A stretch of DNA of 64,000 bases from positions 864,001-928,000 of the forward strand of contig CAWGHO010000002.1 of NCBI GenBank assembly GCA_963822445.1, in the 5' to 3' direction. The position numbers and the translations under genes were made by a program. Below the pieces are notes generated by a model. The model was not told where the DNA came from and did not search any database. It saw only the letters and a list, made by a program, of their open reading frames with translations. The first letter of the stretch is position 1. Every line of letters begins with the position of its first letter. Positions 1 to 64,000 of this stretch are shown piece after piece. Source of the stretch: an uncultured Acidobacteriota bacterium. GTDB lineage: Bacteria > Acidobacteriota > Thermoanaerobaculia > Gp7-AA8.

Positions 1-723
1 GGACAGCGGCTCGGAGCTGCAGGATGCTGCGCACCGGCGGGATTGACGAACGAGGCGATGCCGTACTGACGAGAGCGTGATCAGTCCCGAGGGGATCGAC
101 TCGACGACGTTCTGGTTGAGCGCGCGCAGCTCCGCGAGGTTCTGGCGGTTCGCGTCGAGCTCCTCGGACGGTCCGCTGCAGCTGTTCGGAGAGGTAGGAC
201 GTGAGCAGCGCCGTCGCGTAGAAGCCGGCGAAGTTCGCGGCCATGTTGAAGTAGAGCCGCGAGGCGGTCCAGGCGATCGGGAGAAAGAGCGACTGCTCGC
301 GGCAGCGGAAGGACGCCGTAGTACATCAGATCGACGAGCACGCCGTAGAGGATCGACGCGCCCGGACGCGGCGAGCAGGCCGCCGCGCCGGTAGAGCAGC
401 ATCGACGCGGTGATGATCGAGACGAGGTAGAGGAACGAGAACGGCGAGTCGAGGCCGCCGGTGAAGTAGACCAGCAGCGTCTCGACGACGAGATCGCCGC
501 CGATCTGGACATGAGGTTGATCGACGCGCGAGGGGATGAGCTGCCGAGGGCGATGTAGACGAGCGTCAGCGCGTACGTCACGCCCGGCGGTGATGTAGAG
601 GTAGTTGAGCGGCAGGACCTCGCGGACCGTGTACTGAATGATCAGCGCCGCGAGCAGCAGCGTCGTGACGACGACGACCCGGACGGCGATGAGCATCCGG
701 GTGTCCTGGGACATCTGGGTCAT
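1..723 (-). CDS. pilS: PilS-like membrane sensor histidine kinase, N-terminal part (frameshifted, runs off the window)
   Basis: ATG at 723 gives MTQMSQDTRMLIAVRVVVVTTLLLAALIIQ (TM segments). Later frames give YFTGG..SPFSFLY and ELDANRQNLAELRALNQNVVESIPSGLIT (coiled coil/PAS start). Lies directly downstream of pilC, as in pilBTC-pilSR loci. Several frame breaks. Confidence 0.7.
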   Translation of the reverse strand, partial: MTQMSQDTRMLIAVRVVVVTTLLLAALIIQYTVREVLPLNYLYITAGRDVRADARLHRPRQLIPSRVDQPHVQIGGDLVVETLLVYFTGGLDSPFSFLYLVSIITASMLLYRRGGLLAASGRVDPLRRARRSDVLRRPSAAASSRSFSRSPGPPRGSTSTWPRTSPASTRRRCSRPTSPNSCSGPSEELDANRQNLAELRALNQNVVESIPSGLITLSSVRHRLVRQSRRCAASCSSEPLS

Positions 724-735
724 GGCTCGATCGGC

Positions 736-797
736 GTAGTGTCGGGCCTCTGGCGCTACGCTCTGGGAAGCGTAGGCCGGAGGCCCACCCTACACGG
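736..797. repeat. REP family A inverted doublet (REPIN-like)
   Basis: GTAGTGTCGGGCCTCTGGCGCTAC (736-759) and GTAGGCCGGAGGCCCACCCTAC (772-793) are inverted; the same unit recurs at 6138, 44878, 57442 and 59601. Confidence 0.8.
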
Positions 798-800
798 GCT

Positions 801-2014
<1,214 letters not shown>

Positions 2015-2042
2015 GATCGCTCCTCCTCGAAGCCCGCCTACA

Positions 2043-3180
<1,138 letters not shown>

Positions 3181-3196
3181 TGTGTGTCTCCTTGCC

Positions 3197-4914
3197 TCAG
3201 GCGACGGTTTCGCGGACCACTTCTTCGACGGTCGTTACGCCGTCCTTGATTTTAACCAGACCGGAGCGGCGGAGCGTGATCATGCCGTTCTCGATGGCTT
3301 TGCTCTTGATCTCGATGGCCGTACCGCCGGCCAGGATCAGGTCGCGGATGTCGTCGTCGATCTCCATCACCTCGAAGAGGCCGACGCGGCCCTTGTAGCC
3401 GGTGTTGTTGCACTTGTCGCAGCCGCGGCCCTTGTACACGCTGAAGGTGCCGATCTCTTCCTTCTTGAAGCCGAGGTTGGCGAGGGCCTGCGGCGACATG
3501 TCGACCACTTCCTTGCAGCTGCTGGCAGATGCGGCGGACCAGGCGCTGGGCGGCGATGAGCTGCGTCGCCGTGGCCACCAGGAAGGGCTCGATGCCCATG
3601 TTCATCAGGCGGTTGATGGTCGACGGCGCGTCGTTGGTGTGCAGCGTCGAGAGCACGAGGTGGCCGGTCAGCGCGGCCTTGATCGCGATCTCGGCCGTCT
3701 CGAAGTCGCGGATCTCGCCGACCAGGATGATGTTCGGGTCCTGCCGCAGGAACGAGCGCAGCGTGGCCGCGAAGTTGAGGCCGATCTGCTCCTTCATCTG
3801 CACCTGGTTGATGCCCGGCAGGTTGAACTCGACCGGATCCTCGGCGGTCATGATGTTCACTTCCGGCGTGTTGACCTTGCGACAGCGCCGAGTAGAGCGT
3901 GTTGGTCTTGCCCGATCCGGTCGGACCGGTGACGAGCACCATGCCCCAGGGCTTGAAGATCGCCTCCTCGAACCGGGCCAGCGACTCCGGCTCGAAGCCG
4001 AGCTTGGTCATGTCGAGCCGGAGGTTGTCCTTGTCGAGGAGCCGCATGACGATCTTCTCGCCGAAGAGCGTCGGCAGCACGGAGACGCGGAAGTCGAGCT
4101 CCTTGTTCTTGTCCTCGAGCTTGATCTTCAGCTTGATGCGGCCGTCCTGCGGGAGGCGCTTCTCGGAGATGTCGAGCTTGGCCAGGATCTTCATGCGCGA
4201 GGTCATGGCGTCCTTCAGCTTGAGGGGCGGATTCATGATCTCGTAGAGGATGCCGTCGATGCGGAACCGGACCCGGTACTCCTTCTCGTACGGCTCGATG
4301 TGGATGTCGGAGGCGCCGCGCTTGATGGCGTCGGTGAGGATCAGGTTGCACAGCTTCACGACCGGCGCTTCCTCGGCCGAATCGGCGAGGGCGCTGACGT
4401 CGAGCTCCTCGTCTTCCTCGAGCACCTCGAGGTCGGCGCTCTCCTGCGTCTGAAGGTCTTCCATGACCTTCTTCAGCTCGAGCGAGGAAGTGGTGCCGTA
4501 GTAGCTGTCGATGGCCGCCTTGATCCCCAGTTCCGAGGCCACGACCGGCTCGACGTTGTAGCCGGTCATGAACTTGATGTCGTCCATGGCGAAGACGTTC
4601 GTCGGATCGGCCATGGCGATGGTGATCGTGGCGCCGGTCTTGTTGACCGGGAGGATGTTGTACTTGCGGGCGACGTCACCGGGGATGAGCTTGATGACGC
4701 TGCTGTCGATCTCGAAGTGCTGGAGATTGATGGAGGGGACGCCGAACTGCTGGCTGAGGCACTCGGTGATGTCCTCTTCGGAGACGAATCCGAGCTTGAT
4801 CAGGGTCTCGCCGAGCTTGCCGCCGGTCTCCTTCTGGACCCGCAGCGCTTCCTTGAGCTGATCCTGCGAGATCAGGCTGGCTTTGGTGAGCAACTCACCC
4901 AGACGCACACTCAT
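3197..4914 (-). CDS. pilB: Type IV-A pilus assembly ATPase PilB with N-terminal MshEN motif, split by two frameshifts
   Basis: [21 protein letters not shown]-terminus; ASDIHIEP; RLPQDG; GPTGSGKT; EDPVE; [15 protein letters not shown]; C-terminal CxxC and GYKGR. Confidence 0.95.
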
Positions 4915-4965
4915 AGTTGGTTTTTCAGGGGTTCCGCGCTAAACAAACGTGATCGGGAGTTTAAC

Positions 4966-5678
4966 TTACCGCGCATCCTTCAGGACGGGCGGGTCGATCG
5001 ACCCCACGCCGGAGGTGATGGCGCGAAGGGTCGCGGTGATGGCGCCGAAGTTCACTTCCGTCCGGATGCGGACCGGAATCCTGCGGTCGTCGTCCGAGTA
5101 CCAGATCCAGAGGCGCTCTTCGCGATCGACGCCGGCCGCCGACATCTTCGGCTCGATCACCACCGTGTTGAACCTGCCCGCGGGCGTGGTCAGGACCTCG
5201 CGGCGAACCACGATCGCGTGGACGTTGTAGACCTTGCCGTCGGCGATCAACGTGAAGTCGTGAGTCTTGCCGGGCGAGAGGTCGAGCGTCCGGAGGTGGT
5301 AGATGATCGAGATCGGGTCGTAGACCGGCCGGGGGACGTCTACCTTCTTGATTTTCTTGCGCTTGCGCGTGGCCACGCCGTCTTCGATGGTGGTCGCTTC
5401 CTCGATCTTGTCGCCGCTGTTCGTCGAGGCGTTTGGTGTAGCGGAGCGTCGAGAAGTCGTTCCTGGCGACGATGGTCTCGATCTCGTCCCGGACCTTGAA
5501 GAATCGCGAGAAACCGGGGCTGGACTTGCCGACGGAGGTGATGCGCAGGCGGTCGTCCTGAAGCGGGGCGATGGTCATGCGGGCGGAGCCGCCGGTGATC
5601 TTCAGCCACTTCAACTCGTAGTCGAGCGTTTCGCCTGAGAGGAAGGTCGCCAGCGATTGCCGCGAGGAGGAAGCTCAC
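4966..5678 (-). CDS. DUF3108-like exported protein (frameshifted)
   Basis: Joining frames gives GETLDYELKW, VRDEIET, YDPISIIYHLR, E.LTTPAGRFNT, WYSDD.RRIPVRI, the pattern typical of DUF3108. Confidence 0.7.
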
Positions 5679-6574
5679 TCCGCGGAAACCCTTTCCACCG
5701 CATTCATGACCGCTTCAACAGTTATTGATTCCATCAATTTCGTCGTCACAAATTCGTCTACGACGTGATCGAGCTGCCCGTAGGGCCCGTTCCGCCGCGG
5801 ATTGGTCGGTCCGTAAAGCCCTACCACTTTCGTACCCAGGGCCGCGGCGAGGTGGAGCGGCCCGGTATCGCCTCCGATGACGAGCTCTGCACTTTGGAGG
5901 AGCCAGGCTAGCTCGCGCAGGTTCGTGGGCGGCGCGACGCGGGCGCCGATGGCCTGGGCCCGTTCGGCTTCGCCCGGTCCCCAGACCACGAGGGGATCGT
6001 CGAGTTTCATGGCCAGCTCCCGGAATCGCTCGATCGGCCAGAGCTTGTCGGGCTTGCCGGCGCCGGGGAGGATGACGGTTTTCGCGGGGCGGACGTCGAT
6101 GGGTTGGGGGAAGGCGGACCAGTCGGGAGAACGAGGGGTAGGCCGGAGGCCCACACTACACGCCAACTCCAGATTCTGCTCGACGACATGCTTCGTCGTG
6201 TCAACGGCGACGCGGTGCGTCGTAAACAGCCGCGAGGCTTTTTCGCGAGGTCGTTCGAATCCGTACCGCGTCTCGGCCTTGGCCAACGCGCCGAGCATCG
6301 CCGACTTCATCAACCCCTGAAAATCGATCGACAAATCCGCACCGCGCATCTTTCCGAGCGCGTCATGAATCTCGCCCCGCGAAGCGATCAGCGAGCGCCC
6401 CCATGTCTTCATCCGCACCGGAATGACCTCGACGCCGGCCACGATCTCCACGAGCTCGGCGTATGGCGCCTCCACGACCCAGGACACGTGCGCATCGCGC
6501 AGGGCCGTGACCGCGGGAATCGTGTGAATGACGTCGCCGAGGGCCGAGAGGCGGAGGACGAGGATGCGCTTCAC
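5675..6574 (-). CDS. waaC: Glycosyltransferase family 9 (LPS heptosyltransferase I-like)
   Basis: GTG start at 6574 overlapping the upstream stop; ILVLRLSALGDVIH, IDFQGLMKSA, GGDTGPLHLAAALG, LYGPT. Confidence 0.85.
   Translation of the reverse strand: MKRILVLRLSALGDVIHTIPAVTALRDAHVSWVVEAPYAELVEIVAGVEVIPVRMKTWGRSLIASRGEIHDALGKMRGADLSIDFQGLMKSAMLGALAKAETRYGFERPREKASRLFTTHRVAVDTTKHVVEQNLELACSVGLRPTPRSPDWSAFPQPIDVRPAKTVILPGAGKPDKLWPIERFRELAMKLDDPLVVWGPGEAERAQAIGARVAPPTNLRELAWLLQSAELVIGGDTGPLHLAAALGTKVVGLYGPTNPRRNGPYGQLDHVVDEFVTTKLMESITVEAVMNAVERVSAE
6138..6162. repeat. REP family A singlet lying inside the waaC coding sequence
   Basis: GTAGGCCGGAGGCCCACACTACACG is identical to the copies at 44917 and 57442 and is read in frame as ACSVGLRPT. 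Confidence 0.85.
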
Positions 6575-7044
6575 TTGCGGCGCATCTTCTCGAGGACGGC
6601 GGTCGTGGAGTGATCTTTCGGATCGCCGACGATGACCACCTTGCCGCCGTACGCGTTCACGACGTCGCGCTCCGGGACGGAGTCGGCGGTGTAGTCGGTG
6701 CCCTTGCATTGAAAATCAGGCCGCAGCACGCCGAGCAGCCGCGCCGGGCTGTTCTCATCGAAGATCGTCACGTAGGAGACGCCGCGGATGGCGGAGATGA
6801 TCTCGGCCCGCTCGTCTTGCGGCATGAGCGGACGGCCTTCCCCTTTGAGAACGCGCACCGAAGCGTCGCCGTTCACTCCCACCACGAGCACATCCGCGAC
6901 GTTTGCCGCGTCCTGCAGGTAACGAGTGTGGCCGACGTGCAGGACATCGAAGCAACCGTTGGCGAAGGCGATTTTCTTTCCGGCAGAGCGTTCCTTCTCG
7001 AGAGCGGACGTGAGCTCGTCTTCGTTCAGTATCGGAGCGTTCAC
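6571..7044 (-). CDS. rfaE2: D-glycero-beta-D-manno-heptose 1-phosphate adenylyltransferase (HldE domain II)
   Basis: ANGCFDVLHVGH, VGVNGDASV..LKG.GRP, KGTDY, HSTT motifs. Confidence 0.9.
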   Translation of the reverse strand: MNAPILNEDELTSALEKERSAGKKIAFANGCFDVLHVGHTRYLQDAANVADVLVVGVNGDASVRVLKGEGRPLMPQDERAEIISAIRGVSYVTIFDENSPARLLGVLRPDFQCKGTDYTADSVPERDVVNAYGGKVVIVGDPKDHSTTAVLEKMRRK

Positions 7045-8057
7045 TCCTCCAGCTCCTCGTCCCTCTCGATCGCGTACCGTACCTCGTCGCTCGACGCCGT
7101 CGCGGTTCCCATCTTCATCACCACCACCCCGCCAGCGTAATTCGCCAGCTTCGCCGCCTCGGCATACGAAGCACCGGCAGCCAGCGCGAGCGTGAACGTG
7201 GCGATGACCGTGTCGCCGGCGCCGGTGACGTCCGCGACTTGATCGGTACCGGACACGGGGATAAACAGCGGCGCACCTTCGCGCTCGAACAAAGCCATTC
7301 CGCGGCTGCCACGCGTGATGAGAATGGCCTCGCAGTCGAGACTTTCCTGCAGCGTCTCGGCAACGTCGTACAGACGATCTTCATCCTCGCCGTTGAACAG
7401 TGACGTCCCCGCGGCGGCCGCGGCTTCCTCTTCATTCGGCGTGGCCGCGGTAACGCCGGGATAACGCAGCAGGTCGTAGCGCGAATCGAGCGTCACCGGC
7501 TTGTTGTGCGCGAATTGCGTCAGAGTTCCGGCCAGCGTGTTGGTCACGACGCCGTAGCCGTAGTCGCTGATGATTCCGGCGTGGCAGAGCGAGATGTGAT
7601 CGCGAAGCAGCATCTCGAACTGTTTCGCCTCGTCCTCATGCATCTCGAACTTGTCTTCGATGTCGTAGCGGACGATCTGCTGCCGGCTGGCGTGAGGCAT
7701 GCCGCCGAGGATGCGGACTTTGGTCGGCGTGTTGTAGCGGTCGGTGCGCAGAATGCCTCCGCAGTCGACGCCGTTGTCGGTGAGCCGCGCGATCAGCGCG
7801 TCCGCCGCCACGTCGCGCCCCAGAACCGATACGGGCACGGGGAAACCGCCGAGGGAGAGGATGTTGTTGATGGCGTTGCCGGCGCCGCCGAGGAGGACGT
7901 CGTCTCGGTACTGGCGGAGGATCAGAACGGGCGCTTCCCGCGAGATCCGCTTGGGTGTGCCGTAGATGAACCGGTCCGCTACGATGTCGCCATAGACGAC
8001 CACGAGCTTCCCCCTCATCCCCTCCGTGAGCTGCAGCAAACGCGACCGGCTGAACAC
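7041..8057 (-). CDS. rfaE1: Heptose-7-phosphate kinase, PfkB family (HldE domain I)
   Basis: RISREAPV, LGGAGN, ISDYG.G, TPNEEEA, DVTGAGDTV, AN.AGGVVV. Confidence 0.9.
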   Translation of the reverse strand: MFSRSRLLQLTEGMRGKLVVVYGDIVADRFIYGTPKRISREAPVLILRQYRDDVLLGGAGNAINNILSLGGFPVPVSVLGRDVAADALIARLTDNGVDCGGILRTDRYNTPTKVRILGGMPHASRQQIVRYDIEDKFEMHEDEAKQFEMLLRDHISLCHAGIISDYGYGVVTNTLAGTLTQFAHNKPVTLDSRYDLLRYPGVTAATPNEEEAAAAAGTSLFNGEDEDRLYDVAETLQESLDCEAILITRGSRGMALFEREGAPLFIPVSGTDQVADVTGAGDTVIATFTLALAAGASYAEAAKLANYAGGVVVMKMGTATASSDEVRYAIERDEELEE

Positions 8058-8075
8058 GGCCCGCGACTATAAACG

Positions 8076-8255
8076 ATGAGCGACGAGCGCCGCCTGACTG
8101 AAGGAGTCCACTTCTACCGCGAGGGACCGTACGTCGTCTTCACGGAGCTTTTTCTGCGGGAGCGGGGCTACTGCTGCGAGTCGGGCTGCCGGCATTGTCC
8201 GTACGGATATCGCCCAGATCAGCGTGCTGAAGCTGATCCTTCTCCTGAAGAGTGA
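8076..8255 (+). CDS. Small Cys-rich protein, DUF5522-like (59 aa; not in the ORF track)
   Basis: Translated by hand: MSDERRLTEGVHFYREGPYVVFTELFLRERGYCCESGCRHCPYGYRPDQRAEADPSPEE. The VFT..F..RGYCC..GCRHCPY motif matches my recollection of DUF5522. Confidence 0.8.
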   Translation: MSDERRLTEGVHFYREGPYVVFTELFLRERGYCCESGCRHCPYGYRPDQRAEADPSPEE

Positions 8256-8676
8256 GGATGTTCTCGACGTCGATCAGCAGATAAACCTCTTCGCCGTACG
8301 GCACCACCGCGATCAGGAGCTCGCCGCGAATCCCGCGGACGATCTTCGGAGGGGTGAGAAACGCCTCGCTCGACACGGTGATGATGCGGCGGACCTCGTC
8401 GACCTTCAGACCCATCACACCCGCGGACGTGTGCGTGACCAGAACCAATGGCTGGTCGGCGCGCTCACTGATCTGCGGATACAGCCGATCGCGCAGATCG
8501 ATGATCGGGATGACCTCGTTGCGCAGCACGACGATGCCTTCGATGAACGCCGGCGCGGTGGGAACGGAGGTCGAGCCGCTGTACTGGATGATCTGGCGGA
8601 CGGCCATGATGTCCAGGACGAAGGTCTCCGGACCGACGCGGAAGGTGATCAGGCGGAGGGCGGTATTGTCCGGCAT
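8140..8676 (-). CDS. cheW: Chemotaxis coupling protein CheW
   Basis: LITFRVG.E.F..DIMAVRQI, VP.AP.FIEG...LR..VIPIIDLR, GLKVDEV; immediately downstream of an MCP. Confidence 0.88.
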   Translation of the reverse strand: MPDNTALRLITFRVGPETFVLDIMAVRQIIQYSGSTSVPTAPAFIEGIVVLRNEVIPIIDLRDRLYPQISERADQPLVLVTHTSAGVMGLKVDEVRRIITVSSEAFLTPPKIVRGIRGELLIAVVPYGEEVYLLIDVENILTLQEKDQLQHADLGDIRTDNAGSPTRSSSPAPAEKAP

Positions 8677-8701
8677 GAGATCCTTCGGCTTCGCTCAGGA
8701 T
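8677..8701. repeat. Short palindromic repeat (ATCCTGAGCGAAGCCGAAGGATCTC on the - strand) abutting the cheW start
   Basis: ATCCT...AGGAT hairpin; resembles the widespread ATCCTGAGCGAAGCGAAGGATCT dispersed repeat (from memory). Single copy in this window. Confidence 0.45.
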
Positions 8702-8714
8702 TCCGGGTGCGCAC

Positions 8715-10802
8715 TCACGTTCGCACCCGGAACTTCCGCGTCTCATCATCGAGGCTGCGGATGGCGTCGTTCAACAGTCCGATGGCCTGGCTCATGTCAC
8801 CGGCCAGCGAACGGTTGCCGTCGGCGATGGCGCGGACCTGCTGCATCGTGGCGACGATCTTCTCGCTCTCGGACGACTGATTCGCGGCGACCTGGAAGAT
8901 CTCGTGGATCATCTCGATCATCCGCTCGGCGGAGGTGGAGATCATCGACGAGCCGGACTTCTGTTCGAGCATCGCCTGGCGCACGTACTTGGTGACCTCG
9001 CGCATCGATTCGACCGCTTTGAGGATGTGCTCCGAGCCCTGGGCCTGCTGCCCGGTCGCGGAGTTGATCTGCTTGACCATCTCCTGCAACCGATCGATCG
9101 AGCGGGTCACCGTTTCGCTTCCGGCAGCCTGCTCGCGCGTGGCACCGGCTATCTCCTTGCCCATCGTCGAGGCCTTGGCGGTGGAATCGAGGATGTTGTT
9201 CAGCGCGCGGCCGGCCTGATGGGAGAGCGAGACGCCGGTCTCCACGAGATGCGAGCCGGAGGACATGGCCTTGAGCGCGTTCTGCACTTCTTCCTGCACG
9301 GCGCGGATGAGCAGGGTGATGTCGCGCGTCGACGACGCGGTGCGCTCGGAAAGCTCGCGGATCTCCGCGGCCACGACCGAAAAGCCCTTGCCGTACTCGC
9401 CGGCCTGCGCCGCGAGAATGGCCGCGTTCAGGGCGAGGAGGTTGGTCTGCTCGGCCACGTCCTCGATCACGTTGAGGATCTTGCCGATGGCCACGGAACG
9501 CTCGCCGAGTCGCGAGACGACCGTGTTCGCCTCGATCACCGACTGGCGGATCTGTTCCATGCCGTCGATCGTCTCGCGAACCGCGCGCATGCCCGTTTCG
9601 GCTGCATCGCCGACCGCCACCGCCAGGTCGTATGACCGCGCGGCGTTGACTTCGACCTGCGCGATCGACGCCGACATCTGCACCATCGACGACGACGTAT
9701 CCGTCACGAAATTGGTGAGGTAGACGACGTTCTGATCGACCTCGTTGATCGACGACACCATCTGATGCGTGGCCGACGCGGTCTCTTCGACGGAGCTCCA
9801 CAACGTGTCGGTGTGCCGGCTGACCTCCTCCATCGACGCAACCATCTCGAGCATCGAAGACGACGTCTCCTCGGACGACGCGGACAGCGCTTCGACGTTG
9901 TCGGTGATCTTCCGGACGCCGTTGTTGAGGTGATCGATGGAGTTGTAGGTCTCGTCGATGATGGCTCGCTGCTCGTCGACACGGGCGATGACGTCGTGGG
10001 AGCGGCTGTCGACCGTTTCAACGACCGATTTCAGCTTCGACTGCGAATGCACGAGGCTCTTCACGGTCTGCTCGAGATTGCCGGCCATGGAGTTGAATGC
10101 CGCGGCCAGGCTGCCGATCTCGTCGTACGTCGTGACGCGGGCACGCTGGGTGAGGTCGCCCTTGGCGATCGTTTTCGCGGTCTCGACCAGCGACAGAATC
10201 GGTTTGACGATCAGCCGCGAGGCCAGCAGCGCCAGCGCGGTCGCGGCGAGAAGTACCAGCGCGAGAATGACCACGCTCCAGCGGCGCAGGCTGTCGATCG
10301 CCTCCTGCGCCTGGGTCTCGTTCATCAGCAGGCGGAAGTAGCCTTTGGGCTTGATCGCGGGATTCGCAGCGTCGCCTTTGTTCTCGTAAAACGGAACGGC
10401 GTAGATGTGCATCCCTTCGCCGGCATCGGCGCCTGTCTCGCGTCCGAGGGGGCGGTTCACCAGGCCGGCCGGGGGGGTGGTCGATGTTGCCGCGAGCACT
10501 CTTCCGTTGCCGTCGAGAAAGTCGGCGTAGGAGATCGAAGGGCTGCGCGCGAGATCGCTGACGATGTTCTTCAGATCGTCGGTGAGTCCGAAGATGACGT
10601 AGTAGCCGGCTGTGGACTCGATCGTTTTCGCGATCGCGTCGCCCTGCTCGACGGTCTGCCGGATCATCGCCCGGCGGGTCATCATCTCCTGCAATCCGAG
10701 GATGAGGACGGCGACGAGGACCGTGGCGCCGGCGAAGGCCGTCACGAATTTCGCGCGAAGGCCGAACCGCACGGCCGTTTCGGTTTGATTGCCCGCAAGC
10801 AT
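8715..10802 (-). CDS. Methyl-accepting chemotaxis protein (2 TM, HAMP, long signalling domain)
   Basis: HAMP (DEIGSLAAAFNSM); hairpin tip IEDVAEQTNLLALNAAILAAQAGEYGKGFSVVAAEIRELSERT. Confidence 0.93.
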   Translation of the reverse strand: MLAGNQTETAVRFGLRAKFVTAFAGATVLVAVLILGLQEMMTRRAMIRQTVEQGDAIAKTIESTAGYYVIFGLTDDLKNIVSDLARSPSISYADFLDGNGRVLAATSTTPPAGLVNRPLGRETGADAGEGMHIYAVPFYENKGDAANPAIKPKGYFRLLMNETQAQEAIDSLRRWSVVILALVLLAATALALLASRLIVKPILSLVETAKTIAKGDLTQRARVTTYDEIGSLAAAFNSMAGNLEQTVKSLVHSQSKLKSVVETVDSRSHDVIARVDEQRAIIDETYNSIDHLNNGVRKITDNVEALSASSEETSSSMLEMVASMEEVSRHTDTLWSSVEETASATHQMVSSINEVDQNVVYLTNFVTDTSSSMVQMSASIAQVEVNAARSYDLAVAVGDAAETGMRAVRETIDGMEQIRQSVIEANTVVSRLGERSVAIGKILNVIEDVAEQTNLLALNAAILAAQAGEYGKGFSVVAAEIRELSERTASSTRDITLLIRAVQEEVQNALKAMSSGSHLVETGVSLSHQAGRALNNILDSTAKASTMGKEIAGATREQAAGSETVTRSIDRLQEMVKQINSATGQQAQGSEHILKAVESMREVTKYVRQAMLEQKSGSSMISTSAERMIEMIHEIFQVAANQSSESEKIVATMQQVRAIADGNRSLAGDMSQAIGLLNDAIRSLDDETRKFRVRT

Positions 10803-10852
10803 AGGACCGCGCGCGAGTTTAGCAGTTGATCCGCTGAGCTATCATCCCGCGC

Positions 10853-11806
10853 ATGCCCCTCATCCGCTGTCCAAAGTGTGGGCAGGCTTATGACGTCCCC
10901 GGCGTGATCGCCGTGCGGCTCCAGAATTCAATCGCGACGTGCACGTGCGGCGAGTGGCTTTCCGGAAGCAAAGCCGCGGTGCTGGCGCGGGTCGTCGACG
11001 TCGATCAGATCCGCGAGATCGACATGAAGCCGTATCGCGTCGCCGCTCCGTCTTCCGCCTCCGCACCGGCGCCGAAAGCGGAAGCGCCGGCGCGTCCATC
11101 GCGACCGCGATCGGTGCGCATCGTGGCCCGCGGTGTGACGGAATCGGTCAACACGGTCTTCACGATTTTCGAGCATCCGCTCTGGATCGGCCGGAAGGGT
11201 TGCCACGTGGAACTGGCCGAAGCCGAGCTCTCGATTCGCCACTGCTCGATCTCCGTTCACGGCGACAAGCTCGTCGTGCGCGATGCCGATTCGCACATGG
11301 GAACGTTCCTCGATGGCCAGGCCGTCGAGGGCGACACGGTCATCGAAGAAGGGGCGCACATTCTTCGCGTCGGATCGGCACTGGTCAGCGTGGAGCCGAC
11401 CGAAGACACGGGCGTGCCTGTCCTGCCGATCGCCCTCGACGCGTCGGAGATGGTCGACGAGTCGGTGCTCGCCGAGAAGATGCGCGCTCGCAACACGAAA
11501 CCGGCCGAAGCCGCGACGCGCGCGATTCTGGTTTGCCTGGAAGGACCGCTGGTCGGCCAGGAGTTCGAGATCCCACCGACCGGCCTGGTCGTCGGACGCG
11601 AAGGTCACGTGCGCGTGCCCGACGAGTTCCTGTCCCGCAAGCATTTCGAAGTGATCCGCGACGAGGAAGGCTTCGTCCGCGTCCGCGACCTCGGCAGCCG
11701 CAACGGCACCTTCCTCAACACGCTGCCGGCGAAGAACACCAAGGTGCATGACGGCGACGAGATCCGCGCGGGCGTGAACCGGTTCAAAATCGATCACCGC
11801 GCGTGA
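10853..11806 (+). CDS. Zn-ribbon plus two FHA domains
   Basis: CPKC...CTCG N-terminus; IGR..S.RH..S.MGTF and VGR..SRKH..DLGSRNGTF FHA motifs. Confidence 0.85.
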   Translation: MPLIRCPKCGQAYDVPGVIAVRLQNSIATCTCGEWLSGSKAAVLARVVDVDQIREIDMKPYRVAAPSSASAPAPKAEAPARPSRPRSVRIVARGVTESVNTVFTIFEHPLWIGRKGCHVELAEAELSIRHCSISVHGDKLVVRDADSHMGTFLDGQAVEGDTVIEEGAHILRVGSALVSVEPTEDTGVPVLPIALDASEMVDESVLAEKMRARNTKPAEAATRAILVCLEGPLVGQEFEIPPTGLVVGREGHVRVPDEFLSRKHFEVIRDEEGFVRVRDLGSRNGTFLNTLPAKNTKVHDGDEIRAGVNRFKIDHRA

Positions 11807-11863
11807 CGTAGAGCAGACACTCCTGTCTGCCAGTCAGAGCAGACAGAAGTGTCTGCTCTACGT
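11806..11863. repeat. REP family B inverted doublet
   Basis: ACGTAGAGCAGACACTCCTGTCTGC / GCAGACAGAAGTGTCTGCTCTACGT; each arm is GTAG followed by its own GCAGACA..TGTCTGC hairpin. Confidence 0.8.
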
Positions 11864-11877
11864 TCCCATATTGCCCG

Positions 11878-11906
11878 TTGGATGCTGTCGCACGCGTGGC
11901 TATACT
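11878..11906 (+). promoter_or_regulatory. Sigma70-type promoter for the GGDEF gene
   Basis: TTGGAT-17 bp-TATACT. Confidence 0.6.
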
Positions 11907-11935
11907 CCGCGCACTCTCGATACGGCAGGTGACTC

Positions 11936-12805
11936 ATGACGACGACTCTCGAGTCAGCGGCGGCTCGCATACTCGCCCCCCTCTCAGAGGTTCTGCACAA
12001 GCCGATGTACCTCGTCGACGCGCAGTCCCCCGAAGCAGGAAATGCGTTCGCGGTTCGTCTGCAGGTGCCGCGGCTCGCTGTCGTGGCCGCGGACGGCAAG
12101 CCGTTCGACGATCAGCAGCGGCGGTTGATCGCGGAGGTCTTCGACGTCATCCGCGTGGCCGAGGAGAGCGAGTCGCGGTATCAGGAGCTCGAGCAGCGGA
12201 TGCTCAGCCTGCAGCGCGAGAACCTCGATCTGACCGTTCGCAATCGCACGCTTTGCGAAGTCTCGTCGCGCGACACGCTGACCGGTTTGTACAACCGCTG
12301 GTACGTCATCGAGAAGATCGACAGCGAGTTGAATCGGGCCATCCGCCATGGCTCGCCGATGTCGCTGCTCATGCTCGACATCGATCATTTCAAGCGCATC
12401 AACGACACCTGGGGTCATCCCGCCGGAGACGAGGTCCTGAAGTCGGTCGGCAAGATGCTCAAGGAAAGCTGCCGCGTGTACGACGTTCCCGGTCGTTACG
12501 GCGGCGAAGAGTTCTGCATCGTCCTGCCGGAGACGCGACCGGGCAACACCACGGTCGTTGCCGAGCGGATTCGCAAACGTCTCGAGTCGACAGAACTGCC
12601 TATGGGCGATGAGTCCGTGACGGTGACCGCGTCGATCGGCGTTGCGGGGATGGACACGAACGGCGATGCGGAGATGCTGAGCCCGGCGGGGCTCATCGAC
12701 CGCGCGGACCGCGCGTTATACTCGGCCAAAACCAGAGGGCGGAATCGGATCGAGATGTGGGACGGCGGTCTGTTCGACGCGCCGCCGGCCATCGGCGGGC
12801 ACTGA
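11936..12805 (+). CDS. Diguanylate cyclase (coiled coil + GGDEF)
   Basis: D.LTGLYNR, DIDHFK.IND.WGH..GD, I-site RVYD followed by RYGGEEF, ADRALYSAK..GRN. Confidence 0.93.
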   Translation: MTTTLESAAARILAPLSEVLHKPMYLVDAQSPEAGNAFAVRLQVPRLAVVAADGKPFDDQQRRLIAEVFDVIRVAEESESRYQELEQRMLSLQRENLDLTVRNRTLCEVSSRDTLTGLYNRWYVIEKIDSELNRAIRHGSPMSLLMLDIDHFKRINDTWGHPAGDEVLKSVGKMLKESCRVYDVPGRYGGEEFCIVLPETRPGNTTVVAERIRKRLESTELPMGDESVTVTASIGVAGMDTNGDAEMLSPAGLIDRADRALYSAKTRGRNRIEMWDGGLFDAPPAIGGH

Positions 12806-12901
12806 CAGGTGAGCCCGATCACGCCTTTTAGGAAACATCGGTCGTAGATTAGCGGTTCAATTCGGGTCTACCAGTCCAAGGTCTAACGTCAAGAGGAAAA
12901 C

Positions 12902-13606
12902 ATGCACAAGAAAATCGTTCTGCTTCTCTCTCTCTGTCTTCTCGTCAGCACCACCGCGTTCGCGGGCAAGCCGGCGATCGGCGTCGCCGAGTTCACCAAC
13001 GCGACGACCGCTTCCTGGTGGTATCACGGCGTAGGCGACGATCTGGCCGACATGCTCACCAACGAGCTTGCCGGAATGGAAGTGTTCAAGGTCGTCGAGC
13101 GCTCGAAGCTCGGACCGGTCCTCGAAGAGCAGGACCTGGCCGCCTCGGGCCGCGTCAGCAAGTCCACCGGCGCGAAGATCGGCAAGCTCACCGGCGCTGA
13201 GTACCTGGTCATGGGCAGCCTCTCCGCGTTCGAGACGGACGTGAAGGGCACCGGCGGCGGCGTCAGCTTCCGCGGCATCAGCGTCGGCGGCAAGAAGGAA
13301 GACGCCTATCTCGCGGTCGACCTTCGCGTGATCAACACGACTACCGGTGAGATCGAGTTCACCCGCACCGTCGAGGCCCGCGCCTCGAGCGGCGGCCTGA
13401 ACGTCGGTCTGTATCGCGGCGGCTTCGGCGGCAACCTCTCCAAGTACGAGAAGACCCCGACCGGCAAAGCGATCCGCGCCGTGATCATGGAGATCAGCGA
13501 GTACCTCGCCTGCGCCATGGTCGAGAAGGGCGACTGCCTGGCCGAGTACAAGGCCAAGGAAGGCGCCCGCCGCGAGAAGACCAAGAAGGCGATCAAGCTC
13601 GACTAA
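12902..13606 (+). CDS. CsgG/HfaB-family exported protein
   Basis: Signal peptide; IGVAEF; F.VVER..L..VLEEQ; KIGKLTGAEYLVMGS; VDLRVINTTTGEI. Confidence 0.78.
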   Translation: MHKKIVLLLSLCLLVSTTAFAGKPAIGVAEFTNATTASWWYHGVGDDLADMLTNELAGMEVFKVVERSKLGPVLEEQDLAASGRVSKSTGAKIGKLTGAEYLVMGSLSAFETDVKGTGGGVSFRGISVGGKKEDAYLAVDLRVINTTTGEIEFTRTVEARASSGGLNVGLYRGGFGGNLSKYEKTPTGKAIRAVIMEISEYLACAMVEKGDCLAEYKAKEGARREKTKKAIKLD

Positions 13607-13627
13607 CTTCGATCGTCAATCGAAGGC

Positions 13628-13658
13628 AAAAGGCCAGCCGCGAGGCTGGCCTTTTTTT
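13628..13658. terminator. Bidirectional intrinsic terminator
   Basis: AAAAGGCCAGCC-GCGA-GGCTGGCCTTTTTTT between convergent genes. Confidence 0.9.
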
Positions 13659-13662
13659 CGTT

Positions 13663-14025
13663 TCAGGAACGAACGACCGATCGCTGAATGACTTTCTCGT
13701 ACGCGCGGAAGGTCGCCGTCGCGACGCCGTCTTCGGAAAGGATGATGCGCACTTCGAAGGACTTCCCATCCTTCTCGGAAAACACCTCGGCCGGAGTTCG
13801 CGAAGTGGTGCTGACTTTCGGCGAGAAGACCACGGTGCCGGTGGCTTTCTCGGTGACCGTCACATGGACGATGAACCTTCCGGGCTGGGCCTCCTCGATG
13901 GTCTTGACCTGGACCAGGTAAGGATCGGTCTTCGACGGGGCGTACGGATCGGACGACGGAGCACCGGTCAGGACGAGCGCGACCACGGCACAGGCGACGA
14001 GCGCAAGCAGGATTCGGGAGCGCAT
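13663..14025 (-). CDS. Small exported hypothetical protein
   Basis: GGAGGA upstream of ATG 14025; N-terminal hydrophobic segment; beta-rich body; no family recognised. Confidence 0.7.
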   Translation of the reverse strand: MRSRILLALVACAVVALVLTGAPSSDPYAPSKTDPYLVQVKTIEEAQPGRFIVHVTVTEKATGTVVFSPKVSTTSRTPAEVFSEKDGKSFEVRIILSEDGVATATFRAYEKVIQRSVVRS

Positions 14026-14110
14026 TTTCTGGTTTTCCTCCGGCAAAGAGTGTAACCGGGGACATTCCGAAACAAGCGACTCGATACCGAATAACTATAA
14101 AATGTGCGCC

Positions 14111-16645
14111 ATGCGCAGGCTCCTTCCTGTTCTCGTTTCCCTATTCCTCGTCATCCCCGCTCTGGCCAATCACGAAGGTCCGGCCGACATCTGGGTCGAG
14201 GTGAGCGCATCGCCCACTGTCGTTGAGGCCGGACAGGAAATCACTTACACGATCACGATGCGAAACAGCGGGCCGAACTTCGCTTCCCGCATCACGATGA
14301 CCAATCCCGTGCCGGAGCACACAGAGTTCATCCGGTATGACGACAACCACGGCAGCACCGGATTCAACTGCTTCGACGCCCGCTTCGCCCAGAACCAGTT
14401 CTCCTGTTCGGGGCTCGGTCTCGACCCGAATGGGTCCTGGACGGTCTTCTTCACCGTCCGCGTGAACCCCGACGCCGTGGGGCTGACGATCACCAGCACC
14501 GCCACTGTGTCGAGCGATTCGCCCGACCCCAATACTGCGAACAATTCGATGACCGTTCAGACGCCGGTGACCGAAACGACGCCGACGGATGCCGACCTCT
14601 CCGTGACGAAGGTGTTCGCCGATACGGTCGATCCGTACGTGGGCCATGGCGAGGTCGCGAGTTTCGACATCACCGTCCGGAACGCGGGTCCGATTGCGGC
14701 GCAGAACGTCTCGCTCACCGACGTCATCCCCGCCGAAACCACCTTCGAATCGGTTACCCAGACGTCCGGCCCGGCGTTCTCCTGCACGCAGCCGGCACAG
14801 GGCGCGACCGGCACCGTCAGCTGTTCCATCGCCTCCCTCGCCGATGGAGCAGAGGCGACGTTCACCCTCGCGGTTCGAGTCGGCGCAACTACGAACGGCG
14901 AGGTTTCCAATACCGCGACGGTTTCCTCTTCGACGCCGGATCCCGACACCGCGGATCGGACTTCCACGGCCGGGTTCATCGCCAGGCGGCCGGGCCCCGA
15001 TCTTCAGATTACGAAGACCGCGTCGCTTGCCGAGGTCGTGGCCGGGGATTCGATCTACTACACCATCGAGGTCGAGAACGTCGGATCCGCCGTGGCCACG
15101 GACATCCGGATCGTGGATGCCGTCCCGGCGAACACGACGTTCCGCTACGCGGTTCACAACGGCGGAACGGGGGCCGGATGTGCGCCGCCGGACGTGACTC
15201 AGAGCGGGGCAATCGAGTGCTCATTCAGCAGCCTTTCGCCCGGCTTCGGCCGTTCCTTCGAGATCGCGGTCCGCGTGGACTCCGACGCCGCGGGAGAGAC
15301 GATCACGAACACGGCCACGCTCTCCACGTCGTCCACCGATCCCGATCTGAGCAACAACTCCGACACCGTCCAGACGCCGGTCTCGAGCACGCCTCCGTCG
15401 AACGCCGACCTGGCGGTGTCGAAAGGCGTCACCGACCCCGAAGCGTTCTTCGGGCCGGGTGAAGTGGTCGCGTATGAGATTTCGCTGATGAACAACGGTC
15501 TCGCGGTGGCGCAGGACGTCAGCCTGACGGACGTGCTCCCGGCCGGGACCACGTTCGAGTCGCTGACGCAGACCACGGGTCCCACCTTCAATTGCACGGC
15601 GCCCGATCACGGGGCGACGGGAACCGTTAGCTGCTTCATCGCCTCGTTCGACAACGCCGCCCTGGCGCAGTTCACGCTGGCGGTGCGCGTCAATGCGAAT
15701 GCCACGGGCGGCACGCTCGCGAATACTGTCGAAGTAGCCTCGTTCACACCCGATCCGAACAGCGCCAACAACAGCTCGACGGCGACGGTCACCGTTACGG
15801 AAGCCGCGGGAACGGACCTGATCCTTGCCAAAAGCGCCGACCCGGCCGCGGCGGAACCGGGGGACCTGATCACTTACACGGTGACAGCCACCAACATCGG
15901 CTCCGAGCACGCGAGCAATGTCTTCATCAGAGATCCCGTGCCCGCGAACACGACCTTCGTGTCTGTCGAAGAGCCGCCGGGCACGTTCGCCGATTGCTTC
16001 GACCCTGCCGCCGCGAACAACGTGGTCGTGTGCAGGATCAGCGGCATCGGCCCATCGGAGTCGTTCGCGATCACGTTCGTCGTGCGGGTCAACGAGAACG
16101 CGACCGGCGTCATTACCAACACGGCGACGGTAGAGACCTCGACCGCCGAATCGAACCTGTCGAACAACTCCGCAAGCGCGCAGACGACTCTTCCCGGCTC
16201 GCCGGACTCGGCGGATCTCGAGATCACCAAGATCGCCGGCGCCGACACCGCCCGGCCGAACGCAAACATTACGTACACGATCACCGTCTCCAACTACGGT
16301 CCCGGGGCGGCCGGTGACATCGTCATGACCGACGAACTGCCGGAGCACACCAGCTTTGTCTCGGTGACCGACGACGGCACGACGGACACGAACTGCTTCC
16401 CGTCCTCGGCCGAAGGCGAAGTGCAGTGCTTCACCGGCGCCCTTCCGGCCGGACAGGCGCGGACGATCTCTCTGGTCCTGCGCGTCGAGCCGGGCGCAAC
16501 GGGCTCGATCACGAACACGGCCACGGTGGAGTCCTCGCGAGCCGATCCCAACCTCTCGAACAACTCGGCCACCGTGACAACGCCCTTCGGACGGGGACGG
16601 AAGCGGAGGCCGTGCTGGGTGTTCGGGGAGAAGTACTGCGACTGA
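14111..16645 (+). CDS. Secreted protein with six DUF11 (Ig-like) repeats, paralog 1
   Basis: Signal peptide; repeated ADL.ITK....G..ITYTI.V.N.G...A..V...D..P....ITNTATV.S...DP...NN. Start moved to ATG 14111, 7 nt after TAAAAT. Confidence 0.9.
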   Translation: MRRLLPVLVSLFLVIPALANHEGPADIWVEVSASPTVVEAGQEITYTITMRNSGPNFASRITMTNPVPEHTEFIRYDDNHGSTGFNCFDARFAQNQFSCSGLGLDPNGSWTVFFTVRVNPDAVGLTITSTATVSSDSPDPNTANNSMTVQTPVTETTPTDADLSVTKVFADTVDPYVGHGEVASFDITVRNAGPIAAQNVSLTDVIPAETTFESVTQTSGPAFSCTQPAQGATGTVSCSIASLADGAEATFTLAVRVGATTNGEVSNTATVSSSTPDPDTADRTSTAGFIARRPGPDLQITKTASLAEVVAGDSIYYTIEVENVGSAVATDIRIVDAVPANTTFRYAVHNGGTGAGCAPPDVTQSGAIECSFSSLSPGFGRSFEIAVRVDSDAAGETITNTATLSTSSTDPDLSNNSDTVQTPVSSTPPSNADLAVSKGVTDPEAFFGPGEVVAYEISLMNNGLAVAQDVSLTDVLPAGTTFESLTQTTGPTFNCTAPDHGATGTVSCFIASFDNAALAQFTLAVRVNANATGGTLANTVEVASFTPDPNSANNSSTATVTVTEAAGTDLILAKSADPAAAEPGDLITYTVTATNIGSEHASNVFIRDPVPANTTFVSVEEPPGTFADCFDPAAANNVVVCRISGIGPSESFAITFVVRVNENATGVITNTATVETSTAESNLSNNSASAQTTLPGSPDSADLEITKIAGADTARPNANITYTITVSNYGPGAAGDIVMTDELPEHTSFVSVTDDGTTDTNCFPSSAEGEVQCFTGALPAGQARTISLVLRVEPGATGSITNTATVESSRADPNLSNNSATVTTPFGRGRKRRPCWVFGEKYCD

Positions 16646-16724
16646 GGCCACTCTTCGCGCTCACGTCACTACTAGGTCTACTCGCCAAGACTCTGACGGG
16701 CCGAATAACTATAAAATGCGCGCA

Positions 16725-19271
16725 ATGTGCAGGCTCGCTCGTGTTCTGGTTTCCCTCTTCCTCGCCATCCCTGCTCTGGCCAGTCACGAAGGTCCGGCCG
16801 ACATCTCGGTCGAGGTGAGCGCATCGCCCGCTGTCGTAGACGCCGGGCAGGAGATCACCTACGCGATCACGATGCGTAACAGCGGACCGGGCTTCGCCAG
16901 ACCCATCAAGCTGAGCAATCCCGTGCCCGCGAACACGCAGTTCATCCGGTTCAACGACAACCATCCCTCCACGGGCTTCAGCTGCGAAGACGCGCGCGCC
17001 AACAACGTGAACATCTTCTACTGTTCGGGCACGGTTCTCCAACCGAACGAATCCTGGACGGTCTTCTTCACCGTGCGCGTGAATGCCGACGCCGCGGGGC
17101 TGACGATCAGCAGCACAGCCACTGCATCGGGCGATGCACCCGACCCCAATTCGTCGAACAACTCGATGACCGTCGAGACGCCGGTGACCGAAGCCACGCC
17201 GACGGACGCCGACATCTCCGTGACGAAGATGTTCGCCGATATGTTCAATCCATACGTGGGTCGTGGTGAGGTTGCGAGTTTCACCATCACCGTCCGGAAC
17301 GGCGGACCGATCGCGGCGCAGAACGTCACGCTCACCGACGTCATCCCCGCAGAAACAACCTTTGAATCGGTAAGCCAGACGTCCGGCCCCTCGTTCGCCT
17401 GCACGCAACCGGCACAGGGCGCGACCGGCACCGTCAGCTGCTCCATCGCCTCTCTCGCCGATGGAGCGGTGGCGACCTTCGCGCTGGCCGTTCGAGTAGG
17501 CGCGACCACGGACGGCGAGGTTTTCAATACTGCGACGGTCTCCTCTTCCACGCCGGATCCCGACACCGCGGATCGGACTTCCACGGACGCGTTCATCGCC
17601 ACGCGACCAGGTCCCGATCTGAAGATTACGAAGACCGCATCGCCGGCCGAGGTCGTGGCTGGGGAGTCGATCTACTACATCGTTGAGGTCGAGAACGTCG
17701 GATCCACGGTAGCCATCGACATCCGGATCGTCGATGCCGTCCCGGCGAACACGACGTTCCGCTACGCGATTCACCACGGCCCAGGGGGCGGGGTCGCAGG
17801 CTGTGGGCCGCCGGAGGTAAATCCGAGTGGGGCAATCGAGTGCACGTTCCCAAACCTTTCGCCTAACGTCCGCCGTTCCTTCGAGATCGCGGTCCGCGTG
17901 AACTCCGACGCGGCGGGAGAGACGATCACGAACACGGCCACGGTTTCCGCGTCGACTACCGACCCCGATCTGAGCAACAACTCCGACACCGTCCAGACGC
18001 CGGTTTCAGGGACTCCTCCGTCGAGCGCAGACCTGGCGGTAGGGCAGGGCATTACCGAGCCCGAAGCGTTCTTCGGGCCGGGGGAAGTGGTCCCGTACGA
18101 GATCTTCCTGATGAACAACGGTCTCGCGCCCGCGCAGGACGTAAGCCTGACAGGTGCAATTCCTGCCGGGGCCACGTTCGAGTCACTGACGCAGACCGCC
18201 GGTCCCACCTTCAACTGCACCGCGCCCGCTCACGGCGCCACGGGAACCGTGAGCTGCTTCATCGCTTCGTTCGACAACGCCGCCCTGGCGCGGTTCACGT
18301 TGGCGGTGCGCGTCAACGCCAACGCCACGGGCGGCACGCTCTCGAATACTGTCGATGTAGCCTCGTCCACCCCCGATCCGAACAGCGCCAACAACAGCTC
18401 GACGTCGACGGTCACCATCACGGAAGTCGCGGGGAGGGACCTGATCCTCGCCAAGAGCGCCGATCCGGCCGCCGCCGAACCGGGCGACCTGATCACGTAC
18501 ACGGTGACGGCGACGAACATCGGGTCCGAGCACGCGAGCGTTATCCTCATCAAAGATCCCGTGCCGGCGAATACGACCTTCGTGTCCGTTGAAGAGCTGC
18601 CGGGCACGTTCGCCGATTGCTTCGACCCTGCTGCCGCGGACAACGTGGTTGTGTGCAGGATCGGCGGCCTCGGGCCATCGGAGTCGCACGCGATCACGTT
18701 CACCGTCCGGGTGAACGACGATGCCACCGGCGTCATTACGAACACGGCGACGGTAGAGACCTCGTCGGCCGAATCAAACGTCACCAACAACTCGGCAACC
18801 GCGGAGACGACGCTGCCCGGCTCGCCGGACTCCGCGGACCTCGAGATCACCAAGACCGCCGACGCCGACACCGCCCGGCCGAACGCGAACGTCACCTACA
18901 CGATCACCATCTCCAACTACGGTCCCTCTGCGGCCGGCGACATCGTCATGACCGACGAACTGCCGGAGCACACGACCTTCGTCTCGGTGACCGACGACAG
19001 CGCCACGGACACGAACTGCTTCGCGCCCTCGACCGAGGGGGACGTGCAGTGCTTCATCGGCACCCTTCCGGCCGGGCACACGCGGACGATCTCCCTGGTC
19101 CTGCGCATCGAGCCGGGCGCAGCGGGCTCGATCACGAACACGGCCACGGTGGAGTCCTCGCGCACCGACCCGAACCTCTCGAACAACTCGGCGACCGTGA
19201 CGACGCCGTTTGGACGTGGACGGAAGCGGCAGGCGTGCTGGGTGTTCGGGGAGAAGTACTGCCAGGACTGA
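16725..19271 (+). CDS. Secreted protein with six DUF11 repeats, paralog 2 (tandem duplicate)
   Basis: Colinear and highly similar to paralog 1; shares the upstream CCGAATAACTATAAAATG; ATG 16725 is 7 nt after TAAAAT. Confidence 0.9.
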   Translation: MCRLARVLVSLFLAIPALASHEGPADISVEVSASPAVVDAGQEITYAITMRNSGPGFARPIKLSNPVPANTQFIRFNDNHPSTGFSCEDARANNVNIFYCSGTVLQPNESWTVFFTVRVNADAAGLTISSTATASGDAPDPNSSNNSMTVETPVTEATPTDADISVTKMFADMFNPYVGRGEVASFTITVRNGGPIAAQNVTLTDVIPAETTFESVSQTSGPSFACTQPAQGATGTVSCSIASLADGAVATFALAVRVGATTDGEVFNTATVSSSTPDPDTADRTSTDAFIATRPGPDLKITKTASPAEVVAGESIYYIVEVENVGSTVAIDIRIVDAVPANTTFRYAIHHGPGGGVAGCGPPEVNPSGAIECTFPNLSPNVRRSFEIAVRVNSDAAGETITNTATVSASTTDPDLSNNSDTVQTPVSGTPPSSADLAVGQGITEPEAFFGPGEVVPYEIFLMNNGLAPAQDVSLTGAIPAGATFESLTQTAGPTFNCTAPAHGATGTVSCFIASFDNAALARFTLAVRVNANATGGTLSNTVDVASSTPDPNSANNSSTSTVTITEVAGRDLILAKSADPAAAEPGDLITYTVTATNIGSEHASVILIKDPVPANTTFVSVEELPGTFADCFDPAAADNVVVCRIGGLGPSESHAITFTVRVNDDATGVITNTATVETSSAESNVTNNSATAETTLPGSPDSADLEITKTADADTARPNANVTYTITISNYGPSAAGDIVMTDELPEHTTFVSVTDDSATDTNCFAPSTEGDVQCFIGTLPAGHTRTISLVLRIEPGAAGSITNTATVESSRTDPNLSNNSATVTTPFGRGRKRQACWVFGEKYCQD

Positions 19272-19291
19272 GGTTCGGGCGCCGCGACCCC

Positions 19292-19352
19292 ACTTACGCC
19301 AAAACTTACGCTTGACTTTCGCCCTATTACCGCCTACATTGTCCGATACGGA
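19292..19352 (+). promoter_or_regulatory. lexA promoter with candidate operator motifs
   Basis: TTGACT(19312)-17 bp-TACATT(19335); direct repeat ACTTACGC at 19292 and 19304; TCCG-ATA-CGGA inverted repeat at 19342-19352. Confidence 0.6.
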
Positions 19353-19360
19353 AGGCGGCC

Positions 19361-19999
19361 ATGCGATATCTGACGGAACGACAGCGTGACATTCTCGAAT
19401 TCATCCGCGGGTTCCAGAAAAGCCGCGGGATCGCGCCGACCCACCGCGAGATCTGCGATCACTTCGGCTTCTCCTCGTACGGCACGGTTTACAAGCACCT
19501 GTCGCTGCTCGAGAAGAAGGGGCTGATCCGCCGGGACTGGAACCAGAAGCGGGGTGTGGAGATCGTCGAACAGAACGACGAGCCCGCACCCGCGGCGGCC
19601 ACCGCCCGCCGGCAGGACAGCCCGGTTCGCGAGCTGCCGTTGTTCGGCTACATCGCCGCCGGCCGGCCCCTCGAGGTCGACGTCTCCGACGAGACCATCG
19701 CCGTGCCCGAGCACCTGACCACGCGCGGCGAAAACTACGTACTGAAGGTTCGAGGCGACTCGATGGTCGAGGACGGCATTCTCGATGGCGACCTGGTGAT
19801 CATCGCGCGGCGGGACGAGGCTCACAACGGCGACATGGTCGTCGCGAACGTGAGCGGCGAAGTCACGCTCAAGCGCCTCTATCGCGAAGGTGAGCGCGTC
19901 CGGCTGCAGCCGGCGAACTCGATGATGGGACCGATCTACGCCGCCGCCCGTGACGTCGCGGTGCAGGGCATCGTGGTCGGCCTCATGCGGCGGTTCTGA
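19361..19999 (+). CDS. lexA: SOS repressor LexA
   Basis: LTERQ..IL.FI wHTH; G.IAAG cleavage site; V.GDSM catalytic Ser; TLKR catalytic Lys. Confidence 0.95.
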   Translation: MRYLTERQRDILEFIRGFQKSRGIAPTHREICDHFGFSSYGTVYKHLSLLEKKGLIRRDWNQKRGVEIVEQNDEPAPAAATARRQDSPVRELPLFGYIAAGRPLEVDVSDETIAVPEHLTTRGENYVLKVRGDSMVEDGILDGDLVIIARRDEAHNGDMVVANVSGEVTLKRLYREGERVRLQPANSMMGPIYAAARDVAVQGIVVGLMRRF

Positions 20000-20046
20000 G
20001 TGGTTTGTTGTCTGTTGTCTGACGGTGCAGGAAACGTGAGGAAGCC

Positions 20047-20508
20047 ATGGATCTCGTGCTCAAACTGAGAGAAATTCGCAGGCTCCGCGGGCTGAGCCAG
20101 AAGGATGTAGCCCGCCTCTCCGGTGTCGGGGAGAAGACCATCAGCTCGTTCGAGACCGGTCAGCGCATCGGCTCACTGAAGCTGGAACAGCTCAAGAGAC
20201 TCCTCGGCGTCTACGGATTGACCGAGGCGGACTTCTTCGGCAGCTCCGTGGAGCGGCAGATCGCGCCGTGGGAGCTCGACGAAGACGAATGTGCGGCGCA
20301 GAAACTCGTGGAAGAGCTGCGCACGCTCCCGCGCACGACGCAGCGGGCGATGGTGTCGAAGTTCCAGCTCATGCTCGAAGGCGCGTCGCATGTGAGCCAG
20401 CACGTTCCGGCCATGCGCGACCGCCGCACTCCCACCCCTCCGCGGGCCCACCCACCGACGTACGACCGCCACGATCCCGCGTGGCACGAGCTCGCCCCGC
20501 GCAACTGA
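20047..20508 (+). CDS. XRE-family HTH transcriptional regulator
   Basis: LREIRRLRGLSQKDVARLSGVGEKTISSFETG; GAGGA SD. Confidence 0.85.
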   Translation: MDLVLKLREIRRLRGLSQKDVARLSGVGEKTISSFETGQRIGSLKLEQLKRLLGVYGLTEADFFGSSVERQIAPWELDEDECAAQKLVEELRTLPRTTQRAMVSKFQLMLEGASHVSQHVPAMRDRRTPTPPRAHPPTYDRHDPAWHELAPRN

Positions 20509-20527
20509 CGCGGGGTCGGGTCTCGCG

Positions 20528-21431
20528 CTACCTCGGCAACTGGTGCGCGAGACTGCGGTCGATCGTCGGGTAGTCGAACGTGAACCCTTCCCGCTGAGCG
20601 CGCGCGGGAAGGACCCGCTGGCCGGCGAGCAACATCTCCTCGGCCTTCTCGCTCCCGAAGGCGAGGCGAAGGGCGAGGGCGGGCGTGGGGATGAGGGCCG
20701 GGCGGTGGAGGGCGGCGCCGAGGGCGCGGCCGAAGTCGCGGTTGCGGACGGGCTCGGGTGCGGTGGCGTTGTAGATTCCGCGAGCGGTTTCGGTCTCGAG
20801 TGTCCACTCGATCATGCGCACCGCGTCGTCGCGGTCGACCCAGGACATCCATTGCCGGCCGTTGCCGAGCGGACCGCCTGCGCCGAGCTTGAACGGCAAG
20901 AGCATCTTGCCGAGCGCGCCGCCTTCCGGCGCAAGCACGATCCCGAAGCGGACGATCACCAGTCGCGCGAGCGACTCGGCCTCACCCGCCGCGGCTTCCC
21001 ACTGCGTCACCAGATCGGCGAGAAAACCAGTTCCGCGATTCGAGGACTCGTCGAGCTGATTCGTCGCCGCGATTGCCGTAGAAGCCGACCGCCGAGGCGT
21101 TGATGAACGCGCGTTTCCGGGCCGGCTCGCGCCTGATCGCTTCGACCAGCGCGCGGGTCGCGTTCACGCGGCTGTCGACGAGCCGTTGCTTGCGCGCGTC
21201 CGTCCAGCGGCCTTCGCCGATGTTCTCGCCGGCCAGGTTGATGATGGCTTCGGCCGCGGCGGCTTCCGCCGACCAGGCCCCTTGCGACTTGCCGTCCCAG
21301 GCCAGTCCGCGTCCCGCGTCGACCTTCGAAGGATCGCGTGACAGAACGGCAACGTCGTGCCCTTTCGCAATCAGCCGCCGAACCAGCGGCTCGCCGATGA
21401 ACCCGCTACCGCCTGCGACGACGATTTTCAT
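20528..21431 (-). CDS. TIGR01777-family NAD-dependent epimerase (YfcH-like), one frameshift near 21060
   Basis: MKIVVAGGSGFIG, INLAGE, SAVGFYG, WE, RFGIVL...GGAL, G.Q..SWV, N..AP.PV.N..F, LL.GQRV.P; removing one base joins the two ORFs. Confidence 0.9.
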
Positions 21432-21451
21432 GCGCCGGATCTTATCGCGCC

Positions 21452-21488
21452 AAAACACGACCGCCGGCCTTTCGGCCGGCGGTGCGCG
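21452..21488 (-). terminator. Intrinsic terminator
   Basis: ACCGCCGGCC-GAAA-GGCCGGCGGT followed by CGTGTTTT on the - strand. Confidence 0.8.
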
Positions 21489-21547
21489 TCAAATCAGGAG
21501 GAGATAGGAGATGTGTTTCAGGTGCCCGTTTCGTTTCGTCCGTCGCT
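21452..21547 (-). ncRNA. Candidate small regulatory RNA (~95 nt) with CU-rich anti-SD seed
   Basis: Lies between an ECF-type promoter (21554-21578) and an intrinsic terminator (21452-21488); contains CAUCUCCUAUCUCCUCCUG; no ORF on this strand. Confidence 0.55.
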
Positions 21548-21553
21548 AAGTAG

Positions 21554-21578
21554 GACGCGGCCGCGGGGAAAAGGTTTC
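21554..21578 (-). promoter_or_regulatory. ECF sigma-type promoter
   Basis: GAAAC-16 bp-CGTC with a T-run after the -35 (GAAACCTTTT), immediately after the tsaD stop. Confidence 0.6.
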
Positions 21579-22598
21579 TCAGCCGATCCGCGACCTGGCT
21601 ACGACCCGCCGGGGATCGGTGGCGACGCCCTTCTGGAGCCCGGCGAAGGCGATCATGGCCGCGTTGTCCGTGCAGTAGCGCTTCTCGGGGAGACGGATGA
21701 TGAGGCCGCGTTCGCTGCCCCACGCCTGAATCCGCTCGCGCAACACACCGTTCGCCGCCACCCCGCCAGCCATCGCCACCTCGGTCGGTTTCGGCTGCTC
21801 CAGCCCCGCCCACACGGCCTCGATGCGATCGAAGAGTTGCGCGAACAGCGCGTCTTGGAACGTGGCCGCGAAATCGCCGAGCGCCTGCGGATCGCCATCC
21901 GCCCGAATCGCATGTTCGCGCGCCAGCCGGATGGCCCCGGCCTTGATCCCCGAGTACGAAAAATCCAGCGACGCCTCGGTGAACCGCGGCATCGGAAACG
22001 GGAACCGCTTCGGATCGGCGGTGCCGCGCCGCGCGTGCTTTTCGATCTCCGGACCGCCCGGATACGGCAACCCGACGAACTTCGCGACCTTGTCGAAGGT
22101 CTCGCCGATCGCGTCGTCGCGGGTCCGGTTGATCTGCCGCACCTGCGCGCCGCGCACGTCGTAAAGCGCGGAGTGACCGCCGGAGATCACCAGCGACAGA
22201 AACCGCTCCGGCAACGGCGTGGCCGGACCGTCCTTGGCCAGGTACGGCGAGTAGATGTGCCCTTCGAGATGGTTGACCGGCACGATGGGGATGCCCAGAC
22301 CGTAGGCGATCCCCTGCGCCCCGGCCACACCCACGAGCAGCGCGCCGATCAGCCCTGGGCCCGAGGTAACCGCGATCGACTCGACGTCCGGCCAGGACCG
22401 GCCGGCGTCCCCCAGCGCGCGCTCGACGAGCGGAAAGAGATGCTGCAGGTGCTCGCGCGACGCGATCTCCGGTACCACCCCGCCGAAGGGTTGATGCCGC
22501 TCGATCTGCGAGGAGATGAGATTCACGCGTACGGTGCCGTCGCCGTCGAGCAGCGCGACCGAGGTTTCATCGCAGGATGTTTCGATTCCAAGGATCAT
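21579..22598 (-). CDS. tsaD: tRNA t6A threonylcarbamoyltransferase TsaD
   Basis: ILGIETSCDET, GGVVPEIASR.H, GPGLIGAL, NHLEGH, SGGH, DDA.GE.FDK, AGGVAAN, CTDNAAMI. Confidence 0.96.
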   Translation of the reverse strand: MILGIETSCDETSVALLDGDGTVRVNLISSQIERHQPFGGVVPEIASREHLQHLFPLVERALGDAGRSWPDVESIAVTSGPGLIGALLVGVAGAQGIAYGLGIPIVPVNHLEGHIYSPYLAKDGPATPLPERFLSLVISGGHSALYDVRGAQVRQINRTRDDAIGETFDKVAKFVGLPYPGGPEIEKHARRGTADPKRFPFPMPRFTEASLDFSYSGIKAGAIRLAREHAIRADGDPQALGDFAATFQDALFAQLFDRIEAVWAGLEQPKPTEVAMAGGVAANGVLRERIQAWGSERGLIIRLPEKRYCTDNAAMIAFAGLQKGVATDPRRVVARSRIG

Positions 22599-22640
22599 CG
22601 GGCCTCGCAAACAACGACTCTATAATCCGCCACTCTTACT

Positions 22641-22739
22641 CGGGGTTGCGAGGTTACGAGGTTGCGGGGTTACGAGGTGAGAAGAAGCCCGGCCTCGGAT
22701 CGTCCTCCCCGTAACCCCGAAACCCCGTACCCCGAAACC
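22641..22739. repeat. Inverted tandem-octamer element in the valS leader
   Basis: Five CGRGGTKR units (22641-22680), a 26-bp spacer, then about four CCCCGWAA units (22707-22739); TATAAT at 22621; valS ATG at 22741. Confidence 0.85.
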
Positions 22740-22740
22740 A

Positions 22741-25364
<2,624 letters not shown>

Positions 25365-25368
<4 letters not shown>

Positions 25369-26135
25369 TCCACCTCGACACCCGGAGCATCGTCCGCAAT
25401 CTGCGCACGATCGAGTCGATCGCGCTGATCCCGCGCGTCGCGTCGACGAACCTGGTGGCGCGCAAGATCGTCAACGAGTGCATCGAGAACGAGCTCTCCC
25501 TCCCCCAGGCCATGATCATCGCCGGCGAGCAGTTCGCCGGCCGCGGACGCAATGAACGCACCTGGTCCTCGCCGGCCGGGAAAGGCATTTACGCGACGAC
25601 GCTGCTCACGCGGACCGCGCGCGATCTACCGCTGATCCCGCTGGCAATGGCCAACATCGTCGCGACCTTTCTGCGCGACACGTACGGCATCGACGCCCGC
25701 ATCAAATGGCCCAACGACGTGCTCGTCGGCGGCAGGAAGATCGCCGGAATCCTGATCGAAGCGCGCATGCAGGACGACCGCGTGTACATGCTCGTCGGCA
25801 CGGGCGTAAACGTCGAGCCGGTTCATGACGACGCGCGACCGAACGCCGTCGCGATCAGCGAGGCCTCGCCGAAAAACTTCACCGGCATCGAGGACGCGAC
25901 CCGCGCTTTCATCGAGCACATCGACGAGCAACTCGCTCTGCCGCTGCAACACGATGACGTGCTCGCGCAGTGGCGCTCTCTCTCCATCCACCAACCCGGC
26001 GATCGCATTCACTGCGTCCTCGGCGACCGAACCGTCTCGGGAACGTGGACGGGGATCGACGAGAACGGACGGGCGGTATTGAACACGCCCGACGGACCGC
26101 TGTCAGTGAGTGCGGGTGACCTCGTTCTAAACTGA
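25365..26135 (+). CDS. birA: Biotin-protein ligase without HTH (group I BirA)
   Basis: STN, Q.AGRGR..R.W.SP, KWPNDV...KIAGIL, GTGVNV; upstream of coaX. Confidence 0.88.
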
Positions 26136-26144
26136 GCGGATCAC

Positions 26145-26933
26145 ATGCCGGCCAACCTCCTCGTAGTCGACGCGGGCAACACCAACATCGTCCTCGGCAT
26201 CTATCACGGCGAAAAGCTGGTGAGCTCGTGGCGCCTGGCCACGGCGCGTGAACGGACCGCGGACGAGTACGGAATCCTCGCGCGGCAACTGGTCGGCGAC
26301 GCGCTCCACTCGAATCTCGAAGGAGCGATCGTGGCCTCGGTCGTCCCGCCGCTCAACAGCGCGCTGGCTCTGATGGTTCAGAAGTACTTCGACATCGATC
26401 CGATGTTCGTCGAGCCCGGCGTGAAGACCGGCATCGCCATTCACGTCGACAATCCCCTCGAAGTCGGCGCCGATCGCATCGTCAACTGCGCGGCCGCGCA
26501 TCACGCGTACGGCGGGCCGACAGTGATCGTCGACTTCGGCACCGCCACGACATTCGACGTCGTCACCGCGAACGCTGAATTCGTCGGCGGCGTGATTGCG
26601 CCGGGCCTGAACATCTCCGCGGAAGCTCTCTTCGCGCGGGCCGCACGCTTGCCGCGCGTCGACATCCGGAAGCCGGACCACGTCATCGGCACGAACACCG
26701 TCGTGAACATGCAGTCCGGCATCTACTTCGGCTACCTCGGACTCGTCGACGGCATCCTCGCGCGCATCAAGCGTGAAGTCCCCGATCTCAAGCACGTCGT
26801 TGCGACGGGCGGACTGGCGACGCTTTTCGCTGAAGAGAGCGAGCACATCGACGAAGTGGACACCGACCTCACCTTGCGCGGGTTGAAGATCATCTTCGAC
26901 AGAAATCGCGCGCCGCGGAGAGCGCGGCGGTGA
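26145..26933 (+). CDS. coaX: Type III pantothenate kinase
   Basis: DAGNTN, SVVP, GADRIVN, VDFGTATT, GG.IAPG, ATGG. Confidence 0.95.
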   Translation: MPANLLVVDAGNTNIVLGIYHGEKLVSSWRLATARERTADEYGILARQLVGDALHSNLEGAIVASVVPPLNSALALMVQKYFDIDPMFVEPGVKTGIAIHVDNPLEVGADRIVNCAAAHHAYGGPTVIVDFGTATTFDVVTANAEFVGGVIAPGLNISAEALFARAARLPRVDIRKPDHVIGTNTVVNMQSGIYFGYLGLVDGILARIKREVPDLKHVVATGGLATLFAEESEHIDEVDTDLTLRGLKIIFDRNRAPRRARR

Positions 26934-28474
26934 CGCGCGCGACCGCGGTCGCGCTGTTCTTCTTCGTCACCACCACCGCCTTTGCGGGCTCCACGGCGGT
27001 CGCAAGCAAGGCCGCGCTCTCGACAGCTCACCCTCTCGCGACGAAGGTCGGCCTCGGCGTTCTGCAGCGCGGCGGAAACGCGATCGACGCCAGCGTCGCC
27101 GTCGCGTTCGCGCTCGCCGTCGTTCATCCGCAGGCCGGAAATCTCGGCGGCGGCGGATTCCTCGTCTACTACGACGCGTCCACGCGCGGCGTGTGGACGC
27201 TCGATTTTCGCGAGGTCGCGCCGCTCGCCACGAAACGGGAAGCGTTCGCCAAGCCGCAGATCGGTGCGATGACCGCAGGCGTGCCCGGAACCGTGGCCGG
27301 TCTCGACGCGATGCACCGCCGGTTCGGAACGAAGACGTGGAAAGAGTTGCTCGCGCCCGCGATCGCTCTCGCCAGCGAAGAGCGGCCGGTTGATCCCGAG
27401 CTCGAAGCGGACACGAAAGAACGCAAGGTCGAGTTGCCGAAGGCGACGGAGCTCGCCGCGACTCTGCAGCGGCTCTCGGATAAGGGCGCACGCGAGTTCT
27501 ACGACGGCGACCTCTCCAAGCAGCTCGTGGAAGGCGTTCGCGCCGCGGGCGGCATTCTCGGTCACCGCGATCTCCGCGAGTACGAACCGGTCTGGCGCGC
27601 GCCGATCAAGCTCCGCTACGGCGCGTACGAGATCCTCACCGTTCCGCCGCCTTCGGGAGGCGGCATCGTCATCGGCTCGACCCTCAACATTCTCGCGAAG
27701 GACGATCTGGCCGCGATCGGATTTCAAACCACACCGGCCCTGCATTTACTGATCGAAGCGCAACGACGCGCGGGAATCGATCGTGCGAGGTACGTCGGCG
27801 ATCCGCGCGGAGCGCGCATTCCCTACCGCGAGCTTCTCTCGCAACAACGTGCGGAAGCGTGGCGCAGAACGATTCAGCCGCGAACCGCATCGGCGACCAT
27901 CGCTCTTGCGGAACCGGGCAACCTCAAGACCGAAGGGGAGCAGACGACGCATTTCGTCATCGCGGATGCGAAGGGAAACGTCGCCTCCCTCACCACCAGC
28001 CTCGGCGAAAAGTTCGGCAGCGGATTTGCCGTACCGTCCCTCGGATTTTTCATGAACAACTCCATGAACGACTTCAGCACCGGAGTGAACGCGGCGGATC
28101 CGATGAAGCGCGCCGCGACGTCGATGGCGCCGACGATCATCCTCCGTGAAGGCAAGCCATTCATGGCCATCGGCACGCGCGGCGGCGCAGCCATTCCCAC
28201 CACGATTCTGCAGGTCTTTCTGAACGTCGCGGTGTACGGAAAATCGCTTCCCGCTGCTGTCGCGGCGCCGCGCTATCACCACCAGGGTGTGCCGGAAGAG
28301 CTGTCGTACGAGCGCGAGCTCGCGCCGAAGGCGATTGTCGACGGGCTGAATGCGATGGGCCACGGCGTCGCCGCGCGCGATTCGATCGGCGACGTCCATG
28401 CGATCCTGTTCGAAAAGGGCCGGCTCATCGCCGTCGCCGATCCGCGGCGCGGCGGAGCGGCCGGAGGATATTGA
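26930..28474 (+). CDS. ggt: Gamma-glutamyltransferase family Ntn hydrolase (exported)
   Basis: GGNAIDA, LGGGGF, DFRE.AP, GVPG, PPPSGGG, catalytic TTHF, FGSG, D.RRGG. Confidence 0.9.
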   Translation: MTRATAVALFFFVTTTAFAGSTAVASKAALSTAHPLATKVGLGVLQRGGNAIDASVAVAFALAVVHPQAGNLGGGGFLVYYDASTRGVWTLDFREVAPLATKREAFAKPQIGAMTAGVPGTVAGLDAMHRRFGTKTWKELLAPAIALASEERPVDPELEADTKERKVELPKATELAATLQRLSDKGAREFYDGDLSKQLVEGVRAAGGILGHRDLREYEPVWRAPIKLRYGAYEILTVPPPSGGGIVIGSTLNILAKDDLAAIGFQTTPALHLLIEAQRRAGIDRARYVGDPRGARIPYRELLSQQRAEAWRRTIQPRTASATIALAEPGNLKTEGEQTTHFVIADAKGNVASLTTSLGEKFGSGFAVPSLGFFMNNSMNDFSTGVNAADPMKRAATSMAPTIILREGKPFMAIGTRGGAAIPTTILQVFLNVAVYGKSLPAAVAAPRYHHQGVPEELSYERELAPKAIVDGLNAMGHGVAARDSIGDVHAILFEKGRLIAVADPRRGGAAGGY

Positions 28475-29154
28475 TGTCGCAGGAACGAAAAATCGAAGCG
28501 GCGCGGGCGGCGCTGGCCGAGGTTCGATCGGGCATGACGCTCGGCCTCGGTACCGGATCGACGGCGAAAGAATTCGTCACGCTCCTCGGCGAGGCATTGC
28601 GCAACGGCTCGCTGACCGACATCCGCTGCACGTGCACGTCCGAGCAGACCGAAGAACAGGCTCGCAAGGAAGGCGTGCCGACGTTTTCGCTGGCGGAAGT
28701 CACGCCGATCGATCTCGCCGTCGACGGAGCCGATGAGATCGACGCCGATCTTCGACTGATCAAAGGCCGCGGTGGCGCGCTTCTCCGCGAGAAGATCGTC
28801 GAGCAGCAGGCTGGACGCTTCATCGTCATCGCCGACGACACGAAAGTCGTGGAGCGCCTGGGCGTGGGAACGTTACCCGTCGAAGTGACGCCGTTCGCGC
28901 TCGAAGTACTACAGAAACGCTTCACGCTGATGGGTTTGAATCCCGAGCTGCGCATGCGCGACGGAGCGCCGCGCGTGACCGACGAAGGTCATCGCATTCT
29001 CGACATCACCATTCCTCAGGACACGGATATTGCCGACGTCGTAGCGCGCATCCGCGTGCACGCGGGAGTCGTCGAGACGGGGTTCTTTCCGCTCGAGGCG
29101 ACCGAGGCGATCATCGCGTCGGCTGAGGGGATCCGCCGGATGACCCGGCCGTAA
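28474..29154 (+). CDS. rpiA: Ribose-5-phosphate isomerase A
   Basis: GLGTGST, DGADE, IKGRGGALLREK, GVVETG.F. Confidence 0.95.
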   Translation: MSQERKIEAARAALAEVRSGMTLGLGTGSTAKEFVTLLGEALRNGSLTDIRCTCTSEQTEEQARKEGVPTFSLAEVTPIDLAVDGADEIDADLRLIKGRGGALLREKIVEQQAGRFIVIADDTKVVERLGVGTLPVEVTPFALEVLQKRFTLMGLNPELRMRDGAPRVTDEGHRILDITIPQDTDIADVVARIRVHAGVVETGFFPLEATEAIIASAEGIRRMTRP

Positions 29155-29746
29155 CTTCCGCCGGCGTCTTCCGCACCATCACCTCGAATTTCCACTGATG
29201 CTTGTCGTACCAGAACGACACATGCGAGGCGAAGGGTTTGTTCAGCGGCTTGTCGATCTTCGTCTCGAACAGCGGATAGAGCCAGGTCGGATTCGCGTAG
29301 TGCCAGACCAGCTCTCCATGGCCGACCGTGGGCTCGCTGGGATGCCGCACGAAGTTGCGAAGACCGTCGTAGCGCTTCTCGCAGATCGTCGCGCGATAAA
29401 CCGGGCCGCGATGACTCGGCGCGGTGCCGAGGATCGGAAAGCCTTTCTTCGTCACTTTGGCGATGTACTCCGCGCTGTCACCGGTTTCCGATCCGGTGAC
29501 GGTGATCAGGCCGGCCTTTTCGAGGTTGCGAAGCGTGCGCACCGCTTTCTCGTCGTAATCGTCCTTCGGCGCCTTCGGCGACCACCACACCTTCTGCGGC
29601 ACCTCGGCGTAAACCGGCTCGCGGCGGAATGACCAGCCGGCCACGATCTCCTGAGCTTTTTCGGCGGTCAGGGGCTGTGGTTTCTGACACCCGATCGCCG
29701 TAAGTGCCGCCAATGCAGCGCCTGCCATCACTGTTCGCATCGTCAT
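29111..29746 (-). CDS. Hypothetical lipoprotein
   Basis: Lipobox-like TAIGC after a hydrophobic signal; protein-like composition; no family recognised. Confidence 0.7.
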   Translation of the reverse strand: MTMRTVMAGAALAALTAIGCQKPQPLTAEKAQEIVAGWSFRREPVYAEVPQKVWWSPKAPKDDYDEKAVRTLRNLEKAGLITVTGSETGDSAEYIAKVTKKGFPILGTAPSHRGPVYRATICEKRYDGLRNFVRHPSEPTVGHGELVWHYANPTWLYPLFETKIDKPLNKPFASHVSFWYDKHQWKFEVMVRKTPAEVTAGSSGGSPQPTR

Positions 29747-29799
29747 CGCGTCATTTGATCATGGCAATAATTCGGCCCGATTGGTTATGCTTCGCCCCT

Positions 29800-30381
29800 A
29801 TGAATGACAAAGTGGCGACGATTCCTTCTGTGGTCATCGAGCGGGTGGTACGCGGGCGGGCCGCCGCGGACATGCTGCTGGTGGTCGGCGCGAGCGCGCT
29901 GATCGCGATTTCCGCGCAGATCGCCATTCCCCTGCCCTTCACACCGGTGCCCCTGACCCTGCAGCCGCTGGCGGTCATCTTCATCGGCGCGGCCCTCGGC
30001 GCAACGCGCGGCGCGGCCGCCGCGGCGCTCTACCTTCTCGAAGGCTTCAGTGGACTGCCGGTCGGCGCCGGCGGCAACGGCGGACCGCTCTGGCTGTTCG
30101 GCGCAACCGCCGGCTATCTCTTCTCCTATCCGTTCGCGGCGTGGGTCTCGGGTTTCGTGTCGGAGCGTGGCTGGGGAAGCTCGGTCGTCCGCTCGATCAC
30201 CGGGATGCTGCTCGCGCTGGCGGTGATCTACGCCGGCGGATGGTCCTGGCTCGCAGTGCTGACCGATGCGCGTTACGCGTTCGTGGCCGGTGTGGCGCCG
30301 TTCGTTCTCGCCGACATCATCAAGGTCGCAATCGGCGCGGCGCTGCTGCCGAAAGCGCAGCAGCTCGTCCACCGGTTCTGA
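29800..30381 (+). CDS. bioY: Biotin transporter BioY
   Basis: SAQI.IPLPFTPVP.TLQ, YL.EG..GLPV, ATAGYL, GV.PF..DIIK; ATG 29800. Confidence 0.92.
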   Translation: MNDKVATIPSVVIERVVRGRAAADMLLVVGASALIAISAQIAIPLPFTPVPLTLQPLAVIFIGAALGATRGAAAAALYLLEGFSGLPVGAGGNGGPLWLFGATAGYLFSYPFAAWVSGFVSERGWGSSVVRSITGMLLALAVIYAGGWSWLAVLTDARYAFVAGVAPFVLADIIKVAIGAALLPKAQQLVHRF

Positions 30382-30382
30382 G

Positions 30383-31015
30383 ATGCGCGGCCTCGCCGGC
30401 GTTGCGCTGATCCTCTTCGTCGCGTGCGCGACCCCGCAGCCCGCGCCCGCACCGGCTCCAGCACCATCGCCTGCTGCTGTCGTCGAGCCCGCGCCAACCC
30501 ATCCGGAACTGGCCGCGGAACTGACTGCCATGCGCGACGCCGACCAGGAAGCTCGGCGCCGATGGATCAAGGATCAGAAGAACGCGGCGATCATCGCGGA
30601 GATCGAAGCGCTGGATGCGAAGCACGTCGCGCGGCTGCGGGAGATCCTCGCCCAGTACGGCTGGCCCAGCAAAGCGATGGTCGGTGAGAAACCCGCCGGT
30701 GCCGCCTGGATGATCGCCCAGCACGGCGGGGCGGAGATCCTCGCCGAAACTCTCCCGACGATGTACGAGGCCGTGAAGAAGGGTGATCTTCACGAAGGGT
30801 TGTACGCGACCTCGCTCGACCGCGTGCTCATCCAGCAGGGAAAGAAGCAGGCTTACGGAACGCAGTTCGACACCGATCCGGCGACGGGCAGGTGCGAGCC
30901 GAAGCCGATCGAAGACCCGGAGCGGGTCGACGAGCGCCGCATCCGCGCGGGCATGGGCACGCTCGCGGAGTACAAAGCTCAGCTCTGCGCGCTGTACATG
31001 CAGAAGCAGCCCTAG
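30383..31015 (+). CDS. Lipoprotein, DUF6624-like
   Basis: FVAC lipobox, Pro-rich linker, DQ..R, YGWP...VG, AW.IAQH, DR....G..Q.YGTQ, VD.RR...G. Confidence 0.75.
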   Translation: MRGLAGVALILFVACATPQPAPAPAPAPSPAAVVEPAPTHPELAAELTAMRDADQEARRRWIKDQKNAAIIAEIEALDAKHVARLREILAQYGWPSKAMVGEKPAGAAWMIAQHGGAEILAETLPTMYEAVKKGDLHEGLYATSLDRVLIQQGKKQAYGTQFDTDPATGRCEPKPIEDPERVDERRIRAGMGTLAEYKAQLCALYMQKQP

Positions 31016-33066
31016 TCGAAGTAACCGCCGAGCGACACCCACGTCCCGCTGTACGTCCACAATCCGCCGCTGTTGCCGCGCACGAGCACAGTCGGCGCAA
31101 CCACAGTCGGCGAGCCGGTCGTGCCGCCGCCGAGGTTCGAGTAGCTCCACGACCCTGACCGAGTGAACACGACCACGTTGCCGGCCGCGTTGCGCGCATG
31201 GACCTTCACCACGCCGCCGTCGACGCTCGCGGCGGGAGTTCCCGCGATGAGTGGAACACCCGGAATCGTCGCGGATACGGAGCTCCAGGTCCAACCGCTC
31301 CCACCGGAGGTCTGCACGGCTTCCCACAGTTGCCCGCTCAGCCCGCGCGAGTAAACGCGGAGCGACCCGTCCGGGGCGGCGACCGCTGAAGGGAAATCCT
31401 GAATCTGATCGCCGACGAACGTGGTGGTCCAGCTCAAACCGTTCCATCGGGCGTTGTACACACTGCGCGCATCGCCGCGGTAGAACACGTCGAGCCGGCC
31501 GAGCGGCATTGCGACCATCGACAGCATCCCTCGAACGTAAGCGCTGCCGGTCACCTCGCGCCGCGTGGTCACGCCGGCGATGTGCGACCAGTGATAGAGC
31601 TTGTAATCGCGTCCTGTTGCCACCACGTCGAAGCGCCCCGGACCTGTCGTCACCGCGACTGGATCGGACATGATCGAGAAATCCGGCGGGAGTGCGAGCG
31701 GAACCGACGCCGCCCATCCTCCACCCGAGGACCATGTTGCCCACATCAACTTGTTGGCGTTGTCGCGGTAGAACACGTCGAGCGGTGCGGTAGCGTTTTC
31801 GAGTCCTGATGCCACGCCGACGATCGTGAACGGCGCCTGTTGCCACACGGTCCCATTCCGCCGGTACAGATGCGTATCGCCGCCGCGTACGTAAACGTTG
31901 TTCAGGGACGACGCGCCGGTGTAACGGCGTCCGTGGTTCAACTCCGCGAGGATCGTTCCGATGACGGCGTTCCACGACACGAGATGCTGCACGGGCGCTT
32001 CGTCGACTTCCACTCTGAACGAGCCGTTGGCTGGTGTTGGCCCGAGGCCGAAGAGCGCGAGACGCACGCGTTTTTCGTAGTCACGCACGGCGGTGTACCA
32101 GCCTGCCTCGGAACCCTGGTTGTGCATGTTGGTACTGGCGCCAAAGCAGCAGTCATCGCCGCGATTGAGTATCTGCACCTGTTTCCTGCCCGCTCCGTAC
32201 GATCCGAGGACATACAGATCCGGATATCCCGCGATCGTGTAGAACCCCGGATCGATCTGCTCGGTGTCGCCTGACGAAGGACCTGCGCGCAGGTAAAGCG
32301 GCATCGTTCCGGCGACCGAGAAACTCATCCGGATCCGCGGATCGATGGCGGCGACCACAGTCGTCGCCCAGCCACCGCCCGACAGGCCGACCATATGAAA
32401 GTCCGTGTAGTCACCCTGGACATGATTGAGCGCCACGATGGTCGGCTCGAGAAACCACTTCAACGCGCTGAAACCCGACGGCGGATTGCACAGGAACATC
32501 GCGTCGTGATTGACGCAGCCGCATCCCGAACATGACGGTGGATACGTCGCCGTCTGGGCAGGATCGGAAGGCTGGCCCTCCCCCATGACGTGTTCCTGCC
32601 AGGTGTGGGGCATGTACACCGCGAGAACGCCGTACCCGTCCATCAGAAGGGCAGCAATCGTGCGCCGCAGGCCGAAGCTCGCTGCGTCTGTATCCGGAAG
32701 GTCCGCTGATCCTTCGAACGTAGTGCCATGGCCGTGATGAACCACGACGACCTGTCCGTTCTTGCGAATCGGTATGAAATGGAGAGCCCGGCCCTTGTGC
32801 TCGTCGGTTTCGTTGATCTTGAGCAGCTCGACTTCCTGGAAATTCTGCGCCGTCCCCAGACCGGAAATCGGCGAAGGGATCGTGATCGAGTCACTCGGAA
32901 GCTCACTGGCCGGAAACCCCGCGGTTCCCCAGATGTAAGTGATGAGCTGCTGCCTGCGCGTGGTGACGTCGGCAGGCGTCGCGACCGTGATGTTGTAGTC
33001 GTTGACCAGGGCAAAGGCGGGGATGGCGACGAAGACGGCCAGAAACACGATGGCGGGTGTGCGCAT
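31012..33066 (-). CDS. Secreted alpha/beta hydrolase fused to a Trp-rich beta-propeller lectin-like repeat region
   Basis: Signal peptide from ATG 33066; HHGH; GLSGGG nucleophile elbow; DPRI; DDCCF; C-terminal repeats like GRLDVFYRG....Y...W and LRVYSRG.SG.LW. Confidence 0.7.
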   Translation of the reverse strand: MRTPAIVFLAVFVAIPAFALVNDYNITVATPADVTTRRQQLITYIWGTAGFPASELPSDSITIPSPISGLGTAQNFQEVELLKINETDEHKGRALHFIPIRKNGQVVVVHHGHGTTFEGSADLPDTDAASFGLRRTIAALLMDGYGVLAVYMPHTWQEHVMGEGQPSDPAQTATYPPSCSGCGCVNHDAMFLCNPPSGFSALKWFLEPTIVALNHVQGDYTDFHMVGLSGGGWATTVVAAIDPRIRMSFSVAGTMPLYLRAGPSSGDTEQIDPGFYTIAGYPDLYVLGSYGAGRKQVQILNRGDDCCFGASTNMHNQGSEAGWYTAVRDYEKRVRLALFGLGPTPANGSFRVEVDEAPVQHLVSWNAVIGTILAELNHGRRYTGASSLNNVYVRGGDTHLYRRNGTVWQQAPFTIVGVASGLENATAPLDVFYRDNANKLMWATWSSGGGWAASVPLALPPDFSIMSDPVAVTTGPGRFDVVATGRDYKLYHWSHIAGVTTRREVTGSAYVRGMLSMVAMPLGRLDVFYRGDARSVYNARWNGLSWTTTFVGDQIQDFPSAVAAPDGSLRVYSRGLSGQLWEAVQTSGGSGWTWSSVSATIPGVPLIAGTPAASVDGGVVKVHARNAAGNVVVFTRSGSWSYSNLGGGTTGSPTVVAPTVLVRGNSGGLWTYSGTWVSLGGYFD

Positions 33067-33107
33067 TGGGAGAGCGTACACCAAATAACTAACGTAAACT
33101 TACCCCC

Positions 33108-34691
33108 GTGATCCAACGGGCCCTCATCGTCCTCGCCACACTCACCTTCTCTTTCGCCGCAACCGCCGCCGATCTTTCGGCACGCTTCTATCCACCTGAA
33201 GGGGCGGTGGCGCATCCCGGTTCCGAGGGCTGGCTCACGTTGATCGTCGAGAACCGTTCGCCGGAAGAGCGCGCCCGGATCCACGTCCGCATCACCCACG
33301 ATCCTGCCATCCAGGTTCTCGACGTCGGCCACTGGGCGTACCTGTGGGAGTGCGACAAGACGCCGGGGCTGATCGAGTGCAGAAACGCCGACTTCGTGAT
33401 CGGTAGCGACGGCTCGCTGACCCTGCGCGTGCACACTCCCTCGAATCCGGACGGCGGCGATTACCTGTTCAACGCCGAGGTGACTTCGAGTCTCGAAGAC
33501 GCCGACCTGTCGAACAACACCGCCACGACGACGCTGCACGTCATCCGGCAGCACATCGTCTCCAGCACGAATGACTCAGGGCCGGGCTCTTTGCGCAAGG
33601 CCATCGAGGGGGCGAACGGCTGGTGCACGCAGGTGCGGCCCTGCGAGATCAAGTTCCGCTTTCCGGAAGGCTCCATTCCGGTCATTCAGCCGTTGTCTCC
33701 GCTCCCGCCGCTGACCGCGTGTGGAGTACTGGTCGGAAACAGGCCCGCCGGCTACGGCGAGCGCGCATGCATTCAGGTCGAGTTGAACGGCCGGCATGTC
33801 GCCACGGGATCGGGGCTCGAGTTACGTCTCGCCTGTCAGTACCCGGGCATGAGTCTCTTCGGCATGGCCATCAACGGCTTCCCGAAAGACGGAGTCTCGA
33901 TCACCGCGCCCGGTGCGTATGTCCTGAACGGATTCGCGATCGGCACCGACGCCGCGGGCACGCGCGCGATTCCGAACGGCCAGCGCGGAATCGCCATCAA
34001 CGCGAAGGCGATGGTCTCGATCCACGAGTCGCTCATCGGTGGCAACGTACGAAGCGGCATCGCGCTGTTCGAGGGATACGCCAGGGTTTCCAACTCCCGA
34101 ATCGGCATCGGCCACGACGGCCGCGACCTCGGCAACGGCGCGAGCGGCATCTTCGTGGCGCCGTCCGCCTGGGATCTCTGGGTCACTGATTCGATCATCG
34201 CGAATCACCCCGACTTCGGCCTCGCTCTGGCCGGAAGGAGGGTAAACATCTCTCCCACGACCGTGATCAAAGAGAACATCGTCGACGTCGACTGGATGCT
34301 CGATGGCCCGACTCCGAATCGCGACGACGACCAGATTCCGAACACGCCGCGCGTCCTCTCCGCGCGCTTCGACGCTGTCGCAAACGTGACCCGGGTGACG
34401 GTCGCGCTGAACGCGGGCGAGACCGCGCCGACGAACCTGCAGATCCGTCTTTACGCGAGCGATCGCGTGACGATCTTCGGCGCCGCGAATCTCGAGAAAC
34501 TCGCCGCGTCGAAATGGATCGAGTGGAAGAAGCCGATCGCCGAGCCGCTGGCGATCGACGTTCCCGGCGATCTTCGCGGCAAGCACGTCAGCGCGGTCAC
34601 GACCTACTTCACGGTGCAGCACTGGGCAGACGCGCCGAGTCCGGAGATGTACTCGACCTCGGAGACGAGCACCGCGCTGCGCGTCGAGTAG
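33108..34691 (+). CDS. Secreted protein: DUF11-like domain plus right-handed beta-helix
   Basis: Signal peptide; ADLS...D.DLSNN.ATT; V.ST.DSGPGSLR.AI..AN; IGTD..G....N; GN..SGI repeats. Confidence 0.75.
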   Translation: MIQRALIVLATLTFSFAATAADLSARFYPPEGAVAHPGSEGWLTLIVENRSPEERARIHVRITHDPAIQVLDVGHWAYLWECDKTPGLIECRNADFVIGSDGSLTLRVHTPSNPDGGDYLFNAEVTSSLEDADLSNNTATTTLHVIRQHIVSSTNDSGPGSLRKAIEGANGWCTQVRPCEIKFRFPEGSIPVIQPLSPLPPLTACGVLVGNRPAGYGERACIQVELNGRHVATGSGLELRLACQYPGMSLFGMAINGFPKDGVSITAPGAYVLNGFAIGTDAAGTRAIPNGQRGIAINAKAMVSIHESLIGGNVRSGIALFEGYARVSNSRIGIGHDGRDLGNGASGIFVAPSAWDLWVTDSIIANHPDFGLALAGRRVNISPTTVIKENIVDVDWMLDGPTPNRDDDQIPNTPRVLSARFDAVANVTRVTVALNAGETAPTNLQIRLYASDRVTIFGAANLEKLAASKWIEWKKPIAEPLAIDVPGDLRGKHVSAVTTYFTVQHWADAPSPEMYSTSETSTALRVE

Positions 34692-34700
34692 TGCCTGTGC

Positions 34701-37163
<2,463 letters not shown>

Positions 37164-37228
37164 TTCTGCCTCTCGATTCGGGGGGGAACCATACGGCGTT
37201 CTGTGCAATGGCTGTTCCTGCCATCGCG

Positions 37229-37675
37229 CTATTTGAAACGATTCAATTCCTTGACGAATGCATCCACATCTTCGAATCGGCGATACACGGACGCGAACCG
37301 TACATACGCGACCGGATCGAGATCGCGAAGACGATCCATGACCATCGTGCCGAGCCTCTGCGTCGAGATCTCCCGCTCACCCGCATCGGCCATCGATTGC
37401 TCGATCGCGTCGGCGATCGATTCCAGTTCCGCCTGCGGCACCGGTCGTTTGCGACAGGCGACCTGCAATCCCTGCATGAGCTTCGCGCGATCGAAAGCCT
37501 CGCGGCGCTGATCGCGCTTCACGACCTGAAACGTGGGGATCTCGATCTTCTCGTAGCTGGTGAAGCGCCGCTCGCACTTTGCGCATTCGCGCCGCCGGCG
37601 GATGACGTCCCCCTCGCGGCTCTCGCGGGAGTCGACGACCCGGTCTTCGAGATTTGCGCAGAAGGGGCACCGCAT
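37229..37675 (-). CDS. nrdR: Transcriptional repressor NrdR
   Basis: MRCPFC, VVDSR, IRRRREC..C..RFTSYE, ATP cone, VAYVRFASVY. Confidence 0.96.
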   Translation of the reverse strand: MRCPFCANLEDRVVDSRESREGDVIRRRRECAKCERRFTSYEKIEIPTFQVVKRDQRREAFDRAKLMQGLQVACRKRPVPQAELESIADAIEQSMADAGEREISTQRLGTMVMDRLRDLDPVAYVRFASVYRRFEDVDAFVKELNRFK

Positions 37676-37768
37676 CGGGCGCGTTCTATCACGGGTTGCG
37701 CGATCGACGCGGTGCAACACCGGTTACAGGGTGGAACGTGCCGCCCCGACACGCCGTTATCGGGGTGT

Positions 37769-37948
37769 ATGGCACCACCCAAGCGCTCCTTCAATCGCGA
37801 CGTTCACCCACCAGTTCGCGAAACGACGGCCGATCAACGTTCCTCCGAAGACGCCGCAGATCTCGCGACATTCGAAGAGCGTCGTGGCGAGACCGATCTC
37901 GACTTCGAAGAGTTCGTCGGCCACATGAGGCGCACGGGACGGCTTTGA
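37769..37948 (+). pseudogene. Possible antitoxin remnant (59 aa)
   Basis: C-terminus EDAADLATFEERRGETDLDFEEFVGHMRRTGRL resembles CopG/RelB-type antitoxin tails (from memory); no RHH N-terminus and no toxin downstream. Confidence 0.45.
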
Positions 37949-37956
37949 GCCGACTT

Positions 37957-38045
37957 TGGAGTGCGGCGGCTCTGCCGCCGCTTTCAAACGCGCCGGAGGC
38001 GCGCTCCGCGCGCTGACAAAGCGGCGGCAGAGCCGCCGCACTCCA
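37957..38045. repeat. REP family C (GGAG-type) inverted doublet
   Basis: Perfect 28-bp inverted repeat TGGAGTGCGGCGGCTCTGCCGCCGCTTT (37957-37984 / 38018-38045); each arm has an internal hairpin. Confidence 0.85.
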
Positions 38046-39053
38046 TCAATCCGTCGGCTTCACGTCTTTCCAGTGCATCCCTTCCCGCGCGAAGAGAATC
38101 AGCCCCGTCACCAGCACCGGCAGCGTGCCGATGACGTGGAACAGCACCGCCACCGCAACCGACGACTCCACATCGAATCGATAGAAGCGGGTGAGGACGA
38201 GCTGACAGGCTTTGTGGAAGCCGCCGATGCCGCCGGGCGTGGGGATCGCCAGGCCGACCGTCGTGACGCCGGTGACGAAGAAGCTCGAGTCGAACGGCAG
38301 CGGGTGATGCGCGGCCAGCGTCGCGAACCAGAACTGCGACGTCAGGCAGGCCCAGACGCCGGCGGTGCAGAGAAGCACGGTGATGAGCGCGCGCCGATGC
38401 TTCGTCAGCTCGAGCGTGTCGGTGAAGGTGTCGAAGAAGTGCATCCAGGAATCGCGAAAACGGGCCGGCAGCAGACGCCCCAGCGCGGTGTGCATGCGCC
38501 GGACGAAGTTGCGGAAGAAGAAGAGTCCGATGACGAAGGACCAGAGCACGGTCAGGATCAACGCCGAAGCAATCGCCCCGGCACGGACGATGTAAAACCA
38601 GCGGGCCACGGACGGATCATGCGAGAACTCGTTCCAGCGGCGCACGGCGAAGTAGACAAAGAGGATCAGGATGCTGGAGAGATCGAGGATGCGCTCGGTC
38701 ATCATCGTGCCGAGGGCGCCGGAGAAGCGGTGGGTGGTGCGGCGGGCCAGGAGCGCGGGACGGGCCACGTCCGACGCGCGGATGGGGAGGATGGTCGAGA
38801 GCATGTAGCCGACCGTGTTCGCGAAAAAGGTCGCGTAGAACGGCGGTGGATCGTCGGGGTCGAGGATGGTGCGCCAGCGGATGGTCCGCAGGAACAGGGC
38901 CGCGAAGTTCACCAGCAGCCCGACCACCACCCACCACACGTTCGTGCGCTTCAGCAGCGCGCCGACTTCGGAGAGGTTCGCATTTCGCAGGAACAGCCAG
39001 AGGAAAAACACCGTCAGGGCAATCACGACGGCGATTTGTAGAATGCGCTTCAA
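38046..39053 (-). CDS. Lysylphosphatidylglycerol synthase TM / flippase-like membrane protein (UPF0104)
   Basis: Multiple TM helices; LR..RW..IL, LP.R..DVAR, ER..DL, PTPGGIG.F. Confidence 0.85.
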   Translation of the reverse strand: MKRILQIAVVIALTVFFLWLFLRNANLSEVGALLKRTNVWWVVVGLLVNFAALFLRTIRWRTILDPDDPPPFYATFFANTVGYMLSTILPIRASDVARPALLARRTTHRFSGALGTMMTERILDLSSILILFVYFAVRRWNEFSHDPSVARWFYIVRAGAIASALILTVLWSFVIGLFFFRNFVRRMHTALGRLLPARFRDSWMHFFDTFTDTLELTKHRRALITVLLCTAGVWACLTSQFWFATLAAHHPLPFDSSFFVTGVTTVGLAIPTPGGIGGFHKACQLVLTRFYRFDVESSVAVAVLFHVIGTLPVLVTGLILFAREGMHWKDVKPTD

Positions 39054-39079
39054 ACGACCCGAATAGTCTCACACCACCG

Positions 39080-40033
39080 ATGTTGAAGATCTACAGCAAC
39101 TCCCTCTCGTATCGACACGACACCGGCTTCGAGCATCCCGAGCGCCCGGCCCGCATCGATGCCGCCATCGACGGCGTGACCCGCGCCGGCATGGCCGCCC
39201 AGCTCATCAACGACATTCCGCTGCACGCCGATACCGATCGCATCATCGCCAAGGTGCATTCCGAGGATTACGCGCAGGCGCTCGAGCTGTCAGTGCGGGC
39301 CGGCCATCGCTACTTCCACTCGCTCGACAATCCCATCTCTTCGGCGAGCTTTGCCGCGGCGCGCGCGGCGGTCGGCACATCGCTCGCGGCCGTCGCGGAA
39401 GCGAAGCGGTCCTTCGTGATCGCGCGTCCACCCGGCCATCACGCTGAGCGCGTGCAGGCCATGGGCTTCTGCTTCTTCAACACCATCGCCTGCGTTGCCG
39501 AGTATCTCCGCGAGCAGCCCGGCATTGAGCGGGTGTTCATCTTCGACTTCGACGTGCATCACGGCAACGGCACGCAGCACATCTTCGAAGAGCGCGACGA
39601 CGTTTACTACGCGTCGATTCACCGCTATCCGTTCTATCCCGGCACCGGCGCGGCCGTCGAGATCGGCACCGGCAAAGGCCGTGGGTTCACGAAGAACATC
39701 CCCGTGCGCGCTGGCGAGGGGGATGCCGCGTTTCTGCGCGGCACCGAGGATCAGATCGTGCGGATCATCGAGGATTACCAGCCGAGCGCGATCCTGCTCT
39801 CCTCCGGATTCGACGCCCACCGCCTCGACCCCCTCGGCGGCATGACCGTCACCGAGCAGGCCTACGGCGAGATCACGCGCCGGATCGTGGAGTGCGCGGA
39901 GAAATGGTGTGAAGGGCGGGTGTTCTCACTGCTGGAAGGTGGGTACGACCTGGAGGGGCTGGCGGCGAGCGTGGCGGAGCATGTCAACGCTTTGAATTCA
40001 CAATCCGCGAATACAAATCTTCCAACCGCGTAA
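39080..40033 (+). CDS. Histone deacetylase-family Zn-dependent deacylase
   Basis: HPERP.R, RPPGHHA, MGFCFFN, DFDVHHGNGTQ, YPGTG, GFDAH..DPLG, LEGGY; ATG 39080. Confidence 0.93.
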   Translation: MLKIYSNSLSYRHDTGFEHPERPARIDAAIDGVTRAGMAAQLINDIPLHADTDRIIAKVHSEDYAQALELSVRAGHRYFHSLDNPISSASFAAARAAVGTSLAAVAEAKRSFVIARPPGHHAERVQAMGFCFFNTIACVAEYLREQPGIERVFIFDFDVHHGNGTQHIFEERDDVYYASIHRYPFYPGTGAAVEIGTGKGRGFTKNIPVRAGEGDAAFLRGTEDQIVRIIEDYQPSAILLSSGFDAHRLDPLGGMTVTEQAYGEITRRIVECAEKWCEGRVFSLLEGGYDLEGLAASVAEHVNALNSQSANTNLPTA

Positions 40034-41084
40034 TCCGCAACTCCTTCGAGAACCCACTCACCACATGCGCGCGCGCCGCGTCGCCGGTGCGATGGGGATT
40101 GGCGATCACTTCCCGCAACGCGCCGGTCAGCGCGGCGCGGTCCTTCATCGGAATCAGCGTTCCGACATGAGGTGATGAAACCAGTTCGCGATTGCCTCCC
40201 GCGTCCGTCGCGATCACAGGCTTGGCCATGGCCATGGCCTCCCGAATCGTACCGGTAATCCCGGTCCCCGCCCACGATGCATCGACGACCAGATCGCATG
40301 ACGCGAACACATTCGGCATGTCCGTCCGGTACTCGACGGCGGTCACATGCTCGGCGATCCCCACCTCCCGCGCATACGCCATGACCTCGCTCTTTTCCGC
40401 GTCGCCGCGGCAGCCGATGAGCAGCAGATGAACGTTCGGATGATCGGGAACGACGTCGGAGACCGAATCGATCAGCTCCTTCCATCCCTTCCAGTCGCGC
40501 ACGCCGACCTGCGCGACGACGAAGCGATCGTCAGCGATGTTCTTCTCGCGGCGGAACGCCCGCCCATCCCACTTCGCCGGATCGAACAGCGTGACGTCAG
40601 TGCCCGCGTACACGACCTCGACTTTGGAGTCAGGCAGTTTCCCGCTTTCGACGACGACGTCTTTGATCTGCTGGCAAACCGTCACGATGCGATCGACGCC
40701 GTTCGTCCGGTATTTGCCGCGATTCCAACGATCGAGCGGAAAGGAAACGCCGCGATTGACGACGAACGCGCCGACGGGATGCCGCCACGTCGCGGCGAGC
40801 GCGAGCGCGTGAGCAATGCCTTTGTGCACGTGAATGACGTCGGGCCGTTCGTTACGGATGAGCCTGCGCAGGCGCCGGATGGTCGTGAGATCGAACTGGT
40901 GACGGAAGGGAAATCCGTGAAAACCGAGGCCCTTTTCCGCCGCCTTCGCCGCGAGCACGGGATCGGGTTTGCTGATCACCGTCACGTCATGACCGCGCTC
41001 CCGAAGTCCCGCCGCGGCCTGAAACATCTGATGGACGGAGCCGGTGTTGAACTGATTGAACTCGAGGACCTGGAAAATCTTCAT
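39984..41084 (-). CDS. Glycosyltransferase family 4
   Basis: PDVIHVH, GTD...F.P, KG...LI, EAMAM.KPVIATDAGG..E. Confidence 0.88.
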   Translation of the reverse strand: MKIFQVLEFNQFNTGSVHQMFQAAAGLRERGHDVTVISKPDPVLAAKAAEKGLGFHGFPFRHQFDLTTIRRLRRLIRNERPDVIHVHKGIAHALALAATWRHPVGAFVVNRGVSFPLDRWNRGKYRTNGVDRIVTVCQQIKDVVVESGKLPDSKVEVVYAGTDVTLFDPAKWDGRAFRREKNIADDRFVVAQVGVRDWKGWKELIDSVSDVVPDHPNVHLLLIGCRGDAEKSEVMAYAREVGIAEHVTAVEYRTDMPNVFASCDLVVDASWAGTGITGTIREAMAMAKPVIATDAGGNRELVSSPHVGTLIPMKDRAALTGALREVIANPHRTGDAARAHVVSGFSKELRITRLEDLYSRIVNSKR

Positions 41085-41226
41085 CTGAACGGGCCGAGCA
41101 CTCTAACACCGCCGTTTTGATATCGTTCCGCCTCACGCGCTGACATCATCTGAACGCACCGGGACGCATGCTAAGATTCCAAACTCTTGATTACACACGA
41201 CATGTGATTGGTGGCGGGAGGCGGTC

Positions 41227-41724
41227 TTGCCGAAGGATAAGCAGGCGCCGAAGGAACTGAAGGTCACTGACAAACGGATCTTCACGGCCGACGGCGATAT
41301 CCGCGACGAGTTCAAACAAGACATCAACCCTGCGGAGCCGCAGACGACGAGGGCGGCCGAGCCGGAGCCCCCAGCCGCAGCGTCGCCGAAAAAGGAACCG
41401 CCGGTCGAGCGTCGTCAGGAGCAGAAACCGGTGGCCGAGGAGCGGCGGCGGACTCTGGCGGACAAGGCGGCGAACCCGAACAGCCCTTTCACGAACTTCA
41501 TCGAGCCCCTGATCGCCCAGGCCTACATGTCCCTCGGTCTGCTGAGGAACCCGTATCAGCCTCAGGCGAAAATCGACGTCGCCGCCGCGCGGCAGATGAT
41601 CGAGATCCTGACCCTGCTCAAAGAGAAGACCAAGGGGAACCTCGACGCCGACGAAGAAGATTTTCTCGAAACACACCTCGGAGAGTTGAAACTGGCGTTC
41701 GTCCAACGCACGAAGACCATCTGA
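41227..41724 (+). CDS. DUF1844-like protein
   Basis: KVTDKR.F N-terminus; A.MSLG...NP, AARQMIE.L..LKEKTKGNL..DE; TTG start with GGGAGG SD. Confidence 0.8.
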   Translation: MPKDKQAPKELKVTDKRIFTADGDIRDEFKQDINPAEPQTTRAAEPEPPAAASPKKEPPVERRQEQKPVAEERRRTLADKAANPNSPFTNFIEPLIAQAYMSLGLLRNPYQPQAKIDVAAARQMIEILTLLKEKTKGNLDADEEDFLETHLGELKLAFVQRTKTI

Positions 41725-43574
41725 TGAGAATCCGCCAAGCTGCCATCGCGTTCGCTGCCCTCGCGTTTTTCGCGACGGGTCTGCGCGCACAGCAGCAGCA
41801 TCAGATTCCGCCGCGCGACATCTGGCCTCAGGCCGCCGCGGCAGCGCGCGAAGGCGACTTCGAAGGCGCGGCCGCGCGCATGGGCGAGCTCCAGCTGGCC
41901 GGCCGCTCGTACGGCATCAAGACCTTCCCGACGTACGCATCCTCCGCGGTCGGCCTCACCAGCGAGTCCGTCCCGGCGAATCCCGAACTGGCAACCTGGG
42001 CGCGAAAAGCCTCGGCGTTGCTCGACGGCAAGGCACCATCGGTCGCGTTCAACGAGGCTGACATCGCCGCGCGCGGCAACGACTGGGGTCAGGCCGTGCG
42101 CGCCGCGCTGCAGGGCTACGCGCGTGTCGCGGGCAACTACCGCACGAACGTCCTCAGCCGCGCGGATCTGCTGATCGTGGTGGCCATGGCTCTGGCGGTC
42201 ACGGCGATCGTCTTCGGCATCGCGCTCTTCATCCGTTACGGCCGCTCGATGGCTCACGACTTCCGCGAGCTGGTCAGCAAACGGTTCCGCGGCGGATCGG
42301 TTTCCGTGCTCGCGTTCGCGCTGCTGTTCCTCCCGATCTTCCTCTGGCTCGGCCCGATGTGGCTGATCTTCTACTGGTTCGCGATTCTCTTCGGCTACGC
42401 CGGCGTCGGCGAGCGGATAGCAATTGCCATCCTGCTGATCCTCGTCGCGCTGATGCCGGTGGCCATGGATGCGGCCGCGAACTGGATCGCCGGCGTCGAC
42501 AGCCCGGTCGTGCAGGCCGCGATCTCGAGCCGCGATCAGAGCTATCAGCCCGAAGCTCTGCGCAGGCTGCAGGAAGTGCTCGCGGTCATCCCGGAGAACG
42601 CCGCGCTTCACCTGCTGATGGGAAATCTGCAGGCGTTCGAAGGTTCCGAGGATCAGGCGGGGATTCACTACCGCCGTGCGATCGAGTTGCGTGGCAACTA
42701 CGCCGGCGCTCACGTGAACGTCGGCAATCTGCACTTCCTCAACAACGAATTGCCGGCCGCGCTCACCGCTTACGAGACGGCGCAAAAAGCCGACCCGGAC
42801 ATGGCCATCGCCTACTTCAACGCCTCGGTCGCCAACGGAGAGTTGTACCGCTTCGACCAGCAGGCGCAGATGCTCGAGAAGGCGCGTGCGGCCGACCGAT
42901 CGCTCGTCGAGCGCGTCACCCGGACTCCGCCGCTGCAGAAGATCGTGATGTATCGCCCCGATGTCAGCGAGGCGTGGGACATCACCAAAACAATCTCGAA
43001 GAACAAGGCCGCGCGATCGCTGTTCGGCAACTACTCGACGTTCGATCCGATCAACGCCGCCGCGAATCCCGTAACCATCGGCGCGGTGCTCTCGCTGCTG
43101 TTCGCGTTACTCCTCTGGCTGATCCGCCGCCGCGCCGGCTTCGCCAACGCCTGCATCAAGTGCGGCCGCACGTTCTGCTTCCGCTGCAAGTCATCCCGCG
43201 AGAGCACGACCTACTGCACGCAGTGCATCCACATCTACCTCAAGCGCGATGGCGTATCGCTGGACACGAAGCGGAAGAAGCTCGAGGAAGTCAGCAATCA
43301 CTACTCCGCGGTCGTGAAGCGCAATCGCCTCTTCGCCACGTTCCTGCCCGGCTCCGCGCAGATGCTCGAAGGGCGCGTGACGCGGGGGATCATCGGCCTG
43401 TTCCTCTTCGCGTTGTTCGTGGCCATCGCGATTTTCGTCGGGCGCCTCGCGCCGGCGATGGGGCCAGTCGCGCACATCGCGCAGCTCATGGTGCGCGTCG
43501 CGGCCATCGTTCTCGCGGTCATCATCTGGATCACCATGTCCCTGCCCGTGTATCGCCGGAGGGCTGTCGCGTAA
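41724..43574 (+). CDS. Multi-pass membrane protein with TPR domain and Cys-rich Zn finger
   Basis: Signal peptide, about 4 TM, TPR repeats (A..HYRRAIEL, A.VN.GN, AYFN), TM, CIKCGRTFCFRC..CTQC, LPG, two C-terminal TM. Confidence 0.8.
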   Translation: MRIRQAAIAFAALAFFATGLRAQQQHQIPPRDIWPQAAAAAREGDFEGAAARMGELQLAGRSYGIKTFPTYASSAVGLTSESVPANPELATWARKASALLDGKAPSVAFNEADIAARGNDWGQAVRAALQGYARVAGNYRTNVLSRADLLIVVAMALAVTAIVFGIALFIRYGRSMAHDFRELVSKRFRGGSVSVLAFALLFLPIFLWLGPMWLIFYWFAILFGYAGVGERIAIAILLILVALMPVAMDAAANWIAGVDSPVVQAAISSRDQSYQPEALRRLQEVLAVIPENAALHLLMGNLQAFEGSEDQAGIHYRRAIELRGNYAGAHVNVGNLHFLNNELPAALTAYETAQKADPDMAIAYFNASVANGELYRFDQQAQMLEKARAADRSLVERVTRTPPLQKIVMYRPDVSEAWDITKTISKNKAARSLFGNYSTFDPINAAANPVTIGAVLSLLFALLLWLIRRRAGFANACIKCGRTFCFRCKSSRESTTYCTQCIHIYLKRDGVSLDTKRKKLEEVSNHYSAVVKRNRLFATFLPGSAQMLEGRVTRGIIGLFLFALFVAIAIFVGRLAPAMGPVAHIAQLMVRVAAIVLAVIIWITMSLPVYRRRAVA

Positions 43575-43577
43575 GCC

Positions 43578-44870
43578 ATGGCACTCGAAGGCACACTCCG
43601 CGACTTCAGTCTGGCTGACATCTTCCAGCTCATCGGTCTGCAGCGAAAGACCGGCGTGCTGACGCTGCGCAGCAAGGACGACACGGTCACGGTCACCTTC
43701 CTGGACGGCAAAGTCGTCGGCGCGGATTCCCTGAACCGCCGCCTCGAGAATCGCCTGGGCACGGTGCTGATGCGCACCGGTTTCCTGACGCAGGACCAGC
43801 TCAATCGCGCGCTGGAGATCCAGAAAGAGACGCTCCAGCGTCTCGGCTTCATCCTCACGCATTACGGGATCATCTCCGCCGAATCGCTGAAGGAAGCGAT
43901 TCAGCTGCAGATCATGCAGGTCGTCTATCGCCTCTTCCGCTGGAAGGACGGCGACTACCACTTCTCGCAAGAGACGACCATCGAGTACGACCGCGACAAC
44001 GTCACCCCGATCAGCGCCGAATCGATCCTGATGGAAGGCGCGCGGATGATCGACGAATGGCCGATCATCGAGAAGCGGATCCGCTCGTACGACATGGTCT
44101 TCCGCAAGAAGCTGACCGATCAGGAGATCGTGGTCGTCGGCGCGGATGAGGCGGATGAAGTCGACTTCGACGGCATTCCGGCCAAGAAGAAGAGAGGCAG
44201 CAGCCTCACCGAACAGATCCGCATCTCGCAGGAAGAGAAGGCGATCTACGACATGGTCGACGGGACGATGTCGGTCGGGGACATCGTGGAAGTGGCGCGG
44301 CTTTCCGAGTTCGACACGAACAAGGCGCTGTACGAGCTCTTGACCCGCGACCTGATCGAGGAAGTGAAGGGCGGCGGCGCCGCGGCGGTCGTCGAGGCTG
44401 CGACGCCGATGGACGAGATCGAGGTCGCGGAAACGCCGGTTCCGCTGCCGCTCGTGCTCTTCCTGGTGGTGCTCGCTCTGGCGTCGCTGGTGACGTCCTT
44501 CAAGAATCCGCTCAACGGCTTCCGTTCGTTGACCGGTGGCGTGTCGATGATCGCCGAAACGCGAAAAGCCATTTCGTTGCAGCGCATCGAGGCGATCGGC
44601 CAGGGCATCGAGAAGTACAACGTGGTGCACGGCACGCTCCCGCAGCAGCTGACCGATCTCTCGCCGCATTACGTTTCGACGTCGCTGCTGCACGACCCCT
44701 GGGGCAATCCGTACAAGTACCTGAAGCGTCCCGAGCGCTACCTGGTGATCGGCTTCACGAGCGACGGCAAGGCCGATCCGGATCTGTTCCTGTCTCGCGC
44801 GATCGGCGCGCCGTCCGTGGCACCGGTGACGCTGGTGCCGGAGACGGGCGGCATCAGCCTGGTCGAGTAA
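43578..44870 (+). CDS. DUF4388 (PatA-N) + MshEN-like motif + TM + GspG-like C-terminal domain
   Basis: MALEGTLRDFSLADIFQLI....KTG.L; RLG.VL...G.L....L..AL..Q tandem; W..G.Y.F; LMEGAR..DE; TM; LP..L..L....DPWGNPY.Y. Confidence 0.82.
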   Translation: MALEGTLRDFSLADIFQLIGLQRKTGVLTLRSKDDTVTVTFLDGKVVGADSLNRRLENRLGTVLMRTGFLTQDQLNRALEIQKETLQRLGFILTHYGIISAESLKEAIQLQIMQVVYRLFRWKDGDYHFSQETTIEYDRDNVTPISAESILMEGARMIDEWPIIEKRIRSYDMVFRKKLTDQEIVVVGADEADEVDFDGIPAKKKRGSSLTEQIRISQEEKAIYDMVDGTMSVGDIVEVARLSEFDTNKALYELLTRDLIEEVKGGGAAAVVEAATPMDEIEVAETPVPLPLVLFLVVLALASLVTSFKNPLNGFRSLTGGVSMIAETRKAISLQRIEAIGQGIEKYNVVHGTLPQQLTDLSPHYVSTSLLHDPWGNPYKYLKRPERYLVIGFTSDGKADPDLFLSRAIGAPSVAPVTLVPETGGISLVE

Positions 44871-44871
44871 G

Positions 44872-44944
44872 CCCCGTGTAGTGTGGGCCTCTGGCCTACC
44901 TTAACCCCCACCCGAAGTAGGCCGGAGGCCCACACTACACGGGG
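44872..44944. repeat. REP family A inverted doublet
   Basis: GTAGTGTGGGCCTCTGGCCTAC (44878-44899) and GTAGGCCGGAGGCCCACACTAC (44917-44938), with flanks CCCCGT/ACGGGG. Confidence 0.9.
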
Positions 44945-45810
44945 ACGACAATCCGCAACCGCTGCGGCGCGATCCCGAAACTCACCGGCGTCTTCGTCAA
45001 CGGCTCTCCATCGGCGTACACCGCCATAGCCTGCTCGCTCTCGAAGTGAAACTCGCGGCCGCGGCGCATCTCCACGAACGCGCTCTTCACGTGCGCGCCG
45101 GTGTAGGCCTTGGGCAAGGTCTTGAGCAACTCCACGCGCGTCGTGCGATGAACGATGCAGAGGTCGAGCAGACCGTCGTCGAGGCTGGCGTCAGGCGTGA
45201 TGCGGATGCCGCCGCCGTACTGTCGGGTGTTGCCGATGGCGGCGAACATGATCTGCTCGTCGCGCACGCCGCTCTCGGTGCGGATGCGAACGGGACGCGG
45301 CGTGAACTTCGGCAGGACCCGGAAGATCGCGTACAAGTAGACGGCGGAGCCGCGAAGGTAAGGCACGCCGCGATTCGCGAGCTCGGCCACCTCGGAATCG
45401 AAGCCGAGTCCGGCCACGCCGAGGTAGCGGATTCCGTTGGCCAGCGCGACGTCGACCTCGCGAACGCTGCCGTCGATCACGACGTCGCACGCAGCGCGGA
45501 TCTTGCGCGGAATCCCGACGACGCGCGCGAAGTCATCGCCCGAGCCGGTCGGAATGAGCGCCAGCGTTCCCTTCTCGAGGTCGAACTCGCGAACGGCCAG
45601 GTTCAGCGTCCCGTCGCCGCCGCAGATCACGACCCGGTCGTAATTGCCGCGCGAGCTGTCCGCGGCGATGCGCACGAGGTCGCCTGGATCGGTGCTCGGC
45701 TCGCAATCGACGCGCGCACCGCGGCCGCGCAGATGCTCTTCGACCTCGCGCACCCACCGCCGCGCCTTCCCCCGGCCGGCCATGGGGTTGTAAATGACTT
45801 TGAGATGCAC
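44935..45810 (-). CDS. Diacylglycerol/YegS-family lipid kinase
   Basis: NP.AG.G, GGDGT, IP.GSG.DFAR, G.GFD.EV, N...YGGG, DDG.LD, DGE. Confidence 0.92.
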   Translation of the reverse strand: MHLKVIYNPMAGRGKARRWVREVEEHLRGRGARVDCEPSTDPGDLVRIAADSSRGNYDRVVICGGDGTLNLAVREFDLEKGTLALIPTGSGDDFARVVGIPRKIRAACDVVIDGSVREVDVALANGIRYLGVAGLGFDSEVAELANRGVPYLRGSAVYLYAIFRVLPKFTPRPVRIRTESGVRDEQIMFAAIGNTRQYGGGIRITPDASLDDGLLDLCIVHRTTRVELLKTLPKAYTGAHVKSAFVEMRRGREFHFESEQAMAVYADGEPLTKTPVSFGIAPQRLRIVVPV

Positions 45811-45827
45811 GGAGCGACGGAGTGTAC

Positions 45828-46087
45828 CGGTTACGGGGTTTCGGGGTTGCGGGGTTCCGGGGTTCCGGGGTTCCGGGGTTCCGGGGTTCCGGGGTTCCGG
45901 GGTTCCGGGTTGTCAGGTTGTCAGGTTCTCGAGCAGCCCGACCCGATAACTCGACAACTCGACAACCCGACAACCACCCCGCAACCCCGCAACCCCGCAA
46001 CCCGACAACCACCCCGCAACCCCGCAACCCCGCAACCCCGTAACCTCGCAACCTCGCAACCTCGCAACCTCGCAACCTCGTAACCCG
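45828..46087. repeat. Long inverted tandem-octamer array with nested second repeat
   Basis: Left arm CGGGGTTN x9 (seven identical CGGGGTTC at 45850-45905); inner GGTTGTCA / CGACAAC repeats; right arm GCAACCCC and GCAACCTC units. Confidence 0.92.
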
Positions 46088-46100
46088 TAGAATCCAATCG

Positions 46101-47460
46101 ATGAAGTTCCGAATCACAGCTCTGGTCGCCATCCTCATCACCATCAACTGCAAGCCCGCCGCGGAGTCGCAGCCGGCGCGTCCGGCCCAGCAGAACATCC
46201 CTCCGACCGTCAGCGCCGCGCGCCGCACGCCGATCGTCGTCGTCGCGCACAATGTGCTGCCGACCGTCGTCAACATTCAGACCGAGGCCACGATCCGGCG
46301 CCGCGCGGTCGACCCGTTTTTCGATCCGTTCGGCTTCTTCGGCGGACGCGAGCGCGCCTACACCTCGCAATCCCTCGGCTCCGGCTTCGTCTGGTCGAGC
46401 GACGGAATCATCGTCACCAACAACCACGTCGTCGAAGGGGCGTCGCGCATCACCGTGAACTTCAACGACGGCCGCCAGCTGCCGGCGAAGCTCCTCGGCG
46501 TCGATCCGGACAGCGATCTCGCCGTTCTGCGCGTCGATGAACGAGGATCTGACCGCGGCGCCGATCGGCACATCCGGCGATCTGATGATCGGCGAGAGCG
46601 TGGTCGCGGTCGGCAATCCATTCGGACTCTCGGGAACCGTGACGACGGGCGTGGTCTCCGCGCTCGGCCGCTCCGTTCCCTCGCAGGATCAGAGCCGCAC
46701 CTTCACCGACTTCATTCAGACCGATGCCTCGATCAACCCCGGCAACTCCGGCGGTCCACTGCTGAACATCGAGGGGAAAGTCATCGGCATCAACGTCGCG
46801 ATTTACGCGCAGGCGCAGGGCATCGGCTTCGCCATCCCCGTCGACCGCGCGCGCAAGGTCATTCAGGACCTGCTGCGTTTCGGCGAAGTTCACGCGGCGT
46901 GGATCGGCGCGGTCACGGCGACGCTCACTCCCGAGGAAGCGAAGCGGCTGGGGCAAAGCGCGCAGCGCGGCGCGCTGGTCGTGCGCGTGTTTTCTGGCTC
47001 GCCGGCGGAACAGGCGGGTCTGCGCGCAGGTGATGTGATCACCACCGTCGCGGGCAAACCGGTCGACTCCCGCGAATCGTTTTCGACAGCGACGGCGACA
47101 CTCGCTTCGAGCCAACCCGTGGCGATCTCGATCATCCGCTCCGGCTCGACGCAAACCATTCAGGTGCGCCCCGCCGATCCGCCGGGCGGTCTCGGCTTGC
47201 GCATGCTCGAGGAAGTGGCAGGTTTGCGCGTCGCGGACGAGAGCCGTTCGGTCGTGATCGATGAAGTCCTCGCGCGCTCGCGCGCCGCGGACATCGGTCT
47301 CGCGCAGGGTGACGTGATCGTCGCGGTGAACGGCTCGGAAGTGAAGTCGACGCGCGATCTGAACACGGAGCTCATTCGCGGCGTGGAGCGCTCGTCGATC
47401 GTGTTGTCGGTGGCGCGGGGCAGGTTCGTTTACAACCTGACCTTCCCGATGGGGGTCTAG
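46101..47460 (+). CDS. htrA: HtrA/DegQ serine protease with two PDZ domains, one frameshift near 46541
   Basis: [52 protein letters not shown]. Confidence 0.92.
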
Positions 47461-47463
47461 TCG

Positions 47464-47928
47464 CTAAAACAACGCGGCCTGCACGGCCTGCGGAACAACC
47501 GCCGCAACGACCGGCCTCCGCAACTCGTTCCGCTTCCGCCCCAGCAGAATCCAGAGGTTGCGCCGCACCCACTCCTGCGACTCGCGGTGATAGTGGAACT
47601 GCCGCTCCGCGCGATGGAAGCGGCTGTTGTGATGCGCGCCGAGGACGTGGTGCAGGTATTCGTGGTGGATCACCGACTGGATGAAGAACGCCGGCACGTT
47701 CGCGGCGTTGAGGATCGGATGAATGCGGATCTCCGCCGTGGCGTGGTTGTAGGAGCCGAGGCGGATGCTGCGGCGGCGCTTGCGGGTGATCTGCTGGCCC
47801 CAGCGGACCGGCAGCGGCGGATATTTGGAGAAGTAGGTGCGATGCACCTCGGCGGCAAGCGACTCGAGGTGATGGTGGGTGTTGAAGAGAAGCGGGATAG
47901 GCGGCGTGTCGGCTTTTCTGACCGGCAT
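47464..47928 (-). CDS. SprT/YgjP-like Zn metallopeptidase domain protein
   Basis: LGSY, I.IHP.L, HEYLH...H...F motif. Confidence 0.7.
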   Translation of the reverse strand: MPVRKADTPPIPLLFNTHHHLESLAAEVHRTYFSKYPPLPVRWGQQITRKRRRSIRLGSYNHATAEIRIHPILNAANVPAFFIQSVIHHEYLHHVLGAHHNSRFHRAERQFHYHRESQEWVRRNLWILLGRKRNELRRPVVAAVVPQAVQAALF

Positions 47929-47956
47929 CGCCGCCTATTGTCTCACGGCGAGGCGG

Positions 47957-48295
47957 TCAGCCTTCGCCTTTGACCTTGTCCATCACCTGCGACACGTTGG
48001 CCATCGCCGCGGCGGAGACCAGGGACGTGCCCGCGGCGATGATCTCGTCGCTCTTCTTCATTCCGAGCCAGAGACCGACGCCGACGCCGATCGCGACCGC
48101 GGTGATCGGGAAGGTGCGAATGTGCTCGCGCCACTCCTCGGGAAGCAGCTCTTCGATCTCGTCCAGCACCGCACCGGGACCGCCTTCGACCATCTTCGCG
48201 CCGAGGGATGCGGCTTTGTCGCGCAGGCCGCCCTGCTCGTCGAAATCGAGACCGGCCGCGGACCGCTCGTGCTCATCAGGGGAACGTTTCGGCAT
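47957..48295 (-). CDS. Small membrane-anchored protein (DUF883-like)
   Basis: IRTFP..AVAIGVGVG.WLG helix; CAGGAG SD; cotranscribed with the YqjD-like gene. Confidence 0.6.
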   Translation of the reverse strand: MPKRSPDEHERSAAGLDFDEQGGLRDKAASLGAKMVEGGPGAVLDEIEELLPEEWREHIRTFPITAVAIGVGVGLWLGMKKSDEIIAAGTSLVSAAAMANVSQVMDKVKGEG

Positions 48296-48309
48296 GAATG
48301 ACTCCTGGG

Positions 48310-48609
48310 TTAGTCCTCGTCGTCGCGGCGGAGCAGAAGGCCGATCAGGAAACCGACGCCGACCGAGATCAGCAGGGCCTTGCCGGGATTCGACCGGACG
48401 TAGGTGCGGACCTGATCGGTGATTTCGCCGAAATCGACGTCCTCGACCCGCTCGCGCGTCGAGCTGTAGGCATTGCGAACCGCGCCTGACGCGGCTTCGT
48501 ATTTCTGATTCACGAATTCTTTGGCGCGGCCGAAGCGGCCTTCGCCGCCGGTATCACCGGCATCGGTTGCGCTTCCTCCGCCCGCTGTTCCGGTAGGGTT
48601 TTCGTCCAT
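48310..48609 (-). CDS. YqjD/ElaB (DUF883) tail-anchored protein
   Basis: ATG 48609 with AGGAGG; YVRSNPGKALLISVGVGFLIGLLLRR C-terminus. Confidence 0.85.
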   Translation of the reverse strand: MDENPTGTAGGGSATDAGDTGGEGRFGRAKEFVNQKYEAASGAVRNAYSSTRERVEDVDFGEITDQVRTYVRSNPGKALLISVGVGFLIGLLLRRDDED

Positions 48610-48682
48610 AGGTACCTCCTGTGGGCCGGACTCTATATCAGCCGCCCTTTCTGCAGCGGCCGTGCCCATACAATCGCGCGCA

Positions 48683-49357
48683 ATGCGCGTGGCCCTTCGC
48701 AACGTCAGTCACGATTACGGCTCGAGTGACGAGTCCGCCGCCGTGCATGTGCTCGACGACGTCTCGCTGGAGATCGCGTCGGGCGATTTCGCGGTGCTGA
48801 TGGGCGCGTCGGGAAGCGGCAAGTCGACGCTCCTGAATCTGATCGGTGCCGTCGATCAGCCCACGAGCGGCAAGGTCTTTCTGGGCGACATCGAGACCTC
48901 GTCGCTCGATGAAAAACGGCTCACCGATCTGCGGCGTCACTCGATCGGATTCATCTTCCAGTTCTTCAATCTCATTCCGACGCTCGACGTGTTCGAGAAC
49001 GTCGCCTTTCCGCTGTCGCTGGCGAGGCGGGCAAAGAGCGAAATTCGCGATCGCGTGGCTGCAGTCCTCGAGCAGGTCGGCCTCGCCCATCGCGCGAAGC
49101 ACTTCCCCAACGAGCTTTCCGGCGGCGAGATGCAGCGCGTCGCCATCGGCCGCGCGATCATCCATCGTCCGCCGCTGCTTCTCGCCGACGAGCCGACCGG
49201 GAATCTCGATTCGGTCACGGGGCTGAGCATTCTCGAGCTGATCCGGGAGGTTCACCAGGCCTTCAAGCCGACCATCGTCATGGCCACGCATTCCGCGGTC
49301 GCGTCCGAGTACGGCCATTACGTCGTGCAGATCACCGATGGGCGTCTCGCGCGATGA
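48683..49357 (+). CDS. ABC transporter ATP-binding protein (LolD/MacB-like)
   Basis: [43 protein letters not shown]; ATG 48683. Confidence 0.93.
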
Positions 49358-51900
49358 TCCTGCGCGCGCTCGTTCTTCGTCCCATCCTGCGCGAGAAGTT
49401 CCGCACCATGCTCACGATTCTCGGCATCGCCGTCGGTGTCGCAGTAGTCGTTGCCATTCAGCTCGCGAATCAGAGCGCGTTGCGCGCGTTTCGCGAATCC
49501 GTCGATGCCATCGCCGGCCGCGCGAACTACATGATCGTTCCCGAGGTCGCGCTGCTCGACGAGAGCGTTTTGATCGACTTGCAGCCGCTGTGGGCGAAGG
49601 GGGTGCGCTTCGCGCCGGTCATCGATGTGGAAGGCACGATCGAGCCGGCGTCACTGCCCGTGCGCATCCTCGCAGTCGATCTGATGAGCGATCTTCACTT
49701 CCGCGATTACCGCTACGCGAAGATCGTCCTTCCCGTAGAGAGCGCCCAAAAAGGGCCGGCGTACACCACCTACCTCGCCCTCTTTCAGCCCGACTCGATC
49801 ATCCTGCCCGCACCGTTCGCGGCGGAACGCGGCCTCGCCCTCGGCAGCAAGGTCACGCTCAACGTGCTCGGGCATCGCCGCACGCTCACCCTGCGCGGCA
49901 TGCTCGAGTCGAAGGGACCGGCGACGGCGTTCAACGGCGCGATGGTGATCTGCGACATCTCCGTGGCCCAGCGCAACTTCGGCATGACCGGCAAGCTGTC
50001 GCGTGTCGATCTGATGGTTCCGGACGAGGTCTTGCTGAAGCAGATTGCCATTCCGGAAGGCGCGCGCATCGAACGTCCCTCGCGGCGCAACGAGCGCGTC
50101 GAGAAGATGCTCCGAGCGTTCCGCGTGAACCTGTTCGCGCTCTCCGGCGTGGCACTGCTGGTGGGGATGTTCCTCGTCTACAACACCGTGCTCATCTCGA
50201 TTCTGCGGCGGCGCAAGGACGTCGGCATTCTCAAGACCGTCGGCACCGCGCCGCGCCAGATCTTCGCGGCGTTCCTCGGCGAAGGTCTGCTCTTCGGCCT
50301 CCTCGGCTCGATCCTCGGCATCCTCCTCGGCTCCGCGCTGGCCATCGCGATCCTCGGCTTCGTCGGACGGACCATCAACACGCTCTACGTCAAATCGCAG
50401 CCGCAGTCGGTCGAGCTCACGCCGGGCGTGATCGCGCTGGGGATGGCTGTCGGCACGATCCTGTCGCTCGTCTCCGCGCTGCAACCGGCGCTCGAGGCGT
50501 CGCGCGTGCGCCCGACGGCGATGATCCGCGCGGGTCTGCAGCAACGCGTTACGCACTCGCGCGCGCTCGCGCTCACCGCCGTCGGCTGCTTCATCGTCGC
50601 CGCACTCGTGTCGAGGCTCCCGCCCGTCGACGGGATCGCCGTCGCCGGCTACGTCGCGGTGACCTTCGTCGTCGCCGGCTTTTCTCTGCTCGCGCCGTCG
50701 ATCCTGCGCCTGACCACGGCCATGCTCTCGCCGCTGCTCGAAGCGCTGTTCGGTGTCGCCGGACGGCTGGCCGCGGTCGCTCTTCCCGCTTCGCTGCGAC
50801 GCACGTCCATCGCCGGCGCGGCGCTTTCGGTCGCGACGGGAATGATGGTCGCGGTCGCGCTGATGGTCGGCAGTTTCCGCGAGACCGTGCGCATCTGGGT
50901 CGATCAGACCGTGCAATCCGACCTCTGGCTCCGGCCGGCGAAAGGGTTGTCGAACGCGCCTCTCGAGCTGTTTCCGGCGGAGATCGCGGACGATCTTCGA
51001 AAGCTGTCGTTCATCGCCGCCTTCGATCGCATCCGCGCCCGCGACATCCTCTACGGCGACTCCGTCGTCATGCTGACCTCGGGCGAGTTCGACGTGGCCG
51101 AGCGCAACGCCGGTTTGAAGATGGTCTCGCCGCGATCAGCCACCGACGCGTTGCGCGCCGCGCAGCAGACCAACGGCGTGTTCGTGTCTGAGACGTTCTC
51201 CACGCGATACGGGAAGCACGTCGGAGACTTCGTCGATCTGCCGAAGCTGCGTCTCCCCATCCGCGGCATTTATCGCGATTACTCGAACGACCGCGGCGTC
51301 ATCGTCATGGACCGCAAGCTTTACGTGAAGACGTTCGGCGACGAGACAACGAACACGATCGTCGTTTACCTCAAGCCCGGCGTGACCCTCGACGGCGCGC
51401 GCAAAGCGCTGGAACGAGCACTCGGCGCGAAGTACGGCGCGTTCGTCATCACCAACGCCGAGATCCGCAAAGAGGTCATGACCATCTTCGATCAGACCTT
51501 CATGATCACCTACGCCTTGCTCGGCGTCGCGATCGTCGTCGCCGTGCTCGGCATCGTGAACACGATGACCGCACTCATCCTCGAGCGAAGCCGCGAGCTC
51601 GCCCTGTTGCGCGTCACCGGCCTCTCCGCCGCGGAGCTGCGGACGATGCTCGTCCTCGAGTCGGCAATCCTCGGCGTCGCATCGACAGCCACGGGACTGG
51701 TGATGGGTTACGCGTTGTCGTGGATTCTGATCAACGTCATCAACAAGCAATCCTTCGGCTGGACGATCGACTTCCACACCCCGGCCGCGCTCATCGCGGC
51801 GTCGCTCGGCATCACTCTGCTCGCGTCCGCACTGGCCGGCCTGGCACCCGCACGAATGGCCAATCGCATCCACATCGCCAGTGCAATCAAGAGCGAGTAG
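49354..51900 (+). CDS. FtsX-like ABC permease with duplicated MacB-PCD/FtsX (AttF/G-like)
   Basis: RT.LT.LGIAVGVAVV, RRKD.GILK..G, second half ER.RELALLR..G, VIN.QSFGW. Confidence 0.9.
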   Translation: MILRALVLRPILREKFRTMLTILGIAVGVAVVVAIQLANQSALRAFRESVDAIAGRANYMIVPEVALLDESVLIDLQPLWAKGVRFAPVIDVEGTIEPASLPVRILAVDLMSDLHFRDYRYAKIVLPVESAQKGPAYTTYLALFQPDSIILPAPFAAERGLALGSKVTLNVLGHRRTLTLRGMLESKGPATAFNGAMVICDISVAQRNFGMTGKLSRVDLMVPDEVLLKQIAIPEGARIERPSRRNERVEKMLRAFRVNLFALSGVALLVGMFLVYNTVLISILRRRKDVGILKTVGTAPRQIFAAFLGEGLLFGLLGSILGILLGSALAIAILGFVGRTINTLYVKSQPQSVELTPGVIALGMAVGTILSLVSALQPALEASRVRPTAMIRAGLQQRVTHSRALALTAVGCFIVAALVSRLPPVDGIAVAGYVAVTFVVAGFSLLAPSILRLTTAMLSPLLEALFGVAGRLAAVALPASLRRTSIAGAALSVATGMMVAVALMVGSFRETVRIWVDQTVQSDLWLRPAKGLSNAPLELFPAEIADDLRKLSFIAAFDRIRARDILYGDSVVMLTSGEFDVAERNAGLKMVSPRSATDALRAAQQTNGVFVSETFSTRYGKHVGDFVDLPKLRLPIRGIYRDYSNDRGVIVMDRKLYVKTFGDETTNTIVVYLKPGVTLDGARKALERALGAKYGAFVITNAEIRKEVMTIFDQTFMITYALLGVAIVVAVLGIVNTMTALILERSRELALLRVTGLSAAELRTMLVLESAILGVASTATGLVMGYALSWILINVINKQSFGWTIDFHTPAALIAASLGITLLASALAGLAPARMANRIHIASAIKSE

Positions 51901-51927
51901 ACTCGCCGCTCACGCAAGGAGGCCCCG

Positions 51928-53484
51928 ATGAAACGCGCATTGCTACTCGCAGTGGTCGTTGTTCTCGTCCCCCTCACCCTCTCCGCGCAGACCACGGGCG
52001 ACAACCGCCCGACACTCGTTCTGCTCAACGCCAAAGTCTTCACCGCCGATCCCGCGAAGCCGTGGGCCGAGGCGGTTGCCATTCAGGGCTCGAAGATCCT
52101 GGCCGTCGGCACGATGGCCGAGATCCGCCGGCTCGTTCCGGACGATCCGAAGTTTCCCGTGATCGATCTGCGCGGCCGCGTGGTCATCCCCGGCATCAAC
52201 GACGCGCACACGCATCCCGGCGACGCCGCCACCGCCTTCCGTCCATCGATCGGCTTCGACGTCGGTTGGTCCGAGGCTCAGGCAGCCATTGCGAACGCCA
52301 TCGATGAGACACCCGGCGACATGTGGATCGTCGGCACACTCGGACCTCGACTCGCCAGCGATCCCAGCCTCACCAGAACGCAACTCGACAAGCTCGCGCC
52401 CGGACGCAAGATCATCCTGCGCTCGTTCACCGGACACGGCGCCGTGTTGAGCAGCGCAGCGATGGCGGCGCTCGGCGTGGGTGAAAATGCCGTCGATCCG
52501 CCGGGCGGCTCGTTCGGACGCGACGAAAGCGGCCGCCTGAATGGCCGGGTCTCCGAGTACGCGCAATGGGCGCTCGATCGGCGTTTCTACAACCTGGCCA
52601 CCGATGACGAACTGGTCGACTCGGTGCGTTCCTTCGCCGCGGAAGCGCTGCAGTACGGGATCACCTCCGTGCAGGCGATGCCCAACCCCGACGAAGCGCG
52701 CTTCATGAAAGCCTGGCGCGCGGCGGGCGTGCCCATCCGCCTGCGCGTGATCAACTTTCCTACGACGCCGGACGCGCCACTGGTGACGGGCGCGCGGGGT
52801 CTGAAGTGGATCTTCGACGGAACGCCGATCGAGCGCGGTGCCGCGGTGCGCAAACCGTACAGCGGCGGCGGGCAGGGCAGCATCAACTTCAAGGACATCG
52901 CCGGCCCGATCAAGCGCGCCCGCGAGACCAATCAACAACTGCTGGTCCATGCGTCGGGTGACGAGACCATCGCCAGGCTCCTCGCGGCGATGAACGCCAT
53001 CTCACCGAACGAATGGGCGGCGAAGCGGCCTCGCATCGAGCACGGCGACGGCCTGCAACGCGATCTCTTCGACGCCACGAAACGCCTCGGCATCGTCGTC
53101 GTCCAGAACCCGTCGCATTTCCCTTTCCGCGGCGCGTTTCCCGCGGGCGATTACATGCTCGCGAAATCGATCGTCGACGCCGGAATCCCGCTGGCCTTCG
53201 GCTCGGACGGTCCGTTGAACCCGTTCCTGAACATCATGTTCGCCACCGATCGGCCCGATCTTCCTGCCGAGGCTCTGACGCGGGAGCAGGCGGTGACGGC
53301 TTACACGGCGACGGCGGCCTACGCGGAATTCGAGGAAGGGAAGAAGGGAAAAATCGCTCCGGGGATGCTCGCGGACCTGGCCGTCTTGTCGGACGACGTC
53401 TTCAAGTCGCGCATCGCCAACCTCCCCGAGATCCGCAGCGTCATGACGATCATCGACGGGAAGATCGTGTACCAGAACCTGTAG
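51928..53484 (+). CDS. Exported amidohydrolase (YtcJ/amidohydrolase 3)
   Basis: Signal peptide; PG..DAHTH; K...DG; HASGD; RIEH; FGSD; G.IAPG.LAD. Confidence 0.9.
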   Translation: MKRALLLAVVVVLVPLTLSAQTTGDNRPTLVLLNAKVFTADPAKPWAEAVAIQGSKILAVGTMAEIRRLVPDDPKFPVIDLRGRVVIPGINDAHTHPGDAATAFRPSIGFDVGWSEAQAAIANAIDETPGDMWIVGTLGPRLASDPSLTRTQLDKLAPGRKIILRSFTGHGAVLSSAAMAALGVGENAVDPPGGSFGRDESGRLNGRVSEYAQWALDRRFYNLATDDELVDSVRSFAAEALQYGITSVQAMPNPDEARFMKAWRAAGVPIRLRVINFPTTPDAPLVTGARGLKWIFDGTPIERGAAVRKPYSGGGQGSINFKDIAGPIKRARETNQQLLVHASGDETIARLLAAMNAISPNEWAAKRPRIEHGDGLQRDLFDATKRLGIVVVQNPSHFPFRGAFPAGDYMLAKSIVDAGIPLAFGSDGPLNPFLNIMFATDRPDLPAEALTREQAVTAYTATAAYAEFEEGKKGKIAPGMLADLAVLSDDVFKSRIANLPEIRSVMTIIDGKIVYQNL

Positions 53485-53497
53485 GAGAAATGGCCCG

Positions 53498-55675
53498 ATG
53501 CGAACTTGGCTGGCCCTGACGTCTTTGTTCCTTCTCTCCGCAATCGAGGTGCAGGGCCAAGGCGACCTGTCTGTCACCAAGACCGCTTCTCCGGCGGTCG
53601 TTCTTGCCGGCGAAGACATCACCTACACCATCGCCGTGACCAACGTCGGTTCGGACTTCATCACGAACATTCTCATTTCCGACTTCGTCCCGGCGAACAC
53701 CACCTTCGTGAGCGCGATTCTCATCGGTGGCGGAACTGCCGGCGGATGCGCGCCGCCGCAGGTCACGCAGAACGGCGACGTCGAGTGCAACCTCAACTCG
53801 CTGTCACCGCAGGGCGGCACCCGCTCGTTCTCGATCGTCGTCCGCGTCGATTCGGGTGCCGCCGGCCAGACGATCACCAACACCGCGACGGGCACCATGA
53901 CGCAGGCCGATCCCAACACTGCGAACAACTCATCCACCGCGGTGACGCCTGTGTCGCCGACGCCTCCGACGACTGCCGATCTTGCCGTATCGAAAGGTAA
54001 CGGGGACCGCCCGTTCGTAGGGCGGGGCGAAGTCGCCACGTTTGGGATCGTGGTGACGAACAGTGGACCGCTCGCGGCAGCGAACGTGACGATGAGCGAC
54101 GTCATCCCGGCCCAGACCACGTTCGAATCGCTGACCCAGATCAACGGACCGTCGTTCGGATGCACCACGCCGGCTCAGGGTGCTACCGGCACGGTCAATT
54201 GCTCGATCGCTTCCCTGCCGGATGACGCCAGCGCGAACTTCAGACTGGACGTGCGACTCGATGCGAATGCCACCGGCACCATCACCAACACGGTGACGGC
54301 GTCGACGACGACACCCGATCCCGACTCCAACGACCACTCCGCGACCGCGAGCGTCACCGTGACGAACCCGGGCGCGGATCTCAGCATCACCAAAACCGCC
54401 TCGCCGGCCGTCGTCACGGCCGGCTCCGACATCACCTACACGATCGTGGCGGCGAACGTCGGTTCGGAACTGGCGACGAACGTGCTCATTTCCGATTTCG
54501 TCCCGGCGAACACCACCTTCGTGACCGCGTTTCTCAACGGCGGCGGAACTGCCGGCGGATGCGCGCCGCCGCAGGTCACGCAACAAGGCGACGTTGAATG
54601 CAACCTCACGTCGCTTTCAGCGCAGACCAACCGGTCGTTCACGATCGTCGTCCGCGCCAATCCTGATGCCGTGGGCCAGACGATCACCAACACCGCGACG
54701 ATCACCTCCTCACCGACCGATCCCAACACTACGAACAATTCATCCACCGTGCAGACGCCTGTGTCGGAAGTGCCTCCGACCGACGCCGACGTGTCGGTCT
54801 CCAAAGCGTTGCCGGTGGGAGAGCTCGCGTTCGTCGGTCCGAACGAGATCGCCACGTACGTCATCACGGTCCGCAATGACGGCCCGCTCGCGGCGGTCAA
54901 CTTCACCCTCTCCGACACCATACCCTCCGGCACGACGTTCGATTCGTTCGCGCAGAATTCAGGCCCGGCGTTCACCTGCACGCTGCCCCCCGCGCCTGGC
55001 GCCACCGGGACGGCGAACTGCTCCATCGCCTCGTTCGCCGATCAGGCCATGGCCACGTTCACGCTGACCGTTCGCGCGAACGCGAACGCCACGGGCACGA
55101 TCACGAACACGGCCACGGTTTCATCATCGACTCCCGACCCGAACACCGCGGACAACAGCTCTTCGACGGCCATGACCGTGACCGAAAGCACCGGAGCGGA
55201 CCTGCGTCTGACCAAGACCGCCGATCCAACGACCGCGTCGCCGGGAACCAACATCACTTACAACGTCACCGTCACGAACATCGGCTCGGAGTTCGCGTCG
55301 GGCATCACCATCATCGATCCCATCCCGGCGAACACGACCTTCGTCTCCGTCGTCGAGCCGCCCGGCACGGCAGCCGACTGTTTTCCACCGGTCACGACGA
55401 ACGACGTGCGCTGCACCGTCGGCGGTCTGCTGCCGACGCAATCGTTCACGATGACCTTCGTGGTGCGCGTGAACGACAACGCGACCGGCACGATCACCAA
55501 CACCGCACAGGTCACGTCCAATTCGACCGATCCGGTGGTGCTGAACAACACCGCGGCCGCGGCGACCACGATCGGTAACGCAACCGCCGGGGACATCCCG
55601 CTGCTCGACCCGCGCGCCCTGATCCTTCTCGCAATCGCGCTCGCGATCGGCGGCGCGTTCGCTCTCAAGTCATGA
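53498..55675 (+). CDS. Secreted five-DUF11 protein with IPTL-CTERM-like anchor, paralog 3
   Basis: Domains homologous to those of paralogs 1 and 2; C-terminus DIPLLDPRALILLAIALAIGGAFALKS. Confidence 0.88.
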   Translation: MRTWLALTSLFLLSAIEVQGQGDLSVTKTASPAVVLAGEDITYTIAVTNVGSDFITNILISDFVPANTTFVSAILIGGGTAGGCAPPQVTQNGDVECNLNSLSPQGGTRSFSIVVRVDSGAAGQTITNTATGTMTQADPNTANNSSTAVTPVSPTPPTTADLAVSKGNGDRPFVGRGEVATFGIVVTNSGPLAAANVTMSDVIPAQTTFESLTQINGPSFGCTTPAQGATGTVNCSIASLPDDASANFRLDVRLDANATGTITNTVTASTTTPDPDSNDHSATASVTVTNPGADLSITKTASPAVVTAGSDITYTIVAANVGSELATNVLISDFVPANTTFVTAFLNGGGTAGGCAPPQVTQQGDVECNLTSLSAQTNRSFTIVVRANPDAVGQTITNTATITSSPTDPNTTNNSSTVQTPVSEVPPTDADVSVSKALPVGELAFVGPNEIATYVITVRNDGPLAAVNFTLSDTIPSGTTFDSFAQNSGPAFTCTLPPAPGATGTANCSIASFADQAMATFTLTVRANANATGTITNTATVSSSTPDPNTADNSSSTAMTVTESTGADLRLTKTADPTTASPGTNITYNVTVTNIGSEFASGITIIDPIPANTTFVSVVEPPGTAADCFPPVTTNDVRCTVGGLLPTQSFTMTFVVRVNDNATGTITNTAQVTSNSTDPVVLNNTAAAATTIGNATAGDIPLLDPRALILLAIALAIGGAFALKS

Positions 55676-56137
55676 CGACGTCGTAGCCCGCTGCCGCAGC
55701 ACCTCGTACAACGCCACGCCGACGCACGTCGACAGGTTCAGCGAACGCACGTGCGGCGAGTGGATAGGCATCTTCAACATCCGCTCGCCGTACCGATCGT
55801 GGATCGATTCCGGTAAGCCGCCGGTCTCGCGCCCGAACACGAGCACGACGTCTTCCGGAAACTCGGCGTCCCAGTACATTCGCTCCCCTTTCGTGCTGAA
55901 GAAAAACGGCGTGCCGAGCGTCGGCAACTCGCTTTCGAATGCTTCCCAATCCGGCCAGACGTGCAGGTCGACGTGGCGCCAATAGTCGAGGCCGGCGCGG
56001 CGCACTTCCCGCTCGTCCAGTGAGAATCCGAGCGGCTCGACGAGGTGGAGCGTCGCCCCGGCGGCAAGGCACGATCGCCCCGCATTTCCGGTGTTCCAGT
56101 GAATCTCGGGGTGGACGAGAACGACGTGAACGCTCAT
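55670..56137 (-). CDS. trmL: tRNA (cytidine/uridine-34-2'-O)-methyltransferase
   Basis: VL..PEI..NTGN..R, LGF.L.....RAGLDYW, FGRET.GLP, RSLNLS; ATG 56137. Confidence 0.94.
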   Translation of the reverse strand: MSVHVVLVHPEIHWNTGNAGRSCLAAGATLHLVEPLGFSLDEREVRRAGLDYWRHVDLHVWPDWEAFESELPTLGTPFFFSTKGERMYWDAEFPEDVVLVFGRETGGLPESIHDRYGERMLKMPIHSPHVRSLNLSTCVGVALYEVLRQRATTSS

Positions 56138-56152
56138 AGTAAGCAGTCTCCC

Positions 56153-57427
56153 ATGCGCCGCCACGGACTCCTGCTTCTCGTGCTGTTGGTTCCCCTCGTC
56201 GCCCACGCCGGAAAGACGCGCTCCGTACGCCATCTTCCGCCGCCGCCTCCCGTGACCGGTCCGACCTTCAGCAATGAAGTCGTGCGCATCTTTCAGCAGC
56301 ACTGCCAGACCTGTCATCACGAAGGCGACATCGCGCCGTTCTCACTCACCTCGTATGCCGAGGCGAAGCCGCATGCGACGCTGATCAAGCTCATGACCCA
56401 GTCGCGGCAGATGCCGCCGTGGAAACCGACGGAAGGCTGCGGCGACTTCAAAGACGAGCGTCGCCTCACCGACCAGGATATCGACACGATCGTGAAGTGG
56501 GTCGACAACGGCGCGCCCGAGGGCAAGCCAGCCGATCTTCCGGTGCCGCTCGATTTCAGCAGCGGATGGGCGCTCGGCCAGCCCGACGCGATCTACAAAC
56601 TTCCCGAGCCCTTCACGCCGCCCGCAGGTCAGGACACCTACCGCTGCTTCACCATCCCCACGAATCTCACGTCGGCCGCGTACGTGAAAGCCGTCGACAC
56701 AAAGCCGGGCGATCGCGAGACGGTCCATCACGTGATCACCTTCATCGACAGCACCGGAATCTCGGAGAGCCTCGACGCGAAAGATCCGGGGCCCGGCTAC
56801 ACCTGTTTCGGCGGACCCGGCTTCTCCCTTCCGAGCACGCTCGGCGGATGGGCTCCCGGATCACGCCCGCTGGAACTGCCGACCGACACCGCGTTTCAAT
56901 TGCCCGCCGCGTCGCGCGTCGTCATCCAGGTGCATTACCACCCGCACGGCGGCCACGGCCATCCCGATCAGACCGAGGTCGGCGTCTACTTCGCCGACAA
57001 GGCGCCGAAGTCGCTGATGCGGATCGCGCCGATCTTCAACAACACCTTCACCATTCCGCCCAACGCCAGCGATTACGAAGTCTTCGGAACGGTGCCCTTC
57101 AACATTCCGATGCCGGCCGCGCAGCTCTGGTTCATCGCCCCGCACATGCATCTCCTCGGCAGGACCATGAAAGTCGAGGCGACGCTTCCTGACGGTGCGA
57201 AGCAATGCCTGATCAACATCGACGACTGGGATTTCAACTGGCAGGGCTCGTACCGCTTCAAGGATGCGGTGGCGATTCCCGCCGGTACGACGCTGACGCT
57301 CCGGGCGACTTACGACAATTCGTCATCGAATCCGCGCAACCCGAACAATCCGCCCAGGGCGGTGTCGTGGGGCGAGGAGACGACGGACGAGATGTGTCTG
57401 GCGTTCGTGGGATTCACGCTGGATTAG
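56153..57427 (+). CDS. Exported c-type cytochrome fused to a PHM/DBH-like copper monooxygenase
   Basis: Signal peptide; CQTCH; MPPW; VHH, VHYH, PHMH, DEMC copper-ligand motifs; WDFNWQ. Confidence 0.82.
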   Translation: MRRHGLLLLVLLVPLVAHAGKTRSVRHLPPPPPVTGPTFSNEVVRIFQQHCQTCHHEGDIAPFSLTSYAEAKPHATLIKLMTQSRQMPPWKPTEGCGDFKDERRLTDQDIDTIVKWVDNGAPEGKPADLPVPLDFSSGWALGQPDAIYKLPEPFTPPAGQDTYRCFTIPTNLTSAAYVKAVDTKPGDRETVHHVITFIDSTGISESLDAKDPGPGYTCFGGPGFSLPSTLGGWAPGSRPLELPTDTAFQLPAASRVVIQVHYHPHGGHGHPDQTEVGVYFADKAPKSLMRIAPIFNNTFTIPPNASDYEVFGTVPFNIPMPAAQLWFIAPHMHLLGRTMKVEATLPDGAKQCLINIDDWDFNWQGSYRFKDAVAIPAGTTLTLRATYDNSSSNPRNPNNPPRAVSWGEETTDEMCLAFVGFTLD

Positions 57428-57441
57428 AGCCCCCGCCAAAG

Positions 57442-57470
57442 GTAGGCCGGAGGCCCACACTACACGGGGC
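57442..57470. repeat. REP family A singlet
   Basis: GTAGGCCGGAGGCCCACACTACACGGGG, identical to 44917-44944. Confidence 0.88.
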
Positions 57471-57488
57471 TACAATTCGGGCATCCCC

Positions 57489-59609
57489 ATGTCCTCCAAC
57501 CGGCCGTCTCAGTCCGCGAGCGTGCTCCGTTTCGATCTCGCGTTCCAGCGCAATCACCTGCTGGTCTACTCGCTGGCGCTGCTGACCGCACTCGCCGGAA
57601 AAGTCCTGGGCGTCTTTCCGCTGCGGCTCGACGTCGCGATCGTTTACTACCTCTTCGCCTGCCTCACGTCCGTCGCGCTCTACTTCCTCTTCGCGCGCGG
57701 CATCGATCGCCGGTATCTCAATCCGATCTGGCTGACCGTCGACATCTTCTACGTCACGCTCGGCGTGTACGTGACCGGCGGCATCGTCAGCCCCTGGTAC
57801 ATCTGGTACGTGGCCAGCGCCTCGGCGGCGGCGTTCGCGATCGGAAAGAAAGCGGCGTACTGGGCCAGCCTCGCGAACACGGCCGGGTATCTGACCACGC
57901 TCTATCTGATGGGCCAGGCCACGTTCTTCAACGACACCATGCTCCTGGCCATCTCGCGCATGGTGTTCGTCTTCGGCGCCTCCTACTTCTTCCTCATCGG
58001 CGTCGCGAACCTGCAGGAGAAGCGCCTCCGCATCCGGCAGCTCGAGGCGGTGGAGAGCCAGAAAGTCCAGGAGCTCACCCGGCTCAGCGAAGAGCTCGCG
58101 GATGCCAATCGCCGCATTCAGGACGCCGACCGTCTCAAGAGCCAGTTCCTGGCGAACATGAGCCACGAGCTGCGCACGCCGATGAACTCGATCATCGGTT
58201 TCTCGGAGATTCTCGTGGAGCGCCTCGACGGCAAGGTCGAGCCGAAGCACCTCGGCTTCCTCAGGCACATCCACTCCTCCGGCCAGCACCTCCTCGGCAT
58301 CATCAACGACATCCTCGACCTCTCGAAGATCGAGGCCGGGAAGATGGAGATCTATCCCGAGTTCTTCTCCATTCCGCAGGTCATCGAGAGCGTCTGTCAC
58401 GTGATGCGGGGGATGTCCAAACGCGCCACGCCGCCCACCTTCATCATCGACGTTCCGGAGGATCTGCCACAGATCGAGACCGATCTCGCCAAGTTCAAGC
58501 AGGTGCTCTTCAACCTGATCTCGAACGCAGTGAAGTTCTCACCGGCGCAGCAGCCGATCACGATCAGCGCGCGGCTCGCCGACAATGCCGTGACGGTGTC
58601 GGTGCGCGACGAAGGCATCGGCATCGATCCGAAGCATCACGCGATCATCTTCGAGGAGTTCCGCCAGGTCGACGGGACGGCGCGGCGCGAGTTCGGCGGA
58701 ACCGGCCTCGGTCTGGCGCTGGTGAAGAAATTCGTCGAGCTGCAGGGCGGCCGCGTCGCCGTCGAGAGCAAGCTCGATCGCGGCAGCACGTTCTCGTTCA
58801 CGCTGCCGGTGCGCTCACGCGCCGCGGTCGTCACGCGCGTTCAGGAATTGGTCCCGCCGCATCAGCGCTCCTCGCGCGTGCTGGTCGTCGAAGATGATCC
58901 GAATGCGTACGAGCTCATCGCCTCCGCGCTCCGATCGGCCGGATACCTGTCGATCCGCGCGCGGCACGGGGACGAAGCGGTGCGCATGGCCCGCGAATCC
59001 CATCCCGCCGCGGTGACGCTCGACCTCGTCCTTCCCGGTCTCGACGGCTGGGAAGTGCTCAAGCAACTCAAAGGCGACGCCGACACGCGCCACATCCCGG
59101 TGGTGATCATCTCCATGATCGACAACCGCGACCTGGGCATGGCCCTCGGCGCAGACGACTATTTCGTCAAGCCCGTCGATCGCGAGCGGCTGCTGGAGCG
59201 GCTGCGCTCGATCACGTCCCGCAGCGGCAACGGCACCCCGCCGCGACTGCTGCTGATCGACGACGACGCCGCGGTGCACGCGCTGCTCGACGAGGACCTG
59301 GCCGGCCTCGGCTACGCGATCGAGAAAGTGTTCAACGGCGAGGACGGACTGCGCGTCGCCGACGAGACCTCGCCGGACGTGATCATCCTCGACCTGATGA
59401 TGCCTGGCATGAGCGGATTCGAAGTGGCCGGTTCACTGAAGGAAAACCCGCGCACCGCGGACATCCCCATCCTCGTGCTGACGTCGAAGGAGATCTCCAA
59501 TCAGGACCGCGCGCTGCTGCACATGAAGGTCTCGAGCTTCGTGCAGAAGGGGACCTCGGCGCGCGAGCAGCTGGTGCGCGAGATCCGCCGCGTTACCGGT
59601 GTGGTGTAG
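57489..59609 (+). CDS. Hybrid sensor histidine kinase (multi-TM, HisKA, HATPase, two receivers)
   Basis: FLANMSHELRTPMN, NL.SNAVKF, D.GIGI, GGTGLGL; VVEDD..TLDL..KP and IDDD..ILDLMMP. Confidence 0.95.
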   Translation: MSSNRPSQSASVLRFDLAFQRNHLLVYSLALLTALAGKVLGVFPLRLDVAIVYYLFACLTSVALYFLFARGIDRRYLNPIWLTVDIFYVTLGVYVTGGIVSPWYIWYVASASAAAFAIGKKAAYWASLANTAGYLTTLYLMGQATFFNDTMLLAISRMVFVFGASYFFLIGVANLQEKRLRIRQLEAVESQKVQELTRLSEELADANRRIQDADRLKSQFLANMSHELRTPMNSIIGFSEILVERLDGKVEPKHLGFLRHIHSSGQHLLGIINDILDLSKIEAGKMEIYPEFFSIPQVIESVCHVMRGMSKRATPPTFIIDVPEDLPQIETDLAKFKQVLFNLISNAVKFSPAQQPITISARLADNAVTVSVRDEGIGIDPKHHAIIFEEFRQVDGTARREFGGTGLGLALVKKFVELQGGRVAVESKLDRGSTFSFTLPVRSRAAVVTRVQELVPPHQRSSRVLVVEDDPNAYELIASALRSAGYLSIRARHGDEAVRMARESHPAAVTLDLVLPGLDGWEVLKQLKGDADTRHIPVVIISMIDNRDLGMALGADDYFVKPVDRERLLERLRSITSRSGNGTPPRLLLIDDDAAVHALLDEDLAGLGYAIEKVFNGEDGLRVADETSPDVIILDLMMPGMSGFEVAGSLKENPRTADIPILVLTSKEISNQDRALLHMKVSSFVQKGTSAREQLVREIRRVTGVV

Positions 59610-59669
59610 GCCTCTGGCCTGCCCGTGGTTACCCCCGCCCTAAGGCAGGCCGGAGGCCTGCACCACACC
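59598..59669. repeat. REP family A variant doublet (GTGG-initial)
   Basis: GTGGTGTAGGCCTCTGGCCTGC (59601-59622) and GCAGGCCGGAGGCCTGCACCAC (59645-59666). Confidence 0.8.
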
Positions 59670-60500
59670 AGCGATCGCCGCGCGCGTCACCGCGGCGATG
59701 TCGTCTTCGGCCTTCTCAGTGGTCGCCATCTTGCGGCCTTTGGTGAACACGGCGATGGCGACGTGATCGCCATCCGGCAGCGTCACGACGGCGACGTGAT
59801 TGGTGCTCCCCTGCATCGTTCCGGTGCGATGCGCGACGCGTGAGCCGGGCGGAACGCCGGCTTTGATCCGCCGCTCGCCGCGTTTCGCCTCGGTCATCAG
59901 TTTCACGAGCAGCTCATGACTCTTGTCGGATAACCCGGCGCGGCGTTGCCAGAACGCAACGAGCAAATCAGCCATCGCGTCCGGCGTCGACGTGTCGCGC
60001 GCGTCGCGCAGAAACGCCAACTCGCCGCCCGGCTTGCTCAGGTCGAGCACGATCTGCTTTTCCGAGCGATCGACGCGAACGCCGCCGATAGCCAGCTCGC
60101 GCACCCGTCTGGTCACCGCCTCCGGCCCGCCAACCAGCGCCAGCAACGTATCGGCGGCAGTGTTGTCGCCGGTTACGACCATCAGCTCGAGCAGCTCACC
60201 GACGGTGAACGTGACCGGTTTGCCGTTGGCCTCGTCGCGAACGGGACTGTGGCCGAGGGAGAAATCCTCCGGCTCGATGGTGATGCGTTTGCTCAGCGAC
60301 ATCGTGCCCGTATCGACGCGGCGCAGGACCTTCAGCGCCGTCGGAAACTTGAAGACGCTGGCCATCGGAAACGCTTCCGTCCCTCGCACACTCACGCGGC
60401 GTCCGGACTCGAGATGAATCGCGGTCACACCGATGACGGCGTCACTGGTTTGCGGCGGAAGCTGGAACAGCGCGGCAAGGACGATCAGGGCGAAGGTCAT
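59640..60500 (-). CDS. Class A beta-lactamase-like serine hydrolase with variant motifs
   Basis: FPMASVFK, GDNTAAD (for SDN), DRSE, RDTSTP..M, HRTGT (for KTG). Confidence 0.85.
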   Translation of the reverse strand: MTFALIVLAALFQLPPQTSDAVIGVTAIHLESGRRVSVRGTEAFPMASVFKFPTALKVLRRVDTGTMSLSKRITIEPEDFSLGHSPVRDEANGKPVTFTVGELLELMVVTGDNTAADTLLALVGGPEAVTRRVRELAIGGVRVDRSEKQIVLDLSKPGGELAFLRDARDTSTPDAMADLLVAFWQRRAGLSDKSHELLVKLMTEAKRGERRIKAGVPPGSRVAHRTGTMQGSTNHVAVVTLPDGDHVAIAVFTKGRKMATTEKAEDDIAAVTRAAIAGVVQASGLP

Positions 60501-61555
60501 AACGCACGGAACGCCTTGTCGTACCCGGTCATTTCGACGTACCCCTCACCGCGCACACCCACGCCGCCGAACGATCCGCTCACGTTCACCGCCCCTTCCC
60601 AGTACGTCACGCGCGTCGAGCCGCGGGTCAGCAGCTCCTGATCGCGCAGAACCGGTTCCAGAGTGAGGGACACGTTCAGGGACGGCAGCTCGATCCGCCA
60701 GCCCATCGGATAGCGGGCCTTGCTCTTCGAAGACGTCCAGTGGTCGGTAACCACGATGCGCATCTGGTCGCGGCGGAGATGAATCACCCGGCCGTCGCTC
60801 GTGATCAGCGAACCGGACGAGCTCACATCCGGCGTCCCGTCCGTCCTGCGGATGATGTACAGCATCAGCTCCGCGTCGTTGTCGAGCTGCACCGAGAACC
60901 AGTCCCAACCCTGCTGGTTCTCGCGCAACGCGGCGCTGCCGAACTCGTGATCCATCCACGCCTGCCCCGTGCAGCGCGCGCCGTTCACGGAGCCCGTCAC
61001 TTCGAGCCGGGTCATGGAGTAGTAGTGCGACGCGTAGCCGGGAAAGGGCGCCTTCACACTGACTCCGTTCTCGCCATGAATCGCCGGAGCCTTCCGCGAG
61101 CGGAGCGTGAGATCGATGGAATCTTTCCCTTCCGCGGCGATCAATCGCCACGAGCCGTCCGGATTCGTGAGAACCCGCCAGGACTCGTTAAACACCGCCA
61201 GCCGCCCTTCCGCCGCATCAGCGGTGAACTTCGAGCCGCGATTGAACTTCTCGTAGTAGCGGAAGGCTTTGCCATCGACGTCCGTGATCGCGAAATGCGC
61301 CGGCATGATGTGCCTGAGGTCCCACTCGCTGTCCTTCGCGGACGTGGAGACGCCGACGCGGAAGAACGTGACCTCGAAGCCGTAGCGCCGCCCGCTTTCC
61401 GTGCGCAGATGACCGGTGTAGTACCACCACTCGGTTTGATAGGCGGGGTGCGAGCCGTGGTCGCGCGGGAAGGAGAACTCATAACCGGGCGCGGCCGGCT
61501 GGAAGCCACCCGCCACAGCGAGCAAAACACCGAACGTAGCGGCCGTAACCCACAC
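60497..61555 (-). CDS. AttH-like lipocalin / CrtC-family secreted protein
   Basis: FPRDHG.HP....EWWY.TG.L, S.YYS, G.AWMDHEF, GWDWFS.QL, YP..W, YWEG, G.GY.EMTGY; GTG 61555 is 6 nt after TATTAT. Confidence 0.88.
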   Translation of the reverse strand: MWVTAATFGVLLAVAGGFQPAAPGYEFSFPRDHGSHPAYQTEWWYYTGHLRTESGRRYGFEVTFFRVGVSTSAKDSEWDLRHIMPAHFAITDVDGKAFRYYEKFNRGSKFTADAAEGRLAVFNESWRVLTNPDGSWRLIAAEGKDSIDLTLRSRKAPAIHGENGVSVKAPFPGYASHYYSMTRLEVTGSVNGARCTGQAWMDHEFGSAALRENQQGWDWFSVQLDNDAELMLYIIRRTDGTPDVSSSGSLITSDGRVIHLRRDQMRIVVTDHWTSSKSKARYPMGWRIELPSLNVSLTLEPVLRDQELLTRGSTRVTYWEGAVNVSGSFGGVGVRGEGYVEMTGYDKAFRAL

Positions 61556-61576
61556 GGCGGCATAATAGCCACTCCC

Positions 61577-63379
61577 ATGGCTGAGCAACCGGTCGGTGCT
61601 CGTGCGCGATTCAAGACCATCGCGACCGAGAACAGCATTCCTATCGAAGCCGACGATCTCCTCGTCCTGGCGCGGCGTTATGCCGACCAGGGGATGTACG
61701 ACGAGTCGATCCACCTCTTCGAGATGGCCGAGAAGCTCAAGCCCGGCTCGGTCTCGCTCCGCATCAATCTGGCCCGCGTCCGCGATCTGAAGAAGCAGGC
61801 CGAGGAGATGCGGTATGCGCTGGTGAAGTCGGAGGTGATCGGGGAGCGGGCCCGCGACGAGATCGACTCCTCGCAGTACGTCGGCCTCGCCCAGTACTAC
61901 ATGGCCAAAGACCAGACCTCGAAGGCCATCGAGCTCCTCGAGTTCGCGAAGCTCAAAACCCCGAACAACTACCGTCCCTTCGAGATCCTCGGCCGCCTCT
62001 ACTACTCCCAGGGCGAATGGACCAGCGCCCATGAAGAGATCTCCCAGGCCCGCAAGCTCAACCCGTTCGATCGCGGCCTGGCCGAGATCTCCGGCCGCAT
62101 CCAGTTCGAGCTGAAGAACTTCGATCGCTCGCTCGAGGACTTCATCGACGCCTTTCTCCTGGCAACCGACCAGAAGGGCGAATCGACCGAGCCGGTGCGG
62201 CGGATGATCAACACGCTCAAACGCATCCACAACATCGACTCCAAGGATCTCAACGTGCGCATCAAAGAGCGCGTCGAGAACCTGCAGCTCTCCACCGAAC
62301 GCCTCGAGATCCGGAAGGAAAACCTCTTCCGCCTCGACACGAAGAAAGACCTCAAGACCATCCTCGACAAGATCACCCGCGCCGAAGAGAAGCGCGAGGA
62401 TCTCATCACCGTCTCGCACGACCTGCGCAAGCTTCGCGTCTTCCAGCACATGAAGGACGAGCAGATCTTCCGTCTGTCGAAGTTCGCGCGGGTCGAGGGA
62501 TTCACTCACGACGACTACGTTTTCCGCGCGGAAGACCGGTCGATGGATTTCTACGTCGTCCGCGAAGGGCGCATCGAGATCCGCAAGGACACGCCGTTCG
62601 GCCCGCAGATCCTCGGCGCGCTCGTCGCCGACACGATCTTCGGCGAGATGAACTTCATCGATCGCACACATCGCTCCAGCGACGCCGTCGCGGTCGAGCC
62701 GTCGGCCGCGTACACGTTCTCCTTCAGCGCGCTCGACCAGTTGATGGACGAAGACAAGGAGCTCGCCGTCGGCCTGCACTGGGCGTTCTGGCGCTCGCTC
62801 GCGGAAAAAGTCCGCGACGCGAACGAGCAGCTGAAGCTCTTCTTCCAGGAAGACGCGAAGAAGGGGCAGGGCCGCAAGCGCGTCGACGGCAAGCGGGAGA
62901 TGCAGCAGGTCACCGTGAAGTCGGAGGACAAGGTCGACCTGTTCCGCGAGCGCGGTCTGTCCGCCGCTGAAATGAAACTGCTGGCCACGTTCTCGAGCGA
63001 GGAACGGTTCGCCGAGGGATCGATGATCTTCCGCGAGGGCGAGAAGGGCGACAAGCTGTACATCGTCCTCGACGGCCGGGTGCGCATCTCCAAGTTCATC
63101 CCCGGCGTCGGCGAGGAAGCGCTGGCCGTGCTCGACCGCGGCGATTTCTTCGGTGAGATGGCCCTGATCGACGACAAGCCGCGTTCAGCGGATGCAAAGG
63201 CGCACGAGCAGGACGCGACGGTGCTCTCGATCGATCGGGCGACGCTGAACGAGATCCTGTCGATGGATCCGCATGCATCCCTGCAGTTCCTCAACCTGCT
63301 CTGCCGGATGATCAGCCGCCGCCTGCGCGAGATCAACGACAAGATCGTGCAGTGGAAGTACATGAGCGGCGGTTTTTGA
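61577..63379 (+). CDS. TPR protein with two cyclic-nucleotide-binding domains
   Basis: TPR-like helices; FGEMNFID...RSSDA and IFREG..GD.LYIV..G.V..FFGEMALID..PRSADA; ATG 61577. Confidence 0.87.
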   Translation: MAEQPVGARARFKTIATENSIPIEADDLLVLARRYADQGMYDESIHLFEMAEKLKPGSVSLRINLARVRDLKKQAEEMRYALVKSEVIGERARDEIDSSQYVGLAQYYMAKDQTSKAIELLEFAKLKTPNNYRPFEILGRLYYSQGEWTSAHEEISQARKLNPFDRGLAEISGRIQFELKNFDRSLEDFIDAFLLATDQKGESTEPVRRMINTLKRIHNIDSKDLNVRIKERVENLQLSTERLEIRKENLFRLDTKKDLKTILDKITRAEEKREDLITVSHDLRKLRVFQHMKDEQIFRLSKFARVEGFTHDDYVFRAEDRSMDFYVVREGRIEIRKDTPFGPQILGALVADTIFGEMNFIDRTHRSSDAVAVEPSAAYTFSFSALDQLMDEDKELAVGLHWAFWRSLAEKVRDANEQLKLFFQEDAKKGQGRKRVDGKREMQQVTVKSEDKVDLFRERGLSAAEMKLLATFSSEERFAEGSMIFREGEKGDKLYIVLDGRVRISKFIPGVGEEALAVLDRGDFFGEMALIDDKPRSADAKAHEQDATVLSIDRATLNEILSMDPHASLQFLNLLCRMISRRLREINDKIVQWKYMSGGF

Positions 63380-63382
63380 GCT

Positions 63383-64000
63383 TTGACCGTCCTCCTCACC
63401 TTTCTTCTTCTCTTCCTCGTCCTCTGGCTTTTCTTCTACGCGTTTCTTCCGCTGATCGAGAAGCTTCTCGGCCGCGCGGCGCACTTCACCGCGAAGTTCC
63501 GCTATCGCGATTACCTCCCGGTGCTCATCGTGCTCGGCATCGGCATCGTGGCCACGTCGTTCGCCGGTGACGCGTTCCTCGATCTCGCGGAGCGGCTGCA
63601 GGCCGAGTCGTCGCGGATGCATGAGGTCGATCGCGAGGTTCACCAGTGGGCGCGAACCGCTCACACGGACGGATCGACGCGCTTCTTCACCATTCTCACG
63701 ATCATCGGCACGCCGGTCGGCCTCGGAATCATCGTCGCCGTCATCGCGGCGATTCTCGCGATCCGCAAGCGGTGGCGCTGGGCGGCCTATCTCGTCTTCA
63801 CGTCACTCGTGGGCGGGCTGCTCAATCTGCAGCTCAAGGCGTTTTTCGCCCGCGCGCGGCCCGATCTCGCCGAAGCGCTGCGCCACACCAGCGGCTATTC
63901 ATTTCCCAGCGGCCACGCGATGGGCGCGATGGTCGTGTTCGGCGCGCTGAGTTACCTCGCGTTTCGCGCGATACCGAACTGGCGCGAGCGCGCGGCGGCG
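63383..64000 (+). CDS. PAP2-family membrane phosphatase (partial, runs off the window)
   Basis: TM helices, then LKAFFARARP and YSFPSGHAM; TTG start is uncertain. Confidence 0.85.
   Translation, partial: MTVLLTFLLLFLVLWLFFYAFLPLIEKLLGRAAHFTAKFRYRDYLPVLIVLGIGIVATSFAGDAFLDLAERLQAESSRMHEVDREVHQWARTAHTDGSTRFFTILTIIGTPVGLGIIVAVIAAILAIRKRWRWAAYLVFTSLVGGLLNLQLKAFFARARPDLAEALRHTSGYSFPSGHAMGAMVVFGALSYLAFRAIPNWRERAAA

Follow-up and report, generated by a model that had tools for sequence, protein, structure and literature searches.

A candidate ECF-dependent small RNA gene conserved downstream of tsaD in an uncultured order of Thermoanaerobaculia

MicL of E. coli is described as a sigmaE-dependent sRNA that is transcribed from within the coding sequence of cutC, and the same account gives MicA and RybB as sigmaE-dependent sRNAs that lower porin synthesis (PMC4102768). 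FoxI of Fusobacterium nucleatum is described as a sigmaE-dependent sRNA that represses membrane-protein mRNAs, in a bacterium stated there to have no Hfq (PMC9546586). The cuckoo RNAs (RSs0680/CcsR, C14) of Alphaproteobacteria are reported to have two to four adjacent hairpins, with CCUCCUCCC in each loop (PMC4615179). We have analyzed a stretch of 64 000 nt of DNA from an uncultured acidobacterium, referred to below as the window, in which the gap between tsaD and a TIGR01777 gene contains a predicted sRNA. It looks like a new family of a known functional kind, an undescribed counterpart of the envelope-stress sRNAs of E. coli. The features of the locus, in window positions, and the sigma gene to which it is compared are as follows.

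21579..22610, minus strand: tsaD open reading frame (Pfam PF00814, 273 bits)
21570..21578, minus strand: -35 element GAAACCTTT of the ECF-type promoter, with GAAAC at 21578-21574; it touches the tsaD stop codon
21551..21557, minus strand: -10 element CGTCCTA, with CGTC at 21557-21554; the AAC-N16-CGTC spacing runs from 21576 to 21554
21452..21547, minus strand: predicted sRNA of about 96 nt, its ends deduced from the promoter geometry and the terminator
21514..21547, minus strand: 5' spacer, A-rich and U-poor, with ACGAA/CGAA repeats; its length differs between genomes
21491..21513, minus strand: CU-rich stretch CAUCUCCUAUCUCCUCCUGAUUU, the putative seed, with two CUCCU units; conserved
21460..21483, minus strand: terminator hairpin, a 10-bp stem with a GAAA loop
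21451..21459, minus strand: tail CGUGUUUUG, in which the U run occupies 21455-21452
21439..21444, minus strand: TAAGAT, the -10-like box of the TIGR01777 gene, 7 nt ahead of its ATG at 21431-21429
C2:1080110-1080709 of the same genome, outside the window: ECF sigma gene

The promoter, the CU-rich stretch, the hairpin and the TAAGAT box had been described in a first-pass annotation; all were found in place when the sequence was re-read, and the coordinates given there are correct. The predicted 5' end of the sRNA was placed about 7 nt past CGTC and the predicted 3' end within the U run. The tsaD stop codon, TGA, is at 21581-21579 on the minus strand; at the other end of the gene, relatives align from residue 4-5, and the ATG at 22598 is likely the true start. 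The gene downstream of the sRNA was confirmed as a member of the TIGR01777 family, and its start appears to be of the leaderless type. The hairpin at 21483-21460 is the only terminator-like site between positions 21000 and 22000, and the tsaD transcript probably ends at the same hairpin as the sRNA.

How does this element compare with the described RNAs? MicL is the closest in architecture, since, as far as its description goes, it too is driven by an ECF-type promoter located where an unrelated housekeeping ORF ends, or just within that ORF, and uses the terminator of the host gene. Furthermore, both are associated with a regulon that includes the sigma gene and a DegP-type protease. However, the predicted sRNA is far shorter than MicL, has a CU-rich seed, occurs in Acidobacteriota, and has no similarity to it in sequence or structure. 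MicA and RybB are about 80-100 nt long, similar to the predicted sRNA, and the predicted logic is the same, with an envelope-stress ECF sigma giving rise to a short, terminator-ended sRNA that represses the synthesis of exported proteins. Unlike the RNA described here, they are not constantly linked to tsaD; the two kinds are not homologous, and for the present RNA the repression of envelope proteins is a prediction. FoxI provides a precedent for a sigmaE-like non-coding arm outside the Proteobacteria. FoxI was shown experimentally, whereas the predicted sRNA is known from sequence; the two sequences are unrelated, and the genome studied here contains an Hfq-domain ORF (C2:2424184-2424342, 29.5 bits against a cut-off of 27). 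The cuckoo RNAs resemble the predicted sRNA in having at least two copies of a CU-rich motif that resembles an anti-Shine-Dalgarno sequence. Membership of the cuckoo family was nevertheless rejected, because the element has one hairpin with a GAAA loop, its CU motif is single-stranded, and CCUCCUCCC is absent from the copy in the window.

The suggestion that the element belongs to no described family was borne out by Rfam, in which none of the 4227 models reached its gathering score anywhere in the window; 11 homologous loci likewise gave no match. The best sub-threshold matches around the element have E values of 0.13-0.6, which is chance level. The Betaproteobacteria toxic sRNA (RF02278; score 17.1 against a gathering score of 50, E 0.6) and STnc50 (RF02059; 21.1 against 55, E 0.42) gave weak matches covering 21451-21513 and, like the predicted sRNA, are short, CU-rich and terminator-ended; both were rejected as chance-level matches. 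A search of the full text of published papers found neither an acidobacterial sRNA of this kind nor any other regulatory sRNA from the phylum. The element has the marks of two known classes. As in ECF-dependent sRNAs, an ECF-type promoter lies directly upstream and is common to the sigma gene and its putative regulon, and there is a terminator together with a conserved seed that is predicted to be accessible. As in 3'-UTR-embedded sRNAs with their own promoter, known as the MicL/DapZ type, the promoter adjoins or overlaps the 3' end of the host gene, here tsaD, and the terminator is apparently common to both.

Taken alone, the features of the window are within chance. GAAAC-N16-CGTC has 2 matches in the window where 1.11 are expected, 1 terminator-like site was observed against 1.1 in shuffled sequences, and the fold z-score of the element is -2.0. 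The element is more than chance because it is conserved in 68 related loci and because of the promoter test described below.

The module was verified downstream of tsaD in these 68 loci, which come from 18 genera of the family and from two sister families. Its parts, namely the promoter, the A-rich spacer, the CUCCUA(C)..CUCCU stretch and the covarying terminator, are conserved together. A DNA search of 40 relatives yielded the tsaD loci of 19 other genomes of the same genus, and the whole module follows tsaD in 20 of 20 genus loci when our own is counted. The order in the genus is G(A/T)AAC(C/T)TT, N11-12, xCGTC(T/C)xA, a spacer of ACGAA/CGAA repeats, (A)UCUCCUA(C)-UCUCCUCCUGA, and a GC hairpin with a U run. 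Two genomes (G003 and G021) have 188 and 241 nt of unrelated sequence between the tsaD stop codon and the promoter, which is retained, and a third (G007) has two full tandem copies of the module, each with its own promoter and terminator. In two others (G009 and G004), the TIGR01777-like gene is upstream on the other strand and a valS-like ORF follows the RNA, which remains with tsaD. These insertions, the tandem copies and the swap of neighbors mark the module as a separate unit. The first-pass annotation had read the gap as a complete minus-strand unit, and this reading stands, as the promoter, CU-rich stretch and terminator stay with tsaD, survive insertions and are duplicated whole. The comparison of tsaD-downstream regions that it had proposed shows the promoter, the seed and the covarying hairpin to be kept in relatives.

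Further loci show where the module can lie. In G110, the tsaD stop codon is separated from the sRNA promoter by a GC hairpin with U9 behind it; the fold of this hairpin, with a z-score of -0.88, is not unusual. In the sister families of the same order (G027 and G025), the module is present and its promoter overlaps the end of the tsaD ORF, beginning 41 and 30 nt, respectively, before the stop codon and scoring 25.5 and 25.4. Nothing comparable was seen after tsaD in the third genome of the order outside the family (G026), or in two genomes from other families of the class (G031 and G036).

The anatomy of the module was compared over 61 copies. The -35 block is GAAACCTT in 42, GAAACTTT in 10 and GTAACGTT in 5 of them, and the -10 block is CGTCTGA in 33, CGTCCTA in 9 and CGTCCAA in 9. 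AAC and CGTC are separated by N16 in 56 of the 61 and by N17 in the other 5, and the sequence between the two blocks varies while the blocks and their spacing stay. The first CU motif lies 23-84 nt past the -10 element; the spacer (A 40%, G 26%, C 24%, U 10%) and the linker are variable among copies. CTCCTA is present in 58 and CTCCTAC in 48 of the 61 modules, and two CTCCT motifs no more than 12 nt apart occur in 51. The seed has a median predicted unpaired probability of 0.62-0.68, compared with 0.26 for the hairpin, and its value is above 0.5 in 46 of the 61. The predicted homologous RNAs are 84-144 nt long, with a median of 102. Their consensus structure is a single helix, and in 48 homologues 95.2% of the cells of the hairpin are paired, with 8 of 12 pairs changed on both sides. 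This covariation score was reached by 0 of 500 shuffles, and slid controls pair in 19-69% of the cells.

For wider searches, a covariance model (R1) was made from the seed and hairpin columns only, without promoter columns. In the genome under study, R1 finds a single copy at 67.5 bits, with the next match at 26.9. Of the other 34 genus genomes, 32 have a match; in the family as a whole, our own genome included, the figure is 52 of 124. A promoter position weight matrix (PWM) was prepared from 21 genus promoters, and the best score within 200 nt upstream was recorded for the R1 matches outside the training set. The score is 9.2-32.8 in 27 of 31 untrained matches, and at least 18.2 in 26 of those 27. 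By comparison, 3000 random 200-nt windows from our own genome have a median of -10.1, a 99th percentile of 3.0 and a maximum of 11.1. The 4 matches without a promoter are exactly the 4 that do not adjoin tsaD; they resemble ordinary terminators and were rejected. A PWM built without our own copy gives the sRNA promoter 27.2 bits, the top score in the 6-Mb genome.

A second model (R2), built from 48 copies, matches 73 of the 124 family genomes at E <= 0.01. All 13 of the new first matches that were fetched adjoin tsaD and have PWM scores of 16-29. The second-rank matches of R1 and R2 (7 of 7 fetched) have neither tsaD nor the promoter and were set aside as false positives. Five of five R2-negative genera still hold the module after tsaD, with PWM scores of 15-25.5. 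Over a sample of 151 genomes of the phylum, R1 matches our own genome, one member of the family and one false positive, in G270, where both tsaD and the promoter are lacking. Since R1 and R2 miss diverged copies, as the five genera show, the scarcity of matches across the phylum is not evidence of absence.

ECF promoters have AAC at -35 and CGT at -10, 16-17 nt apart, and the assignment of the sRNA promoter to this type, made when the sequence was first read, is strengthened by the finding of the same shape before ECF sigma and HtrA-like genes across the genus. The third-ranked PWM match in our genome is 19 nt before the ECF sigma gene listed above, which encodes 200 aa (Sigma70_r2, r4_2, TIGR02937). 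The gene after it encodes HEAT repeats and has a weak, sub-threshold anti-sigma N-terminus. The sigma is found in 35 of 35 genus genomes with 59-92% identity, and each of the 30 loci fetched has xxAAC(C/T)TT-N-CGTCCAA upstream of its ATG, at a distance of 16-19 nt. A promoter of its own type in front of an ECF sigma gene is the usual mark of ECF autoregulation. Another match, GGAACATTT-N11-CCGTCTGA, is located about 110 nt before an HtrA/DegP-like gene with Trypsin and PDZ domains, which has orthologues in 33 of the 35 genus genomes. The upstream sequence is long enough for comparison in 28 loci; all 28 have GGAAC..CGTC at a constant position before this gene, and 23 of them score above the background 99th percentile. 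Other top matches in our own genome precede genes for an S41 protease and for DUF4097, PEGA, outer-membrane-like and HAMP-SpoIIE membrane proteins.

Judged by these alignments, the promoter of the predicted sRNA is common to the sigma gene and the HtrA-like gene. The genome probably holds many ECF sigmas, and it is the shape of the motif and the common promoters that point to an ECF sigma, and to this one in particular. Regulation of degP and autoregulation of rpoE are hallmarks of sigmaE; the pattern here suggests a sigmaE-type response, because an autoregulated sigma, a DegP-type protease and an sRNA occur together. The counts given above take in two unpublished genomes, G002 and G130, one genome each. 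G002 contributes to the 20 genus loci and G130 to the 27 untrained matches with a promoter, and each is represented among the 30 loci of the sigma gene and the 28 of the HtrA-like gene. No conclusion hangs on either.

What would the RNA act on? The 16S rRNA tail is canonical, both rRNA genes having been located with the Rfam SSU model. Start sites were evaluated with our own gene calls, which are crude, and which comprise 4661 genes with 4659 start regions. An SD 4-mer is present at 1346 of the 4659 starts, compared with 605 in a control window, and a strong SD 5-mer at 643, compared with 145. TAnnnT boxes are most frequent from -16 to -12 relative to the predicted starts, with about 628 cases where about 125 are expected. 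These SD and TAnnnT counts show that SD-led genes are a minority and that leaderless-type starts are common, in agreement with the initial impression that many genes in the window look leaderless.

Contiguous complements of the seed of at least 9 nt were found in 22 start regions, compared with 5 cases in intragenic controls and with 2-7 for five shuffled seeds. Among the top candidates are genes for a TonB-dependent-receptor-like outer-membrane protein (C2:15748, a 10-nt match), a secreted subtilase and a secreted ice-binding-like protein, and the HtrA-like gene has a 9-nt match to the seed. Signal-peptide-like N-termini are encoded by 32% of strong-SD genes compared with 20% of all genes (odds ratio 2.0, p = 1.5e-13), and thus a CU-rich RNA would fall preferentially on exported proteins. 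Among strong-SD genes, those matching the seed encode such N-termini in 40% of cases compared with 31%, a difference that is not significant (p = 0.16). The in-window complements of the seed reported earlier, AGGAGGAG at 2020-2027 on the minus strand and TAGGAGA at 53482, are indeed present.

The duplex energies show no excess at the 4659 start regions. The mean for the seed is -9.57 kcal/mol, and 188 sites reach -18 or lower; the five shuffled seeds have means of -9.46 to -11.39 kcal/mol, with 166-329 such sites. A genome-wide duplex scan seeded with 8-mers was swamped by long, GC-rich, imperfect duplexes inside genes. UAGGAG, which the best-conserved CUCCUA(C) demands, is the rarest context of AGGAG at starts (35 of 437). 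The longest match to the conserved core, 11 nt, is at the gene for a DUF4488 protein (C3:203074), and this candidate was rejected, since just 2 of the 35 genus genomes, our own and G002, carry the gene. At ExbD (C3:114739), also rejected, the UAG serves as stop codon for the gene before it, and the 28 loci compared differ at the site. There is thus no conserved target among the candidates compared across the genus (DUF4488 and ExbD). Three results thus weigh against the proposal of the first-pass annotation that the RNA blocks AGGAG ribosome-binding sites: the energies are no better than those of shuffled seeds, no conserved target was seen among those candidates, and UAGGAG is so rare. By eye, the start region of the sigma gene can pair with the seed over up to about 7 bp in relatives, and over fewer in our own genome.

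The explanation that we favor, and that we consider probable, is that the gap contains an ECF-driven, independently transcribed, trans-acting sRNA of about 96 nt that belongs to a sigmaE-like regulon and has a seed that pairs with SD-containing start regions, lowering translation. The comparisons between genomes establish the architecture, its conservation and the sharing of the promoter at the level of sequence, and the gene is well supported; from these we infer its transcription, the acting sigma factor, the pairing and the targets, and hence the mode of action. In the proposed mechanism, an ECF sigma would drive the sRNA from the promoter at the tsaD stop codon, or inside the tsaD ORF in the sister families, and the RNA would end at the intrinsic terminator that it has in common with tsaD. 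The regulon would also contain the autoregulated ECF sigma gene and the HtrA/DegP-like protease gene. On activation of the sigma, the sRNA would accumulate, and its mostly unpaired CUCCUA(C)..CUCCU(CCUG) would pair with purine-rich, SD-containing mRNA start regions, giving less translation. The sRNA would then be the non-coding repressor arm of the response, and the product of the Hfq-domain ORF may assist. Read-through from tsaD would give a 3' UTR of identical sequence, and the mRNA could therefore supply some of the RNA pool.

Could the element instead be merely the 3' UTR and terminator of tsaD, with an unused promoter-like motif and a small RNA made by processing or not at all? The element always adjoins tsaD, the window has no second terminator-like site between the tsaD stop codon and the hairpin, and the bare promoter motif is not significant in one window. 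This is nevertheless very unlikely, because the promoter blocks with N16 are kept in 56 of 61 modules around variable intervening sequence, because the motif moves with the RNA across insertions, in the tandem duplicate and behind the hairpin and U9 of G110, and because the same motif precedes the ECF sigma and HtrA-like genes. The RNA would be still harder to explain as a cis-acting leader or attenuator of the TIGR01777 oxidoreductase gene transcribed from the ECF promoter, which we regard as highly improbable even though 18 of 20 genus loci, like the other genera inspected, have that gene after the RNA. G009 and G004 have the valS-like ORF after the RNA, with the TIGR01777-like gene upstream on the opposite strand, and no conserved alternative pairing with the terminator arm was seen. 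The terminator is between about 15 and more than 150 nt from the ATG of the downstream gene in the genus loci, and that gene has its own -10 box at the ATG and no SD. That the RNA is not the leader of this gene had been argued from the TAAGAT box, and relatives keep a TAnnnT box (TAGAAT, TACAAT or TAGACT) 6-8 nt before the ATG. A small protein as the product is hardly credible, as no conserved ORF is present in the module on either strand. The plus-strand micro-ORF at 21511-21549 (MCFRCPFRFVRR), which had been named at the outset as the product that would speak against an sRNA, has a strong SD-like run before its ATG in the window, but it is not conserved in 48 modules, of which 11 have no SD-preceded start, and the peptides of the others are unrelated to that of the window. 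On the minus strand, where a leaderless ORF might be read, ATG, GTG or TTG occurs within 22 nt past the -10 element in 50 of 61 modules; however, 11 of the 61, including our own copy, lack a start close to the predicted 5' end, peptide length ranges from 1 to over 45 aa, no one frame is maintained, and the spacer lengths are spread over all three phases (27/18/16).

Other alternatives accept the ECF-driven sRNA and differ in what it does. It may be no general SD blocker. Its targets may be specific and few, perhaps a single one, and pair with CUCCUAC and the sequence flanking it; or it may titrate an RNA-binding protein, or act in concert with its variable (CGAA)n spacer. Generic SD pairing leaves the invariant UAC unexplained, UAGGAG being the rarest SD context, and the start-region energies are no better than those of shuffles, both of which this alternative would accommodate. 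It would not account for the tandem CUCCU pair in 51 of 61 modules or for the enrichment of long complements at starts (22 against 2-7 for shuffled seeds), and neither DUF4488 nor ExbD provided the specific conserved target that it calls for; we regard it as possible but unlikely. In the opposite direction, the sRNA might be an ECF-triggered mimic of the 3' tail of 16S rRNA, in which tandem CUCCU masks SD sites in bulk, so that under envelope stress translation shifts from the SD-led minority, rich in exported proteins, to SD-less and leaderless mRNAs. It would then be a global switch of initiation mode and not a regulator of a few targets, a proposal in which we have little confidence.

Returning to an ECF-dependent sRNA that pairs with SD-containing start regions, what would it mean for these bacteria? 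If it is transcribed as predicted, it would be the first defined sRNA family for this uncultured order of Thermoanaerobaculia, and it would provide a readable ECF promoter motif for the order together with a minimal sigmaE-like regulon, consisting of a sigma factor, an HtrA-type protease and an sRNA. A non-coding repressor arm of the ECF envelope response, so far described in the Proteobacteria and Fusobacteriota in the accounts cited above (PMC4102768, PMC9546586), would then extend to a further phylum. Furthermore, the promoter is found outside, at the edge of, or inside the host ORF among related lineages, which makes this family useful for studying the evolution of 3'-UTR sRNAs.

The predicted sRNA begins with an A-rich spacer, and the module (ECF-type promoter, spacer, CU-rich putative seed and terminator) lies 3' of tsaD on the minus strand. 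The spacer and the tandem modules of a related genome are located as follows:
Window 21514-21547: 5' spacer of the sRNA, made of (CGAA)/(ACGAA) repeats, with the same make-up in homologues.
Related genome G007, locus L005, 1620-1745 and 1798-1921: two tandem sRNA modules.

The number of repeat units in the spacer differs widely among close relatives, in the manner of a microsatellite. Both tandem copies in G007 are complete: each has a promoter, a seed and a terminator of its own. The distance from the tsaD stop codon to the sRNA promoter is enlarged by insertions of 241 nt in G021 (locus L018) and 188 nt in G003 (L013). The G021 insert carries CACAGG/CCTGTG-type inverted repeats at both ends and resembles a small mobile element. 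A longer variant of the module is found 3' of tsaD in G041 (L260; genus g16), where about 170 nt of additional GC-rich sequence separates the promoter and ACCUCCUAC from a terminator-like hairpin.

Two genes associated with the module or its promoter shape have broken frames in the own assembly:
Window 20528-21458, minus strand: TIGR01777 gene downstream of the sRNA, matching the TIGR01777 model as a pair of ORFs that overlap, one at 20982..21458 and the other at 20528..21010.
Locus L157 (own genome C1:1424937-1426501, not part of the window): HtrA/DegP-like gene behind an ECF-type promoter, its coding sequence broken up over several frames.

The two ORFs cover TIGR01777 model positions 1-123 and 141-291, respectively. 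Both parts lie in a single frame in the relative locus L003, where the frame was checked. In our copy the parts are offset by 421 nt, which points to a frameshift near 21000, either an assembly indel or the mark of a pseudogene. The HtrA/DegP-like open frame is 313 aa long in our assembly, versus 469-614 aa in 32 relatives. Since both genes are frame-broken, indel errors in the own assembly are suggested.

In the window the motif TAGGAGA has 5 occurrences, versus 1.39 expected, and a count of 5 was attained in 2 of 100 shuffles; one of these occurrences is the sRNA antisense.
Window 6773, 10528, 30122 (minus strand) and 53482: TAGGAGA sites.

The site at 53482 is 9 nt upstream of the start predicted at window 53498 for a protein of 725 aa whose N-terminus is signal-peptide-like. 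Across the whole own genome, with our own gene calls, an SD 4-mer precedes only about 29% of predicted starts, and genes with a strong SD are twice as likely to encode a signal-peptide-like N-terminus. In the same calls, a TAnnnT box peaks 12-16 nt upstream of several hundred start codons, and this spacing fits with leaderless mRNAs being frequent in this organism.
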